In this document: positions 1 to 64,000 of the stretch, piece after piece
Layout: each line of letters begins with the position of its first letter
How positions within the stretch are numbered: position 1 is the first letter of the stretch
Source: an uncultured Bacteroidota bacterium
GTDB lineage: Bacteria; Bacteroidota; Bacteroidia; Bacteroidales; P3
Direction: 5' to 3'
NCBI GenBank assembly: GCA_902776365.1
Contig: CACYPU010000002.1
Location: 131,180 to 195,179 of the forward strand
DNA length: 64,000 nucleotides
Notes under the pieces: model-generated
Seen by the model: the letters and a program-made list of their open reading frames with translations, nothing else
Database searches by the model: none
Told to the model about the DNA's origin: nothing
Translations under genes and position numbers: made by a program

Positions 1-2514
<2,514 letters not shown>

Positions 2515-2532
2515 TCAGCCTTAGTTACTTGG

Positions 2533-3534
2533 TCACTCTTGGTTGTCGATGTTGAACTGCAGCGTGGCACCGTCTTTGCGCACGTCGATGGTCACAGGGG
2601 CACCCATCACCAACGGCAGGTTCACCTCGTCGTGGCCGGCAGGGAATCCGCAGAGCACGGGAATGTTGTATTTTTCAAAATAGGGTCGTAACATGGCTTC
2701 GACGCTCTCGTAGGAGAATTCTTTCTCGCAGCCAGTAAACTCGCCCAGTATCACCCCCTTGCAACGGTCCAGAACTCCATTCAAAAGGAGCGCGTTGAAC
2801 TGGCGGTCGACATTGCGCATGGGTTCGTCGACTTCTTCGAGGAAGAGAATGATATCATTCCCGAGGGTGGCGTCGGCTTGGGTTCTGAGATTGGGAGCGA
2901 GGGTGCATAGGTTGCCTCCTACCAGTATGCCGCTGGCTTTACCTTCGATGTTCTGTGGATGTGAGGGAATCTCGTAGTGTGGCACGGATCCCATCAGCAA
3001 GTCGCGCATCAGGGTGCTGTTCTTGTCCTTGCCGCCATGTGCCAGGAATTTACCCATGGTGCCGTGGATGCTCATCACGCCGGCACGTGTCAGGAGCCCG
3101 TGCAGCGTGGTGATGTCGCTGAAACCCACAAGCCACTTCGGGTGTGCGGCCCACTCCTCGAGCGGAATTGAGTCAATGTACTGGATTGTGCCGTAGCCGC
3201 CACGGTTGCAGATGATGGCCTTGATGGTGGTGTCGCTCAATGCCCAGCGCAGGTCGCTCACACGCTGCTCCACCGTTCCGGCATACTTCCCTGCATACAG
3301 GCTGTCGACATTGGGACCGATAACGGGCTCCAATCCCCAACCGCGCAGCACCTCGGCGGCCATTTTTACATCCTCTATTGGAACGGAGTAGGAGGGAGAG
3401 AGGAGCGCCACACGGTCGCCCGCCTTCAAGTAAGGAGGTTTCTCGCAGTGGATATTAATGGCATTTTGGCCGAAAAGATTCGTTGTGCAAACCGATGCTA
3501 GCATAAGCACTAAAATAATTGTTCGTTTTATCAT
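2533..3534 (-). CDS. LD-carboxypeptidase (peptidase S66, LdcA/MccF-like), exported
   Basis: 333-aa ORF with a signal peptide. S66 hallmarks are VGFSDITTLH (nucleophile Ser) and C-terminal GFPAGHD. Confidence 0.85.
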   Translation of the reverse strand: MIKRTIILVLMLASVCTTNLFGQNAINIHCEKPPYLKAGDRVALLSPSYSVPIEDVKMAAEVLRGWGLEPVIGPNVDSLYAGKYAGTVEQRVSDLRWALSDTTIKAIICNRGGYGTIQYIDSIPLEEWAAHPKWLVGFSDITTLHGLLTRAGVMSIHGTMGKFLAHGGKDKNSTLMRDLLMGSVPHYEIPSHPQNIEGKASGILVGGNLCTLAPNLRTQADATLGNDIILFLEEVDEPMRNVDRQFNALLLNGVLDRCKGVILGEFTGCEKEFSYESVEAMLRPYFEKYNIPVLCGFPAGHDEVNLPLVMGAPVTIDVRKDGATLQFNIDNQE

Positions 3535-3568
3535 TCTTGATTCTTAACTCTTAATTCTCAATTCTCCA
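3534..3568. repeat. heptanucleotide array (5 units)
   Basis: TTCTTGA TTCTTAA CTCTTAA TTCTCAA TTCTCCA. It fills the whole gap between the start of 2533..3534 and the stop of 3551..4303, and encodes the C-terminal RIEN* of the latter. Confidence 0.9.
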
Positions 3569-4303
3569 AAACACCCCCACTGATCCGTAGATGGGATACA
3601 GCGTCTGTTCCACCGTCTTGAAGTCGCTTTGGAATATGCAGGAGAGACCCCAGTGCAGGTCGGCGGAAAGTCCGAGACGGCTGCTCATCTGCCAGTCCAC
3701 TCCTATGCCCACGCCCCACTGCAGGCTCCGCATGTCGTCGCTGAAGTCGTATGTGGCCCACTCGCCCTCTTTGTTTCCTATCTCGATTTTAGGTCCTGTA
3801 GGGTCGCCTTGGCGCAGGTAGCCGTCGGAGGCAATGCCGCTGAATTCTTTGGAGACCAGCAGCGACACATAAGGACCTAGTCTAAATCGGAAATCGGAAA
3901 TTGATAATTGAAAACTCACCGGTACTGTTAGCATCCACTGGCTCACCTCCTGTGACACATGTCCCCAAAAGAGGCCGCTAATCTGACTGTTGCCTTTTAC
4001 CATCGCCATGCGATAGCCCCTGACTGTCACCTCTGCATCCATGCCTTTGTTTTCGAGACGGATTCCTCCAACCACGGACCACTGCCCTCTGACCACAGGA
4101 ATAGTCATCTCGGCACCAATGCACGGAGAAAATGTCGGTCGGAAGGCATCGATGCTGCGTATCGACGCCGGCAGGGATAGGGGAGAGGTACCCCCGAAGT
4201 TGTAGCCAATCCGCAACCTCACGTCTACACTATCAATCACTCCCGCCCTGACGCCCATCACGCTCATTAATCCAATTAACCCCAACAATAACGCCTTTTT
4301 CAT
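3551..4303 (-). CDS. outer-membrane beta-barrel protein (PorT/OmpA-barrel-like)
   Basis: 250 aa with a signal peptide (MKKALLLGLIGLMSVMGVRA), alternating beta-strand pattern and an aromatic C-terminus. Confidence 0.7.
   Translation of the reverse strand: MKKALLLGLIGLMSVMGVRAGVIDSVDVRLRIGYNFGGTSPLSLPASIRSIDAFRPTFSPCIGAEMTIPVVRGQWSVVGGIRLENKGMDAEVTVRGYRMAMVKGNSQISGLFWGHVSQEVSQWMLTVPVSFQLSISDFRFRLGPYVSLLVSKEFSGIASDGYLRQGDPTGPKIEIGNKEGEWATYDFSDDMRSLQWGVGIGVDWQMSSRLGLSADLHWGLSCIFQSDFKTVEQTLYPIYGSVGVFWRIEN
3884..3918. repeat. heptanucleotide array inside the OMP CDS
   Basis: AAATCGG AAATCGG AAATTGA TAATTGA AAACTCA. It is translated on the minus strand as ..SFQLSISDFRFRL.. Confidence 0.85.
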
Positions 4304-4338
4304 AACTCTTAATTCTTAACTCTTAACTAATCACTCAA
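4304..4338. repeat. heptanucleotide array (5 units)
   Basis: AACTCTT AATTCTT AACTCTT AACTAAT CACTCAA. It begins directly after the start codon of 3551..4303 and runs into the stop of 4331..5524. Confidence 0.9.
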
Positions 4339-5524
4339 ATTCCACTTCCACCTCGTCGATATACAGTGTGCTGCCCACGGCGCCCTCGAAGGTGTCGCCG
4401 TCTTTGCTCGACGAGAAGACCACAGTGAAACTGTAGCCCATGGCGGCGAGAATCTCAGGGTCGGCGGTGCCGCCCTCGAACAGCATCTCGAAATGAGTCC
4501 ACTCGTCGGTGGGCGCAGGCCCGATAATCTGAGCCTTGCTGACGATATACTCGCTGCTCAGCACATTGGTGCCGTTAAGTACCACGGGATTGCCGTTGCT
4601 ATCCTGGTTGCGGTAGAAGACGGCATAGAAATGTGCTTGGTCCACCCGTCCGGCGACCTCCTCCATGTCGACGTTGGTGAACACCTCGCCTGGACGGTAT
4701 TTGTACCAGCCGCACACTTTCTTCGGCTGTCGGTTGGTGGGGAAGCCGAACTCGGTGGCCGCCAATGCATTGGTGAGCACGGCGTTGACGTTGAACTGTC
4801 CCCAGAAGAGGTTGCCTGCGGCGATAGGCTTGCCCATGCTGGCACCCAGTTCTCCTGTCAGTTGTGTGTTCAGGCACACGCCTCGTCCCCGCAACCCATC
4901 GCTTGTCGAATAGGTGGGGAACTGCTCGGGACTCAGTCCTGACTTGATGATGGCCACTCCAGCATTTCCTGAAGCCCAGTAGTGGTAGCGCGTGCCGTTG
5001 GTATCCTCCTCATAGAAAACATGATAGGAACTGCCGTTGCTCACCTCCTGCACCTCTGCGTGCTCAAAGCTGAAGAAGAACGAAGAATCGGAGTTGGCCT
5101 TCTGAAGATAGACGTGGTACGTGCGGCTCCACTCGCCGTCCTCCGAAGTCACCGTGTATGCTACCGGCCCCTGCGAGAAATCCTGAAGCGTGCCGCTCTC
5201 AGGCGTCACCGTTGCCCCGGGACTCAACTCGAAATACACGGGTATCGGCGGCAGACTGTCGACAGAGCGCACCAGGAAAACAATTGTTGTGCTGTTCGAT
5301 GCCACATGCTCTATCCGCATCTGCGAATTCTGGTAAAAGAAACTTGCGTATTCGTCGCCCGCCACCCATGCACTCATAATATCGCACTCACTGTTCTTGG
5401 GCTCCTCCTTGATGCATGAGGTGAAAAAAAAGCAAAGTGAAAGGTGAAAAGCGAGAATCAAACCGACACAAATAATTTTGCGCCAAGTTCTAACCACTGA
5501 CCACTGACTATTGTCTACATTCAT
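4331..5524 (-). CDS. PCMD domain-containing lipoprotein
   Basis: PCMD-like block HYWASGNAGV..AAGNLFWGQFN..FGFPTNRQPKKVCGWYKYRPG. Lipobox ..FFFTSC. The start is trimmed to the ATG at 5524, which lies 21 nt downstream of a TAnnTTTG box. Confidence 0.75.
   Translation of the reverse strand: MNVDNSQWSVVRTWRKIICVGLILAFHLSLCFFFTSCIKEEPKNSECDIMSAWVAGDEYASFFYQNSQMRIEHVASNSTTIVFLVRSVDSLPPIPVYFELSPGATVTPESGTLQDFSQGPVAYTVTSEDGEWSRTYHVYLQKANSDSSFFFSFEHAEVQEVSNGSSYHVFYEEDTNGTRYHYWASGNAGVAIIKSGLSPEQFPTYSTSDGLRGRGVCLNTQLTGELGASMGKPIAAGNLFWGQFNVNAVLTNALAATEFGFPTNRQPKKVCGWYKYRPGEVFTNVDMEEVAGRVDQAHFYAVFYRNQDSNGNPVVLNGTNVLSSEYIVSKAQIIGPAPTDEWTHFEMLFEGGTADPEILAAMGYSFTVVFSSSKDGDTFEGAVGSTLYIDEVEVEFE
5487..5514. 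repeat. heptanucleotide array (4 units) in the 5' end of a CDS
   Basis: GTTCTAA CCACTGA CCACTGA CTATTGT. It encodes N-terminal ..SQWSVVRT.. ahead of the signal peptide. Confidence 0.75.
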
Positions 5525-5544
5525 ATTTTCCCATTTTCTGACTG

Positions 5545-5552
5545 CAAAAATA
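5545..5552 (-). promoter_or_regulatory. Bacteroidota -7 box TAnnTTTG
   Basis: Minus-strand TATTTTTG upstream of the 5524 start. Confidence 0.6.
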
Positions 5553-5606
5553 CGCATTATTTTCGAAATGGAAAAAACTTTTTTTGCTCATGTCGCAAAA
5601 AAGTCG

Positions 5607-5614
5607 TAATTTTG
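5607..5614 (+). promoter_or_regulatory. Bacteroidota -7 box TAnnTTTG
   Basis: TAATTTTG lies 32 nt upstream of the ATG at 5646. Confidence 0.6.
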
Positions 5615-5645
5615 CAGTTTGTAATCCCAATATATCATATAAGCA

Positions 5646-6515
5646 ATGAAACACACCATACTCCCGCTCTTCATCGCCGCAGCCCTCATGACCGCCTGCG
5701 GTGGCAAAAACAAACCCAGTGAGGAAGCCAAGCCTCAGGATTCGCTCCAGGAGCCTCTCATGGAGTCGGTATCGATGGTAAAAGAGTTCAGAACCTTCAC
5801 CGTCTCCGACTGCCTCTGTTTCGTCGTCAACGAACCCGACCCCTTCGAACCCGAATATGCAACCACCGGCGTCAAAGACGAATTCTCCATCGCCTGGCCG
5901 GAGGATGGCATGATGTCCGACAGGGCCATGAAGGAACTTATGTCGCACTACTTCGGCCCCGATGCCTCCATCGATATCAAGCGGGCCGTGAACAACTGGC
6001 GCCAAAAGACCATCGCGGAATACGGCAACCCCGTCAAGAAAATTGACGAGAACCGCTCCTTCAGCTATTCCGAGATGAACAGCACCTGCCGTCAGGACAG
6101 CAACCTCGCCACCTTCATCATCAACTATGGCAACTATAATATCGGTGCCGCCCACGGCATGTACGCCCTCCAGTATGTCACCGTCGATGTCGAGACCGGC
6201 GACATCATCCACCTTCAGGATCTCATCGACACCACACGCCTCGGCTATGCCGTCGCCCGCGCCATTCAGGACCTCGATGTCAACAGCGACACCCGCGACT
6301 GCCTCTTCGACGAATACCAGAACGTCAACGTGATGCCAGTCAACCCCAACTTCTTCATCGACAGCACCCGCAGCTCCATCAATGTTGTCTACGACCTCTA
6401 CGAAATCACCCCCTACTGCTGCGGCATCCAGACCGTCTCTCTCCCTGTCCGCTGGCTTACCAGATACATCACCCTCACTCCTTATGCCAAGCGCCTCTTC
6501 GGCCTCGCCAACTAG
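5646..6515 (+). CDS. DUF3298 (RsiV/PdaC C-terminal-like) lipoprotein
   Basis: Lipobox LMTACGG. Also NIGAAHGMY..TGDIIHLQDLID and YEITPYCCGIQTVSLP, which are typical of DUF3298. Confidence 0.7.
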   Translation: MKHTILPLFIAAALMTACGGKNKPSEEAKPQDSLQEPLMESVSMVKEFRTFTVSDCLCFVVNEPDPFEPEYATTGVKDEFSIAWPEDGMMSDRAMKELMSHYFGPDASIDIKRAVNNWRQKTIAEYGNPVKKIDENRSFSYSEMNSTCRQDSNLATFIINYGNYNIGAAHGMYALQYVTVDVETGDIIHLQDLIDTTRLGYAVARAIQDLDVNSDTRDCLFDEYQNVNVMPVNPNFFIDSTRSSINVVYDLYEITPYCCGIQTVSLPVRWLTRYITLTPYAKRLFGLAN

Positions 6516-6543
6516 CCTTTGAATCTATCAAAAATAATATACT

Positions 6544-8001
6544 ATGAAACAAGACGTACTAAAAGGCCTCAAACCTGCCCGTGTGTGGCACTGGTTTGGG
6601 GAAATCATGCAGATTCCGCGTCCCTCCAAGCACGAGGAGCGCATCTCCGCCTACCTCGTCAACTGGGGCAAGGAACATGGACTCGAAACCAAATCCGACA
6701 AACTCGGCAACGTCCTCATCCGCAAGCCCGCCACCAAGGGCTACGAGAAATCGCCCATGGTCTGCCTCCAGGCCCACATGGACATGGTCTGCGAGAAAAA
6801 CTCCAACAAGAAGTTCAACTTCATGACCGACCCCATCCAGCCCCTCCTCGACGGTGAGTGGCTCACCGCCGACGGCACCACCCTCGGTGCCGACGACGGC
6901 ATCGGCGTCGCCGCCATCCTCGCCATCCTCGAGGACAAGAAGATTGCCCACCCCGCACTCGAGGCCCTCATCACCGTCGACGAGGAGACAGGCCTCACTG
7001 GCGCCAGCGGCCTCAGCAAGAACTGGCTCAAGAGCGAGATTCTCCTCAACTTCGACGACGAGGACGAGGGCGAATACTGCATTGGCTGCGCCGGCGGCAT
7101 CGACACCATCGTCGAGATGGACTATAAGCAGGTGCCCGTCGCCAAAGGCCACAAGGCCTTCCGCCTCCATGTCTCCGGCCTCAAGGGAGGCCACAGCGGC
7201 GACGACATCAACCGCGGCCGCGGTTGCGCCAACAAACTCATCAATCGCATCCTTTGGGAAGGTACCTACAAATACGGCATGCGCCTCGCCACCATCGACG
7301 GCGGCAATCTCCGCAATGCCATCGCCCGCGAGGCAGTGGCTGTCGTCACCGTCCCCGAGGACGTTATCCGCGCCTTTAAGACAATGGTCACCCGTATGGG
7401 CAAGGCCATGCAGTTCGAATTCCGCTCCACCGAGCCCGACCTCAAGTTCGAGCTCAAGAGCGTCGACATGCCCAAGAAACTCATCGACAAGGAGTCTCAG
7501 GAACGCCTCGTCAACGTCATCTATGCCTGCGCCCACGGCGTCCTGGCTATGAGCCGCGAAATCGAGAACTTCGTCGAGACCTCCACCAATCTCGCATCCA
7601 TCAAGATGCAGGATAGCACCATCCACATCGCCACCTCCCAGCGCAGCTCTGTCGAAAGTGCCAAACTCGCCGCCGCCGCCAAAATCGAGAGCACTTTCCG
7701 CCTCGCCGGCTGCCGCGTCAAGCACTCCGACGGCTATCCCGGATGGACCCCCAACCCCGACAGCCGTGTCCTCAAGGTCGGCGTCGAGGTCTACAAGAAG
7801 ATGTACGGCCGCGAGCCCATCGTACGCGCAATCCACGCCGGTCTCGAATGTGGCCTCATCGGCGAGAAGTATCCCAAGATGGACATGATTTCCTACGGTC
7901 CCACCCTCCGCGGTGTCCACAGTCCCGACGAGCGCATCGAAATCCGCACCGTCGAGATGTTCTGGAACCAGACCCTCGAAATCCTCAAGAAGCTTAAATA
8001 G
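6544..8001 (+). CDS. pepD: aminoacyl-histidine dipeptidase (M20 family, PepD)
   Basis: 485 aa with M20 motifs HMDMV, ADDGIGVA and DEETGLTGA. Confidence 0.9.
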   Translation: MKQDVLKGLKPARVWHWFGEIMQIPRPSKHEERISAYLVNWGKEHGLETKSDKLGNVLIRKPATKGYEKSPMVCLQAHMDMVCEKNSNKKFNFMTDPIQPLLDGEWLTADGTTLGADDGIGVAAILAILEDKKIAHPALEALITVDEETGLTGASGLSKNWLKSEILLNFDDEDEGEYCIGCAGGIDTIVEMDYKQVPVAKGHKAFRLHVSGLKGGHSGDDINRGRGCANKLINRILWEGTYKYGMRLATIDGGNLRNAIAREAVAVVTVPEDVIRAFKTMVTRMGKAMQFEFRSTEPDLKFELKSVDMPKKLIDKESQERLVNVIYACAHGVLAMSREIENFVETSTNLASIKMQDSTIHIATSQRSSVESAKLAAAAKIESTFRLAGCRVKHSDGYPGWTPNPDSRVLKVGVEVYKKMYGREPIVRAIHAGLECGLIGEKYPKMDMISYGPTLRGVHSPDERIEIRTVEMFWNQTLEILKKLK

Positions 8002-8020
8002 CGTTTGAGCATTAAACGTA

Positions 8021-8058
8021 ATCAGGGCGCTGGATATCCAGCGCCCTGATTTGTTTTT
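8021..8058 (+). terminator. intrinsic terminator after pepD
   Basis: 13-bp stem ATCAGGGCGCTGG/CCAGCGCCCTGAT followed by TTGTTTTT. Confidence 0.75.
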
Positions 8059-8066
8059 ACAGTTGT

Positions 8067-8098
8067 AAAAAAAAACCTCCCGATTGGGAGGCTTTTTA
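8067..8098 (-). terminator. intrinsic terminator (A-run/T-run flanked, possibly bidirectional)
   Basis: Stem CCTCCC/GGGAGG flanked by A9 and T5. It lies downstream of minus-strand gene 8119..8601. Confidence 0.65.
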
Positions 8099-8118
8099 AT
8101 GATACCGATGCTCGGTTC

Positions 8119-8601
8119 TTATTTTCCGAAGCGGTAGCGGATGCCGAGGGCGATGTCACCCCAGTGGAAGCTCGTGTTGGGGATGAGCCAGAAGTTGGGG
8201 CGGATGTCCAGCGTCAGCTGCAGCGGGAAGTCGAAGTTGTACTCGATACCGGCTTGACCGACAAGAGCGAGGGCGACGTCGGATTTGTTGCCATCGTGCT
8301 CGTGACCTGCTTCATAGCTCCAGAAAGCCAAGCGTGCACCGAAGCCAGCATACCAGCTGAATCCGCTTCCAATGTCGCCAGTCCACTGGTAGACACCAGT
8401 GAGGCTCAGGTTCGAATGGTGGTCGTGGTTGCCCCAGCCAAGGTCGGTCTCGAGACGGTTGCCACCGAGGCCCCACATGGCGGAGAGTTCAGCGCCGTAG
8501 CCCTGGCCACCGCCGATACGGGCGCCAAGGTCCTGAATCTGTGCATTAGCCATCGTGCTCATGGCAAAAATTGCCACAACAGTTAATAGGATTTTCTTCA
8601 T
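8119..8601 (-). CDS. small outer-membrane beta-barrel protein
   Basis: 160 aa with a signal peptide (..MSTMANA), Gly/aromatic-rich strands and a C-terminal ..RYRFGK. Confidence 0.7.
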   Translation of the reverse strand: MKKILLTVVAIFAMSTMANAQIQDLGARIGGGQGYGAELSAMWGLGGNRLETDLGWGNHDHHSNLSLTGVYQWTGDIGSGFSWYAGFGARLAFWSYEAGHEHDGNKSDVALALVGQAGIEYNFDFPLQLTLDIRPNFWLIPNTSFHWGDIALGIRYRFGK

Positions 8602-8665
8602 TGTGTGTTGGTTTTTAATGTGTTATTAAAATATTGTTTAAAATATTGTTTTCTTTTTATAAATG

Positions 8666-8673
8666 CAAATATA
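8666..8673 (-). promoter_or_regulatory. -7 box TAnnTTTG
   Basis: Minus-strand TATATTTG upstream of 8601. Confidence 0.55.
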
Positions 8674-8719
8674 CACTTTTTCTGCAAATTATGTAAAAAA
8701 ATGTTAATTTTTAACTTTT

Positions 8720-9133
8720 CTACTTGAAAAAATCGAAGAAGAAGTACAAGGCGGCGTATCTCTGTGGCACTCCTTTGGCAGAGCCTATGCTGCTATTGTT
8801 GCTGTTGCGGACGGTGCCGTCGCTTTCCACCTTGCCTATCTGGCTGTTATTGCTGTTACGGACGGTGCCGTCGCTCTCTATTTTGCCAATATGTCTACCC
8901 GAACGGTCACGGACGGTGCCGTCGCTTTCGAGTTTGCCTATTTGAGCGCCGTTGCTGTTGCGGATGACGCCGTCGCTCTGGATGTTGCCAATCTTAAAAT
9001 GGTTGCTGCTGCGGACGGTTCCGTCGCTCTCGATGGTGGCAATGGCGGCGTTGTTGCTGTTTCGGATAGTCTGTGCCTGCCCCGTGGACAATAGGCATAG
9101 AATAAAGAATACAATGTAAAATAGACGTTTCAT
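8720..9133 (-). CDS. secreted tandem-repeat protein (6 x 17-aa units)
   Basis: The start is trimmed to MKRLFYIVFFILCLLSTGQAQ (ATG at 9133). The mature part consists of TVRNSNNSQIGKVESDG-type repeats. Confidence 0.7.
   Translation of the reverse strand: MKRLFYIVFFILCLLSTGQAQTIRNSNNAAIATIESDGTVRSSNHFKIGNIQSDGVIRNSNGAQIGKLESDGTVRDRSGRHIGKIESDGTVRNSNNSQIGKVESDGTVRNSNNSSIGSAKGVPQRYAALYFFFDFFK
8765..9070 (-). repeat. 51-nt coding tandem repeat, about 6 copies
   Basis: The recurring peptide unit [TV][IV]R.S[NG]...IG.[IL][EQ]SDG was read directly from the ORF. Confidence 0.8.
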
Positions 9134-9175
9134 TGTTCTGTCTTTCCCCCAATAACGTAAAACCGACCGAAATAT

Positions 9176-9209
9176 TGTACAAAAGCAGGTTGCGTTTGGC
9201 AACCTGCTT
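9176..9209 (-). terminator. intrinsic terminator downstream of tRNA-Met
   Basis: 11-bp stem AAGCAGGTTGC/GCAACCTGCTT followed by TTTTGT on the minus strand. Confidence 0.75.
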
Positions 9210-9218
9210 GTCTGATTT

Positions 9219-9293
<75 letters not shown>

Positions 9294-9362
9294 CTCTTTA
9301 TTTCATCAAAAGAACCCTAAAGTTCATTCGCTGTCGCTCATGTTCTTTTGCGAAATCGGGTG

Positions 9363-9370
9363 CAAAAGTA
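9363..9370 (-). promoter_or_regulatory. -7 box TAnnTTTG for tRNA-Met
   Basis: Minus-strand GTTCGTACTTTTGCACCC. The same context occurs at the tRNA-Ser promoter. Confidence 0.55.
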
Positions 9371-9414
9371 CGAACTTTTTCCCAATCTACCAAATTTTTC
9401 TTTAATTTATTTTT

Positions 9415-11244
9415 CTATAGCTTGATAATTCGGCTCTTATAAAGGGTACCTTTGGTGAGTATCTGCACGGTGTAGGTGCCTGCCGGGAGGCGCTCGAGCG
9501 AGATTTTGGCCTTCCCTCCAACGCTCTCTTTCTGTATCACGACGCGGCCCCAGTTGTCGATAACGGTGATGGTGATGGCATCGGCATCATCGACGGAGAT
9601 GTTGACGTATTCGCTTGCGAGGGTGGGCCAGACGGAGAGTCTCTCTTTCTCGGGGGCTTCGATGTCAACGGATGCAGTGGTGTCGATCCAGAGGGCGTAG
9701 AAGGTGGGGTTGTTGTTGAACCAGGCCATCTCACCAGGCTGGTAGATGATGTCGTTGCCATCGCGGTTGCGGCACCAGCCAGTGAACATGCAGTTGGCTT
9801 TGGTGAAGGTGCAGGGGGGGAAGGTGAAGCCGGTGGCGGGACAATAGGGTTGCATATTGGCCATTTCACCGTTGTTGGGGTTGAGGTAGACTTTTTTCTT
9901 CTGGATGACTTTCAGGTGGTAGCGGAAGACGGTGTCGAGGTGATGGAGGAGGGTGTCGCGGTCTTTTACGTTGTACACCAAGAGGTTGTAGTCGCGGAAC
10001 TGGACGTATTGGGTGCCATCGCAGATGGAGTCCAGATAGTCGACGGTGTCGAATACCTCGGTATATGCGGGATGGATGTTGTAGATGATGCCTTGGTTTA
10101 GGTTGAAGGTGTAGGTGGCGTTGCCGCCAATGAGACCGCCGCCGTTGCGTGGACCGAGATCGTTGATGGAGTAGAAGCCGTCGCCGAAGCCGCCCCAACC
10201 CCAGTTGAAGTGATAATGCCCTGCGGTGTCGGCGCCGTCGAGGACGAAGGCGTGGCCACCGGTGGAGTCGGAGCCGTGGTAATAGACCGGACGGCCATTT
10301 TCGACTTCGTTGTCTAGGATGGCAGTCCAGGCTTCGTCGCTAATGCCGTAGCGGTGGGCGAATTGGATGGAGGAGTCGTATTTGAAGTAATCGACGAAGG
10401 CGCTGACGGCACAATGGCTGGTCCAGGGACCGCATTCGGAGTAGGCTCCGCTGCCGCCTTCGGCGCTGGTGCCATACATCATCTCGACGGCTACGCCGCA
10501 ATGGAAGGAGATGGTGGCAGTGGCGTCGACTTCGGCTTCCTGTGAGTATTCGTTGCAGATGTTGGGCATGATGTGCCAGAGGTAGGATGTGTTCCCGAAG
10601 TCGGCGCTGATGTCGCCGTAGTAGCGGTAGTGGTAGGTGTGGCTGCCTTGACCATAGGCAGGGTATTGCCAGTAGCGCATAATCTGTGCCATAGCGGTGG
10701 CGACGCAGCCGACGACGGCGTGGCCGCCGTGCACCGAGTCGTAGGGGCAGAACTTGTTGTAGTAGGGACTCTGGTTCCAGCGCGTGGTCATCAGGGCTGG
10801 GACGGCTAGCGTGGTGCTTACTGGCTCATCGGGAGCAGCCGCAGTGAGCAATGGCTGCCACTGTTTGTTGCTTTCGGCATCGACCCCGGGAGTCTCAGTG
10901 TTCCATCTGGACAGCTGGGCCTCGTAGCCACGCAGCCAGTAGCCGAGTTCAGGATTGAGTTCCTCGGGGAAGGTGCTGTTGAACGAGTAGGCAAGGATGG
11001 GCTGCACCCTGAGGTCGCCGGAGACGATGACGAAACCCTCGCCGTTGATGTCGAAGATGTGCATGTGCTCTATCTCGGAGAAGGAGAGGGTGGAGAGCAC
11101 GGTGGCGGGCTTGACGTCGGTGGAACGGTAACTGTTCCAGAAATTGGTCGCCACGAGCCTCGCCGTTTCCTCATTCACGGTTTGGGAATGGGCTCCTGCC
11201 GCAAAGGTAAAGAGGGCGGCTATCAGTAAGATTATTCTTTTCAT
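9415..11244 (-). CDS. C10 family cysteine peptidase (streptopain-like) with T9SS C-terminal sorting domain
   Basis: Signal peptide and an N-terminal Spi-inhibitor-like prodomain. The catalytic Cys context is QSPYYNKFCP..VVGCVATAMAQIMRYW. It also has a Listeria-Bacteroides repeat-like segment (FTGWCRNRDG) and a C-terminal CTD (..AGTYTVQILTKGTLYKSRIIKL). Confidence 0.85.
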   Translation of the reverse strand: MKRIILLIAALFTFAAGAHSQTVNEETARLVATNFWNSYRSTDVKPATVLSTLSFSEIEHMHIFDINGEGFVIVSGDLRVQPILAYSFNSTFPEELNPELGYWLRGYEAQLSRWNTETPGVDAESNKQWQPLLTAAAPDEPVSTTLAVPALMTTRWNQSPYYNKFCPYDSVHGGHAVVGCVATAMAQIMRYWQYPAYGQGSHTYHYRYYGDISADFGNTSYLWHIMPNICNEYSQEAEVDATATISFHCGVAVEMMYGTSAEGGSGAYSECGPWTSHCAVSAFVDYFKYDSSIQFAHRYGISDEAWTAILDNEVENGRPVYYHGSDSTGGHAFVLDGADTAGHYHFNWGWGGFGDGFYSINDLGPRNGGGLIGGNATYTFNLNQGIIYNIHPAYTEVFDTVDYLDSICDGTQYVQFRDYNLLVYNVKDRDTLLHHLDTVFRYHLKVIQKKKVYLNPNNGEMANMQPYCPATGFTFPPCTFTKANCMFTGWCRNRDGNDIIYQPGEMAWFNNNPTFYALWIDTTASVDIEAPEKERLSVWPTLASEYVNISVDDADAITITVIDNWGRVVIQKESVGGKAKISLERLPAGTYTVQILTKGTLYKSRIIKL

Positions 11245-11250
11245 CGGTCG

Positions 11251-13326
11251 TTATTTCTTAAAGTTTGTTTTTCCTTCGTTGAGCCAGTTGATGAATTTCT
11301 TCACGTCGAGGTTGAAACTGTAGTTCTCGGCGGTCAAGACCTTGCCGTCGGCATCGATGATGACGTAGTAAGGCTGTGTATTGGTGTTGTATGTCACCTG
11401 CTGGTAATGGAAGTTTTTGGTGCCGAGGGTTTTGTATGTCTTCCCATTTTTGTCGGTGACCCATTCGTTCTCAGGCAGGTCGATGTTGGCGTCGCAGAAG
11501 AGCGATACCATGACGAAGTCGGAGGTGAGGATTTTCTTTACGTCGGAGTTGGTCCATACATGCTGTTCCATGTTACGGCAGTTAGCGCAGGTCTTGCCGG
11601 TGAAGTCGATGAAGATGGGTTTTCCGACTTTGCGTGCGTGTTCCTTTGCTTCGTCGAGGTCGAAGAAGGCTTCAAATCCCAGAGGGACATGCAGCTCGTT
11701 GGCATATTTGCGGTTGGCGGAGATGCCCTCGCCGTTGTCGGTGCTGACACTGACGGTTTTGCCGCTGAATTCGTCGACGACTTTCTGAATGTAGAAGTCT
11801 TGACTTTCCATCGGCGGCACAAGGCCGGGCATGAACTTGATGGCTTTGAGTTCGGCACCCCAGAGGCCGGGAATCATGTAGACCACGAAGGCCAGGTCGA
11901 TGATAGCCATCATCAGGCGGCCGGTACCGATGTGCTCCACGGGATCGTCGCCTTTGAAGCGCAGTTTGCCCAGCAGGTAAAAGCCCCAAAGGCCGAAGAT
12001 GACAATCCAAAGTGCCAGGAAAATGTCGCGCGGCAGGATGCCCCAGTCACAGTAGAGGTCGGCCTGCTGGAGGAATTTCAGACCAAAGGCCAGCTCAAGG
12101 AAGGCGAAGGAGACCTTGACGGTGTTGAGCCATGAGCCGCTCTTCATGTTTTTCAGGAATTGCGGGAAGAAGGCCAGCAGGGTGAAGGGCAGGGCGAATC
12201 CGATGCCGAAGCCCAGCATGGTGACCAGCGGCACCAGGCGGTCGGTCGTGGAGGTGCTGAGACCCACCAGGGCGGTGCCGATAATGGGGCCTGTGCAGCT
12301 GAAAGATACCAATACGGTGGTCAGAGCGATGAAGAAAGGAGCCAGGAAGCCGCCTTTGTCGGCTTTCTCGTCGCTGGCGTTGACCCATTTCTCGGGCATC
12401 TTGATTTCAAACAGACCGAAGAAACTCAGTGCGAAGATGAAGAAGATGATAAAGAAAATGAGGTTGGGAATCCAGTGGGTGCCCATGAGGTAGAGAGAGT
12501 GAGGACCAAATATAAGGGTGAGGATGGCTCCAATCACGGTAAAGAGGCCTACGATACTCAAACCGAAAATCCATGCCTGGCGGCGACCTTTGCGTTTGTT
12601 CTCGGCGCCGCGCAGGAAGAAGTTCACGGTCATGGGTATCATCGGGAAAACGCAGGGAGTGAACATGGTGAGAATACCGCCTCCGAGGGCAATGAGAAAT
12701 TTCATTAGAAGACTGCTGTCTTCCTCGTTTTCGGTATTTCCGTTGCCATTATCTGTGTTTGTCGCTGCGGCAATCTGTGTGGTGTCGGTGTCGTTGGTGT
12801 CTGCCTCCGCAATGACCGAGTCTACTGTCTCCTCATTTTCTGTTGCATTAACGGCAGGCTTGACCTCTTCCTCAGCACCCTTCACCTTGAAGGAGATATC
12901 GTGGTCCTCGGGAGGGATGCAGCTACCGTTATTGCAGAGTTGGTAGCTGATCATGCCTTTCACGGTGAAGTCATTCTGTGAAAGACGTTTGATCTTCTGC
13001 TTGAACACTACGGTGCCCTCGAACGACTTCACCACACAGCCGAACAGCGGGTCGTTCTCCTCATGGGGCTTGGGCTCGCTTACCTTGCCCACCAAGGAGT
13101 AGTCTTTGCTCTTCGTGAATTCGAACGTTGTTGCGATGGGACCGTTGGGGTCGGTGTACTGCGAGTACATGTGCCAGCCGGCGTCGAGCTTCACGGTGAT
13201 TACCAGCTCAGCCTCGGTGGCCGACGTCTCTATGACGCTGCACGACACTTTCGAGGGGTCCAGCATCTGTGCGCTGGCCACAAACATCGTCGCCAGCATC
13301 AGGACGAATAGCGATATCTTTTTCAT
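11251..13326 (-). CDS. dsbD: thiol:disulfide interchange protein DsbD (alpha-beta-gamma)
   Basis: N-terminal DsbD-alpha-like domain (SYQLCNNGSCIPPED), membrane core with CVFPMIP and SCTGPI, and a C-terminal thioredoxin domain with CANC. Confidence 0.85.
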   Translation of the reverse strand: MKKISLFVLMLATMFVASAQMLDPSKVSCSVIETSATEAELVITVKLDAGWHMYSQYTDPNGPIATTFEFTKSKDYSLVGKVSEPKPHEENDPLFGCVVKSFEGTVVFKQKIKRLSQNDFTVKGMISYQLCNNGSCIPPEDHDISFKVKGAEEEVKPAVNATENEETVDSVIAEADTNDTDTTQIAAATNTDNGNGNTENEEDSSLLMKFLIALGGGILTMFTPCVFPMIPMTVNFFLRGAENKRKGRRQAWIFGLSIVGLFTVIGAILTLIFGPHSLYLMGTHWIPNLIFFIIFFIFALSFFGLFEIKMPEKWVNASDEKADKGGFLAPFFIALTTVLVSFSCTGPIIGTALVGLSTSTTDRLVPLVTMLGFGIGFALPFTLLAFFPQFLKNMKSGSWLNTVKVSFAFLELAFGLKFLQQADLYCDWGILPRDIFLALWIVIFGLWGFYLLGKLRFKGDDPVEHIGTGRLMMAIIDLAFVVYMIPGLWGAELKAIKFMPGLVPPMESQDFYIQKVVDEFSGKTVSVSTDNGEGISANRKYANELHVPLGFEAFFDLDEAKEHARKVGKPIFIDFTGKTCANCRNMEQHVWTNSDVKKILTSDFVMVSLFCDANIDLPENEWVTDKNGKTYKTLGTKNFHYQQVTYNTNTQPYYVIIDADGKVLTAENYSFNLDVKKFINWLNEGKTNFKK

Positions 13327-13338
13327 TCTAGCGTTTGA

Positions 13339-14595
13339 TTATTTCAGGTTGAATTTAATCTTTTTCTCTCCGCGAATGGTCTTCACACCCACGGTGTACA
13401 TGCCCTTGGGCATCTTGTTGATTTTAATCTTCTTGCCGCTCACATAGTTTTCTACAGTCTTCACCACCTTGCCATCCTTGTTGGTGAAGGTGACGGTGGC
13501 CGAGGGACTCTCGATGGTGAGGGTGATGTAGCCTTCCTCGAGGTTAGGCTGGATGCGTACGTTCTCGTCGCTGGGGCCGTCGTTGTAGGTCGGGGTGTCG
13601 ACACTGGGCGAACTCTTGGCGGGCATGGTGAAGCCGCTGAGTTTGGCCAGCCCGCGGTTGTCGTTGCCGAACCAGTGGTTGCCGTAACTGTCGTGGCATA
13701 CCTTGTAGGTGTTGCCGGCAGGCAGTTTGCAGTTCTTCGAGGTGAAGACCACCCAGTTGTCCTCGCCGTCGAACACCGCGACGCCGTCGTTGGTGGCCAG
13801 CCACAGCAGGCCGTCGCCGTCGATGGCGATGTCGTTCACCTGGTTGCTGGGCAGGGGGCTGTTCTTGGTGTTCCACACTTTCCATGAGCGGCCGTCGAAA
13901 CGGGCTAGGCCGCTGAGGGTGCCGAACCACTTCACGTCGTTCTGGTCGATAACGATAGCGGGCACGATAGCGTCAGGCAGCTCCGAGTTGAAAGGGGTGT
14001 AGCTGTACCAGCGAGTGCCGTCATACACGCTCACGCCGGCATTGGTGGTAATCCATTTGCGGTTCGAGCGGTCCACCGCCAGGTCGAGCACAAAGTCGCT
14101 CAGCAGTTCGCAGTCGTCGGGGGTGAATTTCTCCCAGCTGCGGCCGTCGTAGCGCACGATGCCGCCCAGCGTCACACCAATCCACACCACCTCATCCTTG
14201 TCGATGACAATTTCCTTGACGAATTTCATCTTCAGCCTCCGTGTCTCCTCGCTGTGCTCCTGCCACGTGGTGCCGTCCCATTCGATGACGCCGTAGTCGT
14301 CGGTGCCAATCCACAGGATGCCGCGCTTGTCCACCATCAGGCAGTTCACCGACTGCCCCTTGAGTTTCTCGTTGAACATGGCATAGTCGGTCCAAGTGTT
14401 GCCCTTCAGGCGGCAGAGGCCTTGGTACGAGCCTGCCCACAGCAGGTTGTCGTCGGCCGTGATGGCCGAGATGTTGTTGCCGCAGATGTCGCTCGTCCGC
14501 GTATCGTAGACGGTCCAGACTCCATTCTGAGCTATGGCCATATTGCCCAATAAACCCATTAAGCCCATCAGGCCTATTATGATTCTTTTTGTCAT
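13339..14595 (-). CDS. beta-propeller protein (two-component-regulator propeller repeats) with T9SS-like C-terminal domain
   Basis: Repeated W.GT..G...[FW]DG..W units (WIGTDDYGVIEWDGTTW, WFGTLSGLARFDGRSW and others). It has a signal peptide and a C-terminal beta-sandwich-like tail (MPKGMYTVGVKT..KFNLK). Confidence 0.75.
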   Translation of the reverse strand: MTKRIIIGLMGLMGLLGNMAIAQNGVWTVYDTRTSDICGNNISAITADDNLLWAGSYQGLCRLKGNTWTDYAMFNEKLKGQSVNCLMVDKRGILWIGTDDYGVIEWDGTTWQEHSEETRRLKMKFVKEIVIDKDEVVWIGVTLGGIVRYDGRSWEKFTPDDCELLSDFVLDLAVDRSNRKWITTNAGVSVYDGTRWYSYTPFNSELPDAIVPAIVIDQNDVKWFGTLSGLARFDGRSWKVWNTKNSPLPSNQVNDIAIDGDGLLWLATNDGVAVFDGEDNWVVFTSKNCKLPAGNTYKVCHDSYGNHWFGNDNRGLAKLSGFTMPAKSSPSVDTPTYNDGPSDENVRIQPNLEEGYITLTIESPSATVTFTNKDGKVVKTVENYVSGKKIKINKMPKGMYTVGVKTIRGEKKIKFNLK

Positions 14596-15899
14596 GTTTT
14601 GTGTTTTTCTTTCTTTGCTGCTGGAAACAATATATTGTTCAGTATCAGTCGGTATCCGGGTGAGTTGGGGTAGAGTGAGAGGTCAGTGGGTGGGTCGCCG
14701 ATGAAGTGTCGGTAGTCCTCGGGGTCGTGGCCGCCGAGGAAGGTCCAGGTGCCTTTGCCGTATTCGCCGTGCAGGTAGCGCACCTCGCCCAGTTCCTTGT
14801 TGTCGGCCAGAATGACGCAGCTGGTTTTCACCAGTTCGCTGCGGAAGGCGGTGGTCTGACCCATAAAGCCATGCACCAGACGTGTGTGGTTCTGCGTCAG
14901 CATCGTCGGCACCCAGTCCCATTTGGCCGAGAAGTCGAAGAGCACAAAGAAGTCGTTCTTCTCGTTCACCAGCTTCTGTCGTGTGCGGTCGTCGATGTCG
15001 ATGGTCGATATCTCATATTCCGTGGGGTTGGTACTGATACGGAAGTCTTTGAATGCAAAGCATTTGCTGTAATCCAGCGCCGACTGTGCGTTGGGTTGCA
15101 TGGGGTCGCCGTCGAACATCTCGGCGCAGATGTCCACGCCGTCGGCCGCCAGCGCCACATCGTAGCTGTCGGGTGCCGAGCACATGGCGAAGAGGAATCC
15201 GCCGCCCATCACAAAGTCGCGTATCTTTTTGACCACCGCCAGCTTGAGGAGACTTACCTTGCTGAAGCCCAGCTTGTGCGCTGTAGCCTCCTGCAGCTTG
15301 ACATCCTCGATGTACCACTGCTGGCTGCGGTAGTTGGCCCAGAACTTGCCATACTGTCCCGTGAAATCCTCGTGGTGCAGGTGCAGCCAGTCGTAGGTGG
15401 GCAGCACGCCGCTCATCACCTCCTCGTCGTACACCACGTCGTAGGGGATTTCGGCGTAGGTGAGCACCAGCGTCACCGCGTCGTCCCACGGCATCTTGTT
15501 CTTCGGCGAATAGACGGCGATTTTAGGTGCTTTCTGAAGCTTCACGGCGTCCATGTTGACGCTGGGGTCGGCTATGTAGCTGAGGATGGCGCTGCTTTGG
15601 CCGTCGGCGATGACCTCGCAGGTGACGCCGCGGAGCTTGCATTCGCGCTCGATGGCGTCGGCATGCTTCATCATGAAAGTGCCGCCGCGATAGTTGAGCA
15701 GCCAGGTCACCTCCACCTCGCGCTCCAGCGCCCAGTAGGCCACACCGTAGGCTTTCAGGTGGTTCTTCTGCACGTCGTCCATCGGCAATAAAATATAACT
15801 CGCCTGCGCGTGCGCGAACAAAAAAATAAAACATACGGCAACTGCCACACGCTTGGGAAGTGTGTGGAAACAGTAGCCTCTATTTTTTTCAATTTTCAA
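14592..15899 (-). CDS. conserved exported protein, possible GATase1-like fold
   Basis: 435-aa ORF with a GGGFLFAMCSAPDS nucleophile-elbow-like motif. Its stop overlaps the next start (ATGA at 14592-14595). The only upstream start is a TTG that lies within a TTTTCAA array. Function is uncertain. Confidence 0.6.
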   Translation of the reverse strand: MKIEKNRGYCFHTLPKRVAVAVCFIFLFAHAQASYILLPMDDVQKNHLKAYGVAYWALEREVEVTWLLNYRGGTFMMKHADAIERECKLRGVTCEVIADGQSSAILSYIADPSVNMDAVKLQKAPKIAVYSPKNKMPWDDAVTLVLTYAEIPYDVVYDEEVMSGVLPTYDWLHLHHEDFTGQYGKFWANYRSQQWYIEDVKLQEATAHKLGFSKVSLLKLAVVKKIRDFVMGGGFLFAMCSAPDSYDVALAADGVDICAEMFDGDPMQPNAQSALDYSKCFAFKDFRISTNPTEYEISTIDIDDRTRQKLVNEKNDFFVLFDFSAKWDWVPTMLTQNHTRLVHGFMGQTTAFRSELVKTSCVILADNKELGEVRYLHGEYGKGTWTFLGGHDPEDYRHFIGDPPTDLSLYPNSPGYRLILNNILFPAAKKEKHKT

Positions 15900-15920
15900 T
15901 TTTCAATTTTCAATTTTCAA
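15886..15920. repeat. heptanucleotide array, 5 perfect TTTTCAA units
   Basis: Read directly. It lies between the 5' end of 14592..15899 and the tRNA-Leu 3' end. Confidence 0.95.
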
Positions 15921-15926
15921 TTTGTG

Positions 15927-16008
15927 TGCGGATAGGGGGGCTCGAACCCCCACTCCTCTCGGAACAAGATCCTAAGTCTTGCGCGGCTACCAATTACGCC
16001 ATATCCGC
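15927..16008 (-). tRNA. tRNA-Leu (UAG)
   Basis: Reverse complement is GCGGATA TG GCG..CAAGA CTTAGGA TCTTG, then a long variable arm TTCCGAGAGGAGT, then GGGGG TTCGAGC CCCCC TATCCGC A. CCA is not encoded. Confidence 0.9.
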
Positions 16009-16037
16009 AGGGCTTTTTTTCGGGCAGAAAAATCGTG

Positions 16038-16045
16038 CAAAGATA
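16038..16045 (-). promoter_or_regulatory. -7 box TAnnTTTG for tRNA-Leu
   Basis: Minus-strand TATCTTTG, 30 nt upstream of the tRNA 5' end. Confidence 0.6.
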
Positions 16046-16073
16046 CGCACTTTTTTTTACATAGCAGAAAAAA

Positions 16074-16108
16074 CTTTCACCTTACACCTTTCATCTTTCA
16101 CCTTTCTT
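16074..16108. repeat. heptanucleotide array (5 units)
   Basis: CTTTCAC CTTACAC CTTTCAT CTTTCAC CTTTCTT. It supplies the msrA C-terminal ..KKGER* and the stop codon. Confidence 0.9.
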
Positions 16109-16636
16109 GTTCGCCATTCTTGCCATTTCAAACAGAGCCTCAGGCAGATGGCAGTATCCGTCGGGATGCTTCACGAGGTAGTCCTGGTGGTATTCCGAGG
16201 CGGGTTGGAACATCCTGAGCGGCTCCACTTCCACGGCCAGCGGTCCCGAATATCCGTGCTCCACCTCGCGGTACACCTCGCGGATGGTCGGCAGGTCCTC
16301 GGGGTCAATGTAATAGATGCCTGTGCGGTAGCGTGTGCCCTCGTCCTCGCCTTGCCGGTTCACCGACGTGGGTTCGATGCAGAGGAAATAGAGATTCAGC
16401 AACTTCTTCAGCGACAACACCTCATCGTCGTACACCACGCGCACCGTCTCGGCGAAGCCCGTTGTGTCGGTGTATACCTCCTCGTAGCTCGGCCCGTGAC
16501 CTGCCGCCACGCGCTCGCCGTACTCCTCGTTGCCGTTGGCAAAACCTGTCTGGGTTTCGATGATGCCCTCTATCTGGTTCAGGTAGTGCTGCGTACCCCA
16601 GAAGCACCCTCCCGCTAGAAAAATCGTCTTGGTCAT
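16091..16636 (-). CDS. msrA: peptide-methionine (S)-S-oxide reductase
   Basis: The start is trimmed to MTKTIFLAGGCFWGTQHY (GCFWG active site). The remainder matches the MsrA fold signature YHQDYL. Confidence 0.9.
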   Translation of the reverse strand: MTKTIFLAGGCFWGTQHYLNQIEGIIETQTGFANGNEEYGERVAAGHGPSYEEVYTDTTGFAETVRVVYDDEVLSLKKLLNLYFLCIEPTSVNRQGEDEGTRYRTGIYYIDPEDLPTIREVYREVEHGYSGPLAVEVEPLRMFQPASEYHQDYLVKHPDGYCHLPEALFEMARMANKKGER

Positions 16637-16679
16637 GCACGAATAACGTACCCCAAATGGAAATATTGTATAAATTTTT

Positions 16680-16713
16680 TTTTGCCAGTTCAAAAAATGT
16701 TCGTATCTTTGCA
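16680..16713 (+). repeat. 34-nt promoter-containing direct repeat, copy 1
   Basis: TTTTGCCAGTTCAAAAAATGTTCGTATCTTTGCA is identical to 17222..17255. It contains a TTTG -33-like box and a TATCTTTG -7 box (16704..16711). Confidence 0.9.
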
Positions 16714-16742
16714 ACCTCAAACTTTAAAAAACAAGGATAAAG

Positions 16743-17150
16743 ATGAAGAAAATTTTCACTTTACTATCTATTGCCTTTATCGCGGCTTTGAGTATAGGTA
16801 CAGCCTCATGCAGCAGCAAGGAGTCAAAACTCCTTGGAAAATGGAATCTTGTAAAAGAGGGATATAACAGTCGCGGGATGATGGACGTCGATGGAACATA
16901 CTGGGAGTTTTTAGAAGGGAATACGGTTATTGTAGAAGAAAATGGTGTAAAAGATTATGGAACATGGAAATTGATTACCGATGTGGGGGCGTTGAAGAGG
17001 GATTATTTGGTGATTGATATGGATAGTAGAAAGGATTTGTCCGAAAGATATTACGTGTCACAATTGGCGGAAAAAGCCGGTTCAGATGCAAGCCCGCGTT
17101 TGACGTTGGTAATTGAAGATGAACAATATCTGTTTTCTTTTACAAAGTGA
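16743..17150 (+). CDS. lipocalin-like small lipoprotein
   Basis: Lipobox GTASCSS followed by the LLGKWNLVKE motif. One of four paralogs in the window (30398, 31031, 39258). Confidence 0.75.
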   Translation: MKKIFTLLSIAFIAALSIGTASCSSKESKLLGKWNLVKEGYNSRGMMDVDGTYWEFLEGNTVIVEENGVKDYGTWKLITDVGALKRDYLVIDMDSRKDLSERYYVSQLAEKAGSDASPRLTLVIEDEQYLFSFTK

Positions 17151-17221
17151 TAGGCTCTCGTACTGCCAACGTCAATAAAAACGACACCAGGAGGCTTGTT
17201 TCCTAAAAATGGTGAAAAATA

Positions 17222-17255
17222 TTTTGCCAGTTCAAAAAATGTTCGTATCTTTGCA
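17222..17255 (+). repeat. 34-nt promoter-containing direct repeat, copy 2
   Basis: Perfect copy of 16680..16713. Its -7 box is at 17246..17253, upstream of the L31 pseudogene. Confidence 0.9.
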
Positions 17256-17326
17256 GCACGAAAAAAGTAAACGAATTATAAACAATCGTCTAACAATTAA
17301 TGGGTTAGACGGCAAAAAGTAAAGAA

Positions 17327-17537
17327 ATGAAAAAAGGAATTCATCCCGAAAACTATCGCCTCGTGGTGTTCAAAGACATGTCCAACGACCACATGATTCT
17401 CACCAAGAGCTGTGCCAACACCAAAGACGAACACCTCGCACCCCTTCTTCACTGGCAAGCTGAAACTCGTTGACACCGCTGGTCGCGTCGACAAGTTCAT
17501 GAACAAGTACAAAAAGTACGCCAAGAAGGCCGAGTAA
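17327..17537 (+). pseudogene. rpmE2: 50S ribosomal protein L31 type B, internal deletion plus frameshift
   Basis: Frame 1 reads [35 protein letters not shown].., then a nonsense tail and TGA at 17471. Frame 2 continues [35 protein letters not shown]. The total span is 211 nt, which is not a multiple of 3. About 17 central residues are missing. Confidence 0.8.
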
Positions 17538-17578
17538 TCGGACGGCTTGAAGTTCTTTCAAGCAGAAGGCCGAATAAT

Positions 17579-17606
17579 GGTTAACGGTTAAAGATTAAAG
17601 GTTAAA
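17579..17606. repeat. heptanucleotide array (4 units)
   Basis: GGTTAAC GGTTAAA GATTAAA GGTTAAA. Confidence 0.9.
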
Positions 17607-17625
17607 GAGGCTGCCGCAGCAAAAT

Positions 17626-17660
17626 CGTTAATCATTAATCAGTAAACAGTAATCATTACA
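17626..17660. repeat. heptanucleotide array (5 units)
   Basis: CGTTAAT CATTAAT CAGTAAA CAGTAAT CATTACA. Confidence 0.9.
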
Positions 17661-17702
17661 AAAAAGAAAAGTAATTTGTTTTAGATTTAGTGGATCTAGA
17701 AG

Positions 17703-17731
17703 CCCCGCCGACCATCGGCGGGGTTTTCTTT
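17703..17731 (+). terminator. intrinsic terminator
   Basis: Stem CCCCGCCG/CGGCGGGG followed by TTTTCTTT. Confidence 0.75.
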
Positions 17732-17776
17732 CGTCTGTCTTAATAAAAATATTTTTGTAAAATAATTTTTTTTCTT

Positions 17777-17784
17777 TAAGTTTG
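17777..17784 (+). promoter_or_regulatory. -7 box TAnnTTTG
   Basis: TAAGTTTG upstream of the sigma factor gene. Confidence 0.5.
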
Positions 17785-17845
17785 CAAAAGTAATTATTTG
17801 CTGTGAAAAAAAATAAGGTTTTGATAATTAATATAATAATTCTTA

Positions 17846-18448
17846 ATGGCTACAATCATCCCTTTCTATCGCAAGCGTTTTGTCTATGAAAATGATGCGC
17901 AGATGGTATTGGCGGTCATGGTCGGCGATGAGGGAGCCACACGCTACCTCTTCTATGACCACTATACCGCCCTCTTGCGGAAAAATTATAACAAAGTCGT
18001 CGGTCAACTCCCTGTACAGTTCGACGATCTTGTCCAGGAACTTTACCTCTATCTTTGCGAAAATGATTGGGGAAAACTAAAAAAATTTGACCCTGATAAA
18101 GATGACTTTGTTTGTTGGTTTTCAACTGTTTCGTTTCGATTCTTCAAAGATTGCTGCAAAAAAAAGTTCTATTCGTCGACAGATTTCTCCGACGACATTC
18201 CTAATTATGATAAAAGAGAGTCCTACTTTGATTGGGAAAATAGCGAACTCATGCGAGACCTCAGACGCGTGTTACCTTTCTTTCAGCCACCCCGCGACAG
18301 AGAAATTATCGAGGCCACCATTATCCACGACGAGCCCATCGCAGAGGTCGCCAAACGCTACAACCTGACCGAGAACAATCTCTCTACCATCAAGCGCAGG
18401 GCTTTGGCCCGCCTGGTGGCAACCTATTTGTCGGACTATAAAAAATGA
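17846..18448 (+). CDS. ECF-type sigma-70 family RNA polymerase sigma factor
   Basis: Region 2-like segment (LVQELYLYLCEN..WFSTVSFRFFKD) and a region 4 HTH (IAEVAKRYNLTENNLSTIKRRALARL). Confidence 0.8.
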   Translation: MATIIPFYRKRFVYENDAQMVLAVMVGDEGATRYLFYDHYTALLRKNYNKVVGQLPVQFDDLVQELYLYLCENDWGKLKKFDPDKDDFVCWFSTVSFRFFKDCCKKKFYSSTDFSDDIPNYDKRESYFDWENSELMRDLRRVLPFFQPPRDREIIEATIIHDEPIAEVAKRYNLTENNLSTIKRRALARLVATYLSDYKK

Positions 18449-19332
18449 ACAACGAAATGGAACAGAACTTTAAAATCACTGACGAACAGATGGCTCGCTT
18501 CATCGCTGGCACAGCCACCGAGGAAGAAAAGAACGCCATCCTTGAATACATGTCGCAAAGCGATGAAAATCTTGATGAATTGATGTCTATTGTCGACGCC
18601 GTGCAGGCCCAGCGTGTCGCCTCTTCGGCTCCCACGCGCAAAACCTCGCCTGCCATTAGGAGTGTCGCTGCCTCCGTGGCAGTCCTCCTCCTTGCCGGTG
18701 GCGCATGGATGCTTCTGCGCGACCGCGGCGTTAACCTCGAATCCCCCTCTAGCAACACCGTGGCTATGAACATTACTCCTGTTCCCTCTTCCGATGCCTC
18801 TGGTGACGATTCCCAGCTCACTCGAACACCCAGCCATTCGGCTGCCCAATCTTCCAGTTACTCGGACCTTATTGCCGATGCTGACCCTGTTGCTAACGCC
18901 ACACCCTTAGCAGAAAAAAACAGCACTTCTCAACAAGGAACGACACAAGCTGCTAATTCCTCCGATGGCTCTGGCATTTTGATGGCATCCTCGGAAGCAA
19001 TAAGTACAAATCCCATTAAAACCGAACACGATATTGTTTTTAGAGCACCGATTCCTTCTGAATGGAAATTTGGTACAGGTCTTACTTTTTCTTGGAATTG
19101 CAATGCTCCGGTTATAAAACTGATGATGAAACCCCAGGGCGAGCTTGAGTGGCTATACCTTAAAAGAATCACATCAGACGCTCAAGAATGGAAGGATGGA
19201 AAAGTTATTGTTACGGCCAAAGAACAGGGTCTTCTCACTTCCAACAGTAATAAGGTTATGTGGCGTATGGAGGCATACTTCAACGGTGGTGAGAAAACTG
19301 TGAAAGAAGGTTTGATTACTATAGTAAAATGA
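18445..19332 (+). CDS. putative anti-sigma factor (single-pass membrane protein)
   Basis: ATGA overlap with the sigma gene. It has an N-terminal helical domain, one TM (AASVAVLLLAGGAWMLL), a Ser/Thr-rich linker and a C-terminal beta-rich domain. Confidence 0.6.
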   Translation: MNNEMEQNFKITDEQMARFIAGTATEEEKNAILEYMSQSDENLDELMSIVDAVQAQRVASSAPTRKTSPAIRSVAASVAVLLLAGGAWMLLRDRGVNLESPSSNTVAMNITPVPSSDASGDDSQLTRTPSHSAAQSSSYSDLIADADPVANATPLAEKNSTSQQGTTQAANSSDGSGILMASSEAISTNPIKTEHDIVFRAPIPSEWKFGTGLTFSWNCNAPVIKLMMKPQGELEWLYLKRITSDAQEWKDGKVIVTAKEQGLLTSNSNKVMWRMEAYFNGGEKTVKEGLITIVK

Positions 19333-19396
19333 TTTTCTGAAAAAAAAGTACCCATCAGCTGTCATAAATCATTTCGTTCATCCCTAGTTATAAGTG

Positions 19397-19424
19397 AAGG
19401 GGCCCCGGCCGGGGCCCCTTTTCA
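19397..19424 (+). terminator. intrinsic terminator-like GC hairpin
   Basis: Palindrome AAGGGGCCCCGG/CCGGGGCCCCTT followed by a short T run. Confidence 0.6.
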
Positions 19425-19460
19425 GAAAAACAGAAATGACCCTCAAAAACAAAGACTGTT

Positions 19461-21212
19461 ATGAAACATATTATCGGTATTGACCTTGGAACCACCAACT
19501 GCTGCGCTGCAGTGGTTATTGATGGCAAGCCTGTTGTCATTCCCAACAGCCAGGGCGGTCTTATCACACCCTCTGTCGTCTGCTTCAACGACGACGGCAC
19601 TTGCCTCGTGGGCGAACCCGCTCGTCGGCGGGCTATTCTGCACCCTCTTCGTACCATCTGTAGTGTCAAGCGTTTCATGGGCGAATCCTATGATGCTACA
19701 AAAAATCTTGTCAAGGGAATGCCCTACCGTGTAGGTTGTAGCGACAAACACCTCCCTCAGTTCGACGGTGGCAATCGCTGGCGCACCCCTCAGGAGGTCA
19801 GTGCTGAAATCCTTCGCTCAGTCAAACGCAACGCCGAGAAATATCTTGGCGTTCCTGTAGATGAGGCCATCATCACAGTCCCAGCTTATTTCAACGACCT
19901 CCAGCGTCAGGCTACAAAAGAGGCCGGCGAGCTGGCCGGATTCAAGGTGCGCCGCATCATCGCCGAACCCACGGCGGCTGCCATGGCATATGGTTATGGG
20001 AAAACAATTAAAAACGACAACTTGGCGGTATTTCATCTGGGAGGTGGTACCTTCGATATTTCTATTCTCAACATTGGAGATGATTTTTATGAAGTCAAAT
20101 CAACCAATGGAAATACCCACCTTGGAGGTGACGACTTCGACAAGGCTATCGTCGACTGGTTGGCCTCTGACTTTCAAAATGCCCACGGCATCGACCTCCG
20201 CCAGGATTCCACCGCTCACCAGCGTCTCCGCGAGGCCGCAGAGAAAGCTAAAATAGAACTCTCCAGCTCCTTGGAGACAGAAATCGACTTACCCTGCATC
20301 TCCGTGGTTGACGGTGTGCCTCAGTTTATTCATACAACTCTCACCCGCAACAAATTCGAGGCCTTGTGTGACCATCTCATCTGTGCCATTGTCGAGCCAT
20401 GCCGACGGGCCATGTTCGATGCAGGCCTCACTAACAGCGAACTCAAGGATGTCATCCTTGTTGGTGGTTCGTCCCGCATCCCTGCTATCCAGAAGAAACT
20501 CGAGCATTTTTTCGGTAACGTTTCTGGCAAGGGTGTCAATGCAGACGAGGCGGTAGCTATCGGTGCCGCCATACAGGGGGCTGTGCTTAGTGGACAAGAG
20601 AAGGATGTTTTCTTGCTCGATGTCATTCCTTTAAGTCTCGGCATCGAGACTCAGGGAGGTATTATGACAAAACTCATTGATGCCAATACTGCCATCCCTA
20701 CCAAGAGAAGTCAGGTGTTTAGTACCACTGTCGACAACCAAACCGAGGTGCAACTGCGTATTCTGCAAGGTGAGCGCCCCATGGCCAACGATAATAAAAC
20801 CATCGCCCGTGTCACCCTCTGTGGGATTACTCCGGCGCCCAAAGGTGTAACACAGATAGAATTGACTTTCGATGTTGACTCCAATGGCATCCTTCGGATT
20901 ACGGCAACAGAAAAAACAACAAACAAAAGCATACATGTAGAAATCGTTGCAGGCACAAATATCACCGAGGAGGATTTCCTTCATGATGGCAACTACTATG
21001 CCAAGCCGTCACACTCCACATCCACAGCATCTTCTTTCTCCCAAGCCTCGCCTCGAACTAAACGGCAAACGTATTCTTCGTCTTCGGCTTCTGCTACTTC
21101 CACTTGCCGGTCCGCGATATCCTCTCCTTGGTGGAGTAGGGCCTGGGTCGGTTTCGCTGCCGTCCTCCTCATGGCTACCCTTGTTACGGTTATCTATGTC
21201 CTGGCTCAATAA
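19461..21212 (+). CDS. Hsp70 family protein lacking the helical lid, with C-terminal TM anchor
   Basis: Hsp70 motifs GIDLGTTNC, IAEPTAAAMAYG, HLGGGTFDIS, VILVGGSSRIPAIQ and the SBD-beta segment LLDVIPLSLGIETQGG. After the SBD-beta domain comes a Ser-rich tail and a TM segment WVGFAAVLLMATLVTVIYVLAQ. Confidence 0.85.
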   Translation: MKHIIGIDLGTTNCCAAVVIDGKPVVIPNSQGGLITPSVVCFNDDGTCLVGEPARRRAILHPLRTICSVKRFMGESYDATKNLVKGMPYRVGCSDKHLPQFDGGNRWRTPQEVSAEILRSVKRNAEKYLGVPVDEAIITVPAYFNDLQRQATKEAGELAGFKVRRIIAEPTAAAMAYGYGKTIKNDNLAVFHLGGGTFDISILNIGDDFYEVKSTNGNTHLGGDDFDKAIVDWLASDFQNAHGIDLRQDSTAHQRLREAAEKAKIELSSSLETEIDLPCISVVDGVPQFIHTTLTRNKFEALCDHLICAIVEPCRRAMFDAGLTNSELKDVILVGGSSRIPAIQKKLEHFFGNVSGKGVNADEAVAIGAAIQGAVLSGQEKDVFLLDVIPLSLGIETQGGIMTKLIDANTAIPTKRSQVFSTTVDNQTEVQLRILQGERPMANDNKTIARVTLCGITPAPKGVTQIELTFDVDSNGILRITATEKTTNKSIHVEIVAGTNITEEDFLHDGNYYAKPSHSTSTASSFSQASPRTKRQTYSSSSASATSTCRSAISSPWWSRAWVGFAAVLLMATLVTVIYVLAQ

Positions 21213-21236
21213 CTTCATTGTTCACTGCTAGACAAT

Positions 21237-22298
21237 ATGGACTCCTTCGCCAATCTAATGAATCGCACCAATCTCCTCGTAGGGAAAGGACAATTCGATT
21301 CAGCAGCCCTGGTGTTCCTGAAAGCGTTGGACATCAATGCCGAGGCAGCATGGGATAGTCTATGGAACCAGACCCCATGGGAATTCTATGTTGCCCTCCT
21401 ACCTCCGCAACTTAACCGTTGGAACCGTCTTCCACTTCGCTCAAAGATTGTTTCCGTCCGAACCCTCCTCTATCTACGCGACTTCGAATACGCCCTGCCA
21501 TTCATTGCCGACCTTGCACGGCTCCTCCCCAAACATAACCTACCTCTCGAGTTTTTCGCCAAGACTCATGCTGGCATGGGACATTTCTATTGTGCCTTGC
21601 AATATGTCGAACGTATTGAAAATTCCAGTTTCTTCCCCGAATTTGAGTTTCCTGTTAGCGGAGATGGAATTAATTCACTTAAACTCTTCAAACTCGATGC
21701 CCTCTTCGAACTGGGCGACGATGATACGTTCGAACGTTGTATTGATGAGGAACTCTTCGACAATCGCAACCCTAGCCTACTGCTTTACAAATCGTTTTGG
21801 CTCCGCAATATAGGACGCTATGAGGAAGGCCTTGCCCTCGCCGAGGATTCTTTTGCTCTCAGTAGTTCCTCTCAGGCACTCTTTCAGCGCGGTTGGTTCC
21901 TCCGTGCTCTGGGAGACCCCCGTGCTGATGCTGATTTTCGCACATTTCTCGCCATGCCCTCCTCTCCCACGCACGACTACTATCTTCCCTTTGTTCACTG
22001 CTACTTAGGCCAGCGGGAAAATGCTTGTCAAGCCATGCTTGATTACTTTGTTGCAAACCCTGATTCCTACCAGGGCTACTACCTTTGTGCCGAGATTTAT
22101 TCCCTTCTAGGCGATATTCCGATGGCTGTCGATTGCCTCGAACAGGCTTTCCGAAACGGCCTTGTCTCTCGAGCTGGTCTATATGCCGACCCTTCCCTTC
22201 AGCCGCTCCTTGCTGATCCTGAAGGATCCGTCCTCATCCGTTCCCACCTCCATTCTCTCGAGCAGTCAGACCTCCTATGTGCGAGGAATTTTTTTTGA
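21237..22298 (+). CDS. TPR-like repeat protein
   Basis: 353 aa of helical repeats. No J-domain HPD motif was seen. It starts 24 nt after the Hsp70 gene. Confidence 0.6.
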   Translation: MDSFANLMNRTNLLVGKGQFDSAALVFLKALDINAEAAWDSLWNQTPWEFYVALLPPQLNRWNRLPLRSKIVSVRTLLYLRDFEYALPFIADLARLLPKHNLPLEFFAKTHAGMGHFYCALQYVERIENSSFFPEFEFPVSGDGINSLKLFKLDALFELGDDDTFERCIDEELFDNRNPSLLLYKSFWLRNIGRYEEGLALAEDSFALSSSSQALFQRGWFLRALGDPRADADFRTFLAMPSSPTHDYYLPFVHCYLGQRENACQAMLDYFVANPDSYQGYYLCAEIYSLLGDIPMAVDCLEQAFRNGLVSRAGLYADPSLQPLLADPEGSVLIRSHLHSLEQSDLLCARNFF

Positions 22299-22393
22299 AA
22301 AAAAAGCCACCCTTGTCATATTTACCCTTTTTCAATCGTAGTTATAGGTAGAAAGGTTAATTGATAATATTAGTATTTAAAAACAATATCATT

Positions 22394-23386
22394 ATGAAAA
22401 GAGTATTTCTTCTTCTCTCCTGTGCATTGCTTGTTGCAGCCTGTGGCGAAAGCACGATAGAGCAAACGGAAAGTTTCAAAACCACCCATGCTGTCGACAC
22501 TACAGCGTTGAGAACTGTCATGGAACAAGCACTCGTCGGTGCCCTCGAAAAAGATGTACAGCGCGGACACGTGATGGTGATGGATGTCTCCACGGGACAT
22601 TTGATTTTGGATCAATGTATTGAGATGTGTGATGGAACTTTTCAAAGTGTTGCAGTGAGAGATACCTTCATCGAGCCTGCGGCTCTGCTCGCCGTCCCTA
22701 TCCTTGCAACCCTCTTTGACGACCCCACAGTAGAACTCGATACCGCCATGCTTTTCCAAGTCTGGCGACAGACCTACCTCGACGGTAGTCTGTACATTAA
22801 GGATATCTCACGTTGCAGCGTATGGCGGGACTCCCTACCGCTCCATACCGCCTTTGCCAATTCCTCCGTTGTTGCGAGGTGCGAGGTTTGCGACAAATAT
22901 TACTCCTATTGTCCTGATAGTTTAATGACAAGGATATACCGACTCTTCCCTAATGCAAAAGCCAATGTTTTTACGGGACCCACAGATTTCTACAGGCTCT
23001 GTACGGGATATGGTATCAGGCTTTCCCCGTCAGACATACTCTCTTTTTACACCGCCATTGCTGCAGGTGGTGTTGACCCCACCACAGGTCGTCGCCTCTG
23101 CATGGACTCGACTGCCGATGTCTTGAAATCACTTTTGTGTGAAGTTGTCGAGCAGGGCACTGCCCGCAACATTCATACCGATGCATACCTTATTGCAGGC
23201 AATTCCGCCATGGTATCGAACATTGTCCTTTACAAGCAACACACCTCCATGTTTGTTGGTTTCTTTCCTGCCGACAAGCCTAAATTCTCTTGCCTTGTGA
23301 TTCTCGAGGGGCACACATATCCCCAAAGTGCCGCCAAGGTTTTTAAAACCATCTCCGACTACCTATACCAAAATAATCAGAATTGA
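22394..23386 (+). CDS. penicillin-binding-protein transpeptidase-like lipoprotein, catalytic motifs degenerate
   Basis: The start is trimmed to MKRVFLLLSCALLVAACG. It has a PBP-like VMVMDVSTGHLIL segment. The SxxK position reads EPAALLAV, SxN reads ANSSVV and KTG reads AGNSAMV. Confidence 0.65.
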   Translation: MKRVFLLLSCALLVAACGESTIEQTESFKTTHAVDTTALRTVMEQALVGALEKDVQRGHVMVMDVSTGHLILDQCIEMCDGTFQSVAVRDTFIEPAALLAVPILATLFDDPTVELDTAMLFQVWRQTYLDGSLYIKDISRCSVWRDSLPLHTAFANSSVVARCEVCDKYYSYCPDSLMTRIYRLFPNAKANVFTGPTDFYRLCTGYGIRLSPSDILSFYTAIAAGGVDPTTGRRLCMDSTADVLKSLLCEVVEQGTARNIHTDAYLIAGNSAMVSNIVLYKQHTSMFVGFFPADKPKFSCLVILEGHTYPQSAAKVFKTISDYLYQNNQN

Positions 23387-23417
23387 TGTTTTTTTTGCAA
23401 GAAAGAAAAAAAACGCC

Positions 23418-23425
23418 TACCTTTG
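23418..23425 (+). promoter_or_regulatory. -7 box TAnnTTTG
   Basis: TACCTTTG upstream of 23502. Confidence 0.5.
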
Positions 23426-23501
23426 TCAATTGGAAAATGTGAACGGAAATCTGTGAGTGGTTTGAAAAAGAATTGTTTAACCTATTTAATAAATAATCAT
23501 T

Positions 23502-23969
23502 ATGGAAGAAAAAGATCAGATTCTCATGCAGGAGGTCACCAAGTATGTCTCCAGCATCGGCAAATGGTACCGCTTCTTTGGCATCATGTCCATCATCGGT
23601 GCCGCTTGCATGATCCTCTCGGGTATTGTCATGCTGTTCTCCTCCTCTGTTACTCAGTACTATTCTGATTATGACAATTTTGGGATGTATAGCTATGGCT
23701 CCGAAACCATCGCCTCCGGCGTCAACTCCATCATGGGCATCGTCTACATCCTCTGCTCGGGCCTCATGATACCCATCGCAATCTTCATGCTGCGTGGTGC
23801 GTCGGCTGCCAGTCGCAGCATCGACTTCCAGGACAACGAACAGGCCGTCCTCTTCCTGAAGAACACCAAGAGCTACTGGAAGTTCTCGGGCATCCTCTCC
23901 ATCGTCGCCCTCTCGCTCTGCATTCTCATGGTCTTTGTGGCAATCTTTGTTACCGCTGCAAACCTCTGA
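23502..23969 (+). CDS. small integral membrane protein
   Basis: 155 aa with several hydrophobic helices (FFGIMSIIGAACMILSGIVMLF, IVYILCSGLMIPIAIFML, ILSIVALSLCILMVFVAIFV). Confidence 0.65.
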   Translation: MEEKDQILMQEVTKYVSSIGKWYRFFGIMSIIGAACMILSGIVMLFSSSVTQYYSDYDNFGMYSYGSETIASGVNSIMGIVYILCSGLMIPIAIFMLRGASAASRSIDFQDNEQAVLFLKNTKSYWKFSGILSIVALSLCILMVFVAIFVTAANL

Positions 23970-24063
23970 TAGTCACTTTCAGTAGTTACTAACTCCTGTC
24001 CGACGAGTGGATAGGTTGCGAGGTAAACCGCTAAGACTTCTTGATTGACTATGTGTGCCGTAC

Positions 24064-24957
24064 CTAGTATAGCGAATATCTAGGTTGTGGGATAGTGGGC
24101 ATGGCGCCGGATTGTGTGCAGATGTATGCCGACACCTCGGAGGCGAGGCTGTGAGCCTCGTTGATGCCCTTGCCGACTGTCAGCGCGCTGCAGAACGCGG
24201 CCGTGAAGGAGTCACCGGCACCCACGGTATCGACGACTTCCACCCGCGGACTTGCCTTGAAGGACGACCGTTCGGGTGTGTACACATAAGAGCCGGTCGC
24301 CCCGCAGGTGTAGATGACAATGTCGATGTTCCAGCGCTCCATCATCCGATGGCAGCGCTCTTCGGATGTACCCCCTTCAATGCCAAACATCCGGCATACG
24401 GTAGGTAGCTCATCTTCGTTGAGTTTAAAGATGTTGCATTGTTGGAGCGACTGTTCGACGATGTCTTTGCTGTAGTATTGCTGGCGGAGATTTATGTCGA
24501 AGACTTTCAAACAGTTGGCTGGCGTTGCGTCGAGAAATTGCCGGATGGTGTTCCTCGATGCGGCGTTGCGCTGTGCAAGTGTGCCGAAGCATACCACGGC
24601 GGTCATCCGCGCGGCGGCTTCCATTTCGGCAGTGAAGGGGATGTGGTCGTAAGCTACGTCCTCGGTAATGGTGTATTCAGGGAGACCTCCTGCGTTCATC
24701 TTTACCTTTACCTCTCCTGTGGGGAAATCCACCGTGGGCATAATGTTGTTGAGCCCTCGCTGCGACAGCTCTTCCTTCATCTGATGACCTAAGGTATCGT
24801 TGTTTCGGGCGCTGATGATGAGGACGTGGTCCATGCCTAACAGTTGACCGGCATGGTAAGCGAAGTTGGCCGGTGCGCCACCAAGGCGCACCCCTGTGGG
24901 AAGCATATCGAAAAGGCACTCCCCGATGCCGATAACGAGATGGCTATAGTTTGTCAT
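24064..24957 (-). CDS. PfkB family carbohydrate kinase (fructokinase-like)
   Basis: 297 aa with an N-terminal GECLFD..GGAPANFA segment and a C-terminal DTVGAGDSFTAAF motif. Confidence 0.85.
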   Translation of the reverse strand: MTNYSHLVIGIGECLFDMLPTGVRLGGAPANFAYHAGQLLGMDHVLIISARNNDTLGHQMKEELSQRGLNNIMPTVDFPTGEVKVKMNAGGLPEYTITEDVAYDHIPFTAEMEAAARMTAVVCFGTLAQRNAASRNTIRQFLDATPANCLKVFDINLRQQYYSKDIVEQSLQQCNIFKLNEDELPTVCRMFGIEGGTSEERCHRMMERWNIDIVIYTCGATGSYVYTPERSSFKASPRVEVVDTVGAGDSFTAAFCSALTVGKGINEAHSLASEVSAYICTQSGAMPTIPQPRYSLY

Positions 24958-24958
24958 T

Positions 24959-27900
24959 TTATTTGATTTTCTTGATACTTACTACTTTGATGCCCTTCAC
25001 CAATGGGTGGCCGACGAGATTGGCTAAGTCATTAGCTTCTTGTGCATTGGATAGAATTAACAGAAAGTCATAGGCTTCTGTTGCATATGAGCTTGTTCCG
25101 TGACTATTGGGCGATATTATCAGAAAACTATCATTTTCTTTTTTTGTAATGCTGAGCAAGATGGGTTTTCCGTCTAGATAGGATACGAGTTCCTCTTCGG
25201 GATATTCTTCGAAGATTCTTCGTAAGGAGAAGAATCTGTTCTTGAGTGTTATTTTTATTGTGTCTCCCGTGATTTTAGTTTTCCCAATGGCTGTTCCGTC
25301 GAATAGGGGAGATCCGTCTTTAGGGTTCAAGTCGGCATTGGCAAAATTGATTTCCAGTTTTCCCGGGGTGGTTATGAGCTCTTTTATGATGTTGGTGTCT
25401 CTTACGTGTCGTAGGTCGATAGTGTAGAGGTCAGTTCCTGGCACGTTTTGCGGCCAGTTGATATTGTCATGACCCAGTATTTGTTCCAGACGGAGACAAA
25501 TGTTTTGCAGCATCTGTTTTTTCTCTTCCATAAGTTCCCATTCATATTCAAGATTGTAGAGTGTGGGGTATTGAGTGATAAGAGCATGCTCACTGAGATT
25601 GAGAGCGGATTTGAGGCGGGAGAAGAAGGTGCCCACGGTGTCGAACTTCTCTTGTCCGGCCTGAAGGATGGCAAGACTGAGGGTAGAATCCATTTCTTGT
25701 CTGTAATTTGCACGTAGCCAGTCGGCCGGGGAGAGCATGAAGGTGACCCTGATATTAGCACCCAATGTTTGGATGGTTCTGTCAGCTTGAGGGGAAGATT
25801 GGAGGCATGTTGTGGGTGTTGGCAAGGTGAAATTGAAAGATGGTGTTTGGTGGTTAGTGGTTTGTAGGGGCTGTCTTCTGTACCTGACCTGTTTCAAGGT
25901 GAGTAGGTGGTCGCGAGGGTTGAGCTCAATACTGAAATTGTCAAGGACGCTCATGCCGAGGAGCAGTGGTGCAGTGTCTTGCTTGGTGATGGAGGCTGTC
26001 ACATCGTGGAGGACGATGCCTCCGATTTCGACGGTTCGGAGTAGGACGACGGGTCTTACTTCCGAGCTTCCGTTGGCACAAATATAGGTCATGGTTGTCA
26101 CAGAATCTTCGCTCATTTTTAGCGTGCCATTCGCAATCATCTGTTTGGCCATCTGATTAGAAATCTGTACATGTCCGGATCCAGAATCGAATATCAAACT
26201 GTCAGTGATTCCGTTGAGGGTACAACTTACTTTCATCACCCCGTTTGATGTGTGGTATTCGAGAAAGGCGATGTTGGTGTCTATTTCGAGCGAATTTAGT
26301 TCAAGGTTTTGTTCGAAGAAATTCGGTAGCTTTTTCCATACAGTTTCCATGTAGGGAAGAACTTTTGCTTCGGAGAGTAGCATGGGATCGTGAGAAAAAC
26401 GCTGCATGGCATCCACGCTTTTTATTGCTTCTTCAATGTGTCCTGTCATGCTGTAGATTTGTGCCAGATAGAGGTGATTATAAGCGGCTTTCAAGGAGTC
26501 TTCCCCATTGTGGTAGAAATTGTACTCAATGAGAGTGTCCAGTTGGAGGTAGAATGGCTCGGCGAGTTTGAGGGCCAGATTTTTATTGCCGAGCAGGGCG
26601 AGGATAAAAGCTTTATCGCCGTCGGAAGTCTTTTCGTTTTCAAGGGCAGCATTGAAATCTGTCAGGGCTTTCTCGCTGTATTCATTGCGTTTGTTGTCGG
26701 AGACGGCTTTTTGGGCCATGTTATGGTAGCAGACTCCGCGCATCAATAGGCCATAAGGAGTCGTTTCTTTTGAGAGATATTTGTCAAAATAATATATTGC
26801 CTCAAGGTATTGCCCATTTATATAGTAGGTTCTACCGTTGTACAAGTCCAAATCAATGCTACTGAATTCGTATTCCGAGTAGAGATTTCCAGTATTGCGG
26901 GTGTGGCGCAATGCGTTGATGAAGCCGTCACCCCAGTAACCCAACTCTTGAAGACATAGAAATTGATTGGTGAGCAGGACATTGTCGTGACAAAAACGTG
27001 TGGATATGGAGTCATAGAAGACCAGTGCTTTTTCATAAAAAGATTTTGCCCCTTCGATATCCCCGTTTCTTTTTTTGAAATCTCCCTGTCTCATTAGCCA
27101 GAACATAGGGTAAGCAGCATAAGGTGTAGTAATCCAGATTGTTTTTCCCAGTATGGGGATTTCTATCATGTTGTTCAGCCCTGGATAAAGCATACGGCGG
27201 TTATTGTAAAAGAATTTTCCTATCTCATTCTCGCGTTTGTAGTAGGCACTCGTGTCTCCTTGGGCAATATAAATCCATTCCATGAAGTCAGTGTTGTGTA
27301 TTGCTTCTATAGAATTGAGTTTTATGTCGGCTAGGATATAGAAATAAGTGGCTGCATCAAAATATGAAGAAAGTCTTTCGTAGTTGTTCGGCCAGTCCGG
27401 GTCTTGAATAAGCCGGTTAAAACTTGTATCGTTGTTTATTTCGACACCTGTAAAAACGATTTTGTAAAGAGCATGGGCTATATCTGTGTAGTATTTGGCA
27501 AGGGCTAAGCATGATTCTATGGCTATCTGACAGGAGGTGTCAGATAACTGGGAAAAACCGGTATAAGATTGTGATTTTTCAAATGTTTTTGCAATGGCAA
27601 TATTGTCTTCGATGTTTTGTTCAGGGAGGTCTGCGACAAGGTCTGCATGTCGGCGCAGCGACCATACATACAAATCGCATAGACTCGGGTAGCTTTGCCA
27701 TTTCTCGTAATCTAAGTAGTGATGGTTCTCAATGGCTTCAAAATAGCGAATGGATTCTGTCAGGCTTTTGATATCTCCTTTTTGGTAGAGACGTTCCATT
27801 TTCTTGTATGTTTCTGCATAGAGCTCGGTCTGCCCTTGAATGATATGACGCCATGCCTCTTGTTGCATTTCAGGCAACTCTGGTAGGATGTCGTCAGGTG

Positions 27901-28231
27901 CGTCTAGTACGCGGTCGAAATCAATGAAGGCTTGCAAAAAATCTCTTGATTTTTCGGCTGCGAGTGCCCGCTGGTAGTGTGCTTTGATGTTCAGTGTACG
28001 GAACTCGGGTAACATGTTGCAAGGGTAGGTGTCGTCAAGGATATTGGCGATGGAGTCGTAAATGTGGATGACCTGGGTGTAATTTTTTTCCACGTAGAGT
28101 CTCTCCATTCTTTTTAGAGGACTCTTGCAGTTTATTGTATCTGCATGTCCCCAGTTTGTATCCTGGGCATGGAAACAATTAGTCATCATTGAAAAAAAAC
28201 CTAGGAATAATGTCAATCTTTTTAGTGCCAT
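24959..28231 (-). CDS. exported TPR-repeat protein with retropepsin-like aspartic protease domain
   Basis: 1090 aa with a signal peptide and long TPR-like helical repeats. It then has LIFDSGSGHVQIS and ..IGGIVLHDV..LLLGMSVLDNFSIELN (clan AA Asp_protease_2-like). The C-terminal 330 aa or so are unassigned. Confidence 0.75.
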   Translation of the reverse strand: MALKRLTLFLGFFSMMTNCFHAQDTNWGHADTINCKSPLKRMERLYVEKNYTQVIHIYDSIANILDDTYPCNMLPEFRTLNIKAHYQRALAAEKSRDFLQAFIDFDRVLDAPDDILPELPEMQQEAWRHIIQGQTELYAETYKKMERLYQKGDIKSLTESIRYFEAIENHHYLDYEKWQSYPSLCDLYVWSLRRHADLVADLPEQNIEDNIAIAKTFEKSQSYTGFSQLSDTSCQIAIESCLALAKYYTDIAHALYKIVFTGVEINNDTSFNRLIQDPDWPNNYERLSSYFDAATYFYILADIKLNSIEAIHNTDFMEWIYIAQGDTSAYYKRENEIGKFFYNNRRMLYPGLNNMIEIPILGKTIWITTPYAAYPMFWLMRQGDFKKRNGDIEGAKSFYEKALVFYDSISTRFCHDNVLLTNQFLCLQELGYWGDGFINALRHTRNTGNLYSEYEFSSIDLDLYNGRTYYINGQYLEAIYYFDKYLSKETTPYGLLMRGVCYHNMAQKAVSDNKRNEYSEKALTDFNAALENEKTSDGDKAFILALLGNKNLALKLAEPFYLQLDTLIEYNFYHNGEDSLKAAYNHLYLAQIYSMTGHIEEAIKSVDAMQRFSHDPMLLSEAKVLPYMETVWKKLPNFFEQNLELNSLEIDTNIAFLEYHTSNGVMKVSCTLNGITDSLIFDSGSGHVQISNQMAKQMIANGTLKMSEDSVTTMTYICANGSSEVRPVVLLRTVEIGGIVLHDVTASITKQDTAPLLLGMSVLDNFSIELNPRDHLLTLKQVRYRRQPLQTTNHQTPSFNFTLPTPTTCLQSSPQADRTIQTLGANIRVTFMLSPADWLRANYRQEMDSTLSLAILQAGQEKFDTVGTFFSRLKSALNLSEHALITQYPTLYNLEYEWELMEEKKQMLQNICLRLEQILGHDNINWPQNVPGTDLYTIDLRHVRDTNIIKELITTPGKLEINFANADLNPKDGSPLFDGTAIGKTKITGDTIKITLKNRFFSLRRIFEEYPEEELVSYLDGKPILLSITKKENDSFLIISPNSHGTSSYATEAYDFLLILSNAQEANDLANLVGHPLVKGIKVVSIKKIK

Positions 28232-28281
28232 CGGTTTATGTTGTTTGACGAATTTGTTGTTCTCTGTTGAAAAAAAAAGAT

Positions 28282-29280
28282 TTAATTGAGGGATTTCTTA
28301 ACCTTCTTCAGGTCAGATTTCAAAGATGATATTTCAGCCATGGTCTCTTCGTGTGCGCCACCCATAAATACGGAACCTTCGGTGGTAGAAAGTTCAATGC
28401 CGTAAAATGAACCATGTGCATCCAATCGGCAAGCCCAAGGGGTGATGTCATCGTTGTCGTCAATGACTACCAGGTCATACGAGCCATTAGCGATGTCATT
28501 TTCATAGGTGGAATGGGCTTTCATATAGATAGTTTGAACTTTGCTAGATTTGGCTCTTAGATATACAGTACAGGCAGAAGCTCCAGCGTTTTTCAGTTCC
28601 AAATAGGATGTTTCGAGTTCTGGGTTGGAGAAGGTTGGTTTTATAACTTCGGGTGTTTCCATCTTTTTCCTGTAATTGCGACCATACCGGGGCCTTTTGT
28701 TTTCCGACTCAAGGTATGCTCGAATGGCGACATCCATGAGGTCATTGCATTTTTGTTCGGAAAGAAATGCCTCTTTTTTCTGAATTTGTTTAAGGTGATC
28801 TCCTTTTGGGTAACTGTGGATATACTTTTCGTAGGATGTTATACTGTTTTCGCTACAGGCGATTTGCCAGGCATATTCTTCACGGCTCCACAATAGGTTG
28901 TAGATATCTGTTTTCAGCAAGTTGTCGCTGACGTTGGTTTGCACTTTGCGGATTGAATCATACGTTTCGTTGGATAAAAGTTTTATGATGGTATCGCGAA
29001 CTTGTTCGGCTCTGAACTCTGGTGCGTCTTTGTACCGTGTAAGATACCAGCAAAGCCTCTCAACGGTTCCTTCCTGCAGGGCCATGTTATAAGCGATGTC
29101 TTCGGCATATTTGCTGTCAGGGTATTCCGTCAGAAATGCAGCGTATGCTTCCACAGTGTTTTCTTTCAGGGCTTTGTTATAAGACTTTTCGTCCATGGCT
29201 ATTTGGCCTGACTTTGTTCCACAGGAAGCGAGTGTCATCAGAATTAATGGGACGCTAAAAAGAAAAGATAATTTTTTCAT
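28282..29280 (-). CDS. lipoprotein with YbgF/BamD-like helical repeats
   Basis: The start is trimmed to MKKLSFLFSVPLILMTLASCG. It has repeated ..AY..FL..YP.S.Y.. motifs. Confidence 0.65.
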   Translation of the reverse strand: MKKLSFLFSVPLILMTLASCGTKSGQIAMDEKSYNKALKENTVEAYAAFLTEYPDSKYAEDIAYNMALQEGTVERLCWYLTRYKDAPEFRAEQVRDTIIKLLSNETYDSIRKVQTNVSDNLLKTDIYNLLWSREEYAWQIACSENSITSYEKYIHSYPKGDHLKQIQKKEAFLSEQKCNDLMDVAIRAYLESENKRPRYGRNYRKKMETPEVIKPTFSNPELETSYLELKNAGASACTVYLRAKSSKVQTIYMKAHSTYENDIANGSYDLVVIDDNDDITPWACRLDAHGSFYGIELSTTEGSVFMGGAHEETMAEISSLKSDLKKVKKSLN

Positions 29281-29290
29281 GTTGGATAAG

Positions 29291-29686
29291 TTAAAAATAA
29301 TGAAACAGACCTTTGAGGAACTGTATGCCGCCGAAAAGTATTGCACCCCATGCAATGATATAAGTGCCACCGTCGGAGGCGTTGTTATAGGTGATCATGG
29401 TGACAATGATGCCACCAATGCACCAAAGTAATCCGAAAAGAATATCCTTTTGGGCGTTCCTTTTCTTATCGATGGCATCCCAGCGCTCTCTATCGGCTTC
29501 ACTGACCTGCCATGATTCCTCCTGTGTGTTATGAGAGAAACCGAGTTGCATAAAGGTGCACCACTCTCCATCGGGATTTGTAGTGATGGGAGTATCGTCA
29601 GGAATATTGAAATTTCCCATCTCTTCAGCGGAATATGGACCGTAGATTTCATTGCTCATTTTAACATAGTACAGATTGTTTTCCAT
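29291..29686 (-). CDS. GYF_2 (DUF4339) domain protein with C-terminal double-TM region
   Basis: N-terminal YYVKMSNEIYGPYSAEEMGNFNIPDDTPITT..GEWCTF and C-terminal hydrophobic helices. Confidence 0.7.
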   Translation of the reverse strand: MENNLYYVKMSNEIYGPYSAEEMGNFNIPDDTPITTNPDGEWCTFMQLGFSHNTQEESWQVSEADRERWDAIDKKRNAQKDILFGLLWCIGGIIVTMITYNNASDGGTYIIAWGAILFGGIQFLKGLFHYF

Positions 29687-29794
29687 GATATGTATTGTTA
29701 TTAGGTTTGTTGTTGTGTCTGTTCATATATAATTAGGAATTATTTACCAAGAATCTGACATGTTTTTTCCGTTTTGATTATTTTTTTTCAGGTG

Positions 29795-29802
29795 CAAATA
29801 TA
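29795..29802 (-). promoter_or_regulatory. -7 box TAnnTTTG
   Basis: Minus-strand TATATTTG about 110 nt upstream of 29686. Confidence 0.4.
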
Positions 29803-29909
29803 CATTTTTTTCCTTACATGGAGAAAAAAAAGATAGAATAGCGGAATTCAACTCCAAATGTGTGATGAAAAAATTCTTTCATCATAATAGAGATGATTTT
29901 AGATGTTCG

Positions 29910-30206
29910 TTAGAAACAGCAGGCGATATAGCCGAAACTCCAGGCGGTAAAATAGATGAGAAGGTAAGGCATATAGCCTGGGTTGTTTCTGGCGTTGCGG
30001 AAGAAAGCGGTAATGATAATGATGGTGGAGTATATAGTAAGCACCATTCCAGTGAAGAATAGAATGTAATAACCCAAGGAAGGACCTTCTATTAGAGTGA
30101 GGACGTCTTTCCTGAGACTTGTCTTTGAGAACAGGAAGGTGATGTTCAAAATGGTTGTTGTTATCACTAAAATGGGCGAAATGCTGTAATGTGTATTCAT
30201 TTTCAT
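29910..30206 (-). CDS. hypothetical small membrane protein
   Basis: 98-aa ORF with three hydrophobic segments. An alternative overlapping frame (29899..30282) looks less protein-like. No promoter was recognised. Confidence 0.35.
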   Translation of the reverse strand: MKMNTHYSISPILVITTTILNITFLFSKTSLRKDVLTLIEGPSLGYYILFFTGMVLTIYSTIIIITAFFRNARNNPGYMPYLLIYFTAWSFGYIACCF

Positions 30207-30364
30207 TTCTTTGTGTTTTTATTAATTGCTTGGGTGTTGACTTGGTACATAAAGATAGAGTGTTAAATGCGAGTTCTTTCATTTATACATAGGAATTAAT
30301 AAATAGGAATATGACAGTAGGAGAAAAAAAACTTTGAATTCAGTTTTATGTCGAAAAAAAAGTG

Positions 30365-30372
30365 TATCTTTG
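30365..30372 (+). promoter_or_regulatory. -7 box TAnnTTTG
   Basis: TATCTTTG lies 26 nt upstream of the ATG at 30398. Confidence 0.6.
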
Positions 30373-30397
30373 CAACTGAAATCAAAAGAATCAAACC

Positions 30398-30787
30398 ATG
30401 AAAAAGTCTTTGGGGCTAATTGTTGCGTTGTGTCTTGTGGCGATGTTGACGGCTGCGTGCAACCGCTATGAGGACAAGATTGTGGGCACGTGGAAGTTGG
30501 ATTATTGGATGACGTACAGCCAGTTCGGGTCGAATGGCGATGCTGTGGAGGATTGCTTTTTCACTTTCAACAAGGGTGGGAAAGGCTTTATGACGGCTCC
30601 GAGTAACGATGACGGCGACGTCTTGACCACCGAGTTCACCTACAGCATCGACGGCGACGACCTCCGCATGAGCCTGCGCGACTTCGAGCACAACACCATC
30701 GAGAAACTCGACGACAACAAGATGCTTCTCACCCAGTTGGCGGCCACGTCGAGCACCGAGTTCGGCTTCACGAAAATTAGGAATTAA
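30398..30787 (+). CDS. lipocalin-like small lipoprotein
   Basis: Lipobox LTAACN followed by IVGTWKLDYW. Confidence 0.75.
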   Translation: MKKSLGLIVALCLVAMLTAACNRYEDKIVGTWKLDYWMTYSQFGSNGDAVEDCFFTFNKGGKGFMTAPSNDDGDVLTTEFTYSIDGDDLRMSLRDFEHNTIEKLDDNKMLLTQLAATSSTEFGFTKIRN

Positions 30788-30809
30788 GAGATAATAGTGT
30801 GGTGCAACG

Positions 30810-30837
30810 AACCGCTAGCGGCTAATTGCTAGCGGTT
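30810..30837 (+). terminator. hairpin, weak T run
   Basis: 10-bp stem AACCGCTAGC/GCTAGCGGTT. Confidence 0.45.
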
Positions 30838-30872
30838 TAAGAAAATAATTTTGCCATGTTGGTGAAAAGTTG

Positions 30873-30880
30873 TACTTTTG
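30873..30880 (+). promoter_or_regulatory. -7 box TAnnTTTG for tRNA-Ser
   Basis: TACTTTTG lies 13 nt upstream of the tRNA 5' end. Confidence 0.65.
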
Positions 30881-30892
30881 CACCCGCTTTTT

Positions 30893-30977
30893 GGAGAGAT
30901 GGCAGAGCGGTCGATTGCGGCGGTCTTGAAAACCGTTGACCTGCGAGGGTCCGGGGGTTCGAATCCCTCTCTCTCCG
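30893..30977 (+). tRNA. tRNA-Ser (UGA)
   Basis: GGAGAGA TG GCAGAGCGGTCGATTGC GGCGGT CTTGAAA ACCGT, then a long variable arm, then GGGGG TTCGAAT CCCTC TCTCTCC G. Confidence 0.9.
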
Positions 30978-31030
30978 CCCAAAGTACAAACTCCCCGCCG
31001 CAGGGCAGGGGGGTAAAAAAACTAATCAAT

Positions 31031-31450
31031 ATGAAGAAAATGATGAAAGTTTTTGCGGCCATGTTCTGCGCCGCTATGGTTTTTGCCCTCACGGGCTGCT
31101 CGAAGGACATGGAAAAGGATATTGTGGGCACATGGAAAGTAACAGACGTGACGATGACCTGGTCTTACAACGGCCAGTCTTATACCGAAAGCGAGCCTAT
31201 CGAGGATGACTTGAGGCTCATTTTCAACGAGGACAAGACTTTCCAGGCCACCACAAATGGTGACGTTGAAGCCTCTGGTACATGGAGTCTCAAGGATGAC
31301 CAGCTCACGATGATTAATGACTCAGACGGCGACTTGGGCTTTGATACCGCTACGGTCAAAATCGACGGCAACTCCATGACGCTCACTGCAACTCAGACAG
31401 ACGGAGAGTCTATCTCGATGAAGATAGTCATGACGCTCCAAAAAGTCTGA
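31031..31450 (+). CDS. lipocalin-like small lipoprotein
   Basis: The start is trimmed to [23 protein letters not shown], because the longer track ORF overlaps tRNA-Ser. It has an [10 protein letters not shown] motif. Confidence 0.75.
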
Positions 31451-31478
31451 CGCTCAAGCAACATAAACAATACTTAAT

Positions 31479-31511
31479 ATCGGTGCCCTTCGGTTGCGCC
31501 GATTTTTTTTT
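31479..31511 (+). terminator. intrinsic terminator
   Basis: Stem ATCGGTGC/GCGCCGAT followed by T9. Confidence 0.7.
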
Positions 31512-31586
31512 GCAAAAGTGTTTTGTCTATATAATAAAAGGGATTTCATTGCGTTACTCTTACGTTTTTTATAATTATCCAACAAG

Positions 31587-32861
31587 ATGCTACAACTGCA
31601 ATATATAAAGGATCATCGTGAGGAGTGTATCTCCCGTTTGAAAATCAAGAATGTGGCCGACGTGGAGGCCCGCATCGCCGAAATCCTGGAGCTCGACGCC
31701 CAGCGCCGCGCCCTCCAGGTGAAGGCCGACGCCGTCAAGGCCGAGCAGAACCGCATTGCCAAAGAGATTGGCATGCTGATGAAGCAGGGCAAGAAGGACG
31801 AGGCCGAACAGGCCAAAGCCCGCACCGCCCAGCTCAAGGGTGAGGAGAAGGCCCTCGGCGAGGAGCAGGCTGCCACCGAGAAGACCCTCAACGAGAAGCT
31901 CATCTCGCTGCCCAACGCGCCCCATATCTCCGTGCCTTGCGGCAAGAGCGAGGCCGACAACGTCGTCGTCGCCGAATACGGCGTCAAGCCCGACCTGCCC
32001 GCCGACGCGCTGCCCCACTGGGACCTCTGCGCCAAATACGACATCATTGACTTCGAGCTGGGCAACAAGGTGACCGGTGCCGGCTTCCCCTTCTACAAGG
32101 GCAAGGGTGCCCGCCTGCAGCGCGCCCTCATCAATTTCTTCCTCAACGAGGCCGCCGATGCCGGCTTCGTGGAGATACAGCCGCCGCTGATGGTCAACGA
32201 GGCTTCGGGCCTCGGCACCGGCCAGCTGCCCGACAAGGAGGGACAGATGTACGCCATCCCGCTCGACGGCTTCTATATGATTCCCACCGCCGAGGTGCCC
32301 ATCACCAACATCTTCCGCGGCGAGGTGGTTGACCCGAGGCAGCTGCCCATCAAGCGCGTGGGTTACAGCGAGTGCTTCCGCCGCGAGGCCGGCAGCTACG
32401 GCAAGGACGTCCGCGGCCTCAACCGCCTGCACGAGTTCTCGAAGGTCGAAATCGTCGTCATCGAACACCCCGACCGCTCCTACGACATGCTCGAGGAGAT
32501 GAAACGCCACGTGGGAGGCCTGCTCGACAAACTCGGCCTGCCCTACCATATCCTCAAACTCTGCGGTGGCGATATCAGCTTCACCTCCGCCATGACCTTT
32601 GACTTCGAGGTGTGGAGCGCCGCGCAGAAACGCTGGCTCGAGGTGAGCTCGGTCTCCAACTTCGAGACCTTCCAAGCCAACCGTATGAAGCTGCGCTTCA
32701 AGGACGAGAACGGCAAGATGCAGCTCTGCCACACCCTCAACGGCTCGGCTCTGGCCTTGCCGCGCATCGTCGCCGCCCTGCTGGAGAACAACCAGACACC
32801 CGACGGCATCACGATGCCCGAGTGCCTGCGTCCCTATCTCGGATTCGACAAGATTTCGTAA
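31587..32861 (+). CDS. serS: serine--tRNA ligase
   Basis: 424 aa with an N-terminal coiled-coil arm and class II core motifs (..FRREAGS.., ..TLNGSALA..PRIVAALLEN). Confidence 0.95.
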   Translation: MLQLQYIKDHREECISRLKIKNVADVEARIAEILELDAQRRALQVKADAVKAEQNRIAKEIGMLMKQGKKDEAEQAKARTAQLKGEEKALGEEQAATEKTLNEKLISLPNAPHISVPCGKSEADNVVVAEYGVKPDLPADALPHWDLCAKYDIIDFELGNKVTGAGFPFYKGKGARLQRALINFFLNEAADAGFVEIQPPLMVNEASGLGTGQLPDKEGQMYAIPLDGFYMIPTAEVPITNIFRGEVVDPRQLPIKRVGYSECFRREAGSYGKDVRGLNRLHEFSKVEIVVIEHPDRSYDMLEEMKRHVGGLLDKLGLPYHILKLCGGDISFTSAMTFDFEVWSAAQKRWLEVSSVSNFETFQANRMKLRFKDENGKMQLCHTLNGSALALPRIVAALLENNQTPDGITMPECLRPYLGFDKIS

Positions 32862-32873
32862 AAACAATACCCT

Positions 32874-33362
32874 TTGGAATCAAACAACAGCGAGACTTCC
32901 CATTCGCCCAACAAACACACCTATCGTTTGTTGGGCGAATCGGGTTTGGTGGAAGACGAGGAGGGCAATCTCTACAATGCCGACCTCTCCGACCTCTACT
33001 CGCTGCCGAAGGAGCCACTCCCTGAGCCCTTATGGCAGCCCGAAACTTCTGGCAAGACGCCACCTTCCTATTGGGATTACGACCCACGCTACTGCGGTCC
33101 CGACCCCGATGCCTATCTGGAGGAGCGCTGGAAGCAATACCAGGCCAAAGCCTCGCACAATTCCGACGGGGCCCAATCCTCTGTAAAGGAGACTCCGGCC
33201 GATGCGGCACAGGACTCGCCTCAGGAGGATTGCCAGCCTCGTGGAGGACTCCATCTCCCCATACGCACCATTGTTTTCTTGATTATTGGTGCAATAGCCT
33301 TTACGGTTTACTTCATTATTTTGATAATCAGTCTTGTGAAGCAGTTGGGTCGATTGTTTTAA
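32874..33362 (+). CDS. hypothetical tail-anchored membrane protein
   Basis: 162 aa, acidic and Pro-rich, with a C-terminal TM (IVFLIIGAIAFTVYFIILIISLV). It starts 12 nt after serS. Confidence 0.5.
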   Translation: MESNNSETSHSPNKHTYRLLGESGLVEDEEGNLYNADLSDLYSLPKEPLPEPLWQPETSGKTPPSYWDYDPRYCGPDPDAYLEERWKQYQAKASHNSDGAQSSVKETPADAAQDSPQEDCQPRGGLHLPIRTIVFLIIGAIAFTVYFIILIISLVKQLGRLF

Positions 33363-33400
33363 GCACTTCGGGTACCCTGTACGGGCCAGAGGTTCATATC

Positions 33401-33477
33401 AACCATATTTCGACCATATTTCTACCATTGTTCTTCCATTTAAATGAAAGAACAATGGAAGAACAATGGAAGAACAG
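33401..33477. repeat. seven 11-bp units with dyad symmetry
   Basis: AACCATATTTC GACCATATTTC TACCATTGTTC TTCCATTTAAA TGAAAGAACAA TGGAAGAACAA TGGAAGAACAG. The arms are inverted about position 33441. Confidence 0.85.
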
Positions 33478-33520
33478 AGGTTGATGTGCTTAAGGATGAG
33501 GGGGGTATGGGGATAAGAAA

Positions 33521-33562
33521 AATCAGGCTGGCGCTTGGGGGGCGTCAGCCTGATTTTTTTTG
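33521..33562 (+). terminator. intrinsic terminator
   Basis: Stem AATCAGGCTG/CAGCCTGATT followed by T8. Confidence 0.75.
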
Positions 33563-33580
33563 GTTTTGATTTTCAACTTG

Positions 33581-34324
33581 TTAGAAGTGGAAGCCGATGC
33601 GGAGCATGAGGCTGCCGACGGAGCGGCGCTGGCGGCCCATGCCGGCGGCATCGTTGACGGCTACTTGTGCTTGGGCAGCCGCATTGTCGTCGAGGGTGCC
33701 CTGGGTGTAGTCGATGTTGTGGGTGCCGAGGCCGTAGTAGTGGAGTCCTACGCTGACGTGCTCGCCGAAGTAGGCGCCGGCGCCGATTTGCCATGCGAAG
33801 GCGAAGGTGGACTTGTAGGAGAGCTTGATGTTGTCGCTGGAGCCTTCGGAGGTGATCCAGAAGAGGTCGGTGCCGATAGCGAATTCGGCGAAGGCTGAGA
33901 TGTCGTTCCAGGGGAGTTCGTCATAGATGTAGCTGACGCCGCCCATGAATGGGATGTTGAAGTAGGTGGGAGAGCTCATGTAGGCGTCGCTGTATTTGTC
34001 GCTCCATTTGCCGGAGATGGTGTTCCAGAGGAAGTCGATGTTGGCGTAGGGTGCCACGAGGCCGACGCCGACGTCGAAGCGGTAGCTGACGCGGTAGCCG
34101 AGGCCGAAGCCGAGGGTGGCGTCTTTACCGATCTGCTCATAGGTCAGAGGCACGCCGGTGTTGTAGGCAGCAATCAGGGTGGGGCCGTTGCTGGCGTCGG
34201 AGGCGAAGTCGCCGGTGGGGATGTTGCCGTTGAGGTAGACGCTCTGGCGGAACTGGGCGTTGGCGGCGGTGCCGATGCCGATGAGCATGGCGCCGAGGCA
34301 GAGAACTTTTACTATTTTCTTCAT
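33581..34324 (-). CDS. outer-membrane beta-barrel protein (porin-like)
   Basis: 247 aa with a signal peptide (..GTAANAQ), a C-terminal ..MLRIGFHF and alternating strands. Confidence 0.7.
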   Translation of the reverse strand: MKKIVKVLCLGAMLIGIGTAANAQFRQSVYLNGNIPTGDFASDASNGPTLIAAYNTGVPLTYEQIGKDATLGFGLGYRVSYRFDVGVGLVAPYANIDFLWNTISGKWSDKYSDAYMSSPTYFNIPFMGGVSYIYDELPWNDISAFAEFAIGTDLFWITSEGSSDNIKLSYKSTFAFAWQIGAGAYFGEHVSVGLHYYGLGTHNIDYTQGTLDDNAAAQAQVAVNDAAGMGRQRRSVGSLMLRIGFHF

Positions 34325-34342
34325 GGTGTTATGTTTTTTTGA

Positions 34343-35074
34343 TTATTTGTCTGTTTTTTTCTTGCGGCCGCGTTTCAGGGGGACGCTGTTTTTGGCTTTG
34401 ATATTGCTTTTGGCTTTGGTATTGGTCTTGGTTTTGGTTTTGTTTTTTGTTTTGGAGGGTTTGACCATTTCTTCCTCGGGGATGGTGGCGTCGAGTGGTG
34501 GGTTTTCGGCCTCGAAGTATTCGGCCTCGATGCCGCGGATGTCGTCGTCGGTGGGTTCGAAGTCGTCGTCGGAGGGTTCGTCGTCCTCGTCGGTTTTCTC
34601 GTAGCTGTCGAGTTCTTCGACGTCGTCGTCGTCGCCCAGGGCGGCGCGAATTTCCTCTTTGTTGATGCCGAGGGTGAGTTTTTTCTTTCGTTTTTCGTCG
34701 TCCTCGAGGTTGGTTTCGAAGTCGCCGTGGCGCAGGACGCGTTCTTTGTGTGAGGGGTCGACTTCTTCTTTTTCGAGGGCTTCGCTGATGGGTGCGAATT
34801 CGTCTTCCTTGCCGTTGTCATCCTCGTCGTCGAAGAGTGCTTTGTCGAGGTCTTCGCCGAGGGTGTCAATGACGACTTCGAATTTGACCATGTAGTTGGT
34901 GTCTGGGGTCTCGAAGGGGACGACAAAAATAGTGTCGCCGTTGGGCTTGGTGAAGCGTTGGAGGTGGTCGTTGTATCCGTCGGGATAAGCTTCTTTGAAC
35001 TTTTCCTTGAGGTTATCGGAAAGGTTCTTATAGCTGACTATCAGGTTGTTTTTGCGTTTTTTGGTAGCTGTCAT
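34343..35074 (-). CDS. hypothetical highly acidic protein with Lys-rich C-terminal tail
   Basis: The start is trimmed to MTATKKRKNN. It has long D/E runs and then ..KTKNKTKTKTNTKAKSNIKAKNSVPLKRGRKKKTDK. Confidence 0.6.
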   Translation of the reverse strand: MTATKKRKNNLIVSYKNLSDNLKEKFKEAYPDGYNDHLQRFTKPNGDTIFVVPFETPDTNYMVKFEVVIDTLGEDLDKALFDDEDDNGKEDEFAPISEALEKEEVDPSHKERVLRHGDFETNLEDDEKRKKKLTLGINKEEIRAALGDDDDVEELDSYEKTDEDDEPSDDDFEPTDDDIRGIEAEYFEAENPPLDATIPEEEMVKPSKTKNKTKTKTNTKAKSNIKAKNSVPLKRGRKKKTDK

Positions 35075-35130
35075 AGTTGTTGGAATTTGGTGCAATAATA
35101 GGAAGTTATTTTGATATAGCAAAATTTTTT

Positions 35131-37059
35131 TTAACCGACCACGATAGATTCATCGTCTTCGATGCGTAGGTTGCTCATAATGAATTCGCGTCGTTCGAGG
35201 GTGTTCTCGCCCATGTAGAAGGAGAGGACGCCTTTGGTGTCGAAGTCTTTGTGGAGTAACACGGGGTCGAGGCGCATGTCTTTGCCGATGAAGTTCTTGA
35301 ATTCGTCGGGAGAGATTTCGCCGAGGCCTTTGAATCGGGTGATTTCGGCCTTGGGAGTGTCGTGGATGGCGGCGATGCGTTCGTCGTCGGTGTAGCAGTA
35401 GGTGGTTTTCTGTTTGTTGCGTACGCGGAAGAGTGGAGTCTGGAGGATGTAGACGTGGCCTGTCTGGATGAGTTCGGGGTAGAAGCGGAGGAAGAAGGTG
35501 AGGAGGAGTAGACGAATGTGCATGCCGTCGACATCGGCATCGGTGGCGATGACGACGTTGTTGTAGCGAAGGTTTTCGATGCCGTCGTCGATGTCGAGGG
35601 CGTTGTGGAGTAGGTTAAGTTCCTCGTTCTTGTAGACGTCGACTTTGGAGATGGAGTAGGTGTTCTTGGGTTTTCCGCGGAGGGAGAAGACGGCCTGGGT
35701 GTCGACATCGCGAGATTTTGTAATGGAGCCGGAGGCGGAGTCGCCCTCGGTGATGAAGATGGTGCTTTCGAGTCGTCGGGCGTGGTTGGTGTTGTAGTGG
35801 ACGTGGCAGTCGCGGAGCTTGCGGTTGTTGAGGGAGGCTTTCTTGCCGGCTTCGCGAGCCACCTTCTTGATGCCTGCTATCTCTTTGCGTTCCTTTTCGT
35901 TGGCGTTGATTTTAGCGAGTAGGGCGTCGGCGGTTTCGGAGTGCATGTGGAGGTAGTTGTCGAGGTTGCGCTTGAGGATGTCGAGGACGTAGGTTTTGAG
36001 GAGTGGCGAGTCGTTGGAGCCGTCGACCTTGTTGGGTTCGAGGTGTGTGGAGCCGAGCTTGGTTTTTGTTTGAGCCTCGAAGACGGGTTCTTGGATGCGG
36101 ACGCAGAGGGCGCAGACGAGTCCCTGTCGGATGACTTCAGGGGAGTAGTCTTTCTTGATGAAGTCCTTGACGACGCGTGCGTAGGCTTCGCGGAAGGCGC
36201 TCTGGTGAGTGCCGCCCTCGGTGGTGTGCTGGCCGTTGACGAAGGAGTAGTAGTAGTCGTTGGATTGGCCGTTGACGTGGGTGAAGGCGGCTTCGAAGTC
36301 GCCCTCTTTGATGTGGATGATGGGGTAGAGGGGGTCGGACTGGAGGTTGTTCTCGAGGAGGTCGAGGAGTCCGTTCTTGGAGTAGTAGCGGCGGTCGTTG
36401 TAGTACATGGTGAGGCCGCGGTTGAGGTAGCAGTAGTTCCAGATGCGGCGTTCGACGTATTCGGAGATGAAGTGGTAGTTGCCGAAGAGCTTGCTGTCGG
36501 GGATGAACTCAACCAATGTGCCATTGGTTGAGTCAGTGGGTAGTGGGTGGTGGGTAGTGGGTAGTATTTCTGTAATGCCACTGTCGTTGGTGAGTTTGCC
36601 TTCGGAGAATTCGGCGATGCGGGTTTTGCCGTCGCGGATGGCTTGCACTTTGAAATAGCTGCTGAGGGCGTTGACGGCCTTGGTGCCCACGCCGTTGAGG
36701 CCCACGGACTTCTGGAAGACTTTGCTGTCGTATTTGGCTCCGGTGTTGAGTTTGCTGACGGCTTCGACGAGTTTGCCGAGTGGGATTCCGCGGCCGTAGT
36801 CGCGGATGGAGACCTTGCGTTCGGCGAAGTTGATTTTCACTTCGATTTTCTTGCCGAAGCCAGAGGTGAATTCGTCGATGGCATTGTCGATGACCTCTTT
36901 GATGAGGACGTAGATGCCGTCGTCGTGTGAGGAGCCGTCGCCGAGTTTGCCGATATACATACCGGGACGGAGGCGGATGTGTTCCATGTCCTCGAGGTGG
37001 ACGATGGAGTCGTCGTTGTAGTCGATGGGATTGGTGTTGAGTAGGTCTGTTTGCTCCAT
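35131..37059 (-). CDS. parE: DNA topoisomerase IV subunit B
   Basis: GHKL ATPase motifs ([15 protein letters not shown]) and Toprim motifs ([17 protein letters not shown]). The N-terminus is Bacteroidota ParE-like rather than GyrB-like. Confidence 0.85.
36534..36568. repeat. TAGTGGG-family heptanucleotide array inside parE
   Basis: CAGTGGG TAGTGGG TGGTGGG TAGTGGG TAGTATT, translated as [13 protein letters not shown]. Confidence 0.9.
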
Positions 37060-37064
37060 GATAT

Positions 37065-37099
37065 CAGTGTTCAGTGTTTAGTGGGTAGTTGATTATTCT
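37065..37099. repeat. heptanucleotide array filling the parE/upstream-gene gap
   Basis: CAGTGTT CAGTGTT TAGTGGG TAGTTGA TTATTCT. Confidence 0.85.
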
Positions 37100-39123
37100 T
37101 CATCGAGTTTCATTTCGGATGTGATGGTGTAGCCTGTTTTTTCGCCGTCGGAGACGGGTTGGCCAGTGAGGATGGTGAACTGGCTTTCGCTGACTCCTTG
37201 CTCGACGAGGTAGCGGCGTACGATGCCGTTGCGGAATTCGTATCCGCGGGCCACGGTGTCGTTGGCGGGGGCGGGCATGTGCTGTTCGAGGGTGAAGTGG
37301 ACGAGGGAGTCGGACTTGGCGATGGTGGCGAGGTCGCCGAGGATATGGTAGTGCTCGGAGGTGAGTCCGCGCTGGCCGGGTTCGATTTCGATGAATTCGA
37401 GGTTGTCGTTGCCGAATCCGAAGACGTTACCCAGTGCGCGGACGGGCGAGGTGGCCACTTTGACGAGCAGGTTGCCGAGGGTCTTCCATACGATTTTCAT
37501 GTAGCTGAACTCGGGGCTGTCGATGTTTCCCGCGACGGGGATATCGAAGAGAATCTTGTCGTCCTTGTCTTTGAGGATGTAGAGGGCGGTTTTGAGAGGC
37601 AGCTTCTGCTGAGGCTCGATGTCGCTGCGACGGCTGCCGACCTTGGCTTTGTAGATGTCGATTTTGTTTTTGCCGTTGAGGCTGCTGTTCTTGATGGTGT
37701 TGTGCGAGGTGAGGCCGAAGATGCCATCCTCGATGGGTTGGCCGGTGTAGTAGACCGACCATGGTGAGAACTGCCTCATGTCGAGACCTTTGATGGAGAT
37801 GAAGATGTCCTGATGCTGTTTCCAATGGTCGATGTCGCCGGTCCATTTCACCATCAGATGGCCTCCGCCGGGCAGGGTGGCGCGGAGTTTGGCGTTGTTG
37901 CTGCCGCTGAGGGTGAGGTCGGAGGCTTCGATATTGAGGTCGGTGATGGGGAAGGTGAAGAGGTCGGGGAGGGTGTGGTCGTTGTAGGTGAGGTTGCCGT
38001 TGGTGACGGCGAACTCGTGGACGGTCAAGTTGAGGGGACTTCCGGTGGTGTTGGTGTTGGTGTCTTCGGGTTCTTCGGGTTCTTCGGAATTGACGGGTTC
38101 TTCGGAATTGACGGGCTCTTCGGAATTGCCAGATGTTTTTATCAGGCCGTCGATGGTGCTGTGGTCGGCCCATTGGTCGTAGCGGGCGGTGAGGCCCTCG
38201 AGGCGTAGGCTCTGGATGTCGTAGTTGTTGGCGTCGAGGTTGATGTTGTTGACGGCGATGTCGAGCCGTTGCCATCCAGCCACCTGGCCGTTGTTGTCCT
38301 GCAGGTCGACTTCCGACACCGTCACGGTGCCGCCGATGCGGCTCTTGGTGATTTCGCTGACGTTGCCAGAGGCTTTGAGGTGAAGGTCGAGTTTGCCGCT
38401 GAGTTTCTGGTAGTTGAGGATGTCGGAGAGGATGGGCGCCAGGTTGTCGAATTTGAATTTCTCGAGTTTGACGGCGAGGTCGTAGGTGCCCTGTTGTTCG
38501 TGGTAGCTGCCGGCGATATTCAGGTGACCGCCTTTGGCGAAGGCGATATTGAGGCCACCCTCGCTGGCTTGGTCTCCGCCCAATTCCAGATTGGGAACCA
38601 GGAGGTTGATGTCGGGCAGGTGCCACTGTTTGTTTTCGCCGACGTCGTTGTAGTGGATTTGGGCGTGGCTGAGGCGTATGTTGTGGAGTTTGATGAGCCA
38701 GTCGCTCGGGGTGGTGTCCTGCACCTCCTCGGTGGTGTCGGAGGCGAAATGGTCGAGCATGGTTTGGAAGTTAAAGTCCTCGCCACGCTTGACGATGTTG
38801 ACATTGAGTCCCGAGAGGGTGATGTGCTCGAGTTCGACGGTATGGCTGAGGAGTTTGAAGAGGCTGGCTTTGGTGTCGAGGGTGTCGAAGCGGGCGAAAA
38901 CATCTTTCCCGTTGTCTTCGTAGAGGGTGAGGCCGAGGATGGCAACATGGCCGTTGTAGACGTTGATGGTGACGTCGTCGACATGCACCTCGCGGCCTAC
39001 CAGCTCCTTGCCGTGACTGTTGATGTAGCTTTTGGCGATGGGTGACAATAGCAGTGTGGCCAGGATGATGAGTGCCAGCAGGATGCCTATTGTCCACAGG
39101 ACTATTTTCCAAACACGTTTCAT
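37093..39123 (-). CDS. membrane-anchored AsmA/DUF748-like protein
   Basis: 676 aa with an N-terminal TM (IVLWTIGILLALIILATLLL) and a long beta-rich body. The DUF748 assignment is from memory of Bacteroides homologs. Confidence 0.65.
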   Translation of the reverse strand: MKRVWKIVLWTIGILLALIILATLLLSPIAKSYINSHGKELVGREVHVDDVTINVYNGHVAILGLTLYEDNGKDVFARFDTLDTKASLFKLLSHTVELEHITLSGLNVNIVKRGEDFNFQTMLDHFASDTTEEVQDTTPSDWLIKLHNIRLSHAQIHYNDVGENKQWHLPDINLLVPNLELGGDQASEGGLNIAFAKGGHLNIAGSYHEQQGTYDLAVKLEKFKFDNLAPILSDILNYQKLSGKLDLHLKASGNVSEITKSRIGGTVTVSEVDLQDNNGQVAGWQRLDIAVNNINLDANNYDIQSLRLEGLTARYDQWADHSTIDGLIKTSGNSEEPVNSEEPVNSEEPEEPEDTNTNTTGSPLNLTVHEFAVTNGNLTYNDHTLPDLFTFPITDLNIEASDLTLSGSNNAKLRATLPGGGHLMVKWTGDIDHWKQHQDIFISIKGLDMRQFSPWSVYYTGQPIEDGIFGLTSHNTIKNSSLNGKNKIDIYKAKVGSRRSDIEPQQKLPLKTALYILKDKDDKILFDIPVAGNIDSPEFSYMKIVWKTLGNLLVKVATSPVRALGNVFGFGNDNLEFIEIEPGQRGLTSEHYHILGDLATIAKSDSLVHFTLEQHMPAPANDTVARGYEFRNGIVRRYLVEQGVSESQFTILTGQPVSDGEKTGYTITSEMKLDEE
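38064..38130 (-). repeat. 9/18-nt coding tandem repeat (SEEPVN)
   Basis: TCTTCGGGT x2 then TCTTCGGAATTGACGGGT x2.5. The protein reads SEEPVNSEEPVNSEEPEEPE. Confidence 0.85.
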
Positions 39124-39257
39124 ATATATTATTATATATGACAGACAACGACAAGGTGTTGTCTTTATTGTGTTGTTTTTGGCCTTTTTTTGAAAAAGTT
39201 TCGCCTTGTCACAATATTTTTTTCATGGTGGCGTTAAAGAGAAAAATGAAATAAACG

Positions 39258-39677
39258 ATGAAAAAGATAAGTACGAGAGTCTTTATACTTTTGACTGCCG
39301 CGATTATGGCGGTTGGATGCAGCAAGCCAGAGGAGCCCGCGGTTCCGGAGGTTAAATTGGTCGGTGTATGGAAAGCCCCGTTTGAGACGTGTGAGGGGAT
39401 GATGGAGGATTTTGCCGGCAAGAAGCTGACAATTAATGCGGACCACACGGGTTCCTTCCATTACCTCTCGTTTGCCAACTGGAAAATCGAGGGCGACCAG
39501 CTGACGTTCAGCAATTACTTCGAGCAAGATGCGAGACGTCACCTTGAGTTGCTGCGCTATACCATCAGCAATTATGCCGATACGGCCATGCTTCTCACGG
39601 GTAAATATATGTATATCGTGGGAGACAGCGTCTATCAGGAGGCTGACATGAGTGGGCTGTTTAGTAGGGAGAGGTAG
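39258..39677 (+). CDS. lipocalin-like small lipoprotein
   Basis: Lipobox MAVGCS followed by LVGVWKAPFE. Confidence 0.7.
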   Translation: MKKISTRVFILLTAAIMAVGCSKPEEPAVPEVKLVGVWKAPFETCEGMMEDFAGKKLTINADHTGSFHYLSFANWKIEGDQLTFSNYFEQDARRHLELLRYTISNYADTAMLLTGKYMYIVGDSVYQEADMSGLFSRER

Positions 39678-39694
39678 TAGTCGGCGAAGTTTCT

Positions 39695-40306
39695 TTATTC
39701 GTAGAAGTGCATCTCTGTGAGGTACTTGTACACCGGTTCGGTGAGCAGGTAGCGTACGTCTTTATGTGCCGCGATTTGCTGTCGGATGTAGCTGGAGGAG
39801 ATGTCCATCATGGGCACGTCGACCATTGTCACGCTGGGGTGTGAGGCGAGTTCGCAATGCTCGGAGCCGGGACGGGGATAGACGAGGAGGCGGTAGTGGT
39901 CGAGGATATACTGGTAGTTGCGCCATTTCTTGAATGTGTAGAGGTTGTCGCTTCCCATGACGAGGCAGAACTTCCGGTCGGGGTATTTTTCCTGTAGTGC
40001 GGCGAGGGTGACCACCGTGTAGCTGGGGATGGGGAGGTGCATCTCGATGTCGCAGACTTTCAGACGGTAGTTGTCGTCGATGGCCCGCTGCACCATCTGC
40101 AGGCGGTGGTGGTCGGCGAGGAGGGAGGCGCGTTCTTTCAGCGGGTTCTGTGGCGAGACGACAAGCCACACCTCATCAACGCCCTCCAGCTGGAGTATGG
40201 TATTGGCGATGATGAGGTGCCCGACATGAATGGGATTGAAGGAGCCAAAAAAAAGAGCGGTGCTCTTTTTTTTAGTGGGTAGTGGGTAGTGGGTAGTGGG
40301 TAGCAT
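39695..40306 (-). CDS. nadD: nicotinate-nucleotide adenylyltransferase
   Basis: FFGSFNPIHVGH (HxGH) and ISSSYIR motifs. The ATG at 40306 gives an N-terminal [15 protein letters not shown] that is encoded by the heptamer array. Confidence 0.85.
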   Translation of the reverse strand: MLPTTHYPLPTKKKSTALFFGSFNPIHVGHLIIANTILQLEGVDEVWLVVSPQNPLKERASLLADHHRLQMVQRAIDDNYRLKVCDIEMHLPIPSYTVVTLAALQEKYPDRKFCLVMGSDNLYTFKKWRNYQYILDHYRLLVYPRPGSEHCELASHPSVTMVDVPMMDISSSYIRQQIAAHKDVRYLLTEPVYKYLTEMHFYE

Positions 40307-40404
40307 ACTACAACTATTTCTCTGAAGGTAGGGTGTTGGCAAGGGAGGATGTGTAGGTAGTATGCCCCATATGCTACACACTACCCACTATCCACTACCC
40401 ACTA
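40273..40404. mobile_element. MITE-like unit: two 35-nt TAGTGGG-array arms in inverted orientation around a 62-nt spacer
   Basis: Left arm is TAGTGGG x4 + TAGCATA (40273..40307). The right arm (40370..40404) is its reverse complement with 2 mismatches. Confidence 0.6.
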
Positions 40405-40998
40405 ATAATATTTATACGCTGTCTCGACTTTGATGTGGCGGAGTTTTGTGCCTTTGAAGGTGTAGATTTCGGCTACTTCGCCGGCGCCGGAGATGATTTT
40501 CAGCACCTGCACGTCGGCGGTGTATGACTTGGGATATTGTTTGAAGAAGACCTTGAAGACATCATCTTTCGACATGCCCACATGCAGTCCGTTGGCCAGC
40601 ACCACTTCGGGGTCGTTGATGCGTCCTCCGAGGAGCTCCACCTTGCGTGTCCAGATGGAATAGAAGAGGTCGAGGTAGCTGTCGTCGAGGCGTTTGATGC
40701 GGTTGACGCTCACTTCCATGGAGTCGAAGTAGCGGCGATAGTCGCTCTCGCGGTACCAATGCAACTTATTGTCGGTCATGAAGTATTCGATGGAATCCCA
40801 TTGGCCGAAGGGGTAGATGACTTGGCTCGACAGCGAGTAGACGGTCATGGTGTCGGCATATACCTTGATATCTTTAATCTGGTATTCAGGGCGGCTGAAA
40901 CTCATCATGCGCATGGCTTTGGCGCGTGATGCCACTTGCTGTGAGAAAGCCATGGAACTGCATAGCACCAAGGCTGCTAAGGTCAGTATTCGTTTCAT
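40402..40998 (-). CDS. hypothetical exported protein
   Basis: 198 aa with a signal peptide (MKRILTLAALVLCSSMAFSQ). Confidence 0.6.
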   Translation of the reverse strand: MKRILTLAALVLCSSMAFSQQVASRAKAMRMMSFSRPEYQIKDIKVYADTMTVYSLSSQVIYPFGQWDSIEYFMTDNKLHWYRESDYRRYFDSMEVSVNRIKRLDDSYLDLFYSIWTRKVELLGGRINDPEVVLANGLHVGMSKDDVFKVFFKQYPKSYTADVQVLKIISGAGEVAEIYTFKGTKLRHIKVETAYKYY

Positions 40999-41025
40999 TT
41001 TTACAGAATAAATTTATAATGTAAC

Positions 41026-41054
41026 GCGGGATGCAATTATTTATTGCATCCCGC
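41026..41054 (-). terminator. 12-bp perfect hairpin
   Basis: GCGGGATGCAAT/ATTGCATCCCGC between two minus-strand genes. The T run is better on the plus strand. Confidence 0.4.
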
Positions 41055-41102
41055 ATCACTTTTTTTGTATTTATTCTATATCGGATATAGAATTGTGGCA
41101 AT

Positions 41103-42998
41103 TTACTTCGTCACGCTGAGGCGCTGGGTGGCAGTGCCGAGGTCAGTGGTGACGGTGATGAAGTAGATGCCGGCGGAGAGGCTGCTGACGTTGAGCTCAA
41201 GGATGTCGGCGTTGACATTCTCGCTGCCCATGACTTTGCGACCCAGGGCGTCGACCATCTCATAGCTGCGGATGGTGCTCTCGGTGGTGACGTAAGCCAT
41301 CTCGGTGGTGGGGTTAGGATAGGTGACGACCTTCATGCTGGCCTGCACATCGCCGATACCGGCGGTGGGGTCGGTGCCTTCGAGGAGGTAACCGGTCTTG
41401 GTGGCGTTGGCAATACGGCAGTTGTTGACATTGCTGGTGTAGTTGTTGACGAAAGCGGCTGCCCAGCAGTTGTTGGCTTTGAAATTGGTGGGCAGAGTGT
41501 AGGTGAAGGTCTTGCTGAAGGTGCTGCCAGCGGTGGTGCTGGTGATGGCAGTAGCATCGCCCCAAACATCGGTGACGCAGGCGCGGATAACGTGGTTGTG
41601 CTCATACTGGCCGCTGGCGCCGGACTGAGTGCCCATGATGTGATCCTGCATGATGTAAACGGTGATACGAGGGCTGTCGAAGGTCATATCGCTAATGAAG
41701 GAGCCATTGACGGTGAGGCTCAGCTGGCGGGACTGTGCGTCATAGTTCACATCGCTGATGTTCACGCTCACATAGGCGGGGGTGGAAATGGCATTACTGA
41801 TGACTTGGGCTACATCTTCGCCGGGGAAGAAGACAGGACCTGGGTCGTTGTCGGTGACGAAAGCCTGGTTACGATCAAGCATGATAGCGGGAGCGTAGGT
41901 ACTGCCACCGTCATTGTAGAAACGCAGCATCTGGTTGGATTCGGTGATGGTCATGTCGTCGGTGTAGTATCCCACATGGTGGGCAATCCAAACCACGCGG
42001 TCTTCCTGGCCGTTGACAGCAGCCTCGAGGCGATCGTGGGCGGGAGGACAGTTGGGACAGCGGGCGGTGGTGAAGTGCTCGAGCACGGTGTTGCGCAAGG
42101 CGGTGGTAGAGGGATCGTAGACGTTGGTCTCGCAGCTGGTGCTGTTGTCGGTTGCATCGGGGTCGGTGTCGTTGTTGGGGTTGCTCACGGTGAGGTTGAT
42201 AAGGGCAACGCCGAGGTCAAGCACCTGGACGGGGACGGTGCAGGTGTGGGTAGTGAAGGGGGCTACGTCGATGCCAGCCACACTGAGGGTCTGCTCGTCG
42301 CCACCGTTGACGGTATAGGCAATGTCGAAAGCGGCCAGAGGAGCGGAACCTTCGTTGCGCACGGTGAGAGACACGTTGCAGAGGCCACCCTGAGAAGTAT
42401 AGGCGGGAGCAGCGGCGCTAACGGCAGAAATGCCGTTGGCAGGAATCACTTTCACTTCGACATCGTCGACAAAGGTGTAGTAACCGTCGCCATAATTGAC
42501 GAAGGCAATGTAGATGTTCTGACCGGCATAGCTGTCGAGGTTAACCATCACGGGGTTCCAGCCATTGCTGTAGGTGGTGCCATCCATGACGACATCCAGC
42601 ACCTGGGTGAAATCGGTTTTGTTGGTGCCAGTGGTGGAAACCATGATGCGTATTTTCTCGGGGTAGGAGGTGGTGTAACCCCAAAGGTTGGCGGTCAAGC
42701 TATAGCCAGAAGAGGGAACGGTGATGGCGGGGGTGATGAGCCAACGGTCGCAGTCGTTGCCCTGGGGCTCGGTCCAGGAGATGGAGACGGCGGCATAGTT
42801 GCCATCCTGACTGACTTGGGCCACCTGCCAGCTCTGGTTGTAATCAGAGTAGTTGTCACTGTTTACCAGTTCGTCGGCAATGACAGTCCATCCAGTGGGC
42901 ATTGAACCACCCTGGAAGTCCTCCGAGAAGGCGGTCTGAGCGTGTGCGGCCATGCCGAAAGTCAGCGCGGCAGCAAGAAATAATAATGTTTTCTTCAT
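41103..42998 (-). CDS. T9SS-sorted surface protein (choice-of-anchor-J-like N-domain, CxxC thioredoxin-like region)
   Basis: The start is trimmed to MKKTLLFLAAALTFGMAAHAQ. It has FSEDFQGGSMPTGWTV and RCPNCPP motifs, and a C-terminal CTD (VVTYPNPTTE..AGIYFITVTT..QRLSVTK). Confidence 0.75.
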   Translation of the reverse strand: MKKTLLFLAAALTFGMAAHAQTAFSEDFQGGSMPTGWTVIADELVNSDNYSDYNQSWQVAQVSQDGNYAAVSISWTEPQGNDCDRWLITPAITVPSSGYSLTANLWGYTTSYPEKIRIMVSTTGTNKTDFTQVLDVVMDGTTYSNGWNPVMVNLDSYAGQNIYIAFVNYGDGYYTFVDDVEVKVIPANGISAVSAAAPAYTSQGGLCNVSLTVRNEGSAPLAAFDIAYTVNGGDEQTLSVAGIDVAPFTTHTCTVPVQVLDLGVALINLTVSNPNNDTDPDATDNSTSCETNVYDPSTTALRNTVLEHFTTARCPNCPPAHDRLEAAVNGQEDRVVWIAHHVGYYTDDMTITESNQMLRFYNDGGSTYAPAIMLDRNQAFVTDNDPGPVFFPGEDVAQVISNAISTPAYVSVNISDVNYDAQSRQLSLTVNGSFISDMTFDSPRITVYIMQDHIMGTQSGASGQYEHNHVIRACVTDVWGDATAITSTTAGSTFSKTFTYTLPTNFKANNCWAAAFVNNYTSNVNNCRIANATKTGYLLEGTDPTAGIGDVQASMKVVTYPNPTTEMAYVTTESTIRSYEMVDALGRKVMGSENVNADILELNVSSLSAGIYFITVTTDLGTATQRLSVTK

Positions 42999-43034
42999 AA
43001 TAATATGTGTTTGTTTGTTATTATTTTCAAAATG

Positions 43035-43042
43035 CAAAAATA
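43035..43042 (-). promoter_or_regulatory. -7 box TAnnTTTG
   Basis: Minus-strand TATTTTTG upstream of 42998. Confidence 0.55.
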
Positions 43043-43095
43043 CACATATTTTTTGATATGATACAATTTTTTTTCAAAAAATCTTTTTATTTTCG

Positions 43096-43103
43096 TAATT
43101 TTG
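43096..43103 (+). promoter_or_regulatory. -7 box TAnnTTTG, 4 nt from the tex ATG (leaderless?)
   Basis: TAATTTTGCAGCATG. Confidence 0.55.
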
Positions 43104-43107
43104 CAGC

Positions 43108-45192
43108 ATGAATTACGCCACTATTATTGCCAATCGGCTGAATGTCAACCAGCGTCAGGTTGAGAAAACTATAGAACTGCTAGAGCAGGGAGCCACGGTG
43201 CCCTTTATAGCGCGATACCGCAAGGAGGCCACTGGCGGTCTCAACGAGGTGCAGATTGCTGCCATCCGCGACCTTCTGCTGCGTCTCAAAGAGCTCGACA
43301 AACGTCGCGAAGCCATCCTCGCCTCCATCGAGGAACAAGGAAAGCTTACTCCCGACTTGCGTCAGCAGATTGAATCTGCAGAGACCCTCACCGACCTCGA
43401 GGACCTCTACCTGCCCTACCGTCCTAAGCGCCGCACCCGTGCTACTATCGCTATTGAAAAAGGCTATGAGCCTGTGGCAGATGCTATTATGCGTGGTCGA
43501 TGGGATGGTTGGGATGAGGAAGCATTGGCAGGGGCTCGTGATATTATTGCCGAACGCATAAGTGAGGATGCTGCCGTTCGTAACCGAGTCCGTAACGTTT
43601 TCCGTCGCAGGGCGTTCCTTACTTCTGGTTTGGCCCGTGGGGTAGACCCCGAAGACGAGAAGGTGGGCAAATTTGAGTCGTGGCTGGATTGGAAAGAGCC
43701 CATCAACCGGGCCCCCTCGCACCGCATCCTCGCCCTATTCCGCGGCGAAGAGGCCGGCGTGCTCAAAGTGCATGTGAAACCTGAGAAGGACGACGAATGT
43801 ATAGAGGCGATGACCTCCCGTATCCGTCCGCAAGGCAGCGCTGGCGAACAATACGAGCTCGCTGTCGTCGACAGTTACAAGCGCCTTGTCGGTCCTTCAA
43901 TCGAGAATGAGTTTCGCAACTTGTTGAAAGAAAAGGCCGACCGTGAGGCCATCCGTGTCTTCGCCGAAAACCTCCGCCAGCTCCTCCTGGCCGCCCCCAT
44001 GGGACAGAAGCGCACCCTTGCCATTGACCCGGGTTTCCGTACTGGCTGCAAGGTGGTCTGTCTCGACGCCCAAGGGCAGCTGCTTCACAATGAGACTATC
44101 TATCCCTTTACCTCGGTACGCGAGGAACGTGCTGCGGTGAACAAACTCGAGGCATTGGTCGAAGCCTTCCAAATCGAAGCCATCGCCATAGGCAATGGCA
44201 CTGCCGGCCGCGAGACCGAGGAGGTGGTGCAGCGCTGTCGCTTCAACCGCAAGGTGATAGCCGTCTCTGTCAGCGAGGCTGGTGCCAGCGTCTACAGCGC
44301 CAGCGAGGTGGCCCGACGCGAATTCCCCGACTATGACGTCACTGTGCGCGGTGCTGTCAGCATCGGACGCCGCCTGATGGACCCCCTCAGCGAGTTGGTG
44401 AAGATAGACCCCAAGAGCATCGGAGTGGGTCAGTATCAGCACGATGTGGACCAGAAGATGCTTGCCGAGAGTTTGGGCGACACCGTGGAGAGTTGTGTTA
44501 ACAGTGTGGGTGTGGAACTCAATACCGCCAGTCGCGAGTTGCTCAGCTATGTCAGTGGCATTGGACCTGCGTTGGCCGACAAGATTGTGGCACATCGCAA
44601 CAAGAATGGTGCTTTTGTATCGCGTGAGGCATTGCACGACGTGAAAGGCCTCGGCGACAAAGCTTTTGAGCAGTGTGCCGGTTTTCTGCGTGTGCGCGAG
44701 TCAAGCAATCCCCTCGACCGCAGTGCCGTCCACCCCGAGCGCTATGCGCTGGTGGAAAAGATGGCGCAATCGGTGGGTTGCGATGTGGAGACGTTGATGA
44801 AAGACAAGGAGTTGCGTTCAAAGATTGTGCTCGCCGATTTTGTTACTTCCGACTGCGGCATGCCCACCCTCCAAGATATCATGAAGGAACTGGAGAAGCC
44901 GGGCCTCGACCCCCGTGCCAAGTTTGAGGTGTTCGAGTTCGACAAAAATGTCACCCGTATTGAGGATGTGAAAGAGGGAATGGTACTTCCTGGCATCGTT
45001 ACCAACATCACCGCCTTCGGCGCCTTTGTCGATATTGGAGTGCATCAGGACGGACTTGTCCATGTCAGCCAGATGGCTGATCGCAGGGTTAACGACCCCA
45101 ACGAAGTGGTCCACCTCCATCAGCACTTGAAAGTCAAGGTGCTGGAGGTGGACCTTCGTCGTCATCGCATCAGTCTTACTCTAAAACTATAA
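43108..45192 (+). CDS. tex: transcription accessory protein Tex (S1 RNA-binding)
   Basis: 694 aa with the N-terminal Tex motif VPFIARYRKE, YqgF/HhH regions and a C-terminal S1 domain (GIVTNITAFGAFVDIG). Confidence 0.95.
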   Translation: MNYATIIANRLNVNQRQVEKTIELLEQGATVPFIARYRKEATGGLNEVQIAAIRDLLLRLKELDKRREAILASIEEQGKLTPDLRQQIESAETLTDLEDLYLPYRPKRRTRATIAIEKGYEPVADAIMRGRWDGWDEEALAGARDIIAERISEDAAVRNRVRNVFRRRAFLTSGLARGVDPEDEKVGKFESWLDWKEPINRAPSHRILALFRGEEAGVLKVHVKPEKDDECIEAMTSRIRPQGSAGEQYELAVVDSYKRLVGPSIENEFRNLLKEKADREAIRVFAENLRQLLLAAPMGQKRTLAIDPGFRTGCKVVCLDAQGQLLHNETIYPFTSVREERAAVNKLEALVEAFQIEAIAIGNGTAGRETEEVVQRCRFNRKVIAVSVSEAGASVYSASEVARREFPDYDVTVRGAVSIGRRLMDPLSELVKIDPKSIGVGQYQHDVDQKMLAESLGDTVESCVNSVGVELNTASRELLSYVSGIGPALADKIVAHRNKNGAFVSREALHDVKGLGDKAFEQCAGFLRVRESSNPLDRSAVHPERYALVEKMAQSVGCDVETLMKDKELRSKIVLADFVTSDCGMPTLQDIMKELEKPGLDPRAKFEVFEFDKNVTRIEDVKEGMVLPGIVTNITAFGAFVDIGVHQDGLVHVSQMADRRVNDPNEVVHLHQHLKVKVLEVDLRRHRISLTLKL

Positions 45193-46999
45193 ACGGCAGT
45201 CGGGCCTGCAGGCCTGAAGCTTCACTGATGTAAAGCATCTCACGTTCGAAGCGAGAGAGGGGTTGCGGATGTGTTATCTTCGCCCCAGTGAAGTATTTCC
45301 ATGCCAGCCGCATCTTGGCCACAAGATTTATATCATCATCCTCTTGCTCTCCCATGAGCAGGCTGAGTTGTTCCCAGATGTCTTTCTCCTCGGGAAGCAC
45401 TTTTATTCGGTAGTTTGTGAGTTTTGCTTTTTCGGCTGCGATGCTGAATGCCAAGTCAAGACCTCCAAGGGTGTCCACCAGTCCGAGTTCCTTGGCGTCG
45501 GCACCTGTCCAAACCCGTCCGCGTGCGATGGAGTCAACGGCGTTGTAGTCCATATGACGACCTTCTGCCACACGTCCCACGAAGACCTTATAGAAGTCTT
45601 CCACGTTGCGGTTCATCATATTGAGGGCGGTGGGGGAGAGAGGACGCATGACAGAGAGACTTGCAGCGTTACTGTTGGTGAGCACGGTGTCGGTGGTAAG
45701 TCCGAGTTTGTCCTTGAGTCCTTTGCCGACATTGGGGATGGTGGCGAAGACACCGATGGAGCCGGTGATGGTCGTGGGCTGTGCCACGATGACGTCGGCC
45801 ATGCAGCTGATCTCGTAGCCTGCCGATGCGGCGAGGTCGCCCATGCTAATAATGACGGGCTTCTGTTTGCGAGCCTCCATTACGGCGTGAGTCATGCTTT
45901 CGCTGGCGGTGGCAGAGCCTCCGGGCGAATTGACACGCAGCACGATGGCTTTCACATCCTTGTCGTCCGTGGCTTTGCGCAGCGCCTTCACAATGTCGTC
46001 TCCGTAGACGGCGGTGTTCAAACCATCGGACTTGCCGTCGAGCACGTTGCCCTCGGCGTAGATGAGAGCAATGGCATCGCCACGTTTACGGTTGGCTTCG
46101 ATGCGTCGGTTGCCGATGTATTTGTCAAGGTTCATGAGTTGGGTTCCTTGATACTTCTCTTTGAGGTAGTTGCGTACATCGGCCTCGAAGCACAGGGTGT
46201 CGACCAGTCTGGATTGCAATGCGTCGGTGGCAAGGTAACCCTCAAGATTGTCGGCTATTATGTTCAGCTGGGCTACGTCGATGTCTCGCGAAGCGGAGAT
46301 GCCGTTGAGGGCGGTCTTCCAGATGCTTGTGATATAGGCACGGATTTGCTCGCGGTTGGCCTCGCTCATGTGGTTCATGGTATAGACTTCGCCGGCACTC
46401 TTATAGGAGCAACTTTCGGGTCGGATGAGTTGCATCTCCACACCCAGTTTGTCAAGTAAATCTTTGTAGTACATCACCTCGCCTCCTATTCCGCGGAAGT
46501 CTACCATGCCTGACGGATGCAGGCAGACCCGGTCGGCCGCCGAGGCTAGGAAGTAGCCTGTCTGCGAATAGGCGTCGGAGTAGGCTATCACTGGTTTGCC
46601 ACTCTTGCGAAAATCGTTGAGGGCGTTGCGGAGTTCCTCCGTCGAGGCCCACGAAAGGGTGCCTGTCGAGGGGTCGGTAATCATGATGCCAGACACATTG
46701 GGGTCGTCCGCTGCAGCGCGGATGGCGTCCGTGGCGTCGACAAGGCCGATGGGATTGGTTTCGTCAAAAAGGTTCACCAGAGTTTCTTCGCCACGTTCGC
46801 CCGTGATGTCGGACAGGTTGAGTGTCAAGAAGGTGCCTTTTTTCACTGGCGTGGCCATTTCGTCTCCCAGATTGCCGATGGACAATACCAGCATCATGAG
46901 GAAGACGAAAGACAGAACGGCACCGATGGCAGATACTATCAGCACGCCCAAGGCGCTGGCCAGCATCGTTTTTCCGAAGGATAAGGGTTTCTTTTCCAT
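45176..46999 (-). CDS. sppA: signal peptide peptidase SppA, 67K type
   Basis: 607 aa with an N-terminal TM and two S49 domains (..GDLAASAGYEIS..). Confidence 0.9.
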   Translation of the reverse strand: MEKKPLSFGKTMLASALGVLIVSAIGAVLSFVFLMMLVLSIGNLGDEMATPVKKGTFLTLNLSDITGERGEETLVNLFDETNPIGLVDATDAIRAAADDPNVSGIMITDPSTGTLSWASTEELRNALNDFRKSGKPVIAYSDAYSQTGYFLASAADRVCLHPSGMVDFRGIGGEVMYYKDLLDKLGVEMQLIRPESCSYKSAGEVYTMNHMSEANREQIRAYITSIWKTALNGISASRDIDVAQLNIIADNLEGYLATDALQSRLVDTLCFEADVRNYLKEKYQGTQLMNLDKYIGNRRIEANRKRGDAIALIYAEGNVLDGKSDGLNTAVYGDDIVKALRKATDDKDVKAIVLRVNSPGGSATASESMTHAVMEARKQKPVIISMGDLAASAGYEISCMADVIVAQPTTITGSIGVFATIPNVGKGLKDKLGLTTDTVLTNSNAASLSVMRPLSPTALNMMNRNVEDFYKVFVGRVAEGRHMDYNAVDSIARGRVWTGADAKELGLVDTLGGLDLAFSIAAEKAKLTNYRIKVLPEEKDIWEQLSLLMGEQEDDDINLVAKMRLAWKYFTGAKITHPQPLSRFEREMLYISEASGLQARLPFIVLE

Positions 47000-47011
47000 A
47001 GTTTAGGTATT

Positions 47012-47041
47012 AAAAAAGGCCCCGTGCGTCAGCACGGGGCC
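47012..47041 (-). terminator. intrinsic terminator after fba
   Basis: 10-bp stem GGCCCCGTGC/GCACGGGGCC followed by T6 on the minus strand. Confidence 0.8.
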
Positions 47042-47054
47042 ATAAAACGAAACG

Positions 47055-48053
47055 TTAGAGTTTGTCGTTCGAGCCAAGGACATTCACAATCTTGTGGATG
47101 TACATCTTCTTCATGCTTTCGCGGGCAGGTTTCAGGTACTGGCGCGGGTCGAAGTGGTCGGGGTGCTCGGCCATGTGCTTGCGGATGGCGGCGGTCATGG
47201 CGAGGCGGCTGTCGCTGTCGATGTTAATCTTGCAGACGGCACTCTTGGCGGCCTTGCGAAGCTGTTCCTCGGGGATACCCACGGCGGCTTTCAGGGCGCC
47301 ACCGTTGGCGTTGATGGTGTCGACCTCGTCCTGCGGCACGCTGGAGGAGCCGTGGAGCACGATGGGGAAGCCGGGGAGCTTCTTCTCGACGGCTTCGAGG
47401 ACGTCGAAGGCCAGGGGAGGAGGCAGCAGACGGCCGGTCTGCGGGTCGACGGTGCACTGCTCGGGTTTGAACTTGTAGGCGCCGTGACTGGTGCCGATGC
47501 TGATAGCCAGGGAGTCGCAACCGGTACGGGTGGCGAAGTCAATGACCTCCTCGGGTTTGGTGTAGTGGCTCACCTCGGAGGCTACCTCGTCCTCCACGCC
47601 GGCCAGCACGCCGAGTTCGCACTCGACGGTGACATCGAACTGGTGGGCATATTCCACCACCTGACGAGAGATTTTGATGTTCTCTTCATAGGGCAGTGCG
47701 CTGCCGTCGTACATCACGCTGGAGAAGCCCATGTCGATGCAGCTCTTGCAGGTCTCGAAGCTGTCGCCGTGGTCGAGGTGAAGCACAATCTGGGGGTTGG
47801 GGCAACCCAGCTCCTTGGCATACTCGACGGCGCCCTCGGCCATGTAGCGCAGGAGGGTGGGGTTGGCGTAGTCGCGGGCACCCTTGCTGACCTGCAGGAT
47901 GACGGGACTCTTGGTTTCGACAGCGGCCTGAATGATGGCCTGCATCTGCTCCATGTTGTTGAAGTTGAAGGCGGGGATGGCATAGCCGCCATTAACGGCT
48001 TTCTTGAACATCTCGCGGGTGTTCACGAGACCGATTTTCTTGTAATCTACCAT
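47055..48053 (-). CDS. fba: class II fructose-bisphosphate aldolase
   Basis: AIPAFNFNN, HLDHGDS and GTSHGAYKF motifs. The start is trimmed to MVDYKKIGLV, because the upstream extension is heptamer-array sequence. Confidence 0.9.
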   Translation of the reverse strand: MVDYKKIGLVNTREMFKKAVNGGYAIPAFNFNNMEQMQAIIQAAVETKSPVILQVSKGARDYANPTLLRYMAEGAVEYAKELGCPNPQIVLHLDHGDSFETCKSCIDMGFSSVMYDGSALPYEENIKISRQVVEYAHQFDVTVECELGVLAGVEDEVASEVSHYTKPEEVIDFATRTGCDSLAISIGTSHGAYKFKPEQCTVDPQTGRLLPPPLAFDVLEAVEKKLPGFPIVLHGSSSVPQDEVDTINANGGALKAAVGIPEEQLRKAAKSAVCKINIDSDSRLAMTAAIRKHMAEHPDHFDPRQYLKPARESMKKMYIHKIVNVLGSNDKL

Positions 48054-48095
48054 AGTTATTAATTTTGAATTATTATATTTGAATGCTGAATTATT
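48054..48095. repeat. heptanucleotide array (6 units)
   Basis: AGTTATT AATTTTG AATTATT ATATTTG AATGCTG AATTATT. It fills the fba/upstream-gene gap. Confidence 0.85.
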
Positions 48096-49029
48096 GTTTT
48101 TCGTCAAGTCCTTTCAGGTAATTCTTTGCGCGCTCGGCAAATTCGCCGTCGTCAATTTTAATAATTTTCTCAAGGTATTTGCGCTCGTTTTTGGTGTCGC
48201 CGAGAATATGGTAGGTGTCGGCGATGTTGCTGAGGACGATGGCGTCTTTCGGGGCCACTTTCTCGGCGGACAGGAGCCATTTCAGCGAGTTCTGTCGGTC
48301 TTCTACCAACTGGTAGGTGACAGCCATGATGTTCATGCTGTATGCATCTGTGGGGAAGATGTGCAGCATGTGTTCGGAAATGCCGCGCAGCAGGTCCAGA
48401 TGGGTGACGAAAGTGAGGCTGTCGGGCGAGTTCTGGATGGCTTCGAACAGGCTGCTCTCATAGTCCAGGATGCCTTCGATGAGGATGGTGTCGATGGGAG
48501 CACCGCCATCGGGGAAGACCATGGTCTTACGATGTTTCTCCGCGTAATCGAGGGTGGCGTGGATGGCGTCGGCAAAAGCGTTCCACCAGCGCAACTTCCT
48601 CAACAGATGAATCTTGCCGTAGTGCATATCCAGACGTTCGGGATAGAGAGAGAGGCCCTTGTTGATGATGGCCAGACCCGAATCGGCGATGCCTTCGTCC
48701 CAGTTCTCAATGAAATACATGTATCCTGCCACCTCGCCGGTGCTGTCGGAGAGGGTCATGATGTCGCCCACCACATGTTCGCTTTCATCAGGATAAACGG
48801 TCGAGCTGGTCATGCCCGAGAAAAGCAGGGCTCGGCTGAAGTAGAAGTTGTACTCCGCGACGTAGCGCTCAGCACTTTGGTCACCCGAGGCACGAATCTC
48901 GCCGATGGTGGTGGCCATGGCGGCACTATCGTCCTCTTGGAGTGCCTCATAGAAGCGGTCATAGACCCCCTGCGCCGTGGTGAAACCACAAACGGCAGTG
49001 AGTAGTGCGATGGAGAAGAAACGTTTCAT
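48091..49029 (-). CDS. hypothetical exported helical-repeat protein
   Basis: 312 aa with a signal peptide and a C-terminal TPR-like segment. Confidence 0.6.
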   Translation of the reverse strand: MKRFFSIALLTAVCGFTTAQGVYDRFYEALQEDDSAAMATTIGEIRASGDQSAERYVAEYNFYFSRALLFSGMTSSTVYPDESEHVVGDIMTLSDSTGEVAGYMYFIENWDEGIADSGLAIINKGLSLYPERLDMHYGKIHLLRKLRWWNAFADAIHATLDYAEKHRKTMVFPDGGAPIDTILIEGILDYESSLFEAIQNSPDSLTFVTHLDLLRGISEHMLHIFPTDAYSMNIMAVTYQLVEDRQNSLKWLLSAEKVAPKDAIVLSNIADTYHILGDTKNERKYLEKIIKIDDGEFAERAKNYLKGLDEKQ

Positions 49030-49049
49030 TTCCCGCTGTTTTGAATTTG

Positions 49050-49057
49050 CAAAATTA
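49050..49057 (-). promoter_or_regulatory. -7 box TAnnTTTG
   Basis: Minus-strand TAATTTTG upstream of 49029. Confidence 0.55.
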
Positions 49058-49080
49058 CGAAAAAAAAATCAACTGACCAA

Positions 49081-49115
49081 ATTTTCAATTCTCAATTTTC
49101 ATTTTTCAATTTGAA
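49081..49115. repeat. heptanucleotide array (5 units)
   Basis: ATTTTCA ATTCTCA ATTTTCA TTTTTCA ATTTGAA. It encodes the ispE C-terminal ..FQIEK* and the stop. Confidence 0.9.
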
Positions 49116-49890
49116 AGATGCCAAAGACGGCAGCCCCGCTGCCGGTCATGGAGGCGTAGAGGGCTCCGCGGCGGTACATCTCCTCCTTCAGTTCCGCAAT
49201 GGCTGGATGCGCAGGGAAAACTGAAGCCTCGAAGTCGTTGACAATGAGGTTGCGCCATTCCTCGACGGGTTTCTTTATCGTCTCCCGCAAGTTGGGCCGT
49301 GTCGCGCCGAACAGGTCGTGGTTTAGGCCGGCGTAAGCTTCTTTCGTCGACACATGCTCCCCTTCGGGAATCTCAATTTGAATTGAAAATTGAGAATTGA
49401 GAATTGAGATTTCGTGAAGTGACTCTAACTGGTCACCGATGCCAGTGGCAAAAGCGGGGCGGTTCTGGATGAAGAAAGCACAGTCGGCACCGAGTTTGGC
49501 GGCACGTTGCTCCAATTCGGCGGTACTCAACTCCAAAGAGAACATCTCATTGAGCATCTTCAGCGTGAAGGCGGCGTCGCTGCTGCCGCCACCAAGGCCT
49601 GCACCGAAGGGGATGTTCTTCTTCAGTCGGATGCTCACGGCAGGGATGTTAAACTCCTCATGCAGAAGCTTCCAGGCATTCATACAGAGGTTGTCTTCGG
49701 GGGCGTTGTCAAGGGCGATGCCGTCTTGGGACATAGTGGGTAGTGGGTAGTGGGTAGAGGGTAGTATTTCCAGCTCGTCTCGGAGGTCGCTGACTGGAAG
49801 GAAGATGGTCTCCAGGTCGTGGTAACCGTCCGCCCGCTTGCCCACCACGTGCAACCCCAGGTTTATCTTACAATTCGGAAAAGAAATCAT
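49099..49890 (-). CDS. ispE: 4-(cytidine 5'-diphospho)-2-C-methyl-D-erythritol kinase
   Basis: GHMP kinase motif PFGAGLGGGSSDAA and N-terminal PNCKINLGL. Confidence 0.9.
   Translation of the reverse strand: MISFPNCKINLGLHVVGKRADGYHDLETIFLPVSDLRDELEILPSTHYPLPTMSQDGIALDNAPEDNLCMNAWKLLHEEFNIPAVSIRLKKNIPFGAGLGGGSSDAAFTLKMLNEMFSLELSTAELEQRAAKLGADCAFFIQNRPAFATGIGDQLESLHEISILNSQFSIQIEIPEGEHVSTKEAYAGLNHDLFGATRPNLRETIKKPVEEWRNLIVNDFEASVFPAHPAIAELKEEMYRRGALYASMTGSGAAVFGIFQIEK
49371..49412. repeat. heptanucleotide array inside ispE
   Basis: TCTCAAT TTGAATT GAAAATT GAGAATT GAGAATT GAGATTT, translated as EISILNSQFSIQIE. Confidence 0.85.
49734..49768. repeat. TAGTGGG-family array inside ispE
   Basis: TAGTGGG x3 TAGAGGG TAGTATT, translated as EILPSTHYPLPTM. 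Confidence 0.9.
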
Positions 49891-49896
49891 GGCATA

Positions 49897-50889
49897 TCAT
49901 TTGTCTTGTATTCCCTTGCACTCCTCGCATTCCTTCGTACTCCCCAATTTGTCATAGGCTCGTATGATGTCGGTGACTAAACGGTGGCGAATCACGTCGC
50001 AGTTATCGAGCTGAATAATTTCGATGCCCTTCACGTCCTTAAGAATCTGTGTAGCTTGCATCAAGCCGCTCTGCTGGTGGCGTGGCAGATCCACCTGGGT
50101 CAGGTCACCGGTGATGACGAATTTGGCGTTGCGTCCCATGCGTGTGAGGAACATCTTCAGCTGTGCCGAGGTGGCGTTCTGAGCTTCGTCGAGGATGACG
50201 AAGGCGTTGTCCAGTGTGCGGCCGCGCATGAAAGCCAACGGCGCTATCTCTATCGTGTTGTCCTCCATATAGGAGAGCAGTTTCTGCTGAGGTATCATAT
50301 CGCGCAGCGCGTCATAGAGGGGTTGCAGGTAGGGGTCGAGCTTGTCGCGCAGGTCGCCCGGCAGGAAGCCCAGGTTCTCGCCGGCCTCCACGGCGGGACG
50401 GGTCAGGATGATACGGCGTATCTCCTTGTTCTTCAGCGCGCGGACGGCCATGGCTACGGCGGTATAGGTCTTGCCGGTGCCGGCGGGGCCGATGGCGAAG
50501 ACCATGTCGTGCTCGTAGACACTCCGCACCAGCCGTTGCTGGTTGGGGGTGCGGGCCTTGATGAGCAGGCCGTTGCGGCCATGCACCAGCACTTCGTCGC
50601 TCACCTCGGCCTCGGGACTACCTCCGCCGCTCTCCATGATGCCCATGATGGCGTTCTCCGTCAGGCGGCCGAACTTGTCATAGTAGGTCATCATGGCCTG
50701 CAACTTGCCGTCGAACCAGGCGATGTCTTCCTCACTGCCGATGGCTTTCAGCATCTCGCCGCGTGCCACCAGCTTCAGCTTTGGGAACAGCATCCTCACA
50801 AAGTCCAGCATCCGGTCATTGGTGCCCCAAAAGCGCGCATAATCAAGCTCTTCTAGCGAAAAAATCTTCTCAGTAGTGGTATCTATCAT
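49897..50889 (-). CDS. phoH: PhoH family ATPase
   Basis: Walker A GPAGTGKTY and ..ILDEAQN... Confidence 0.9.
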   Translation of the reverse strand: MIDTTTEKIFSLEELDYARFWGTNDRMLDFVRMLFPKLKLVARGEMLKAIGSEEDIAWFDGKLQAMMTYYDKFGRLTENAIMGIMESGGGSPEAEVSDEVLVHGRNGLLIKARTPNQQRLVRSVYEHDMVFAIGPAGTGKTYTAVAMAVRALKNKEIRRIILTRPAVEAGENLGFLPGDLRDKLDPYLQPLYDALRDMIPQQKLLSYMEDNTIEIAPLAFMRGRTLDNAFVILDEAQNATSAQLKMFLTRMGRNAKFVITGDLTQVDLPRHQQSGLMQATQILKDVKGIEIIQLDNCDVIRHRLVTDIIRAYDKLGSTKECEECKGIQDK

Positions 50890-50893
50890 GCTG

Positions 50894-50901
50894 CAAAAAT
50901 A
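50894..50901 (-). promoter_or_regulatory. -7 box TAnnTTTG, 4 nt from the phoH ATG (leaderless?)
   Basis: Minus-strand TATTTTTGCAGCATG. Confidence 0.55.
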
Positions 50902-50919
50902 CGAAAAAACTCTATAATG

Positions 50920-53900
50920 TTATTTTACTAATTCGTTTGCTATCAATTCCGCCTGTTTCAGCACCGTCTCGGTGGCCAATGCCTGCATGTCGGGCGGGTA
51001 GCCATACTTGCGCAACAACCGCTTCACCGCCACTTTCATCTTAGCCCTTACGTTCTCCTTGATGGTCCAGTCGATGGTGCTGTTCTTACGAATGGTCTCG
51101 GTGAGTACCACAGCCAGCTCTCGCAGCTTGTCCTTGCCCATCAACTCGCGGGCACTCTCGTTGTCGGCTACGGCGGTATAGAAGGCGTATTCGTAGGTTT
51201 CCAGCCCCATCTCCTGTGCCGCGCTGTCGCTGGCCACTATCTGTTTGCTGAGTTTGATAAGCTCGTCTATTACCTCGGCGGCGGAGACTATTTTATTGTG
51301 GTAACGTGTGATGGAGCCGTCGAGCATCTCCATCAACGTGCGACTCTCTACGAGGTTGTATTTCGACCGTGCCTTGATTTCATCTTCTAGCAACTTCCGT
51401 AGAACTTCAAGAGCGATATTCTTGTGTTCCATGCCTTTCAACTCCATCAGGAATTCCTCAGAGAGGATGGAAATATCGGGTTTCTTGATGCCGGCGGCAT
51501 CGAAGAGGTCTATCACCTGTTCCGACACCAGCGCTTGGTCTATCACCTGCCTAATGGTGGTCTCAATCTCCTCGTTGGTGTGTCCGCCGCCTTTGGCATC
51601 GAACTTGCACAGGCGTGCTTTCACGGCTTGGAAGAAAGCCACTTCGTCTTTTACATCCATTGCCTCCTCATTCGGAATAGCCAATGCGAAAGCCTTTCCC
51701 AAGGAGGTTACCTCGTTGACAAACCTTATCTTGCCGTCTTCGAGTCCGAGGATGAAATCTTCGGCTTTGAGTATCCACGACAACTTGCCTTTGGTGTCGG
51801 AAGAGAAATATTGCGGCCATTCTAACCCGTGCAGCATCTGTTCCACCACCTCCAGCTTCTCTTTCATCAGTTCCACCGCCTGTGACTGCTGCTGTGTGGG
51901 GTCGCCCTTGCCGCCGCTGTCGGAATAGAACGAAAGCGCTTTCTTCAGGTCAGCAGCGATGCCGAGGTAGTCCACCACCAAGCCGCCGGGCTTGTCCTTA
52001 TAGACGCGGTTCACGCGGGCAATGGCCTGCATCAGATTGTGGCCCTGCATGGGCTTGTCGATATAGAGGGTATGCAGACAGGGCACGTCGAAGCCCGTGA
52101 GCCACATGTCGCGCACTATCACCATTTTCAACTCATCATCAGGATCTTTCATCCTTTCGGCTAGCAGATGGCGGTCGGCCTTGGTGGTATGGTGCTTGGC
52201 AATGGCGGGACCGTCGGAGGCCGAGGTGGTCATCACCACCTTCAACGCTCCTTTGCGCAGGTCGTCGCTGTGCCATTCGGGCCGCAGCTTGATGATTTTG
52301 TCGTAGAACTCCACGGCAATCCTGCGGCTCATGGCTACAATCATGGCTTTGCCCTCGAATACTTGCTGGCGTGCCTCGAAGTGTTCCACGATGTCGCGGG
52401 CGATGTTCTTCACACGGTTGGGGCTGCCTATCAGGGCTTCCAGCTGTGTCCACTTGGCTTTGGCCTTCTGCACATCGTCCAGTTCCTTCACATCGAGTTC
52501 CTTGTCCAGTTCTTCCACCAGCTTGCGTCCTTCGGCGCTCAACTCCACCTTGGCCAGACGGCTCTCGTAGTAGATACGCACCGTGGCGCCGTCCTCCACC
52601 GCCTGTGCGATGTCATAGACGTCGATGTAGTTGCCGAAGACAGCGGGTGTGTTCTTGTCGCTCAGCTCGATGGGCGTGCCGGTGAAGCCGATATAGGTGG
52701 CGTTGGGCAGCGCGTCGCGCAGGTATTTGGCGAAGCCGTACTTGATTTCGGAGCCCACCACCTCGTCGGCTTCGTTGCGCACATCCTTGGTCTTGGCGCC
52801 GAAGCCATACTGAGTGCGGTGCGCCTCGTCGGCTATCACCACTACGTTGGTGCGGTCGGTAAGCCTGTCGTATATATTGCCCTCTTCGGGCTGGAATTTC
52901 TGTATGGTAGTAAAAACCACGCCACCCGACTGCACCGCAAGCAGACCTTTCAAATGTTCACGGCTATCCGCCTGCACGGGTGTCTGTCGCAGCAGTTGTT
53001 TGGAGGAGACGAAGGTCTCGAAGAGCTGGTCGTCGAGGTCGTTGCGGTCGGTGATGACCACGATGGTGGGGTTGTTCAGCCGCTGCACTATCTTGCCGGC
53101 ATAGAACACCATCGACAGCGACTTGCCGCTACCCTGCGTATGCCATACTACACCGGCGCGGTGGTCGCCCGTATGCTGTTCACGCACTGTCTTGAAACCG
53201 AAGTTCTCCGGTGATTCGGCAGCCATCGGCATACTGCTGTTGATGCCCGAGGCCCTCAATGTGGACTCCACGGCTTTGTTGACGGCATAGTATTGATGGT
53301 AGGCCGCCAGCTTCTTCACCGTGGTGATAGTGATTTGGCCCGTGGCTTTGTCCTCGTGTTTGTCTTTTTCAAAGACGGTGAACGCCTGCACCAGGTCAAG
53401 CAGCGTCTCGGGGTTCAGCATCCCATTTAGCAGCACCTCCAACTCGCCTTTCAAGTGTGAGGCTATGGTCTCGCCATCTTCGCTTTTCCATGCGGTGAAT
53501 CGGCTCAGTCCCGACGACAGGGTGCCAGCCTTGGCCTCCAAGCCGTCGCTGATTACGATGACCTCGTTATATCTGAACAGCATCGGTATTTGCTCCTTGT
53601 AGGTGCCTATCTGGTCGTAGGCCTTGGTGATGGTGGCCTCCTCGTCGGCGGCATTCTTCAGTTCCATCACCACCAGCGGCAAGCCGTTGACGAACAGCAC
53701 CATGTCGGGCCGCAGGTTATGACCATTCTCTATGACGGTGAACTGGTTGACCACCGTGAACTCGTTGTTCCACGGGTCGTCGAAGTCCACCAGCCACACC
53801 TTCTTTCCGCGCTCCTCACCCTCTTCGTACACCGACACCGTCACGCCCTGTGTCAGCAGCTCGTGGAACTGCTCGTTGTCGGTCAGCAGATCGGTGGAGC

Positions 53901-54132
53901 CGATGCGCAGCACCATCTTGACGGCCTCGTCGAGCACCGCAGCAGGCAGCGACGGGTTGAGCCGCCGCACCGCTGCCTCCAGCTTTTCGCGCAGCACCAC
54001 CTCGCCCAACGATGTCCGCATAGGCGACTGTCCGTCCGGCGCGATATCAGGGCCGTAGAGGTATTCATACCCACGGCTCTGCAGTATCTCGATGGTCATC
54101 TGCTCAATGTCCGATTCCGTCAGCTTGGTCAT
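50920..54132 (-). CDS. hsdR: type I restriction endonuclease subunit R
   Basis: SF2 helicase motifs (HTQGSGKS, VIADEAHRTQ) and an HsdR N-terminal nuclease region. The ATG at 54132 (MTKLTESDIEQ) is preferred over the TTG at 54156. Confidence 0.9.
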   Translation of the reverse strand: MTKLTESDIEQMTIEILQSRGYEYLYGPDIAPDGQSPMRTSLGEVVLREKLEAAVRRLNPSLPAAVLDEAVKMVLRIGSTDLLTDNEQFHELLTQGVTVSVYEEGEERGKKVWLVDFDDPWNNEFTVVNQFTVIENGHNLRPDMVLFVNGLPLVVMELKNAADEEATITKAYDQIGTYKEQIPMLFRYNEVIVISDGLEAKAGTLSSGLSRFTAWKSEDGETIASHLKGELEVLLNGMLNPETLLDLVQAFTVFEKDKHEDKATGQITITTVKKLAAYHQYYAVNKAVESTLRASGINSSMPMAAESPENFGFKTVREQHTGDHRAGVVWHTQGSGKSLSMVFYAGKIVQRLNNPTIVVITDRNDLDDQLFETFVSSKQLLRQTPVQADSREHLKGLLAVQSGGVVFTTIQKFQPEEGNIYDRLTDRTNVVVIADEAHRTQYGFGAKTKDVRNEADEVVGSEIKYGFAKYLRDALPNATYIGFTGTPIELSDKNTPAVFGNYIDVYDIAQAVEDGATVRIYYESRLAKVELSAEGRKLVEELDKELDVKELDDVQKAKAKWTQLEALIGSPNRVKNIARDIVEHFEARQQVFEGKAMIVAMSRRIAVEFYDKIIKLRPEWHSDDLRKGALKVVMTTSASDGPAIAKHHTTKADRHLLAERMKDPDDELKMVIVRDMWLTGFDVPCLHTLYIDKPMQGHNLMQAIARVNRVYKDKPGGLVVDYLGIAADLKKALSFYSDSGGKGDPTQQQSQAVELMKEKLEVVEQMLHGLEWPQYFSSDTKGKLSWILKAEDFILGLEDGKIRFVNEVTSLGKAFALAIPNEEAMDVKDEVAFFQAVKARLCKFDAKGGGHTNEEIETTIRQVIDQALVSEQVIDLFDAAGIKKPDISILSEEFLMELKGMEHKNIALEVLRKLLEDEIKARSKYNLVESRTLMEMLDGSITRYHNKIVSAAEVIDELIKLSKQIVASDSAAQEMGLETYEYAFYTAVADNESARELMGKDKLRELAVVLTETIRKNSTIDWTIKENVRAKMKVAVKRLLRKYGYPPDMQALATETVLKQAELIANELVK

Positions 54133-54137
54133 AAGTG

Positions 54138-55157
54138 CTATATGTTTAGTTTCCAATATCCGTTCTTGTCCTCGCCTATACGTATTAGAATACCCATTTC
54201 TTTCAATGCCGCAATATTTCGTGTAATAGTTGATCTGTCCACATCAAGAGTTGTTGCCATTTCATCGTATGTGGTATAAGGATTATTTCTTAGAATATCT
54301 ATAATGGCAGCTTGTCTCTTAGTTATATTTACAGGTGCATTTACAGGTGCATTTACAGGTGCATTAAGCGGCTCACCTTTATGTTGCAGTACGGACTTAT
54401 GTATCTCCTCCAGCATAAAGTCGATGAAGGGACCACACTCGCCCTGCTTGGTACTTTGGGCGATGGCGTCATAGTAGGCCTGCTGGTTGGAATAGACCAT
54501 ATTCTCCACAGGCAGGTGCGCAAAAGCAGGGTGCCAGCGGCTGAGGATGAGCGACTGCCACAGGCGGCCCATACGTCCGTTGCCATCGATAAACGGATGG
54601 ATAAACTCGAACTCATAATGGAAGACACAGCTGCGCACCAACAGGTGGTCGTCGGCATTCTTCAGCCAGTCGAAGAGGTCGGACATCAGCCCATGCACCC
54701 TGTCGGATGGAGGGGCCATGTGTACCAGGCCGCTCTCGGAATAGACGCCTACGCCGCCCCTGCGGAAATGACCTGCGTCATCGGTCAAGGCGGACATCAT
54801 CAGTCCGTGAGCCCGCAGTAGGTCGTCCATCGAGAAGGGGTCGAGCTTTTCAAACTCATCATACACCCGTATGGTGTTCTTCACCTCCTGAATCTCGCGG
54901 ATGGGTGCCACCACCGTCTTGCCGTCAAGGATATCGGCCACCTCACTCTCCCGAAGACGGTTGCCCTCTATGGCCAATGAGCTATGGATGGTCTTGATAC
55001 GGTTGGCCTTGCGCAGCCGCAAGGCATCGCTCTGCTCCATACGGATGGCAAACCGCTCCATCTGGGCGGCGATATCCGCCACCAGCCCCACTGCCTTCGC
55101 CGACAATGTGAAAGGTGGTTTGTATCCATTATATGTCTTTGTCTTTTTTTCAGCCAT
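54138..55157 (-). CDS. Fic family protein (class II, N-terminal inhibitory helix) with C-terminal wHTH
   Basis: Fic motif HPFIDGNGRMGR, inhibitory motif SLAIEGN, and a C-terminal HTH (..VDRSTITRNIAALKEMGILIR). Confidence 0.85.
   Translation of the reverse strand: MAEKKTKTYNGYKPPFTLSAKAVGLVADIAAQMERFAIRMEQSDALRLRKANRIKTIHSSLAIEGNRLRESEVADILDGKTVVAPIREIQEVKNTIRVYDEFEKLDPFSMDDLLRAHGLMMSALTDDAGHFRRGGVGVYSESGLVHMAPPSDRVHGLMSDLFDWLKNADDHLLVRSCVFHYEFEFIHPFIDGNGRMGRLWQSLILSRWHPAFAHLPVENMVYSNQQAYYDAIAQSTKQGECGPFIDFMLEEIHKSVLQHKGEPLNAPVNAPVNAPVNITKRQAAIIDILRNNPYTTYDEMATTLDVDRSTITRNIAALKEMGILIRIGEDKNGYWKLNI
54328..54363 (-). repeat. 3 perfect 12-nt repeats (NAPV x3) in the Fic linker
   Basis: TTTACAGGTGCA x3. 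Confidence 0.9.
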
Positions 55158-55233
55158 AATTGTTAGTCTCCCTTCTTCGATCCCTCTATGTGGGTTCTAT
55201 GATCCTTCGGTGATGGTTCGGTGATATTCAACA

Positions 55234-55257
55234 AATAGGATTATGATTAATCCTATT
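55234..55257 (-). terminator. 10-bp hairpin overlapping the stop of the 812-aa gene
   Basis: AATAGGATTA/TAATCCTATT with a weak U tract. Confidence 0.3.
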
Positions 55258-57691
55258 TTTCTTGACCACCATCTGTTCCTCCTGTAATTCTTCTGATATA
55301 TCTTTGCTTTCCTTTTCCGACTTTTTTCAGTTCCTCTTCTATTTGAGTATATTTTTTCTCTTTTTCTTCATTTCTCAACTTCATTTCTTCATATGTGCTA
55401 ATCATTTTCTCTGCCGCTGGAATCATCTTATACCCTTTGCTCTGTATCTCTTTTGCAAAACTTACAAAATCATCCAAATTATAATTCAGTGTAAGAGCAG
55501 TTTTAGAGTCGTTCTTATCTGATTCATCACTATCGTTCGAATAAATCAATTCCTCATTCTTGGTCATTAATTCATGTATTTCCTTCTTTAACTCCCTTTT
55601 TAATCTAGGTAATTCTTTTCCTCGTAAATCAACACCTGACTCAATTAGAGATTTTATTTCCTCCCAACTCTGATTTACAGCCTCTGCCAAGAAGGGATTT
55701 CCTAATAGATTTACAATCGCTTTATTTGACGAATCAAACAAACCTATTTCTGACAATAATGCCACTAGCACTTTTGGTCTTGCCACTACAGAGCTATAGA
55801 GATTAACTTCTTTTGCACATCTTATTGCACGACTTGAACTTGTAACGAGATATGCGATTCCAAATAACATCTGATTATTTCTTTGGGGAATATTTTTATT
55901 GAGTTCTCTAGCCAATAGGTAAAGTTCAGCGTCAGTTTTTGCAATGCGCCAATTCTCCTCAGGAGTTCTATATGCAGCCTTGGGCGTTTTAATTGTTTCG
56001 TCGTATATCAACTGGGTTAGATTATCACAATCTACCTCGCTAATACTTACACTATCAATCAAGGACTCATCTCCAATCACAACACCTTTCGGAAGTCTAT
56101 GTTCCATTACTTCTAACATAAAATTGTATTCATCAGTCTCATCATAAATATTTTGTATATAGGATGAGAATGTGTCATCTGAATACTCATTATCATTACG
56201 GAGAATATTAATATAATAATCTATAACAAAAACATTTGATAATTTTTCATATACCACAGTTTCATTTACAGCAGTAAAAGTATTCCTAAAATAATTGAAA
56301 TTTCTTTTTGCGAAACTAGCATGAATGACAACTTCTTCTACTACACTCTTTGGTATATACACTTTACAACCATTATTTAACAACTCTTTTAGAAGGACTG
56401 TGTATATGTCACTAAACGGCCCGTATTTAACCATACAATTAAGGACAAAATCAGTATCCAAGATATACATCTTGCTTGCGAATGTTTTTTTCTGGAATCC
56501 TGCCAACATTGGATCCAATCTCATCAATTGAGTTCCAATATATGCTCTTGCCCATAATAAAATTGTTTGGAATTGTTCATCATTTGGCTTGCTTAGTATT
56601 TCTCCAAGTCCATACACAAGGCATTCACCCAAGTCAGGTTGGATGCTATCAGTAAGTATTTTTATCAGTTCTTTCTGACGTACCATCCCTGAAACAATAT
56701 TATCTTCATTGATTGCCAGGTCTTGCCCATAATATTTGAAAAATAAATTCAATGTTTTTTGTATATTATTCCATATTTGTTTGATTTCACTATCACTTAA
56801 AGGTATTCCATCTGCAAGTTCTTGCATTTTTGTAATAATATCATTAATCAGGGCATTTGTTCGTTGTTCCATATGAGAAATGCCTTCCATCATCTCAGAC
56901 TTTGCTTTCGTTGATGCTGAGATTTTTTCCTCTTCGTTACTTATAAGACCCTCCCTTTTCAATCTTTCTATCGATGCTCTTATCTGCGATTCGTCAATAA
57001 TACAGCCAAATTCCTTATGGAATTCGTCAATAATTTCGCTTCGTGACAAACCACCCGAATATGTTGAAATTAATGACAATATGGATTTATCAAACAAGGA
57101 TTTTTTTTGTGTTTTTTCTTTTAGCTTCGGAGAAAGTGAAAAAAGCAACGTGCTTTTAATCATCGAACTTGTTAGCAAACTTTCCCCATCTGTTGAGAAA
57201 TAATTATTTTTCAAAAAATCCTCCTCTATTTGAGCTTTAATGTTGGGGAAGTATCTTGAAATAATATCTTTGTGTTCTCCTGTCACAAGAATAAATGTTG
57301 ATAAATCAAATATCTGTAATGTCTTTGAATGCTCCATTCTGAATTTGCTTTCCAATCCCTTTATGCTATTTACAGATTGTGAAGTCACAAAAACCAGTTC
57401 ATCAAATACAACATTATTATCATTTAATTTTTTTACGGTAGCTTTTATTTTTGCATTTGAATCCTTCTGCATTGTAAACTGGAATACTCGGCTTATTTTT
57501 GTTTCGTCCTGATAAATTTCAGAACTTATAGCATCAACACCATCATCTTTAATGCCACCGACTTTTCTTATTCGAGGAAATCCGTAATATCCCATAACCT
57601 CCAAACACAACTGCTCGAATTTAAAGAAATCAGTATAATTACTTAATGCAAGTTCAATTATATCCATATTATATAATTTAATATTATTCAC
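55253..57691 (-). CDS. Mrr-like PD-(D/E)xK nuclease / wHTH / PIN-like / coiled-coil fusion protein (uncharacterised)
   Basis: 812 aa. Residues 24-76 read FEQLCLEVMGYYGF..GGIKDDGVDAIS..RVFQFTMQK (Mrr_cat-like). Residues 215-251 look like a wHTH. Residues 408-625 have YILDTDFVLN, VVEEV and KTDAELYLLA (PIN-like acidic residues). The tail is Lys/Glu-rich. Confidence 0.6.
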   Translation of the reverse strand: MNNIKLYNMDIIELALSNYTDFFKFEQLCLEVMGYYGFPRIRKVGGIKDDGVDAISSEIYQDETKISRVFQFTMQKDSNAKIKATVKKLNDNNVVFDELVFVTSQSVNSIKGLESKFRMEHSKTLQIFDLSTFILVTGEHKDIISRYFPNIKAQIEEDFLKNNYFSTDGESLLTSSMIKSTLLFSLSPKLKEKTQKKSLFDKSILSLISTYSGGLSRSEIIDEFHKEFGCIIDESQIRASIERLKREGLISNEEEKISASTKAKSEMMEGISHMEQRTNALINDIITKMQELADGIPLSDSEIKQIWNNIQKTLNLFFKYYGQDLAINEDNIVSGMVRQKELIKILTDSIQPDLGECLVYGLGEILSKPNDEQFQTILLWARAYIGTQLMRLDPMLAGFQKKTFASKMYILDTDFVLNCMVKYGPFSDIYTVLLKELLNNGCKVYIPKSVVEEVVIHASFAKRNFNYFRNTFTAVNETVVYEKLSNVFVIDYYINILRNDNEYSDDTFSSYIQNIYDETDEYNFMLEVMEHRLPKGVVIGDESLIDSVSISEVDCDNLTQLIYDETIKTPKAAYRTPEENWRIAKTDAELYLLARELNKNIPQRNNQMLFGIAYLVTSSSRAIRCAKEVNLYSSVVARPKVLVALLSEIGLFDSSNKAIVNLLGNPFLAEAVNQSWEEIKSLIESGVDLRGKELPRLKRELKKEIHELMTKNEELIYSNDSDESDKNDSKTALTLNYNLDDFVSFAKEIQSKGYKMIPAAEKMISTYEEMKLRNEEKEKKYTQIEEELKKVGKGKQRYIRRITGGTDGGQEK

Positions 57692-57702
57692 TATATTTAA
57701 TA

Positions 57703-58941
57703 TTATCCGATTTTCACTTCGCCTAACATCAGTCTAGGCAGTAATGCATCGCGTTGTGCAGACAGCGCGAGTATCTGTTGTTTATTTGCATTTATTTTAT
57801 CAAAATAAGGTTTTACTTGGTTGTTGAAGTCAATAACAACTTTTTCATCTGTTGGTACATTCCAGTCCATCTCATAAAGCGCTGCCTTATAGTTTAGGTT
57901 GTGTATTCCTGAACTACCATTCTCTAAGTTGAAGAATTCGCCCTGCTTGTGTAGATAACGGAAAAAACAATAAACAAAGAATGTGTGTCTTTCATCAACT
58001 CGTAATAATCTACAAAAGTTTGAAAACACAATAGGGTAATCGAACAATTGCTTTACTCCTTCATTAATATATGCAACTCTGCCTGTGGAGCAAGTATCCG
58101 TACCGCCAGATATTTCTAGGATAATATCTCCATTGTTCGGCTTGATTTTCTCGTATTTGCTTGGCTTTACATATCGAAGAGGTGTTCTTGTCGCAATCCC
58201 GTCATTCAAGTCAGCAACATCCGCACCCCTTAGGCATCGTACTGGCATACCGCTCTCACCTTCAGGTGTCTCCGTTCCCCATTCTCCACCTATTGTTTCA
58301 ATAACATAGTCTCCCAGTTTGCCTTCTTTCCAGGTGGGGTCGGGGTTTTCGATGAAGTAGTGGCGGAAGAGGGTTTCGGCGAGGGCTTCAAGGGTCGCGT
58401 TCTCCCGATTCAACAAATCTATCTTGTCATCCAACGAACTCAACACCCCCGCAATCCGATTCTGCTCGTCAAGTGGCGGCAATTTTAAAACAATATTTTC
58501 AAAATCACTTTTATTCACAATAGGAACAGCTGTCCCATCCCCACCTAATACTCTCAATGTATCATAAGCATTCAAAAGCGAGTAATAGACAAAATCATTA
58601 TCGTACTCTTTGTACGGAACAATTGCGTTTATTTGCTGATTCGTAATACACATGACGTTATTCATAACCACTTTCCCCATATCAGAACCTATGCAGGTCA
58701 CAAGGATGGATTTGGGTGGCAATACTTTCTTTTTTAGTCGTTCAAGGCCGGATACCGAAAGCTTGCGAATACTATCCTTCGCATATTTACCATAATTACA
58801 ATAATCCGATGGGGTTATAAAAAGAAAATTATTCCCCCAATCTTCAGGATTACGAACCGAAGGTGTCTTCCCTGTAATAATTTCTCCTATTTCTCCCAAC
58901 CTATATTCTTTCCATTCACTCATAGGCAGTATTTCTAACAT
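57703..58941 (-). CDS. hsdS: type I restriction-modification specificity subunit
   Basis: Two target-recognition halves are separated by the conserved helix LPPLDEQNRIAGVLSSLDDKIDLL, with a C-terminal ..RDALLPRLMLGEV. The alternative start is at 58923. Confidence 0.9.
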   Translation of the reverse strand: MLEILPMSEWKEYRLGEIGEIITGKTPSVRNPEDWGNNFLFITPSDYCNYGKYAKDSIRKLSVSGLERLKKKVLPPKSILVTCIGSDMGKVVMNNVMCITNQQINAIVPYKEYDNDFVYYSLLNAYDTLRVLGGDGTAVPIVNKSDFENIVLKLPPLDEQNRIAGVLSSLDDKIDLLNRENATLEALAETLFRHYFIENPDPTWKEGKLGDYVIETIGGEWGTETPEGESGMPVRCLRGADVADLNDGIATRTPLRYVKPSKYEKIKPNNGDIILEISGGTDTCSTGRVAYINEGVKQLFDYPIVFSNFCRLLRVDERHTFFVYCFFRYLHKQGEFFNLENGSSGIHNLNYKAALYEMDWNVPTDEKVVIDFNNQVKPYFDKINANKQQILALSAQRDALLPRLMLGEVKIG

Positions 58942-58985
58942 AAAGTATTCATCATTACCAATCTATAGCTGATAAAAAAATTGTA

Positions 58986-59906
58986 TTACATAAACTCGAA
59001 TGCCAACAATGTTTTTACTCTCTGTTTCTCTTTTTCTGTCATATGTCGAGCAATATAAGGATATGTATTAATAAACACTTTCTTCATTTTTTCAAAGGCT
59101 GTTTTATCCATATCATGTTCATCTTGAATACTATTAATAAAGGCCATCAATCTCATTATCCATACAGTCGGATTGCATAATTCATCAATAGATTCCCATC
59201 CACCATCATTAAGGCCAGACTTTCTATATTTTTCTCGTAATAGATGGTCACACACTCCACAGCATGCAAAATACATATCTTTATAAACAGTTTTTTTCTC
59301 TTTTTCAAAAGTATCACTGTCATACAAGAGTACATAGTTTCCATGCTCACTCTCTAACAATAAGTTTTTACCACAATAATCACAACATAGCTCGGCATTA
59401 TTGTCAAATATTTTTGACGGTGTCGGATTTTCAATTTGATACTTTTTAAATGATGTGGGGAAATATCTACAAGCAATCTTGTGTCCATCAAGATTGTTTA
59501 ATAAAAAGGATTCTATCTTTTCGCGATCAAAAACGAGATAATGCTCTTGTCCTTGTAAAATACCAGACAAAGACGTGGATGCCAACGTTGAATAAACCCC
59601 CATAAAACCATCACAATGATGTTGCTTTAACCTATCGCTTATATTTATCTCGTCACTATCATTTACAGCACGACCTGAATGAGCAAAATGTTTGCAGCTC
59701 ACTAACCAACGGATTGTATACTCACTTGTTATGCCTTTTATTACTTCATCAACAATCAAATCCTTTTTTCCGTCAGCTCCTCTGTCTGGATCTTGTACGA
59801 TTCTATATCCAAGGTAAGATAAAAAATCTCTTGTAAGCAGTTCAAAGGTATCTTGCAAACCTGTGCCTTTGTTTGCTTCTGGTATTTCTTTAAAATCTAA
59901 AATCAT
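58986..59906 (-). CDS. Mrr-like PD-(D/E)xK domain protein with CCxxC..CCxxC module (uncharacterised)
   Basis: 306 aa with FELLTRDFLSYLGY..GADGKKDLIVDE..IRWLVSCKH, then CCDYCGK (174-178) and CCGVCDH (215-219). Confidence 0.6.
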   Translation of the reverse strand: MILDFKEIPEANKGTGLQDTFELLTRDFLSYLGYRIVQDPDRGADGKKDLIVDEVIKGITSEYTIRWLVSCKHFAHSGRAVNDSDEINISDRLKQHHCDGFMGVYSTLASTSLSGILQGQEHYLVFDREKIESFLLNNLDGHKIACRYFPTSFKKYQIENPTPSKIFDNNAELCCDYCGKNLLLESEHGNYVLLYDSDTFEKEKKTVYKDMYFACCGVCDHLLREKYRKSGLNDGGWESIDELCNPTVWIMRLMAFINSIQDEHDMDKTAFEKMKKVFINTYPYIARHMTEKEKQRVKTLLAFEFM

Positions 59907-60139
59907 ACTTTTCTCTTTTTTTATTACATCTTTTCTATTACGACATTGTACCTTACTATATTTTTTTTCTACCTAATAATTATAACTAATAATCAATACT
60001 TTTTCATAAAGATTACGCGGTCGTTGATTTTATCGGTGGGGGGCCTGGTACAACAGCTCACGAATGTACGTATTATCGGTGTGGTTTTCTATCACAGTAT
60101 TCATCTCCTTTTTATTAATATTTTTTCCTTTCGCTCATA

Positions 60140-60397
60140 TTACAGTTTTTCTTTGATATCCTCTATCTCTTGTTCCAATTTATCACGCTCCTCAAAATGT
60201 TTGTTCTTTACTAAGCCAGCCAACGGAGAGAATGGACTAATATGCGTTATTTCATTCAATCGTTCGTAACGTTCTTCCTTTTTCCGTAGTTTCCTTTGCA
60301 AATAGCCTTTGCTATTTCTTACCATAAAGACTAATGTTGCCACCATCACCACTAGTGATGCGCATGCGATTATTATTGTTAGTGTTTCCGTACTCAT
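60140..60397 (-). CDS. small single-TM coiled-coil protein
   Basis: 85 aa with an N-terminal TM (LTIIIACASLVVMVATLVFMV) and a charged helical tail. Confidence 0.45.
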   Translation of the reverse strand: MSTETLTIIIACASLVVMVATLVFMVRNSKGYLQRKLRKKEERYERLNEITHISPFSPLAGLVKNKHFEERDKLEQEIEDIKEKL

Positions 60398-60420
60398 ATC
60401 GTTTCTATTCCTTATTTTTC

Positions 60421-60454
60421 AGTTATTAAGTAATCCTTAATAACTGGTTTTTTA
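60421..60454 (+). terminator. plus-strand intrinsic-terminator-like hairpin
   Basis: 11-bp perfect stem CAGTTATTAAG/CTTAATAACTG followed by G TTTTTT. The orientation is opposite to the surrounding operon. Confidence 0.45.
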
Positions 60455-60558
60455 ATGTTTATTTGTTACCGTCACTTAATTCTCTTTCGCTTGGCAATTG
60501 TTCCACAAGTTGTGGAATTATTTGTTTCTCAAGCACCCCCAAGTTGAGGGTGTTTTTC

Positions 60559-61680
60559 CTATTTAGATATGTTTTCCTCGATCAGTTTTTGTAGTTCCTC
60601 TTTGCTCGGCAAATAGGTCTGGTATTTGCTGGCGAAGATTTGGTTGTTGTCTTTCGGTAGGGTAATCTCAACCATTGCATCGCTTTTGTCAGTACACAAC
60701 AAGATTCCAATGGTCGGATTCTCCTCCTCGGTTTTCACGAAGCGGTCGTAGTAGTTGACATACATCTGCATCTGCCCAAGATCTTGATGCTTCAATGTTC
60801 CTCGTTTGAGGTCTATCAACACAAATGCTCTAAGCAGACGATTGTAAAATACCAAGTCCACACGGAAATGCTGCTCGTCGAAGGTAAACCGCACCTGCCG
60901 CCCGACAAAAGTAAATCCCTTACCCAACTCCAGCAAGAAAGTCTGCAGATGGTCTATCAGACGCTGTTCCAACTCGCTCTCGCTATATTGTGGCAACTCT
61001 TTCAGCCCAAGGAACTCCAACACGTAGGGGTCTTTCACCACATCCTCAGGCTTCTCTATTATCTGTCCTTTTTGTGCTAGCGACTTCACTCCCTTCTTGT
61101 CTTTGCTAAGAGCCAACCGTTCATACAACGAACTGTCGAACTGTCGTTGTAATTCCCGCAGACTCCAGTTATTCTCCGTGGCCTCAATCTCATAGAAACG
61201 CCTTTCGTCGGGGTTCTCAATGCGCATCAGCTTCAAATAGTGCGACCAACTGAGGGTGAAATGCAATTTGTCAGACGCTGTCTGACCTTTTTGAGAAGAT
61301 TCCGCAGACAGTGTCTGCGAAATTGGAGAAATCCGAGACGGTGTTGCGGAATTTTCTTCTTTCAATGATTTTCTAGACGGTGTTTGGAAAATTTGAATTC
61401 TCTGCGAATAGATTACATAGAACTGTCTCATTTGTTCTATGTTTCTTTCAGAGAATCCTTTTCCGAATTTCCTTGTAAGCCTATTGGACAATTGCCTAAT
61501 AACAGCTTTCCCATAATTAGCTCGATAGTTGCCTTGCTGCTCATCCTCTACAATCATCCGACCTATCTCATAATAGGTATAGACCATGGCAGTGTTGACC
61601 GCCGTGATGGTGCGTTTGCGGGCTTCTTCTATCAGATGCTCTATCTTTTCTCCTAAATCTATCTTCTGTATCTGCTCCAT
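60559..61680 (-). CDS. PDDEXK nuclease domain protein (YhcG/DUF1016 family)
   Basis: 373 aa with an N-terminal DUF1016-like helical region and a C-terminal ..RVDLVFYNRLLRAFVLIDLKRG.. nuclease core. Confidence 0.8.
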   Translation of the reverse strand: MEQIQKIDLGEKIEHLIEEARKRTITAVNTAMVYTYYEIGRMIVEDEQQGNYRANYGKAVIRQLSNRLTRKFGKGFSERNIEQMRQFYVIYSQRIQIFQTPSRKSLKEENSATPSRISPISQTLSAESSQKGQTASDKLHFTLSWSHYLKLMRIENPDERRFYEIEATENNWSLRELQRQFDSSLYERLALSKDKKGVKSLAQKGQIIEKPEDVVKDPYVLEFLGLKELPQYSESELEQRLIDHLQTFLLELGKGFTFVGRQVRFTFDEQHFRVDLVFYNRLLRAFVLIDLKRGTLKHQDLGQMQMYVNYYDRFVKTEEENPTIGILLCTDKSDAMVEITLPKDNNQIFASKYQTYLPSKEELQKLIEENISK

Positions 61681-61682
61681 AA

Positions 61683-63203
61683 TTAGTCAATCTTTATTTT
61701 TGACAGGTTCTCCAGTATCACTTTGTTCAGGCGTTCTTCTTCTTTCAGCTGGGCTTCCAGTTCGGCGCGGAGGGCGGTGAAACGTTCGGCGAAGTTGAAG
61801 TCGTCTTCCTCTTCGGGTAGACCGACATAACGGCCGGGGGTGAGCACATAGTCCAGTTCGGCCACACGGCTGACGGGCACCGAGGCACAGAAGCCCGGCA
61901 CATCGGCATAGTCCTTAGACTCGTCGCGCCAGCGGTGGTAAGTGTCGGCGATGGTGTGGATATCTTCCTCTGTCAGCTCGCGTGTGCGACGGTTGATAAG
62001 ACGGCCCATATTGCGGGCATCGACGAAGAGTATCTCGCCAGCCCTCTTTTGGCGGTTGCGGGTGACGAACCACAGGCAGGCGGGTATCTGTGTGTTAAGG
62101 AAGAGCTTGGCGGGCAGGTTGACGATACAGGCGATGAGGCCTTTGTCGATAAGCGCACGACGGATTTCGCCTTCGCCTCCTGTTTTTGACGTCAGCGAGC
62201 CTTTGGCCAGAACGAAGCCTGCCTGCCCGTTGGGGGCTAGGTGATAGATAAAGTGTTGTATCCAGGCGAAGTTGGCATTGCCGGCAGGCGGTACGCCATA
62301 CTGCCAGCGGGCGTCGCCACGCAGCTGGTCGCCACTCCAGTCGCTGTCGTTGAACGGCGGGTTGGCAATGACGAAGTCGGCCTTCACGTCCTTGTGGGCA
62401 TCGTTAAGGAACGATCCTTCGGTGTTCCACTTCACCTGCGAGGCGTCGATGCCGCGGATGGCGAGGTTCATCTTGCAGAGGCGCCAGGTGGTCTGGTTGC
62501 TCTCCTGACCGTAAATGGAGATATCCTCCACACGTCCCTGATGCTGACGCACAAACTTGTCGCTCTGCACGAACATGCCGCCCGAGCCACAACAGGGGTC
62601 AAGTACACGGCCGTGATAGGGTTCCAGCATCGTCACCAGCAACTCCACAACGCTCCTCGGCGTGTAGAATTGTCCACCCTTCTTGCCTTCTGCCAGAGCA
62701 AACTCGCCAAGGAAATACTCGAACACGTGCCCAAGCAGGTCGGCGCTGCGCGTGCTGGTGTTCTGCAGGGTAGAGTTGCCGATAAGGTCAATCAGCTCGC
62801 CCAGCGACGTGGGGTCAAGGTTGGGACGGGCAAAAACCTTGGGCAGCACGCCTTTGAGCGTCTTGTTCTCACGTTCGATAGCATCCATGGCATCGTCAAT
62901 AAGCTTGCCAATCTGCGGGTTCTTGGCATCGGCCACCAGACGGCTCCAGCGGGCACTCTCAGGCACATAGAACACATTCTCGGCTGCATACTCCTCGCGG
63001 TCCTCCGGGTCGGCACCGTCAACTTGTTGCTTCAGCAGCTCATTGTACAGTCGTTCAAATTCAACAGAAATATAGCGCAGGAATATCAGTCCCAGCACCA
63101 CATGCTTGTATTCCGCCGCATCGATGTTTTTGCGCAGTTTGTCCGCCGCCTTCCACAATCGCTTTTCCAGCGGTTCCTCTAAAGTCTCCTTTTTCTTAGC
63201 CAT
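61683..63203 (-). CDS. hsdM: type I restriction-modification methyltransferase subunit M
   Basis: The start is trimmed to MAKKKETLEEPLEKRLW. It has the HsdM N-domain (YKHVVLGLIFLRYIS), motif I DPCCGSGGMF and motif IV NPPF. Confidence 0.92.
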   Translation of the reverse strand: MAKKKETLEEPLEKRLWKAADKLRKNIDAAEYKHVVLGLIFLRYISVEFERLYNELLKQQVDGADPEDREEYAAENVFYVPESARWSRLVADAKNPQIGKLIDDAMDAIERENKTLKGVLPKVFARPNLDPTSLGELIDLIGNSTLQNTSTRSADLLGHVFEYFLGEFALAEGKKGGQFYTPRSVVELLVTMLEPYHGRVLDPCCGSGGMFVQSDKFVRQHQGRVEDISIYGQESNQTTWRLCKMNLAIRGIDASQVKWNTEGSFLNDAHKDVKADFVIANPPFNDSDWSGDQLRGDARWQYGVPPAGNANFAWIQHFIYHLAPNGQAGFVLAKGSLTSKTGGEGEIRRALIDKGLIACIVNLPAKLFLNTQIPACLWFVTRNRQKRAGEILFVDARNMGRLINRRTRELTEEDIHTIADTYHRWRDESKDYADVPGFCASVPVSRVAELDYVLTPGRYVGLPEEEDDFNFAERFTALRAELEAQLKEEERLNKVILENLSKIKID

Positions 63204-63227
63204 GAATTCTTTATGATTAACAAAATG

Positions 63228-63235
63228 CAAAAATA
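63228..63235 (-). promoter_or_regulatory. -7 box TAnnTTTG for the R-M operon
   Basis: Minus-strand TATTTTTG, 25 nt upstream of the ATG at 63203. Confidence 0.6.
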
Positions 63236-63320
63236 CGAATTTTCCACGACATGGACAAATTATATTTAAAAAGGTTTTCAACATAGCATCAACCTGCAAT
63301 CACCCTACCATCTCCTATCA

Positions 63321-63386
63321 GGGTAAGAGGAGGGTAAGAGATAAGTAAGAGTTGAGTAAGAGTTGGTATAGAGTTGGTGTTGATTA
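63321..63386. repeat. six degenerate 11-bp tandem units
   Basis: GGGTAAGAGGA GGGTAAGAGAT AAGTAAGAGTT GAGTAAGAGTT GGTATAGAGTT GGTGTTGATTA. Confidence 0.8.
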
Positions 63387-63501
63387 TGAGGTGGTTGGAA
63401 AATGTTAAAAATGGGTCACAATAAATGTGTTTTATTGGCGTTATTAATATGTTTAATTATTTTTGATTAATCAGGAAATCAATTATTTGATCAATCAGAC
63501 A

Positions 63502-64000
63502 ATGAAAAACCATATCGTAATCATGGCGGGCGGCATCGGGAGCCGCTTCTGGCCGCTGAGCACCCCCGAGTTCCCGAAGCAGTTTATCGACATTTTGGGT
63601 TGCGGCCGCACGCTGATACAGCTCACTGTGGACCGTTTCAAAGGGCTGTGCCCGATGGAGAATTTCTGGGTGGTGACCAATGCCGCATACGTTGACATTG
63701 TGCGTCGTCAGCTGCCGGAGATGCCTGTGAATCATATTCTTGCGGAGCCTGCGGCGCGCAATACCGCGCCCTGCATCGCATGGGCCTGTTGGCGTATCAA
63801 GCAGGATGACCCTGAGGCCAACGTGGTGGTGACACCCGCCGACGCCGTGGTGATGAACCCCGAGGAGTTCCGCCGCGTGATTGGCAACGCGTTGGCGTTC
63901 ACCGAGAAGAGCGACGCCATTGTGACCATCGGCATCAAGCCGTCGCGTCCCGAGACGGGGTATGGATATGTGGAAGCGGCTGATGCGGTGAACGGTGAGA
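63502..64000 (+). CDS. manC: mannose-1-phosphate guanylyltransferase-like nucleotidyltransferase, 3' end beyond window
   Basis: The ATG at 63502 gives MKNHIVIMAGGIGSRFWPLS..PKQF..LAEPAARNTAPCIAWA. The frame is open to the window end. Confidence 0.75.
   Translation, partial: MKNHIVIMAGGIGSRFWPLSTPEFPKQFIDILGCGRTLIQLTVDRFKGLCPMENFWVVTNAAYVDIVRRQLPEMPVNHILAEPAARNTAPCIAWACWRIKQDDPEANVVVTPADAVVMNPEEFRRVIGNALAFTEKSDAIVTIGIKPSRPETGYGYVEAADAVNGE

Follow-up and report, generated by a model that had tools for sequence, protein, structure and literature searches.

A complete Type I restriction-modification operon from an uncultured gut Bacteroidales with candidate defence genes in two variable slots

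Gene content and organisation of the locus

The window, a 64,000-nucleotide stretch of DNA from an uncultured gut Bacteroidales, contains eight co-directional minus-strand genes between manC and phoH, all with intact, full-length open reading frames (Table 1). Along the minus strand the order is hsdM, YhcG, P85, P306, hsdS, P804, Fic and hsdR, each found where a preliminary description of the sequence had placed it. Three of these are the core genes of a Type I restriction-modification (R-M) system and five are inserted. The operon is complete (hsdM, hsdS and hsdR) and is interrupted by same-strand cargo.

By sequence, the operon looks functional. HsdM matched the Pfam families N6_Mtase (1.1e-110) and HsdM_N (3.2e-28) and the PADLOC model MTase_I (2.7e-191), and PADLOC Specificity_I models spanned the full length of HsdS (residues 7–411). 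The N-terminal nuclease, SF2 motor and C-terminal domain of HsdR are all present, with matches to TIGR00348 (7.5e-187; 622.9 bits against a cut-off of 284.55) and PADLOC REase_I (1268 bits).

Table 1 Features of the locus, in window coordinates
Feature	Position	Strand	Annotation
Bacteroidetes-type promoter consensus, TTTG ... TAnnTTTG	63228..63259	-	upstream of hsdM
hsdM, Type I methyltransferase subunit, 506 aa from ATG 63203	61683..63203	-	HsdM_N, N6_Mtase
YhcG/DUF1016 PD-(D/E)xK protein, slot-1 cargo	60559..61680	-	PADLOC candidate PDC-S02
P85, 85-aa single-pass membrane/coiled-coil protein	60140..60397	-	ORF call and domain scan
P306, slot-1 cargo	58986..59906	-	predicted N-terminal Mrr/MspJI-like nuclease (~1–157) and C-terminal Cys4 zinc ribbon
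hsdS, specificity subunit, two target-recognition halves	57703..58941	-	Methylase_S
P804, 804 aa, slot-2 cargo	55253..57667	-	no family in the catalogues searched
Fic-domain protein, C-terminal winged helix, SoFic-like	54138..55157	-	long-term resident adjoining hsdR
hsdR, restriction/translocase subunit, ATG 54132	50920..54132	-	HSDR_N, SWI2_SNF2, T1R_D3-like, T1RH-like_C
Exchanged tract A: P85–P306 spacer, P306, 5′ half of hsdS	58309..60139	.	96–99.8% identical to L098
Exchanged tract B: 3′ half of hsdS, P804, first bases of fic	55080..58479	.	99–100% identical to L021

The promoter consensus TTTG-N17-23-TAnnTTTG has nine matches in the window, compared with 1.0 expected by chance, and the locus holds a single copy just upstream of the hsdM start codon, in agreement with the promoter first proposed for the head of the operon. 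We infer that the eight genes share one transcript from this promoter; the cargo genes on both sides of hsdS, lying on the same strand, are probably read from it. Two of the tight junctions originally described stand, 2 nt between hsdM and yhcG and 5 nt between fic and hsdR, the latter if ATG 54132 is taken as the hsdR start (a TTG at 54156 gives the longest ORF but would run into fic). The third, 11 nt between hsdS and a gene called as 812 aa, is obtained solely with a GTG start at 57691. We favour ATG 57667, giving 804 aa and a 35-nt gap after hsdS, because all homologues are about 804 aa long. Wider gaps follow yhcG (161 nt to P85), P85 (233 nt to P306) and P804 (95 nt to fic), and internal promoters or terminators could lie within the 161- and 233-nt gaps. 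A sigma-70 promoter and terminator scan, with a model unsuited to Bacteroidetes, gave matches not above chance, and Rfam and tRNA scans gave no match in the locus. The yhcG–P85 spacer was considered as a YhcG pseudogene remnant and rejected, as the match extends over only 8 aa (E 0.19).

Variable slots and exchanged tracts

GC content is not flat across the locus, at 0.30–0.36 over 55250–60500 against 0.56–0.57 in hsdM and hsdR. The AT-rich block outlined by eye at about 55160–60560 is thus real, but two of the inserted genes depart from it, fic being host-like (0.514) and yhcG intermediate (0.444). The remaining values are 0.568 for hsdM, 0.562 for hsdR and 0.577 for phoH, against 0.404 for hsdS, 0.372 for P85, 0.337 for P306 and 0.330 for P804. 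The split recurs in five other R-M-embedded P804 loci and in a P306 locus (L016), where hsdM and hsdR have values of 0.48–0.57 and P804 or P306 0.33–0.34.

Comparison of hsdM..hsdR loci in relatives defined two cargo slots, hsdM-to-hsdS (slot 1) and hsdS-to-hsdR (slot 2), with cargo genes variable in both. The orthologous manC..phoH locus L098 has other occupants in each: an SLFN/AlbA_2-HATPase gene replaces YhcG and an AAA_13 ATPase (PADLOC PDC-S06) replaces P804, while P306, Fic and a P85-like gene are retained. Genes in the slots of sister loci include YhcG/PDC-S02, Trypsin_2/PDC-S45, an OLD/GajA-like ATPase-nuclease, AAA_13/PDC-S06, SIR2_2/PDC-S25, NACHT and SoFic; by family, most of the alternative occupants are recognised or candidate defence genes.

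Identity between relatives is 87–89% across the hsdM and hsdR backbone (86.7% and 86.9%, respectively, against L098), in contrast to two near-identical tracts shared with other genomes. Tract A is shared with L098 (P306 99.8%, hsdS nt 1–633 98.9%, spacer 95.7%). Tract B is shared with L021: in 200-nt windows, identity is 99–100% from 58279 to 55280 and then 78–95% through fic and hsdR, and the 3′ 777 nt of hsdS are 98.5% identical. The identity steps are sharp. Each tract matches a different genome, and their junction lies in the conserved hsdS centre, with an overlap at hsdS nt 463–633. By identity comparison with relatives, the two halves of hsdS have separate histories, and half 2 travels together with P804. 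These tracts and the differing slot contents bear out the initial suggestion that the cargo was acquired separately.

Flanking direct or inverted repeats, hsdS inversion repeats and recombinase genes were looked for at the locus and none was found; since the cargo has no flanking repeats and hsdS no inversion repeats, a transposon or shufflon origin was ruled out. From the identity patterns we infer homologous recombination as the exchange route. We consider it likely that this functional-looking Type I operon doubles as a scaffold on which defence cargo in the two slots can be exchanged. Recombination would be anchored in hsdM, hsdR and the centre of hsdS, all of them conserved, so that each hsdS half would travel with its neighbouring cargo gene.

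Candidate nucleases among the cargo

Structural matches for P306 and domain scans of P804 relatives favour the by-eye calls of an Mrr-like 306-aa protein and a larger Mrr/PIN-like protein. As anticipated, both architectures appear to fall outside named systems: neither P804 nor P306 has a convincing model in PADLOC v2, and P804, P306 and P85 have no match in PHROGs.

In Foldseek, P306 best matched the catalytic domains of two modification-dependent enzymes, AspBHI (6.5e-5) and MspJI (1.3e-4), with probability 1.00 and alignments spanning ~150–180 columns. Pfam Mrr_cat scored 19.0 bits against a cut-off of 21, and some relatives carry PF04471. Invariant residues are D45, D49, S70-C71-K72, C175, C178 and C215, and residues 1–157, which carry a D ... 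x-K motif, are predicted to adopt a PD-(D/E)xK fold. Relatives were located on a mobilisable plasmid of 4.9 kb, within a region resembling a conjugative transposon and inside another Type I operon; a partner methylase is absent on the plasmid and in the other contexts. P306 is probably a solitary Mrr/MspJI-like endonuclease guided by its zinc-ribbon domain and, because it lacks a partner methylase, would be modification-dependent or infection-triggered.

A narrower possibility, which we hold to be somewhat unlikely, is that P306 is a Type IV modification-dependent endonuclease that cuts modified phage DNA evading the Type I enzyme. Type IV enzymes lodged within modification-based systems, namely TgvAB of V. 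cholerae VPI-2 and BrxU, offer a precedent that includes Type I operons (PMC11411939), and P306 is likewise a methylase-less endonuclease candidate inside a Type I operon that it could complement, with a predicted Mrr/MspJI-like nuclease fold resembling that of modification-dependent enzymes. However, the match extends no further than the Mrr-like catalytic fold, which is generic, P306 has S-x-K in place of (E/Q)-x-K as its catalytic motif, and TgvAB and BrxU belong to the GmrSD family. The zinc-ribbon domain of P306 is unrelated to these, its C-terminal region (~170–306) having no Pfam or fold match and no SRA-like or other known modified-base reader, and modification dependence is hypothetical.

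P804 appears by sequence to combine an Mrr-like domain (residues 1–150), a winged helix (~185–255), a helical region, a PIN-like domain (~392–660) and long C-terminal helices. It has no match in NCBIfam or PHROG, none above the Pfam cut-off and none better than E 3.5e-3 in PADLOC. The PIN assignment rests on sub-threshold Pfam matches and conserved residues. PIN-clan families dominate the weak matches of the region among 24 relatives (PIN_3 in 7, PIN_12 in 4, PIN in 3 with a best value of 1.1e-5, PIN_4 in 3 and PIN_8 in 3), the only match of the window protein being PIN_5 (0.0085); D404 and T405 are invariant among 86 relatives (21–72% identity), with D406, E445 and D579 kept in at least 90%. 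Mrr_cat matched the N-terminal domain in 20 of 65 relatives (best 1.3e-7; window protein 0.028). In the window protein, D45 and Q63-x-T65 make up the motif, and K73 is nearly invariant. The activity of this domain is uncertain because P804 and most relatives read Q-x-T/S in place of the canonical Q-x-K; three relatives have a canonical Q-C-K. The AlphaFold model is of moderate quality (pLDDT 68, pTM 0.44). Its whole-chain Foldseek search against the PDB returned winged-helix regulators only, with nothing below E 1e-3 and no nuclease match, and PDB sequences searched by profile, using either the entire family or just the PIN region, gave nothing meaningful.

Matelska et al. 2017 (PMC5499597) found transcriptional coupling of PIN genes with those for Type I subunits. 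P804 appears to share with the DUF4935/PIN_12 proteins a VapC-group PIN-like core in which a long helical insert follows strand 2, together with conserved acidic residues, at sub-threshold similarity only. Those proteins, however, are ~350 aa long and usually monocistronic, whereas P804, at 804 aa, adds Mrr-like, winged-helix and coiled-coil parts.

The P804 family is rare. A tblastn search of annotated plasmids and phages with P804 gave no match; some relatives lie on integrative or plasmid-like elements. The preliminary description had allowed that such genes might prove scattered with no R-M linkage, and this holds for part of the family: hsd genes occur within 6 kb at 7 of 28 well-flanked loci and not at the other 21. 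Stand-alone relatives adjoin CBASS, Hachiman, Type III R-M and PD-T4-6 genes, with housekeeping genes also present nearby. In one relative, P0257, a P306-type nuclease domain (57% identity, 3e-60) is fused to a P804 core. We suggest that P804 acts as a single-chain sensor-effector. Its winged-helix/helical part would respond to a cue of infection, while cutting of nucleic acid would fall to the PIN-like domain and a swappable N-terminal Mrr-like domain.

P804 might instead be a guard like PrrC, held inactive by HsdM/S/R and freed by a phage anti-restriction protein to kill the infected cell. Like PrrC and RloC, it would be a latent nuclease encoded between Type I subunit genes; it lies 23–37 nt downstream of hsdS in five related loci and co-travels with hsdS half 2, its slot in L098 holds the AAA_13 ABC-type ATPase, and PrrC is a member of Pfam family AAA_13. 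Distant relatives (28–36% identity) also lie directly downstream of hsdR of a different Type I family (L036–L038), or in one case 4.6 kb from hsdR (L088). We nonetheless think this improbable, as P804 has neither an N-terminal ABC ATPase domain nor detectable similarity to PrrC or RloC, and neither P804 nor P306 matched an ATPase family in Pfam, NCBIfam or PADLOC. Further, most relatives are not R-M linked, those at 57–58% identity adjoin an integrase, IS66 transposase or group II intron with no hsd genes nearby, and a similar hsdS half 2 (77–78% identical) occurs in L099 and L100 without P804.

YhcG, Fic and P85

YhcG matched DUF1016_N (6.6e-42) and YhcG_C (5.8e-60), both above Pfam cut-offs, and PDC-S02 (6.8e-146), and would act as a PD-(D/E)xK nuclease. 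P85, with 83 clusters of relatives, lies just upstream of hsdS, or of P306 and hsdS, in L021, L098, L099 and L100, and looks like a recurring feature of the R-M lineage rather than free cargo.

Fic lies outside the AT-rich, recently exchanged block, and its 86% DNA identity to the L098 copy is a backbone-like divergence. It matched Pfam Fic (1.1e-20) and PADLOC SoFic (2.4e-47), and the HxFx(D/E)GNGRxxR motif is present (HPFIDGNGR, read as HPFIDGNGRMGR); its score of 65.4 bits against NF046030 (NCBIfam equivalog cut-off 550) marks it as a relative, not an equivalog. It would act as a SoFic-like AMP-transferase. We give little credence to the alternative that Fic, and perhaps also P85, serve the R-M lineage as regulators or accessory components, with Fic for example controlling hsdR expression or modifying HsdR. 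The host-like composition and divergence of Fic, its winged helix, its place immediately before hsdR in the window, L001, L018, L021 and L098, and the recurrence of P85 relatives upstream of hsdS in five loci are consistent with such a role, but hsdR is intact without Fic in L003, L019 and L099, and SoFic is a stand-alone defence model.

Discussion

The locus can be read, as initially proposed, as a composite defence locus, in which a Type I operon with a complete core carries embedded cargo that varies among relatives. Most likely, the cargo genes are independent defence modules that would add to restriction, with nuclease activity and an anti-phage effect presumed for their products. Homologues of P804 and P306 also occur outside Type I operons, which implies autonomous function. 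That the cargo consists of selfish, addictive toxin-like genes or decaying remnants, hitch-hiking by recombination without benefit to the host, is improbable: the tracts are AT-rich and recently transferred, relatives lie on mobile elements, and PIN toxins near Type I R-M genes have been discussed in connection with selfish mobile elements (Matelska et al., PMC5499597), but every ORF is intact, the putative active-site residues of P804 and P306 are kept down to ~25% identity, sister loci hold validated or candidate defence families in the same slots, and there are no evident antitoxin partners.

P804 and P306 stand as two families of candidate defence nucleases that none of the searched catalogues lists. 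A more tentative proposal, which we rate as less likely than not, joins two ideas, that the operon is a recombination scaffold and that P804 and P306 belong to an undescribed modular class of single-protein defence nucleases. As a scaffold, hsdM, hsdR and the hsdS centre would serve as homology arms, and a single event would supply a new gene for second-line defence along with an hsdS half that confers a new DNA specificity. As a modular class, P804 and P306 would share interchangeable N-terminal Mrr-like modules, joined in P804 to a winged-helix/PIN core recurrently associated with Type I enzymes.

Phage pressure on Bacteroidales of the gut and rumen is heavy, and large parts of their defence repertoire are uncharted. 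The locus and its natural variants provide "with and without" alleles at one chromosomal site, together with evidence for joint exchange of R-M specificity halves and neighbouring defence genes. If confirmed, joint exchange would account for a parallel diversification of defence repertoires and methylation specificity. No current view is overturned, the embedding of defence genes in Type I operons being already described (PrrC, the rlo genes, TgvAB and "guilt-by-embedding"). The last of these, for defence genes within Type I R-M operons, is from Payne et al. 2024 (bioRxiv 10.1101/2024.01.29.577857), and the PADLOC PDC candidates belong with it; the same arrangement of same-orientation genes between hsdM, hsdS and hsdR is seen here. 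In PADLOC-DB v2, YhcG of the window corresponds to PDC-S02 and Fic to SoFic/PDC-S04, with PDC-S06, PDC-S25 and PDC-S45 in sister loci, whereas P804, P306 and P85 match no model convincingly. A term search of the main text of that study gave no match for recombination, hotspots, GC content or hsdS, so neither the GC split nor the coupling of hsdS halves to cargo appears to be treated in it. The hsd loci of Campylobacter jejuni, described by Miller et al. 2005 (as cited in PMC5183652), carry rlo and mlo genes; going by that citation, the phylum and gene families differ from those of the window, and here near-identical tracts pin the exchange boundaries to the hsdS centre.

A complete Type I system with five interleaved genes

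Profile searches identified hsdM, hsdS and hsdR, which together make up a complete Type I restriction-modification (R-M) system. The eight co-directional minus-strand ORFs with interleaved cargo that had been noticed by eye are all present within 50920-63299. The five further genes encode a YhcG/DUF1016 protein, P85 (an 85-aa membrane/coiled-coil protein), P306 (306 aa), P804 (804 aa) and a Fic protein that has a winged helix. Downstream of the locus lies phoH, and upstream of it a divergent manC-like nucleotidyltransferase gene. We refer to the hsdM-to-hsdS and hsdS-to-hsdR intervals as slots 1 and 2, and to hsdM and hsdR as the backbone.

The tight gene junctions initially reported stand with two qualifications. 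The ninth codon of the ORF called for P804 is the start in all homologues, and this favoured ATG widens the hsdS/P804 gap from 11 to 35 nt; in addition, wider intergenic gaps of 161, 233 and 95 nt are present. Upstream of hsdM, at 63228-63259, stands a complete match to the Bacteroidetes promoter consensus, the sole copy in the locus, the pattern occurring nine times in the window against 1.0 expected, which makes co-transcription of the eight genes from this promoter plausible. Two long, AT-rich spacers bear hairpins, one of them with a 12-bp stem, and the other includes a short GC-rich patch; they might represent scars of recombination, terminators or regulatory sites internal to the operon.

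Positions of features in the window and in relatives' loci
Feature	Sequence	Position	Strand	Slot	Basis or remark
hsdM	window	61683-63203	-		Type I R-M subunit, profile searches
YhcG/DUF1016	window		-	1	PADLOC PDC-S02, 6.8e-146
P85	window	60140-60397	-	1
P306	window		-	1	ORF
hsdS	window	57703-58941	-		Type I R-M subunit, profile searches
P804	window		-	2	called as 812-aa ORF; homologues support 804 aa
Fic	window	54138-55157	-	2	PADLOC SoFic, 2.4e-47
hsdR	window	50920-54132	-		Type I R-M subunit, profile searches
Spacer	window	60398-60558	-		hairpin-bearing
12-bp stem	window	60419-60447			in spacer 60398-60558
Spacer	window	59907-60139	-		hairpin-bearing
GC-rich patch	window	60033-60052			in spacer 59907-60139
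P85 relative	L021	8465-8743
P85 relative	L098	9543-9773
P85 relative	L099	7001-7279
P85 relative	L100	3952-4230
hsdR and P804 relative	L036	1561-10403			IMG/VR, classed viral
hsdR and P804 relative	L037, L038	2133-10367			IMG/VR, classed viral
34-nt exact repeat	window	16680-16713; 17222-17255	+
L31-like gene, two frames	window	17327-17473; 17412-17537

Slot occupants vary among related loci

The closest genome record for P804, L021, comes from red deer and is the MAG of an uncultured member of the Bacteroidales, whose locus is related but not identical to that of the window. L098 shares the window's chromosomal context (manC, R-M operon, phoH, a GHMP kinase gene and an aldolase gene) with a backbone identity of 86-93%, and is therefore an orthologous site in a related organism. 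Comparison across relatives bore out the expectation of variable cargo: the two slots have differing occupants, the majority of the alternatives fitting known or candidate defence models.

Occupants of the two slots in the window and in relatives' loci
Locus	Slot 1	Slot 2
Window	YhcG, P85, P306	P804, Fic
L098	SLFN/AlbA_2-HATPase, P85-like, P306	AAA_13 ATPase (PDC-S06), Fic
L021	YhcG, P85-like, without P306	P804, Fic
L001	SLFN/AlbA_2, 100-aa protein	P804, Fic
L003	YhcG, Trypsin_2 (PDC-S45)	P804 only
L018	YhcG, OLD/GajA-like ATPase-nuclease	P804, Fic
L019	weak partial YhcG-like ORF	P804, YhcG
L099	SLFN/AlbA_2, P85-like	NACHT protein
L100	SLFN/AlbA_2, P85-like	SIR2_2 (PDC-S25), SLFN-like protein

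P85 has relatives in 83 clusters and, in all contexts examined, directly precedes either hsdS or the P306-hsdS pair. This constant position suggests that P85 is a fixed component of this lineage of Bacteroidales Type I systems and not free cargo.

The AT-rich block appears to combine two exchanged tracts

The AT-rich trough previously judged by eye is real by computed GC content (0.33 in P804 and P306 vs 0.56-0.58 in hsdM, hsdR and phoH), except that fic is host-like (0.51) and yhcG intermediate (0.44). The split recurs in L016, a P306 locus, and in the five other P804 loci embedded in R-M operons, where hsdM and hsdR have a GC content of 0.48-0.57 and P804 or P306 of 0.33-0.34. Overall, the observation made in the preliminary description, a Type I operon split by AT-rich cargo, is confirmed, and its interpretation as a candidate composite defence locus is supported. 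Fic, with backbone-like divergence (86%), looks like a long-term resident of the operon. A tandem NAPV-NAPV-NAPV repeat occurs at about residues 255-270, where the Fic domain is linked to the winged helix. At 345 aa, the Fic protein of L098 exceeds that of the window (339 aa) by 6 aa.

DNA identity between the window and L021 is 88.9% in hsdM, 87.1% in hsdR, 93.6% in fic and 96.1% in yhcG, and reaches 99.6% in P804 and 98.5% in the 3′ half of hsdS. A 200-nt sliding comparison gave 99-100% identity over 58279 to 55280, with an abrupt drop beyond. Against L098, the backbone is ~87% identical, P306 99.8%, the 5′ 633 nt of hsdS 98.9% and the P85-P306 spacer 95.7%. These steps suggest that the AT-rich block is composed of two recently exchanged tracts, each common to a different genome. 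The tracts share hsdS nt 463-633, a conserved central stretch that separates the two recognition halves, and each hsdS half appears to have moved together with its adjoining cargo gene. A repeat search at the locus found no flanking repeats around the cargo. The simplest mechanism of exchange would be homologous recombination through conserved genes.

Despite its close operon (hsdM and hsdR 87-89% identical), L021 has flanks that do not align with the window's manC or phoH, whereas the similarly diverged L098 retains both. The whole operon may thus also relocate between chromosomal sites.

P804 is a candidate nuclease with Mrr-like and PIN-like domains

A word-indexed search among 5.8 billion proteins returned only 55 clusters of P804 relatives, none with a Pfam domain; an exhaustive profile search gave 277 representatives with E no higher than 1e-30, and 775 when the limit was 1e-10. 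The family comprises full-length proteins of ~790-810 aa and a class of ~610-655 aa without the first ~160 residues. Around half of the superfamily (P0204-P0322; loci L027, L028, L031 and L034) has the shorter form, without the N-terminal Mrr-like domain, so the winged-helix/PIN core can stand alone.

The AlphaFold model, moderate overall (pLDDT 68) and better over residues 400-600 (80-90), contains an alpha/beta N-domain, a winged helix (~185-255), a helical region, an alpha/beta domain (~400-650) and long C-terminal helices. D404 and T405 are invariant in 86 relatives of 21-72% identity, and D406, E445, H449 and D579 are each retained in at least 90% of them. Pfam matches of the relatives are weak and mostly to PIN-clan families, also with residues 392-660 alone, and the domain agrees with the description of DUF4935/PIN_12 in having a long helical insert after strand 2. 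Mrr_cat was matched by 20 of 65 relatives (best 1.3e-7). Most members carry Q-x-T/S in the N-domain in place of the canonical Q-x-K, and ten residues further on a lysine is almost invariant; three retain a canonical-type Q-C-K. Neither a PDB sequence match nor a whole-chain fold match supported a nuclease assignment. We label the domains Mrr-like and PIN-like, and infer nuclease activity.

The context census covered 70 distinct family loci, 28 with at least 3 kb on both sides. R-M linkage was seen in seven of these 28: five embedded between hsdS and hsdR, all in Bacteroidales with at least 61% identity to P804; one directly after an hsdR belonging to another Type I family, on a contig from a viral collection (a further locus of this kind has a short flank); and one 4.6 kb from hsdR. 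This recurrent linkage, and a slot equivalent to that of the AAA_13 ATPase, would fit a PrrC-like guard, a reading disfavoured by the 21 of 28 well-flanked loci without hsd genes nearby. P804 relatives of 57-58% identity adjoin a tyrosine integrase and IS66 transposase (L041) or have a group II intron reverse transcriptase nearby (L042). Remoter relatives have HEPN_AbiU2 and E1/JAB genes or an integrase as neighbours, or are carried on a ParAB/relaxase element. At 13 stand-alone loci, PADLOC neighbours include CBASS, Hachiman, Type III R-M and PD-T4-6, together with housekeeping genes. The census and the mobile-element contexts point to a mobile, autonomous module whose tie to Type I systems is recurrent but non-obligate.

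In the IMG/VR loci L036, L037 and L038, an hsdR whose Type I family differs from the window's is followed after 32-69 nt by a distant relative of P804 (28-36% identity). The explanation could be an R-M plus P804 unit carried by prophages, or mis-binning of the contigs.

P306 and P804 appear to share modules

P306 has relatives in 680 clusters and a model of pLDDT 82. The N-domain, in which D45, D49 and S70-C71-K72 are invariant, has matches to the catalytic domains of two modification-dependent enzymes, AspBHI (6.5e-5) and MspJI (1.3e-4). The C-domain has a Cys4 cluster and returned no match. Relatives occur between hsdS and hsdR of another Type I operon (L016), next to an integrase together with a paralogue (L012), within a region resembling a conjugative transposon (L014), as almost the only cargo of a mobilisable Acinetobacter plasmid of 4.9 kb, and on a Sinorhizobium plasmid, where the annotation reads restriction endonuclease. 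One protein, P0257 (812 aa), is a natural chimera that joins a P306-type N-domain (57% identity over the first 157 aa, 3e-60) to the P804 winged-helix/PIN core, which indicates that the two cargo proteins take their nuclease modules from a common, interchangeable pool.

Candidate mechanism and precedents

In the best-supported mechanism, the Type I enzyme would supply methylation-based restriction, and the cargo genes would be co-expressed with it as independent second-line modules, renewed by recombination through conserved operon genes. P804 would be a single-chain sensor-effector, its winged-helix/helical part controlling the PIN-like and Mrr-like nucleases; P306 would be a methylase-less endonuclease, either modification-dependent or infection-triggered. 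Rival readings are that the cargo genes are selfish hitch-hikers without benefit to the host, or that Fic or P85 has a regulatory role.

Precedents include the intervening rlo and mlo genes of Campylobacter jejuni Type I loci (PMC5183652), PIN nucleases transcriptionally coupled to Type I subunits (PMC5499597) and the embedded TgvAB of Vibrio cholerae (PMC11411939). Payne et al. 2024 systematised the embedding pattern, adding PDC models to PADLOC, with 96.7% of embedded genes in the host system's orientation and more than half still unexplained (bioRxiv 10.1101/2024.01.29.577857). The window's locus belongs with this class. In a term search, that preprint's main text gave no hits for recombination, hotspots, GC content or hsdS. 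What appears new here are two uncatalogued families, P804 and P306, the domain swap connecting them, and explicit evidence for joint movement of each hsdS half with its neighbouring cargo.

Elsewhere in the window, a lipoprotein-like ORF and a gene for an L31-like ribosomal protein are each preceded by the same exact 34-nt repeat, in which the Bacteroidetes promoter consensus occurs. The L31-like gene reads in two overlapping frames, which suggests a frameshift or an assembly error.

Follow-up and report, generated by a model that had tools for sequence, protein, structure and literature searches.

What is encoded by the gene that lies between hsdS and a Fic/SoFic-type gene in a Type I restriction-modification (R-M) operon, and does it serve defence? 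The window, that is, the whole 64,000-nucleotide stretch of DNA analysed here, carries this gene on its minus strand within an hsdM...hsdR operon. Annotation of the window bore out the earlier note's placement of the gene between hsdS and fic and gave the following features, in the direction of transcription.

61683-63299, minus strand: hsdM, Type I methyltransferase, start of the operon (profile annotation)
60559-61680, minus strand: DUF1016/YhcG PD-(D/E)xK gene, PADLOC candidate PDC-S02, same operon (profile annotation)
58986-59906, minus strand: orf306, canonical Mrr_cat-type nuclease module with a Cys-rich tail (profile and alignment)
57703-58941, minus strand: hsdS, Type I specificity subunit, directly upstream of the target (profile annotation)
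55253-57691, minus strand: longest ORF of the target, 812 codons from GTG, as flagged in the earlier note (ORF scan)
55253-57667, minus strand: likely CDS of the target, 804 aa, from an ATG common to all homologues (homologue starts)
54138-55157, minus strand: Fic/SoFic-type gene with a C-terminal HTH, directly downstream of the target (profile annotation)
50920-54156, minus strand: hsdR, Type I restriction subunit, end of the operon (profile annotation)

The ORF is a genuine gene. It runs without interruption for 812 codons from GTG to TAA, and a stop-free run of this length has a chance of about 1e-32 at the gene's own base composition. The methionine of MDIIE was the start in 55/55 close homologues, and therefore the likely CDS begins at the ATG at 57667. 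The resulting 804-aa protein differs from P0001 at 2 residues. The 812-aa frame claimed in the earlier note is thus really open, but the protein is probably 804 aa long, and the note had left the minus strand unstated. With the start at 57667 the distance to the hsdS stop codon becomes 35 nt and not the 11 nt that had been given. The motifs quoted in that note were each found at their residues in ORF numbering, which equals the family numbering used below plus 8.

The base composition of the gene is foreign to its surroundings (33% GC versus 55% in the flanks), and across the family GC was lower in the gene than in its flanks in 19/21 loci. Four genes, the target included, are embedded in the operon, and a mobile Mrr-type nuclease module is common to two of them. 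Identity is 57% between the module of orf306 and that at the N-terminus of P0136, another member of the target's family. When orf306 was compared by BLASTP with the N-terminal module of the target itself, no significant similarity emerged; their relation was visible only by way of P0136 and a multiple alignment. Compared with the closest related operon, hsdS has a swapped first target-recognition half. A scan for sigma-70 promoters and terminators gave counts close to the shuffled expectation, with Bacteroidota promoter types lying outside its models. On the best reading, the target is horizontally acquired cargo in a variable slot of the Type I R-M operon of this Bacteroidales lineage.

The likely CDS was divided into five regions, all on the minus strand and given in family residues.

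57218-57667, minus strand: Mrr-type PD-(D/E)xK-like nuclease module, residues 1-150 (Mrr_cat profile, conservation, predicted structure)
56912-57112, minus strand: winged helix-turn-helix, residues ~186-252 (Foldseek, weak Pfam matches, alignment)
56516-56911, minus strand: helical stalk or linker domain of no recognisable family, residues ~253-384 (structure model)
55733-56515, minus strand: PIN-like metallonuclease domain with a ~110-residue helical insert (456-568), residues ~385-645 (fold model, profiles, conservation)
55256-55732, minus strand: C-terminal helical region, residues ~646-804 (alignment, structure model, composition)

The four domains proposed in the earlier note are all supported at the level of the family, with the target's own profile matches falling below the curated cut-offs in every case. 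For the Mrr-like N-terminus, Mrr_cat (PF04471) was the sole Pfam match of the first 160 aa, at 18.5 bits (E 0.0022) against a gathering cut-off of 21 bits, and it was matched by 21/69 family members at E<=0.01 (best E 1.4e-5). The only PADLOC match of the target was the REase domain of a pAgo-associated protein (14 bits, E 0.0035). An alpha-beta-beta-beta-alpha-beta core is predicted in the model (H14-27, E33-36, E51-54, E60-65, H70-83, E90-95), with low model confidence near the DxGxD loop. Foldseek matches of the full-length model included EcoT38I (probability 0.91 over 152 columns, region aligned not reported) and Avs4.

Residues E18, D41, D45, Q63, T/S65, K73 and T77 are conserved in this module, which is closed by an RYFP junction motif. 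Conservation in the module alignment reached 60/60 for E18, 60/60 for D45, 57/60 for Q63 and 58/60 for K73. Of the E...D...(E/Q)xK pattern, E18, D45 and Q63 are present, but position +2 from Q63 is Thr or Ser in 58/60 and not Lys. The earlier note had proposed K76 (family K68) for the catalytic lysine, but it is not a conserved residue; the lysine that is conserved is K81 (family K73). Since the canonical (E/Q)xK lysine is lacking, the N-terminal module may be inactive or may work differently.

Foldseek searches with the full-length model (pLDDT 69.5) were dominated by winged-helix regulators and returned no PIN domain. The PIN-like region was therefore modelled separately (pLDDT 83.5, pTM 0.80). 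This model has a three-layer alpha/beta/alpha fold with a parallel sheet, as in solved PIN structures. Its top five PDB matches were minimal RNases P of the HARP/PRORP type (probability 0.87-0.99); those of this type included 8ssf, 7e8k, 7e8o and 7e8j, with TM-scores to the target of 0.38-0.53. The PIN domains of PAE0151, VapC and SMG6 (2fe1, 7vwo, 2hww) came next. The E-values of these matches were weak (~0.05) despite the high probabilities. The top viral structure match carried the annotation 'PIN like domain' (probability 0.98). The searches by domain proposed in the earlier note, where failure to find a PD-(D/E)xK or PIN fold would have spoken against its reading, supported both a PD-(D/E)xK-like and a PIN-like fold.

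Within the family, Pfam matches to PIN, PIN_8, PIN_12, PIN_4 and PIN_5 begin exactly at the LDTD strand. The target's only match in the PIN clan was PIN_5 (PF08745; 15.3 bits, cut-off 27), and one distant relative, P0198, passed PF01850 (25.8 bits, cut-off 23.6). Residues D404, T405, D406, E445, H449, N478, R567 and D579 are nearly invariant. Among 124 representatives, D404 and T405 were each conserved in 124/124, D406 in 118/124 (with Glu in 5 more), E445 in 121/124 and D579 in 123/124, and the acidic residues were conserved equally in long and short forms. The usual fourth acid of PIN domains is replaced by Ser or Thr at 611, in agreement with the serine noticed earlier, and D406 is an extra acid.

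The winged-helix call likewise stood. Foldseek gave MarR, PadR, MotA and S19e matches with probabilities of 0.9-1.0, Pfam gave sub-threshold matches to MCM_C and PaaX, and the region also aligned with the histone H1 winged helix. Features of the C-terminal region are an NPFL motif, a GY motif conserved at G745/Y746, and long helices that are rich in Lys and Glu, where the earlier note had proposed a Lys/Glu-rich coiled coil: Lys plus Glu make up 30% of the last 130 residues versus 18% of the whole protein, and long helices are predicted there.

How widespread and how well described is such a protein? The family comprised 1549 clusters (50% identity) at E<=1e-3 and 277 at E<=1e-30, with relatives in Bacteroidales, Zixibacteria, Anaerolineales, Planctomycetota, Desulfovibrio, Clostridium and others. 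The target had no match at threshold in Pfam, NCBIfam, PADLOC or PHROG, sequence and profile searches of PDB chains gave noise only, and none of the sources searched held a functional name for it. In PADLOC-DB v2.0.0, PDC and HEC candidates included, no system had a protein model that matched it significantly; the short forms described below, their partners and P0136 likewise had no match there. A literature search for the architecture found no description, so that the earlier statement that no described system has this layout holds for PADLOC-DB v2 and the literature searched. A word-indexed homologue search with a 69-sequence alignment returned only close relatives already known. Loci were collected with alignment A1 as the seed, the diverse alignment A3 being too divergent for this use.

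The family exists in two architectures. The nuclease module is absent from 64 of the 124 aligned representatives, the short forms, and in all 22 assessable short-form loci a tightly coupled gene for a small membrane protein adjoins the core. These partners fall into three families and are separated from the core gene by gaps of -11 to +31 nt, or overlap it by 4 nt. In one short-form clade a 565-aa gene lying upstream was considered as a third type of partner and rejected; it is Lamassu LmuB and occurs in 2/5 loci only, and the real partner in that clade is a downstream membrane protein with a 4-nt overlap. In P0136, the junction that in the target follows its nuclease is preceded by another Mrr_cat module, a canonical one. 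This swapping of modules lends independent support to the sensor-effector idea put forward in the earlier note.

We conclude that the target probably belongs to a large family, as yet unnamed, of candidate anti-phage or anti-mobile-element defence proteins, built from a conserved core and swappable killing modules. The folds, the conserved residues, the swapping of modules, the contexts and the foreign composition are observed, whereas the defence function, the division into sensor and killer, the substrates and the step of activation are inferred. It may be, with less confidence, that the family is a hitherto undescribed, widespread defence system free of NTPases, with a PIN-like and winged-helix sensing core, two Mrr-type nucleases or three small membrane proteins as killers, and wiring to R-M in some lineages as a second line of defence. 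The constant core consists of the winged helix, the helical stalk, the PIN-like metal-dependent nuclease and the C-terminal helices; it would bind nucleic acid and detect or process an invader-specific substrate. The variable part would be the killing module: in the target the fused N-terminal Mrr-type PD-(D/E)xK nuclease, and in sister branches either another kind of Mrr_cat nuclease or a small membrane protein with a gene of its own. Activation might occur by assembly through the helical regions, after which the N-terminal nuclease would cut DNA, and the PIN-like site could possibly also cut RNA or structured nucleic acid.

Part of this evidence can be turned around. A PIN active site so close to invariant suits a catalytic effector equally well as a sensor, or better, and the small membrane partners might serve for sensing or anchoring and not as effectors. 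One rival reading makes the PIN-like domain the sole effector, an RNase acting on tRNA, rRNA or mRNA in the manner of VapC or HARP-type enzymes and causing abortive infection; the Mrr-like module, or else the membrane partner, would then sense, anchor or regulate, for instance through recognition of modified or foreign DNA. In favour of it, the PIN acids hardly vary in either architecture, RNA-cleaving PINs (HARP/PIN_5 and VapC) are the best matches by fold and by profile, and the N-terminal module has no canonical catalytic Lys at +2. This reading is nevertheless rather unlikely, given that the effectors typically swapped are nucleases and small membrane proteins, that the same type of Mrr_cat module also stands alone in small proteins annotated 'restriction endonuclease', and that E18, D45, Q63 and K73 are conserved to the degree of an active site.

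The genomic contexts of the homologues bear on both the defence assignment and a further alternative. In Bacteroidales, six loci have the homologue embedded between hsdS and hsdR. Others are found at ICE/integrase or plasmid edges, and others again lie beside CBASS and AbiU2, Hachiman, a Type III res gene or Lamassu LmuB, or beside an island with SIR2_2, an MmeI-like gene and ATPase/DUF4276. Distant relatives adjoin unrelated Type I R-M genes (loci L034, L035/36, L046 and L083). Defence neighbourhoods of the kind expected in the earlier note thus recur as raw occurrences (Type I and III R-M, CBASS, Hachiman, Lamassu, SIR2/MmeI), and neither of the outcomes that the note had named as refuting its reading was observed. 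Against our preferred explanation, housekeeping genes flank several of the distant loci. Position inside an R-M operon has already served with success to predict defence genes (bioRxiv 10.1101/2024.01.29.577857).

These contexts could suit a PrrC-like guard, silenced by the Type I R-M complex and freed when a phage anti-restriction protein disables that complex. PrrC has an ABC-ATPase N-terminal domain and a nuclease C-terminal domain. The target holds the position of prrC between hsdS and hsdR, and this position is kept in the six related Bacteroidales operons; the loci in which distant relatives adjoin unrelated Type I R-M genes fit as well. However, searches of Pfam and PADLOC profiles found no ABC-ATPase or HEPN domain in the target, the short forms are paired with membrane proteins and not with Hsd subunits, and the relatives at 55-58% identity, like most of the distant ones, do without nearby R-M, all of which makes a guard of this kind quite improbable. 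PrrC itself is described as kept silent by the R-M enzyme to which it is linked and switched on by an anti-restriction factor of the phage (PMC2610378), and PrrC-type nucleases are almost exclusively embedded in Type I R-M operons (bioRxiv 10.1101/2024.01.29.577857).

It is very improbable that the protein is a Type IV modification-dependent enzyme, in which modified DNA would be recognised by the winged helix and cut by the Mrr-type nuclease, the PIN-like region being structural only. An Mrr-type nuclease with a winged helix is indeed the domain pair of Mrr and wH-fusion Type IV enzymes (PMC11037411), and R-M genes are its neighbours, but half of the family has membrane partners instead of a nuclease module, the PIN active site is under strong constraint, and the winged helix matches MarR/PadR-type regulators with no DpnI-type reader among the matches listed. 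A role outside immunity, as an addiction or competition module on mobile elements or a housekeeping enzyme of nucleic-acid processing, would account for the copies on ICE edges and on a plasmid-like element and for the distant loci with housekeeping neighbours only, but hardly for the patchy distribution, the foreign base composition, the recurring defence islands and the absence of family matches by tblastn from PLSDB (72,556 plasmid records) and GenBank phages (50,697 records), with only 3 matches in 2.9 million viral contigs, and is most unlikely.

If the defence function were confirmed, the family would be a sizeable addition to bacterial immunity, with ~1,500 clusters (50% identity) in many phyla and no functional annotation at present. 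Its core, a PIN-like nuclease and a winged helix with no ATPase, would be unusual. Because the same core is fused to a nuclease in some members and accompanied by a separate membrane protein in others, the family is a natural experiment in effector exchange. 'Guilt-by-embedding' in Type I R-M operons still yields families absent from current defence databases. The gene is present in gut and rumen Bacteroidales and may therefore bear on phage resistance there.

Compared with known systems, the target resembles PrrC/EcoprrI only in gene position and has no sequence or domain kinship with it. Like other R-M-embedded genes, the PADLOC PDC candidates, it lies between hsdS and hsdR, together with PDC-S02 (DUF1016) and a SoFic-type gene; unlike them, it is absent from the PADLOC v2 candidates, and most of its relatives are found outside R-M operons. 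The Mrr_cat effectors of Avs4 and of short-pAgo partners share with it an N-terminal module of ~150 aa with FE...GxxDxGxD...(Q) strands in the order alpha-beta-beta-beta-alpha-beta, whereas the target has Thr or Ser for the (E/Q)xK lysine, conserves a Lys ten residues further on and scores below the cut-off.

With the HARP/PIN_5 RNases P and VapC PINs the target shares an alpha/beta/alpha fold with parallel strands, a helical insertion, and acids after strand 1, on the helix past strand 2 and on a later helix. Those are single-domain enzymes or toxins of 130-200 aa, whereas the target is a multidomain protein of 804 aa with a ~110-residue insert, Ser or Thr as the fourth acid and an extra Asp (DTD). 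The matched HARP/PIN_5 chains in the PDB are ~170-205 aa long, and the target falls outside both this size and the PF08745 cut-off. VapBC-type toxin-antitoxin was rejected, the family proteins being 600-800 aa and their partners, where present, membrane proteins. DUF4935/PIN_12 (PF16289) proteins are PIN-like, with a long helical insert after strand 2 and an unassigned C-terminal region, and are usually monocistronic (PMC5499597, Matelska et al. 2017). The target has the same succession of PIN-like domain, long helical insert and C-terminal region, but those proteins are ~350 aa and have neither Mrr module nor winged helix. Three relatives of the target matched PF16289 at E<=0.01; the best family score was 21.1 bits against a cut-off of 32, and membership was rejected on this score and on the differing length and domains.

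Membership in Lamassu (LmuA/LmuC) was also rejected: pairing with the SMC-like ATPase LmuB would be obligate there, whereas LmuB adjoins in only 2/5 loci of one clade, as a neighbour, and no LmuA or LmuC model matched. The target core differs from those of Lamassu, Avs, short pAgo and CBASS in having a winged helix and a PIN-like nuclease and no ATPase, Argonaute or cyclase, but the family resembles all four in its organisation: the core is kept, and the nuclease or membrane protein, fused or neighbouring, is exchanged.

The gene under study lies in a minus-strand Type I restriction-modification (R-M) operon with the order hsdM, DUF1016, orf306, hsdS, target, Fic, hsdR:

61683-63299, minus: hsdM, first gene of the operon
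60559-61680, minus: DUF1016/YhcG PD-(D/E)xK gene, matching the PADLOC candidate PDC-S02 (E 7e-146)
58986-59906, minus: orf306, an operon member between the DUF1016 gene and hsdS
57703-58941, minus: hsdS, directly upstream of the target
55253-57691, minus: longest ORF of the target, 812 codons, with GTG start at 57691 and stop codon at 55253-55255
54138-55157, minus: SoFic-type Fic gene with a C-terminal HTH (SoFic match, E 2e-47)
50920-54156, minus: hsdR, last gene of the operon

The 812-codon frame proposed in an earlier note was confirmed as uninterrupted, and all motifs quoted there were found in it. At its own composition (33% GC) the frame should meet a stop roughly once in 11 codons, which gives 812 stop-free codons a chance of about 1e-32. 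Since the internal Met in MDIIE is the start of all close homologues, the protein is likely 804 aa long (55253-57667); it differs from the database protein P0001 at two residues. Residues are given here in family numbering, to which eight is added for ORF numbering. The target was correctly placed between hsdS and fic, since hsdS adjoins it and the Fic gene follows next, but the gap from the hsdS stop codon is 35 nt with the homologue start, not 11 nt.

The DUF1016/YhcG and Fic genes also match defence candidates, and the operon thus holds four inserted genes between hsdM and hsdR. The GC content of hsdM and hsdR is about 55%, and it falls to 33% over the target and orf306. Between orf306 and the DUF1016 gene, about 650 bp (59907-60558) are AT-rich and carry short ORFs only; a terminator-like hairpin with a 12-bp stem lies within them on the plus strand (60419-60447).

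The nearest public relative of this operon was found in L015, a locus of an uncultured Bacteroidales MAG, with DNA 88-93% identical. Similarity was limited to the operon (positions 50929-63203), starting and stopping at the hsdM and hsdR borders, and the flanks did not align. There are two readings of this: the complete operon has different genomic surroundings in the two, or it is mobile as one block. The L015 operon lacks orf306, and its hsdS, 74% identical overall, differs in the first half. Positions 58479-60118 (1.6 kb) correspond to L015 8765-9189 (about 0.4 kb), the difference being orf306 and a different first target-recognition half of hsdS, which suggests cassette exchange and a changed R-M specificity. 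Related Bacteroidales operons likewise have, between hsdS and hsdR, relatives 61-100% identical to the target; the other embedded genes vary there (SLFN/AlbA_2-ATPase, DUF1016, Trypsin_2, Fic). The target is more diverged there (62-73% identical) than hsdM and hsdR (80-94%). In orthologous operons the hsdM-hsdS slot was occupied by an SLFN/AlbA_2-HATPase_c_4 gene or by DUF1016 plus a Trypsin_2 gene (L001 6570-8327; L003 7925-8755). The operon behaves as a variable cargo site.

The protein begins with a nuclease-type module:

Residues 1-150, minus: N-terminal module, Mrr_cat-like

Mrr_cat was the sole Pfam match to this region alone, at 18.5 bits, below the 21-bit cut-off, and was matched at E<=0.01 by 21 of 69 family members. 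PADLOC gave a weak match to the REase domain of a pAgo-associated protein. Among the 60 members bearing the module, E18 and D45 are present in all, Q63 in 57 and K73 in 58, and the position +2 from Q63 is Thr/Ser, not Lys. The conserved Lys is therefore K73 and not K68, which the earlier note had favoured as K76 of the ORF. The module carries a putative variant PD-(D/E)xK site, which may be active.

A winged helix follows at about 186-252. The best matches of the full-length model were MarR, PadR, IclR, MotA and S19e winged helices (probability up to 1.0), and sub-threshold Pfam and PDB sequence matches were of the same kind. The PIN-like domain (about 385-645), modelled separately from a 15-sequence alignment, reached pLDDT 83.5 and pTM 0.80. 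Its five best PDB matches were HARP/PRORP-type minimal RNase P (probability 0.87-0.99, at E of only about 0.05), followed by the PIN proteins PAE0151, an M. tuberculosis VapC and SMG6; the top match from viruses carries the annotation 'PIN like domain'. Pfam matches in relatives (PIN, PIN_3, PIN_4, PIN_8, PIN_12) all start at the LDTD strand, and one relative passed the PF01850 cut-off; the window protein's only PIN-type match was PIN_5. D404 and T405 occur in all of 124 sequences and D406, E445 and D579 are kept in 118-123, equally in forms with and without the nuclease module. Ser or Thr occupies the fourth acidic position, as the Ser read there earlier had indicated. The C-terminal region is predicted to form long helices, with Lys and Glu making up 30% of the last 130 residues.

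A full HMM search returned 1549 family clusters (50% identity) at E<=1e-3 and 277 at E<=1e-30. None of these clusters bears a functional name, and close homologues carry no precomputed Pfam domains. The N-terminal module is present in 60 of 124 aligned representatives; the other 64 are short forms of about 600-660 aa, beginning just before the winged helix. All 22 short-form loci with readable flanks show tight coupling of the core gene to a gene for a small membrane protein:

Partner type 1: upstream of the core, 129-143 aa, about three hydrophobic segments, 8 loci
Partner type 2: 250-281 aa, one hydrophobic segment near residue 190, 9 loci (upstream in 4, downstream with a 4-nt overlap in 5)
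Partner type 3: a distinct 253-264-aa family, 5 loci

The partners tested had no match in Pfam, PADLOC or PHROGs. In another relative, P0136, the core bears a fused Mrr_cat module of another, canonical kind (DGKKD...LVSCKH), and an RYFP junction motif ends both module types. Residues 1-157 of orf306 share 57% identity with the P0136 module (E 3e-60), so that one mobile nuclease module is found in free-standing form as well as joined to the core of the target. The family of this module consists of small proteins from E. coli, Acinetobacter and others, under the annotation 'restriction endonuclease'. In orf306 this canonical Mrr_cat-type module (aa 1-157) precedes a Cys-rich tail (CCDYCG...CCGVCDH) with weak TRASH-like matches.

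The pattern added here, seen across the family, is one of a constant core (winged helix, PIN-like domain, helices) to which nuclease or membrane modules are joined interchangeably. Where defence families already known show such a pattern, it sets a conserved core, which senses or processes, apart from effectors that can be exchanged. By this analogy we favour a detecting role for the core and a killing role for the N-terminal Mrr-type nuclease. The main rival, in which the PIN-like site is an effector RNase regulated by the variable modules, we consider unlikely, although the nearly invariant PIN site suits it just as well.

Relatives 55-58% identical to the target were found at the edge of an integrative element, adjoining its integrase; beside SIR2_2, an MmeI-like enzyme and an ATPase/DUF4276 pair; and beside HNH_4, methyltransferases and CoiA_N. 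A gene for a methyltransferase-HIT fusion is repeatedly the immediate neighbour of 56-58% relatives (L033 4413-6582, with an HNH_4 gene; L038 1680-2540; L039 2371-3285) and may be a further defence-island component or partner. Distant relatives adjoin AbiU2 and a CBASS operon, Hachiman and a Type III res gene, Lamassu LmuB, a DUF2326/AAA_23 gene or unrelated Type I R-M genes; others lie on a plasmid-like element or beside an integrase, and some have ordinary metabolic neighbours. Two loci of one clade (L073 5126-7959; L080 5129-7959) have LmuB (E 1e-114) 5-11 nt upstream of their short-form core gene, preceded by a 366-aa gene, possibly LmuA. LmuB is absent from three sister loci, and in our reading it is a neighbour within the island and no partner. 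The family gene is lower in GC than its flanks in 19 of 21 loci. Viral sequences almost lack the family (3 loci among 2.9 million contigs), and no member was found in the plasmid (PLSDB) and phage (GenBank) collections.

The earlier reading holds: the protein is a nuclease fusion of several domains, and its gene bears the marks typical of defence genes. The defence reading, taken as a whole, is probable. A PrrC-like guard of the R-M complex would suit the gene's position but is distinctly improbable, as many relatives lack R-M genes. A Type IV restriction enzyme, very improbable, would leave the nuclease-less half of the family unexplained, and a non-defence role, for which we see scant chance, is at odds with the contexts and the foreign base composition.

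The target missed every curated family cut-off tested. The earlier note could name no described system of this layout, and none has it: the protein is absent from PADLOC-DB v2, including its guilt-by-embedding candidates (10.1101/2024.01.29.577857), and no description of the family was found in the literature searched. Its domains belong to known superfamilies. The helical insert of about 110 residues after the second strand of the PIN-like domain has a described counterpart in the DUF4935 branch of such domains (PMC5499597). We rate the target as a modular nuclease-based defence candidate, built of domains from known superfamilies around an unusual PIN-like core.

Follow-up and report, generated by a model that had tools for sequence, protein, structure and literature searches.

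Inside a type I restriction-modification operon of an uncultured Bacteroidales bacterium, directly upstream of hsdS, lies a gene for a 306-residue protein (p306), and its position raises the question of whether p306 serves the type I enzyme, works together with an 812-residue protein (p812) encoded on the other side of hsdS, or constitutes a defence gene in its own right. A first-pass annotation of the 64,000-nucleotide stretch of DNA analysed here (the window) had put forward p306 as a partner or sensor of p812 and had named an independent type IV-like restriction enzyme as the alternative. Our analysis of the gene, its predicted structure and its relatives favoured the last of these: p306 is most likely a defence gene that acts independently against phages or plasmids and occupies a variable slot of the operon.

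The p306 gene and its operon

p306 is encoded by one ATG-initiated ORF on the minus strand (58986..59906 in the ORF list; 306 codons plus a stop codon at 58986-58988). Directly downstream, hsdS (57703..58941, minus strand; Pfam Methylase_S, E=1.5e-33) starts at position 58941 after a spacer of 44 nt (58942..58985) that is without a terminator-like site on the minus strand and is kept in a second locus (L081), and the two genes probably share a transcript. A promoter and terminator scan gave signals at background level with a tool whose promoter models do not cover Bacteroidota. The operon reads, in minus-strand order, hsdM (61683-63299), a DUF1016/YhcG gene (60559-61680), an 85-residue ORF with a hydrophobic N-terminus (60140..60397), p306, hsdS, p812 (55253..57691) in the slot between hsdS and hsdR, a Fic gene (54138-55157), hsdR (50920-54156) and phoH.

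The GC content of p306 is 33% (0.32-0.34 along the gene), and the surrounding stretch from about 55250 to 60500 is mostly at 30-36% with a rise to about 45% in the middle of hsdS, in comparison to 55-60% for hsdR, hsdM and the flanks (0.55-0.60 for hsdR and hsdM). Coordinates and base composition agree with the earlier description of an AT-rich ORF ending 44 nt before hsdS, to which the minus strand is now added, as the first-pass annotation had named no strand.

Window and L081 DNA were near-identical over a block that starts in the middle of the 85-residue ORF, spans p306 and extends into hsdS at its 5' end, and identity dropped to about 75% upstream of this block, which indicates a recombination breakpoint inside the 85-residue ORF. 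This ORF shares 78% identity with a 76-residue ORF in L081 but was kept only among the closest, near-identical loci and was absent beside distant p306 homologues, and for this limited conservation it was rejected as a p306 partner. Flanking repeats such as those of the P2-EC67 cassette (described below) were also sought in the window, where only short, chance-level matches were returned.

An Mrr-like head with a variant active site

The N-terminal part of p306 (residues 1-157; 59436..59906, minus strand) is a divergent Mrr_cat-like PD-(D/E)xK head that closes with a conserved RYFP motif. The Pfam Mrr_cat model (PF04471) matched residues 19-75 with 19.0 bits for the full protein (E=0.0016) and 20.5 bits for the N-terminal domain alone, which is just below its gathering cut-off of 21 bits. 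It also matched 32 of 34 diverse N-terminal domains and 45 of 55 relatives with other architectures (best E=1.7e-8, several matches above 25 bits), and this profile-based assignment to Mrr_cat is robust at the level of the family.

In the AF2 model of full-length p306 (mean pLDDT 81.7) the elements of the head follow in the order H20-31, E35-38, E50-57, E62-72, H89-95 and E100-105, which is that of the alpha-beta-beta-beta-alpha-beta core of the PD-(D/E)xK fold. The best Foldseek match for the head was AspBHI (4oc8, E=1.6e-5), next came MspJI (4f0p/4f0q, 1.2e-4), and after the AspBHI and MspJI entries, which ranged to 5.5e-4, EcoT38I and the Mrr-like protein AF1548 (1y88) were listed. PDB sequence searches returned nothing meaningful, whether started from p306 itself, from its family profile or from a profile of the N-domain. 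Within the family the head carries the signature FE...GADGxKD...WLVSCKHxAHSG...DE...GFxGxYST...RYFP. The Mrr-like nuclease fold that had been proposed for the N-terminus was borne out by these results.

Conservation across 342 sequences from many phyla highlighted a putative active-site stretch, D49-X20-S70-C71-K72-X13-E86 (59649..59762, minus strand), to which E22 (59841-59843, minus strand) also belongs. K72 was present in all 342 sequences, D45, S70 and H73 in 341, D49 and E86 in 340, E54 and C71 in 337 and E22 in 333, so that D49, S70, K72, E86 and E22 were each found in at least 97%. The spacing of D49-X20-S70-C71-K72 is that of the MspJI motif DX20QAK, which corresponds to D334/Q355/K357 (PMC3479186). 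p306 departs from the Mrr/MspJI catalytic motif (D/E)...(D/E/Q)xK in its middle residue, which was Ser in 341 of the 342 sequences. The catalytic D/E-x-K residues expected from the first-pass annotation were consequently recovered in part, as the D and the K are present but an invariant Ser stands in place of the middle acidic or Gln residue.

As the Q355A substitution abolishes MspJI activity (PMC2938202), the Ser at this position can be interpreted as a head that could be inactive or could use a different chemistry, and one relative weakly matched the model of a "NACHT-associated inactive REase" (NA-iREase1, E=0.0097). Alternatively, Cfr10I and NgoMIV are active enzymes although Ser occupies their E/D position, and the part of the canonical acid is taken in Cfr10I by a Glu that follows the Lys at a distance of 14 residues (PDX55KX13E; PMC2532715). 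E86 of p306 sits exactly 14 residues past K72, and on the strength of this spacing and of the Ser precedent in Cfr10I and NgoMIV we regard the head as probably an active nuclease with a variant site, in which E86 or E22 might, by analogy, compensate for the Ser.

A conserved Cys4 domain at the C-terminus

The C-terminal domain (residues 160-306; 58989..59429, minus strand) was predicted by AF2 to comprise a Cys4 knuckle, three strands, two helices and a three-helix tail, and the model of this domain alone was confident (pLDDT 82.9, pTM 0.74). Cysteines are found at positions 174, 175 and 178 and again at 215, 216 and 219, with 36 residues between C178 and C215, and had been described as a CCxxC...CCxxC module. 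Among 249 full-length relatives C175 was kept in all 249, C178 in 245, C215 in 241 and C219 in 234, with His in 9 others, in comparison to only 37 for C174 and 15 for C216. Only four cysteines are thus conserved and the real motif is CxxC...Cx3C; the metal-site-like pairs and their 36-residue spacing were upheld, while the first Cys of the initial "CC" (C174) and C216 proved to be unconserved.

In the AF2 models C175 and C178 lie in the loop of the knuckle, with C215 at the end of a strand and C219 at the start of the helix that follows, a placement such as one would expect in metal sites of the treble-clef or TRASH type. The candidate ligands C175-x2-C178 ... C215-x3-C219 (59250..59384, minus strand) probably bind zinc, judging from their conservation, the model and a weak match of Pfam TRASH to residues 209-229 (E=0.0022; 18.5 bits against a cut-off of 27). 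The arrangement of the pairs fits the TRASH/treble-clef pattern, but the spacer in TRASH is roughly 20 residues rather than 36. A Foldseek search with the C-domain model remained without a significant match, the best E being 1.2 in the PDB and 0.05 in BFVD, which leaves the domain structurally unclassified, and neither Pfam nor these Foldseek searches found a recognisable modification-reader or DNA-binding fold in it. In a homologue search with the C-domain only, aimed at other heads on the Cys4 tail, the word index gave just 14 candidates, too few to be informative.

Distribution and architectures of the family

A total of 680 homologues of p306 were found at E<=1e-3, most of them 295-320 residues long and aligned end to end, and on this sequence evidence p306 is not a chance ORF. 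A filter-free profile search extended the family to at least 1,226 clusters at 50% identity, including 366 with E<=1e-30. With one genome per species, relatives were present in Bacteroidota, Alpha-, Gamma- and Deltaproteobacteria, Campylobacterota, Firmicutes, Chloroflexi, Planctomycetes, Cyanobacteria, Acidobacteria, Verrucomicrobia and Actinobacteria.

Among the 150 best representatives, 88 combined the head with the Cys4 tail, 57 carried the head on other tails and 5 consisted of the head only. Most of the alternative tails were without a Pfam domain, and two proteins joined the head to an nSTAND NTPase (P0269) or to NACHT (P0254), where it takes the N-terminal effector position of NLR-like immune proteins. 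No modification-reader domain (SRA, PUA/EVE, winged helix, DUF3427 and similar) was found among 55 alternative tails. Searches of PADLOC v2, NCBIfam and PHROGs gave no match for p306, for its relatives on integrative and conjugative elements (ICEs) or for P0176, a chimeric protein discussed below, and only marginal, non-significant matches (E ~0.01) for the E. coli relative and for P0252.

Genomic contexts of p306 homologues

Neighbouring genes were compared at 80 species-level loci, in which up to 10 kb on each side of the p306 homologue was searched by phmmer with the proteins of the window. hsd genes were encountered at 2 of the 80 loci, DUF1016 at 3 and Fic at 1. The 549 neighbouring ORFs formed 524 clusters and the largest spanned only 3 loci, indicating that the p306 family has no conserved partner. 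In these loci p306 homologues are solitary putative nuclease genes without a cognate methyltransferase. Defence families recorded among the neighbours were SLFN_AlbA_2, Eco57I-type IIG, SIR2, pAgo, HigB, AAA_13, DpdF, HerA and PD-Lambda-1, all as raw counts from a heterogeneous set in which defence and housekeeping genes are mixed.

The closest relatives remain associated with type I operons, as every relative of at least 72% identity with a readable context was located among type I/DUF1016 genes or next to them. P0001, a copy with 99% identity, again stands just before hsdS in an hsdM...hsdR-phoH backbone, where SLFN_AlbA_2/HATPase_c_4 takes the place of DUF1016, and AAA_13 with a 345-residue protein takes that of p812 and Fic. 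In another type I operon (L082) the p306 relative follows hsdS, between a 316-residue protein and hsdR. Across Bacteroidales type I operons the cargo between hsdM and hsdS was DUF1016, SLFN/AlbA, Trypsin_2 or p306, and that between hsdS and hsdR was p812, Fic or AAA_13.

Other p306-type genes occur on mobile elements and in defence islands. In CTnDOT-like conjugative elements the p306 relative lies between the coupling-protein gene and traA, with Hachiman beyond it in some copies, which in these ICEs places the gene between the mob and tra genes, close to the presumed oriT. p306-type genes were also found on an integrase-bearing element, in islands with putAbiC, HipA (HipAB), DndB, Hachiman or RhuM/Fic, on a 4.9-kb MOBQ plasmid of Acinetobacter that has five genes in all, and on a conjugative plasmid of Sinorhizobium beside a TrlF-family ATPase and a caspase-like protein.

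A homologue of p306 is also carried by the P2-like E. coli prophage P2-EC67, where it is the sole ORF of the Z-region (ORF1; AJ512685, CAD54909), has its own annotated promoter and is described as a "putative lysogenic conversion protein". It shares 36% identity with p306 over about 290 residues (E=1e-55), and with both domains and the Cys motif present it is a true family member, although in a host of another phylum and in another context. Of 5,426 complete E. coli genomes 13 carried this gene, which follows the genes for tail-fibre assembly and bears the PGAP name "restriction endonuclease". A literature search on the E. coli protein accessions and on P2-EC67 found no paper. The P2 hotspot described by Rousset et al. 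is the gpA-gpQ locus and not the Z-region (PMC9122126).

Relation between p306 and p812

p306 and p812 lie in one AT-rich block of one operon, and the first-pass annotation had described their nuclease heads as divergent paralogues and had suggested that p306 may be a partner or sensor of p812. Comparison of the full-length profiles of the two proteins was not significant (E=0.36), but N-terminal domains only, with a more diverse head profile, aligned in hhalign with E=1.8e-4 over 117 columns (residues 20-152 against 24-151), with the FE...D...D motifs in register, RYFP at the end of both heads and an identity of about 18%. A natural chimera, P0176, gave the clearer connection. In this protein of 812 residues the first 160 match the p306 head (E=1.2e-68), and from the RYFP junction onwards it continues as a p812-type body with 28% identity to the p812 of the window (E=3e-73). 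The two heads are therefore related, weakly by sequence and clearly by architecture. Taken together, the weak alignment and the chimera indicate that the heads are interchangeable modules of one broad class. Given their low identity and the independent distribution of each gene, they are not local paralogues.

The distributions of the two proteins were separate. None of the 80 species-level loci held a p812 homologue within 10 kb of its p306 homologue, and the 99%-identical P0001, in its matching hsd backbone, is accompanied by AAA_13 and a 345-residue protein where p812 and Fic would be. Conversely, p812 homologues of 58-73% identity were found without p306, either between hsdS and hsdR in further type I operons or beside an integrase gene. 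Lookups in both directions thus failed to reveal a two-gene system, and in the window itself hsdS separates the two genes. p812 is an independent cargo gene of the hsdS-hsdR slot and not the partner of p306; a partnership of the two, in spite of the shared block, the distantly related heads and the chimera, is highly improbable and essentially excluded.

Comparison with known systems

p306 is similar to the modification-dependent enzymes MspJI, AspBHI and E. coli Mrr (type IV/IIM) in its PD-(D/E)xK fold, in the spacing D-X20-?-x-K and in its make-up as a single polypeptide that joins a putative nuclease to a candidate specificity module, with no cognate methyltransferase. It differs from them in the reversed domain order, with the nuclease at the N-terminus, in the invariant Ser that replaces Q/E together with the invariant H73 and E86, and in the C-terminal part, where a Cys4 domain without structural match stands instead of an SRA or winged-helix reader. 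The sites of Cfr10I, NgoMIV and SgrAI (PD...SxK...E) appear comparable in their Ser at the E/D position and in the pattern K72-X13-E86 in comparison to PDX55KX13E, yet these enzymes are type II, have cognate methylases and show no detectable sequence relationship to p306.

In its position p306 is comparable to TgvAB, a type IV system inside the type I operon of V. cholerae VPI-2 (PMC11411939), to PrrC, which is embedded in EcoprrI (PMC3874165), and to RloF and DUF1016/PDC-S02, as all of these are separate genes embedded between the hsd genes of an ordinary type I operon; the operon of the window also carries DUF1016, Fic and p812 as cargo. TgvAB is GmrSD-like (DUF262/DUF1524) and PrrC is an ABC-ATPase anticodon nuclease, and both belong to families unrelated to p306. 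Unlike these type I-embedded genes, the p306 family is found mostly outside hsd operons. With nSTAND and NACHT proteins (STAND/Avs-type) p306 shares the N-terminal head but not the NTPase. RAZR (PD-T7-4) is likewise a small single-gene system with a zinc finger and a nuclease domain, but has these in the opposite order, with the zinc finger at the N-terminus and a HEPN RNase at the C-terminus, and is unrelated in sequence. Both RAZR and the GIY-YIG protein CMoRE were considered as relatives of p306 and rejected as unrelated.

Proposed function and alternative explanations

The explanation that we favour, with somewhat better than even confidence, makes p306 a single-gene immunity nuclease that works autonomously, in which an Mrr/MspJI-type head is the effector and a novel Cys4 domain provides specificity or sensing, and which is carried as exchangeable cargo in the hsdM-hsdS slot of the type I operon. 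The data show the fold class, the conserved residues, the autonomy of the gene and its mobile or defence-associated contexts, from which nuclease activity, zinc binding, the ligand and a role in defence are inferred. The head would be a metal-dependent Mrr/MspJI-type PD-(D/E)xK nuclease with a Cfr10I-like site formed by E22, D49, S70-x-K72 and E86. The C-terminal domain, with its probable zinc, would act as a specificity or regulatory module that sets what or when the head cuts. What it senses may be some feature of the incoming DNA or else a product of the phage or plasmid, and it would then license the heads for DNA cleavage, probably via oligomerisation as in the tetramers of MspJI and AspBHI. 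The hsd operon would in this case probably provide only a transcription and recombination scaffold for p306.

Two forms of this explanation may apply, and we rank neither above the other. p306 may be a type IV enzyme that recognises modified or foreign DNA directly, as its closest folds are AspBHI and MspJI and it is without a methylase, although no reader domain was found (Pfam gave only the weak TRASH match, and the C-domain had no PDB or BFVD match). Alternatively, p306 may be a nuclease activated by a trigger, a possibility in keeping with the lack of known modification-reader folds among the many tails and with the fusion of the head to STAND proteins. Of the two readings in the first-pass annotation, the independent type IV-like restriction enzyme, named there as the alternative to a partnership with p812, was the one that best fitted the data.

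Other explanations for p306 are less likely than autonomous immunity. The location of p306 just 44 nt ahead of hsdS without an intervening terminator, the type I or DUF1016 surroundings of all its closest readable relatives and the precedent of PrrC could be interpreted as a type I-dependent accessory, in which Hsd keeps the nuclease latent until a phage inhibits the type I enzyme. Obligate linkage to hsdMSR would follow from such an arrangement, yet hsd genes were within 10 kb at only two of the 80 loci, the family also has members on ICEs, on plasmids and in a prophage that have no hsd genes, and the position within the operon varies, being before hsdS in the window and after it in L082, so that this explanation appears improbable. 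Somewhat less improbable, but still unlikely, is a head that is a catalytically inactive REase fold, with p306 serving as a DNA-binding regulator or as a factor by which mobile elements achieve maintenance, exclusion or anti-restriction. The Ser in place of a metal-binding Q/E, the NA-iREase1 match of one relative and the location near the presumed oriT in ICEs would suit this role. Against it, D49, K72, E22 and E86 are near-invariant across phyla and all architectures, as is typical of catalytic sites, Ser is found at the same position in REases that are active, and the same head is the N-terminal effector of STAND NTPases.

Frequent carriage on mobile elements and on one very small plasmid, without a partner methylase, may instead reflect a toxin-like or selfish (addiction or homing) nuclease that serves the mobile element rather than host immunity. 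We consider this to have only a small chance of being correct, since the 80 loci showed no conserved antitoxin-like neighbour, the window contained no flanking repeats or target-site signature, and p306-type genes are stably carried in chromosomal defence islands.

Beyond the single protein, the architectures of the family allow a wider reading, which we hold tentatively and at somewhat less than even confidence. [quoted passage not shown] The head may under this reading be carried on more than 10 sensor tails without relation to each other, STAND NTPases and the p812-type body among them. If the reading is true, the E. coli representative in the P2 Z-region makes the system immediately testable.

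Significance

If p306 should prove to be inactive or ordinary, the value that remains is the correction that these two neighbouring genes are not a system. The locus also shows Bacteroidales type I restriction-modification operons as two-slot carriers of interchangeable defence cargo. If p306 is active, it would add a widespread and uncatalogued single-gene nuclease system to the defence repertoire, one that combines an unusual SxK...E active site with a new metal-binding domain for sensing or specificity. The head that is common to p306, to the p812-type body of P0176 and to the STAND fusions may further provide a handle for finding sensor domains through "guilt by fusion".

Genes of the type I operon

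The hsdM ORF as listed (61683–63299, minus strand) opens with a TTG codon approximately 30 codons 5′ of an ATG (MAKKKETLEEP...), and this ATG is probably the true start, because the homologues called in three comparison loci from other genomes (L081, L099 and L101) are 505–506 aa in length. The 812-aa protein p812 (55253–57691, minus strand) had no significant matches in Pfam, PADLOC or NCBIfam and consists of three parts: a divergent Mrr-like head, where the position aligned to the catalytic Lys appears to be occupied by another residue (VFQFTMQK), a region with weak winged-helix matches (residues 204–255) and an invariant ILDTDF motif (residues 410–415) that is similar to the first of the acidic motifs in PIN domains. 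The ORF of the Fic/HTH protein (54138–55157, minus strand) overlaps the start of hsdR as listed by 19 nt; a short tandem peptide repeat (NAPV, three copies) separates the protein's Fic and HTH domains.

p306 homologues in mobile elements

Homologues of p306, the Mrr-like nuclease-head protein encoded upstream of hsdS, occur in CTnDOT-like ICEs (L087–L098) flanked by traA and a shortened coupling-protein gene (383–475 aa, with DDE transposase matches in some copies), a position where a relaxase gene is the expected occupant. A MobC_2 (mobA-like) gene is retained only in L088, and approximately 1.7 kb without a called gene follows the p306 homologue in several of these elements. Annotated inverted repeats, approximately 113 and 91 nt long (3–115 and 1255–1345), bracket the homologous ORF in the Z-region of E. 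coli prophage P2-EC67 (AJ512685.1), an arrangement that suggests a cassette-like unit. The flanks of p306 in the window had no comparable repeats.

Recombination junction and variable cargo in the type I operon

The small ORF upstream of p306 (60140–60397, minus strand; L081 counterpart 9543–9773) encodes an 85-aa product whose N-terminus is hydrophobic. Identity between the window and L081 is only ~75% in the 5′ half of this ORF; over its 3′ half, p306 and the 5′ end of hsdS the two sequences are nearly identical, which places a recombination junction within the ORF. Comparison of the operon (50920–63299, minus strand) with L081, L099, L101 and L082 showed that the hsdM–hsdS slot holds DUF1016, SLFN_AlbA_2/HATPase_c_4, Trypsin_2 or p306, together with small ORFs, and the hsdS–hsdR slot holds either p812, alone or accompanied by Fic, or AAA_13 and a 345-aa protein. 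Cargo varies among closely related strains with a common hsd backbone, and the operon acts in this respect as a carrier with two cargo slots.
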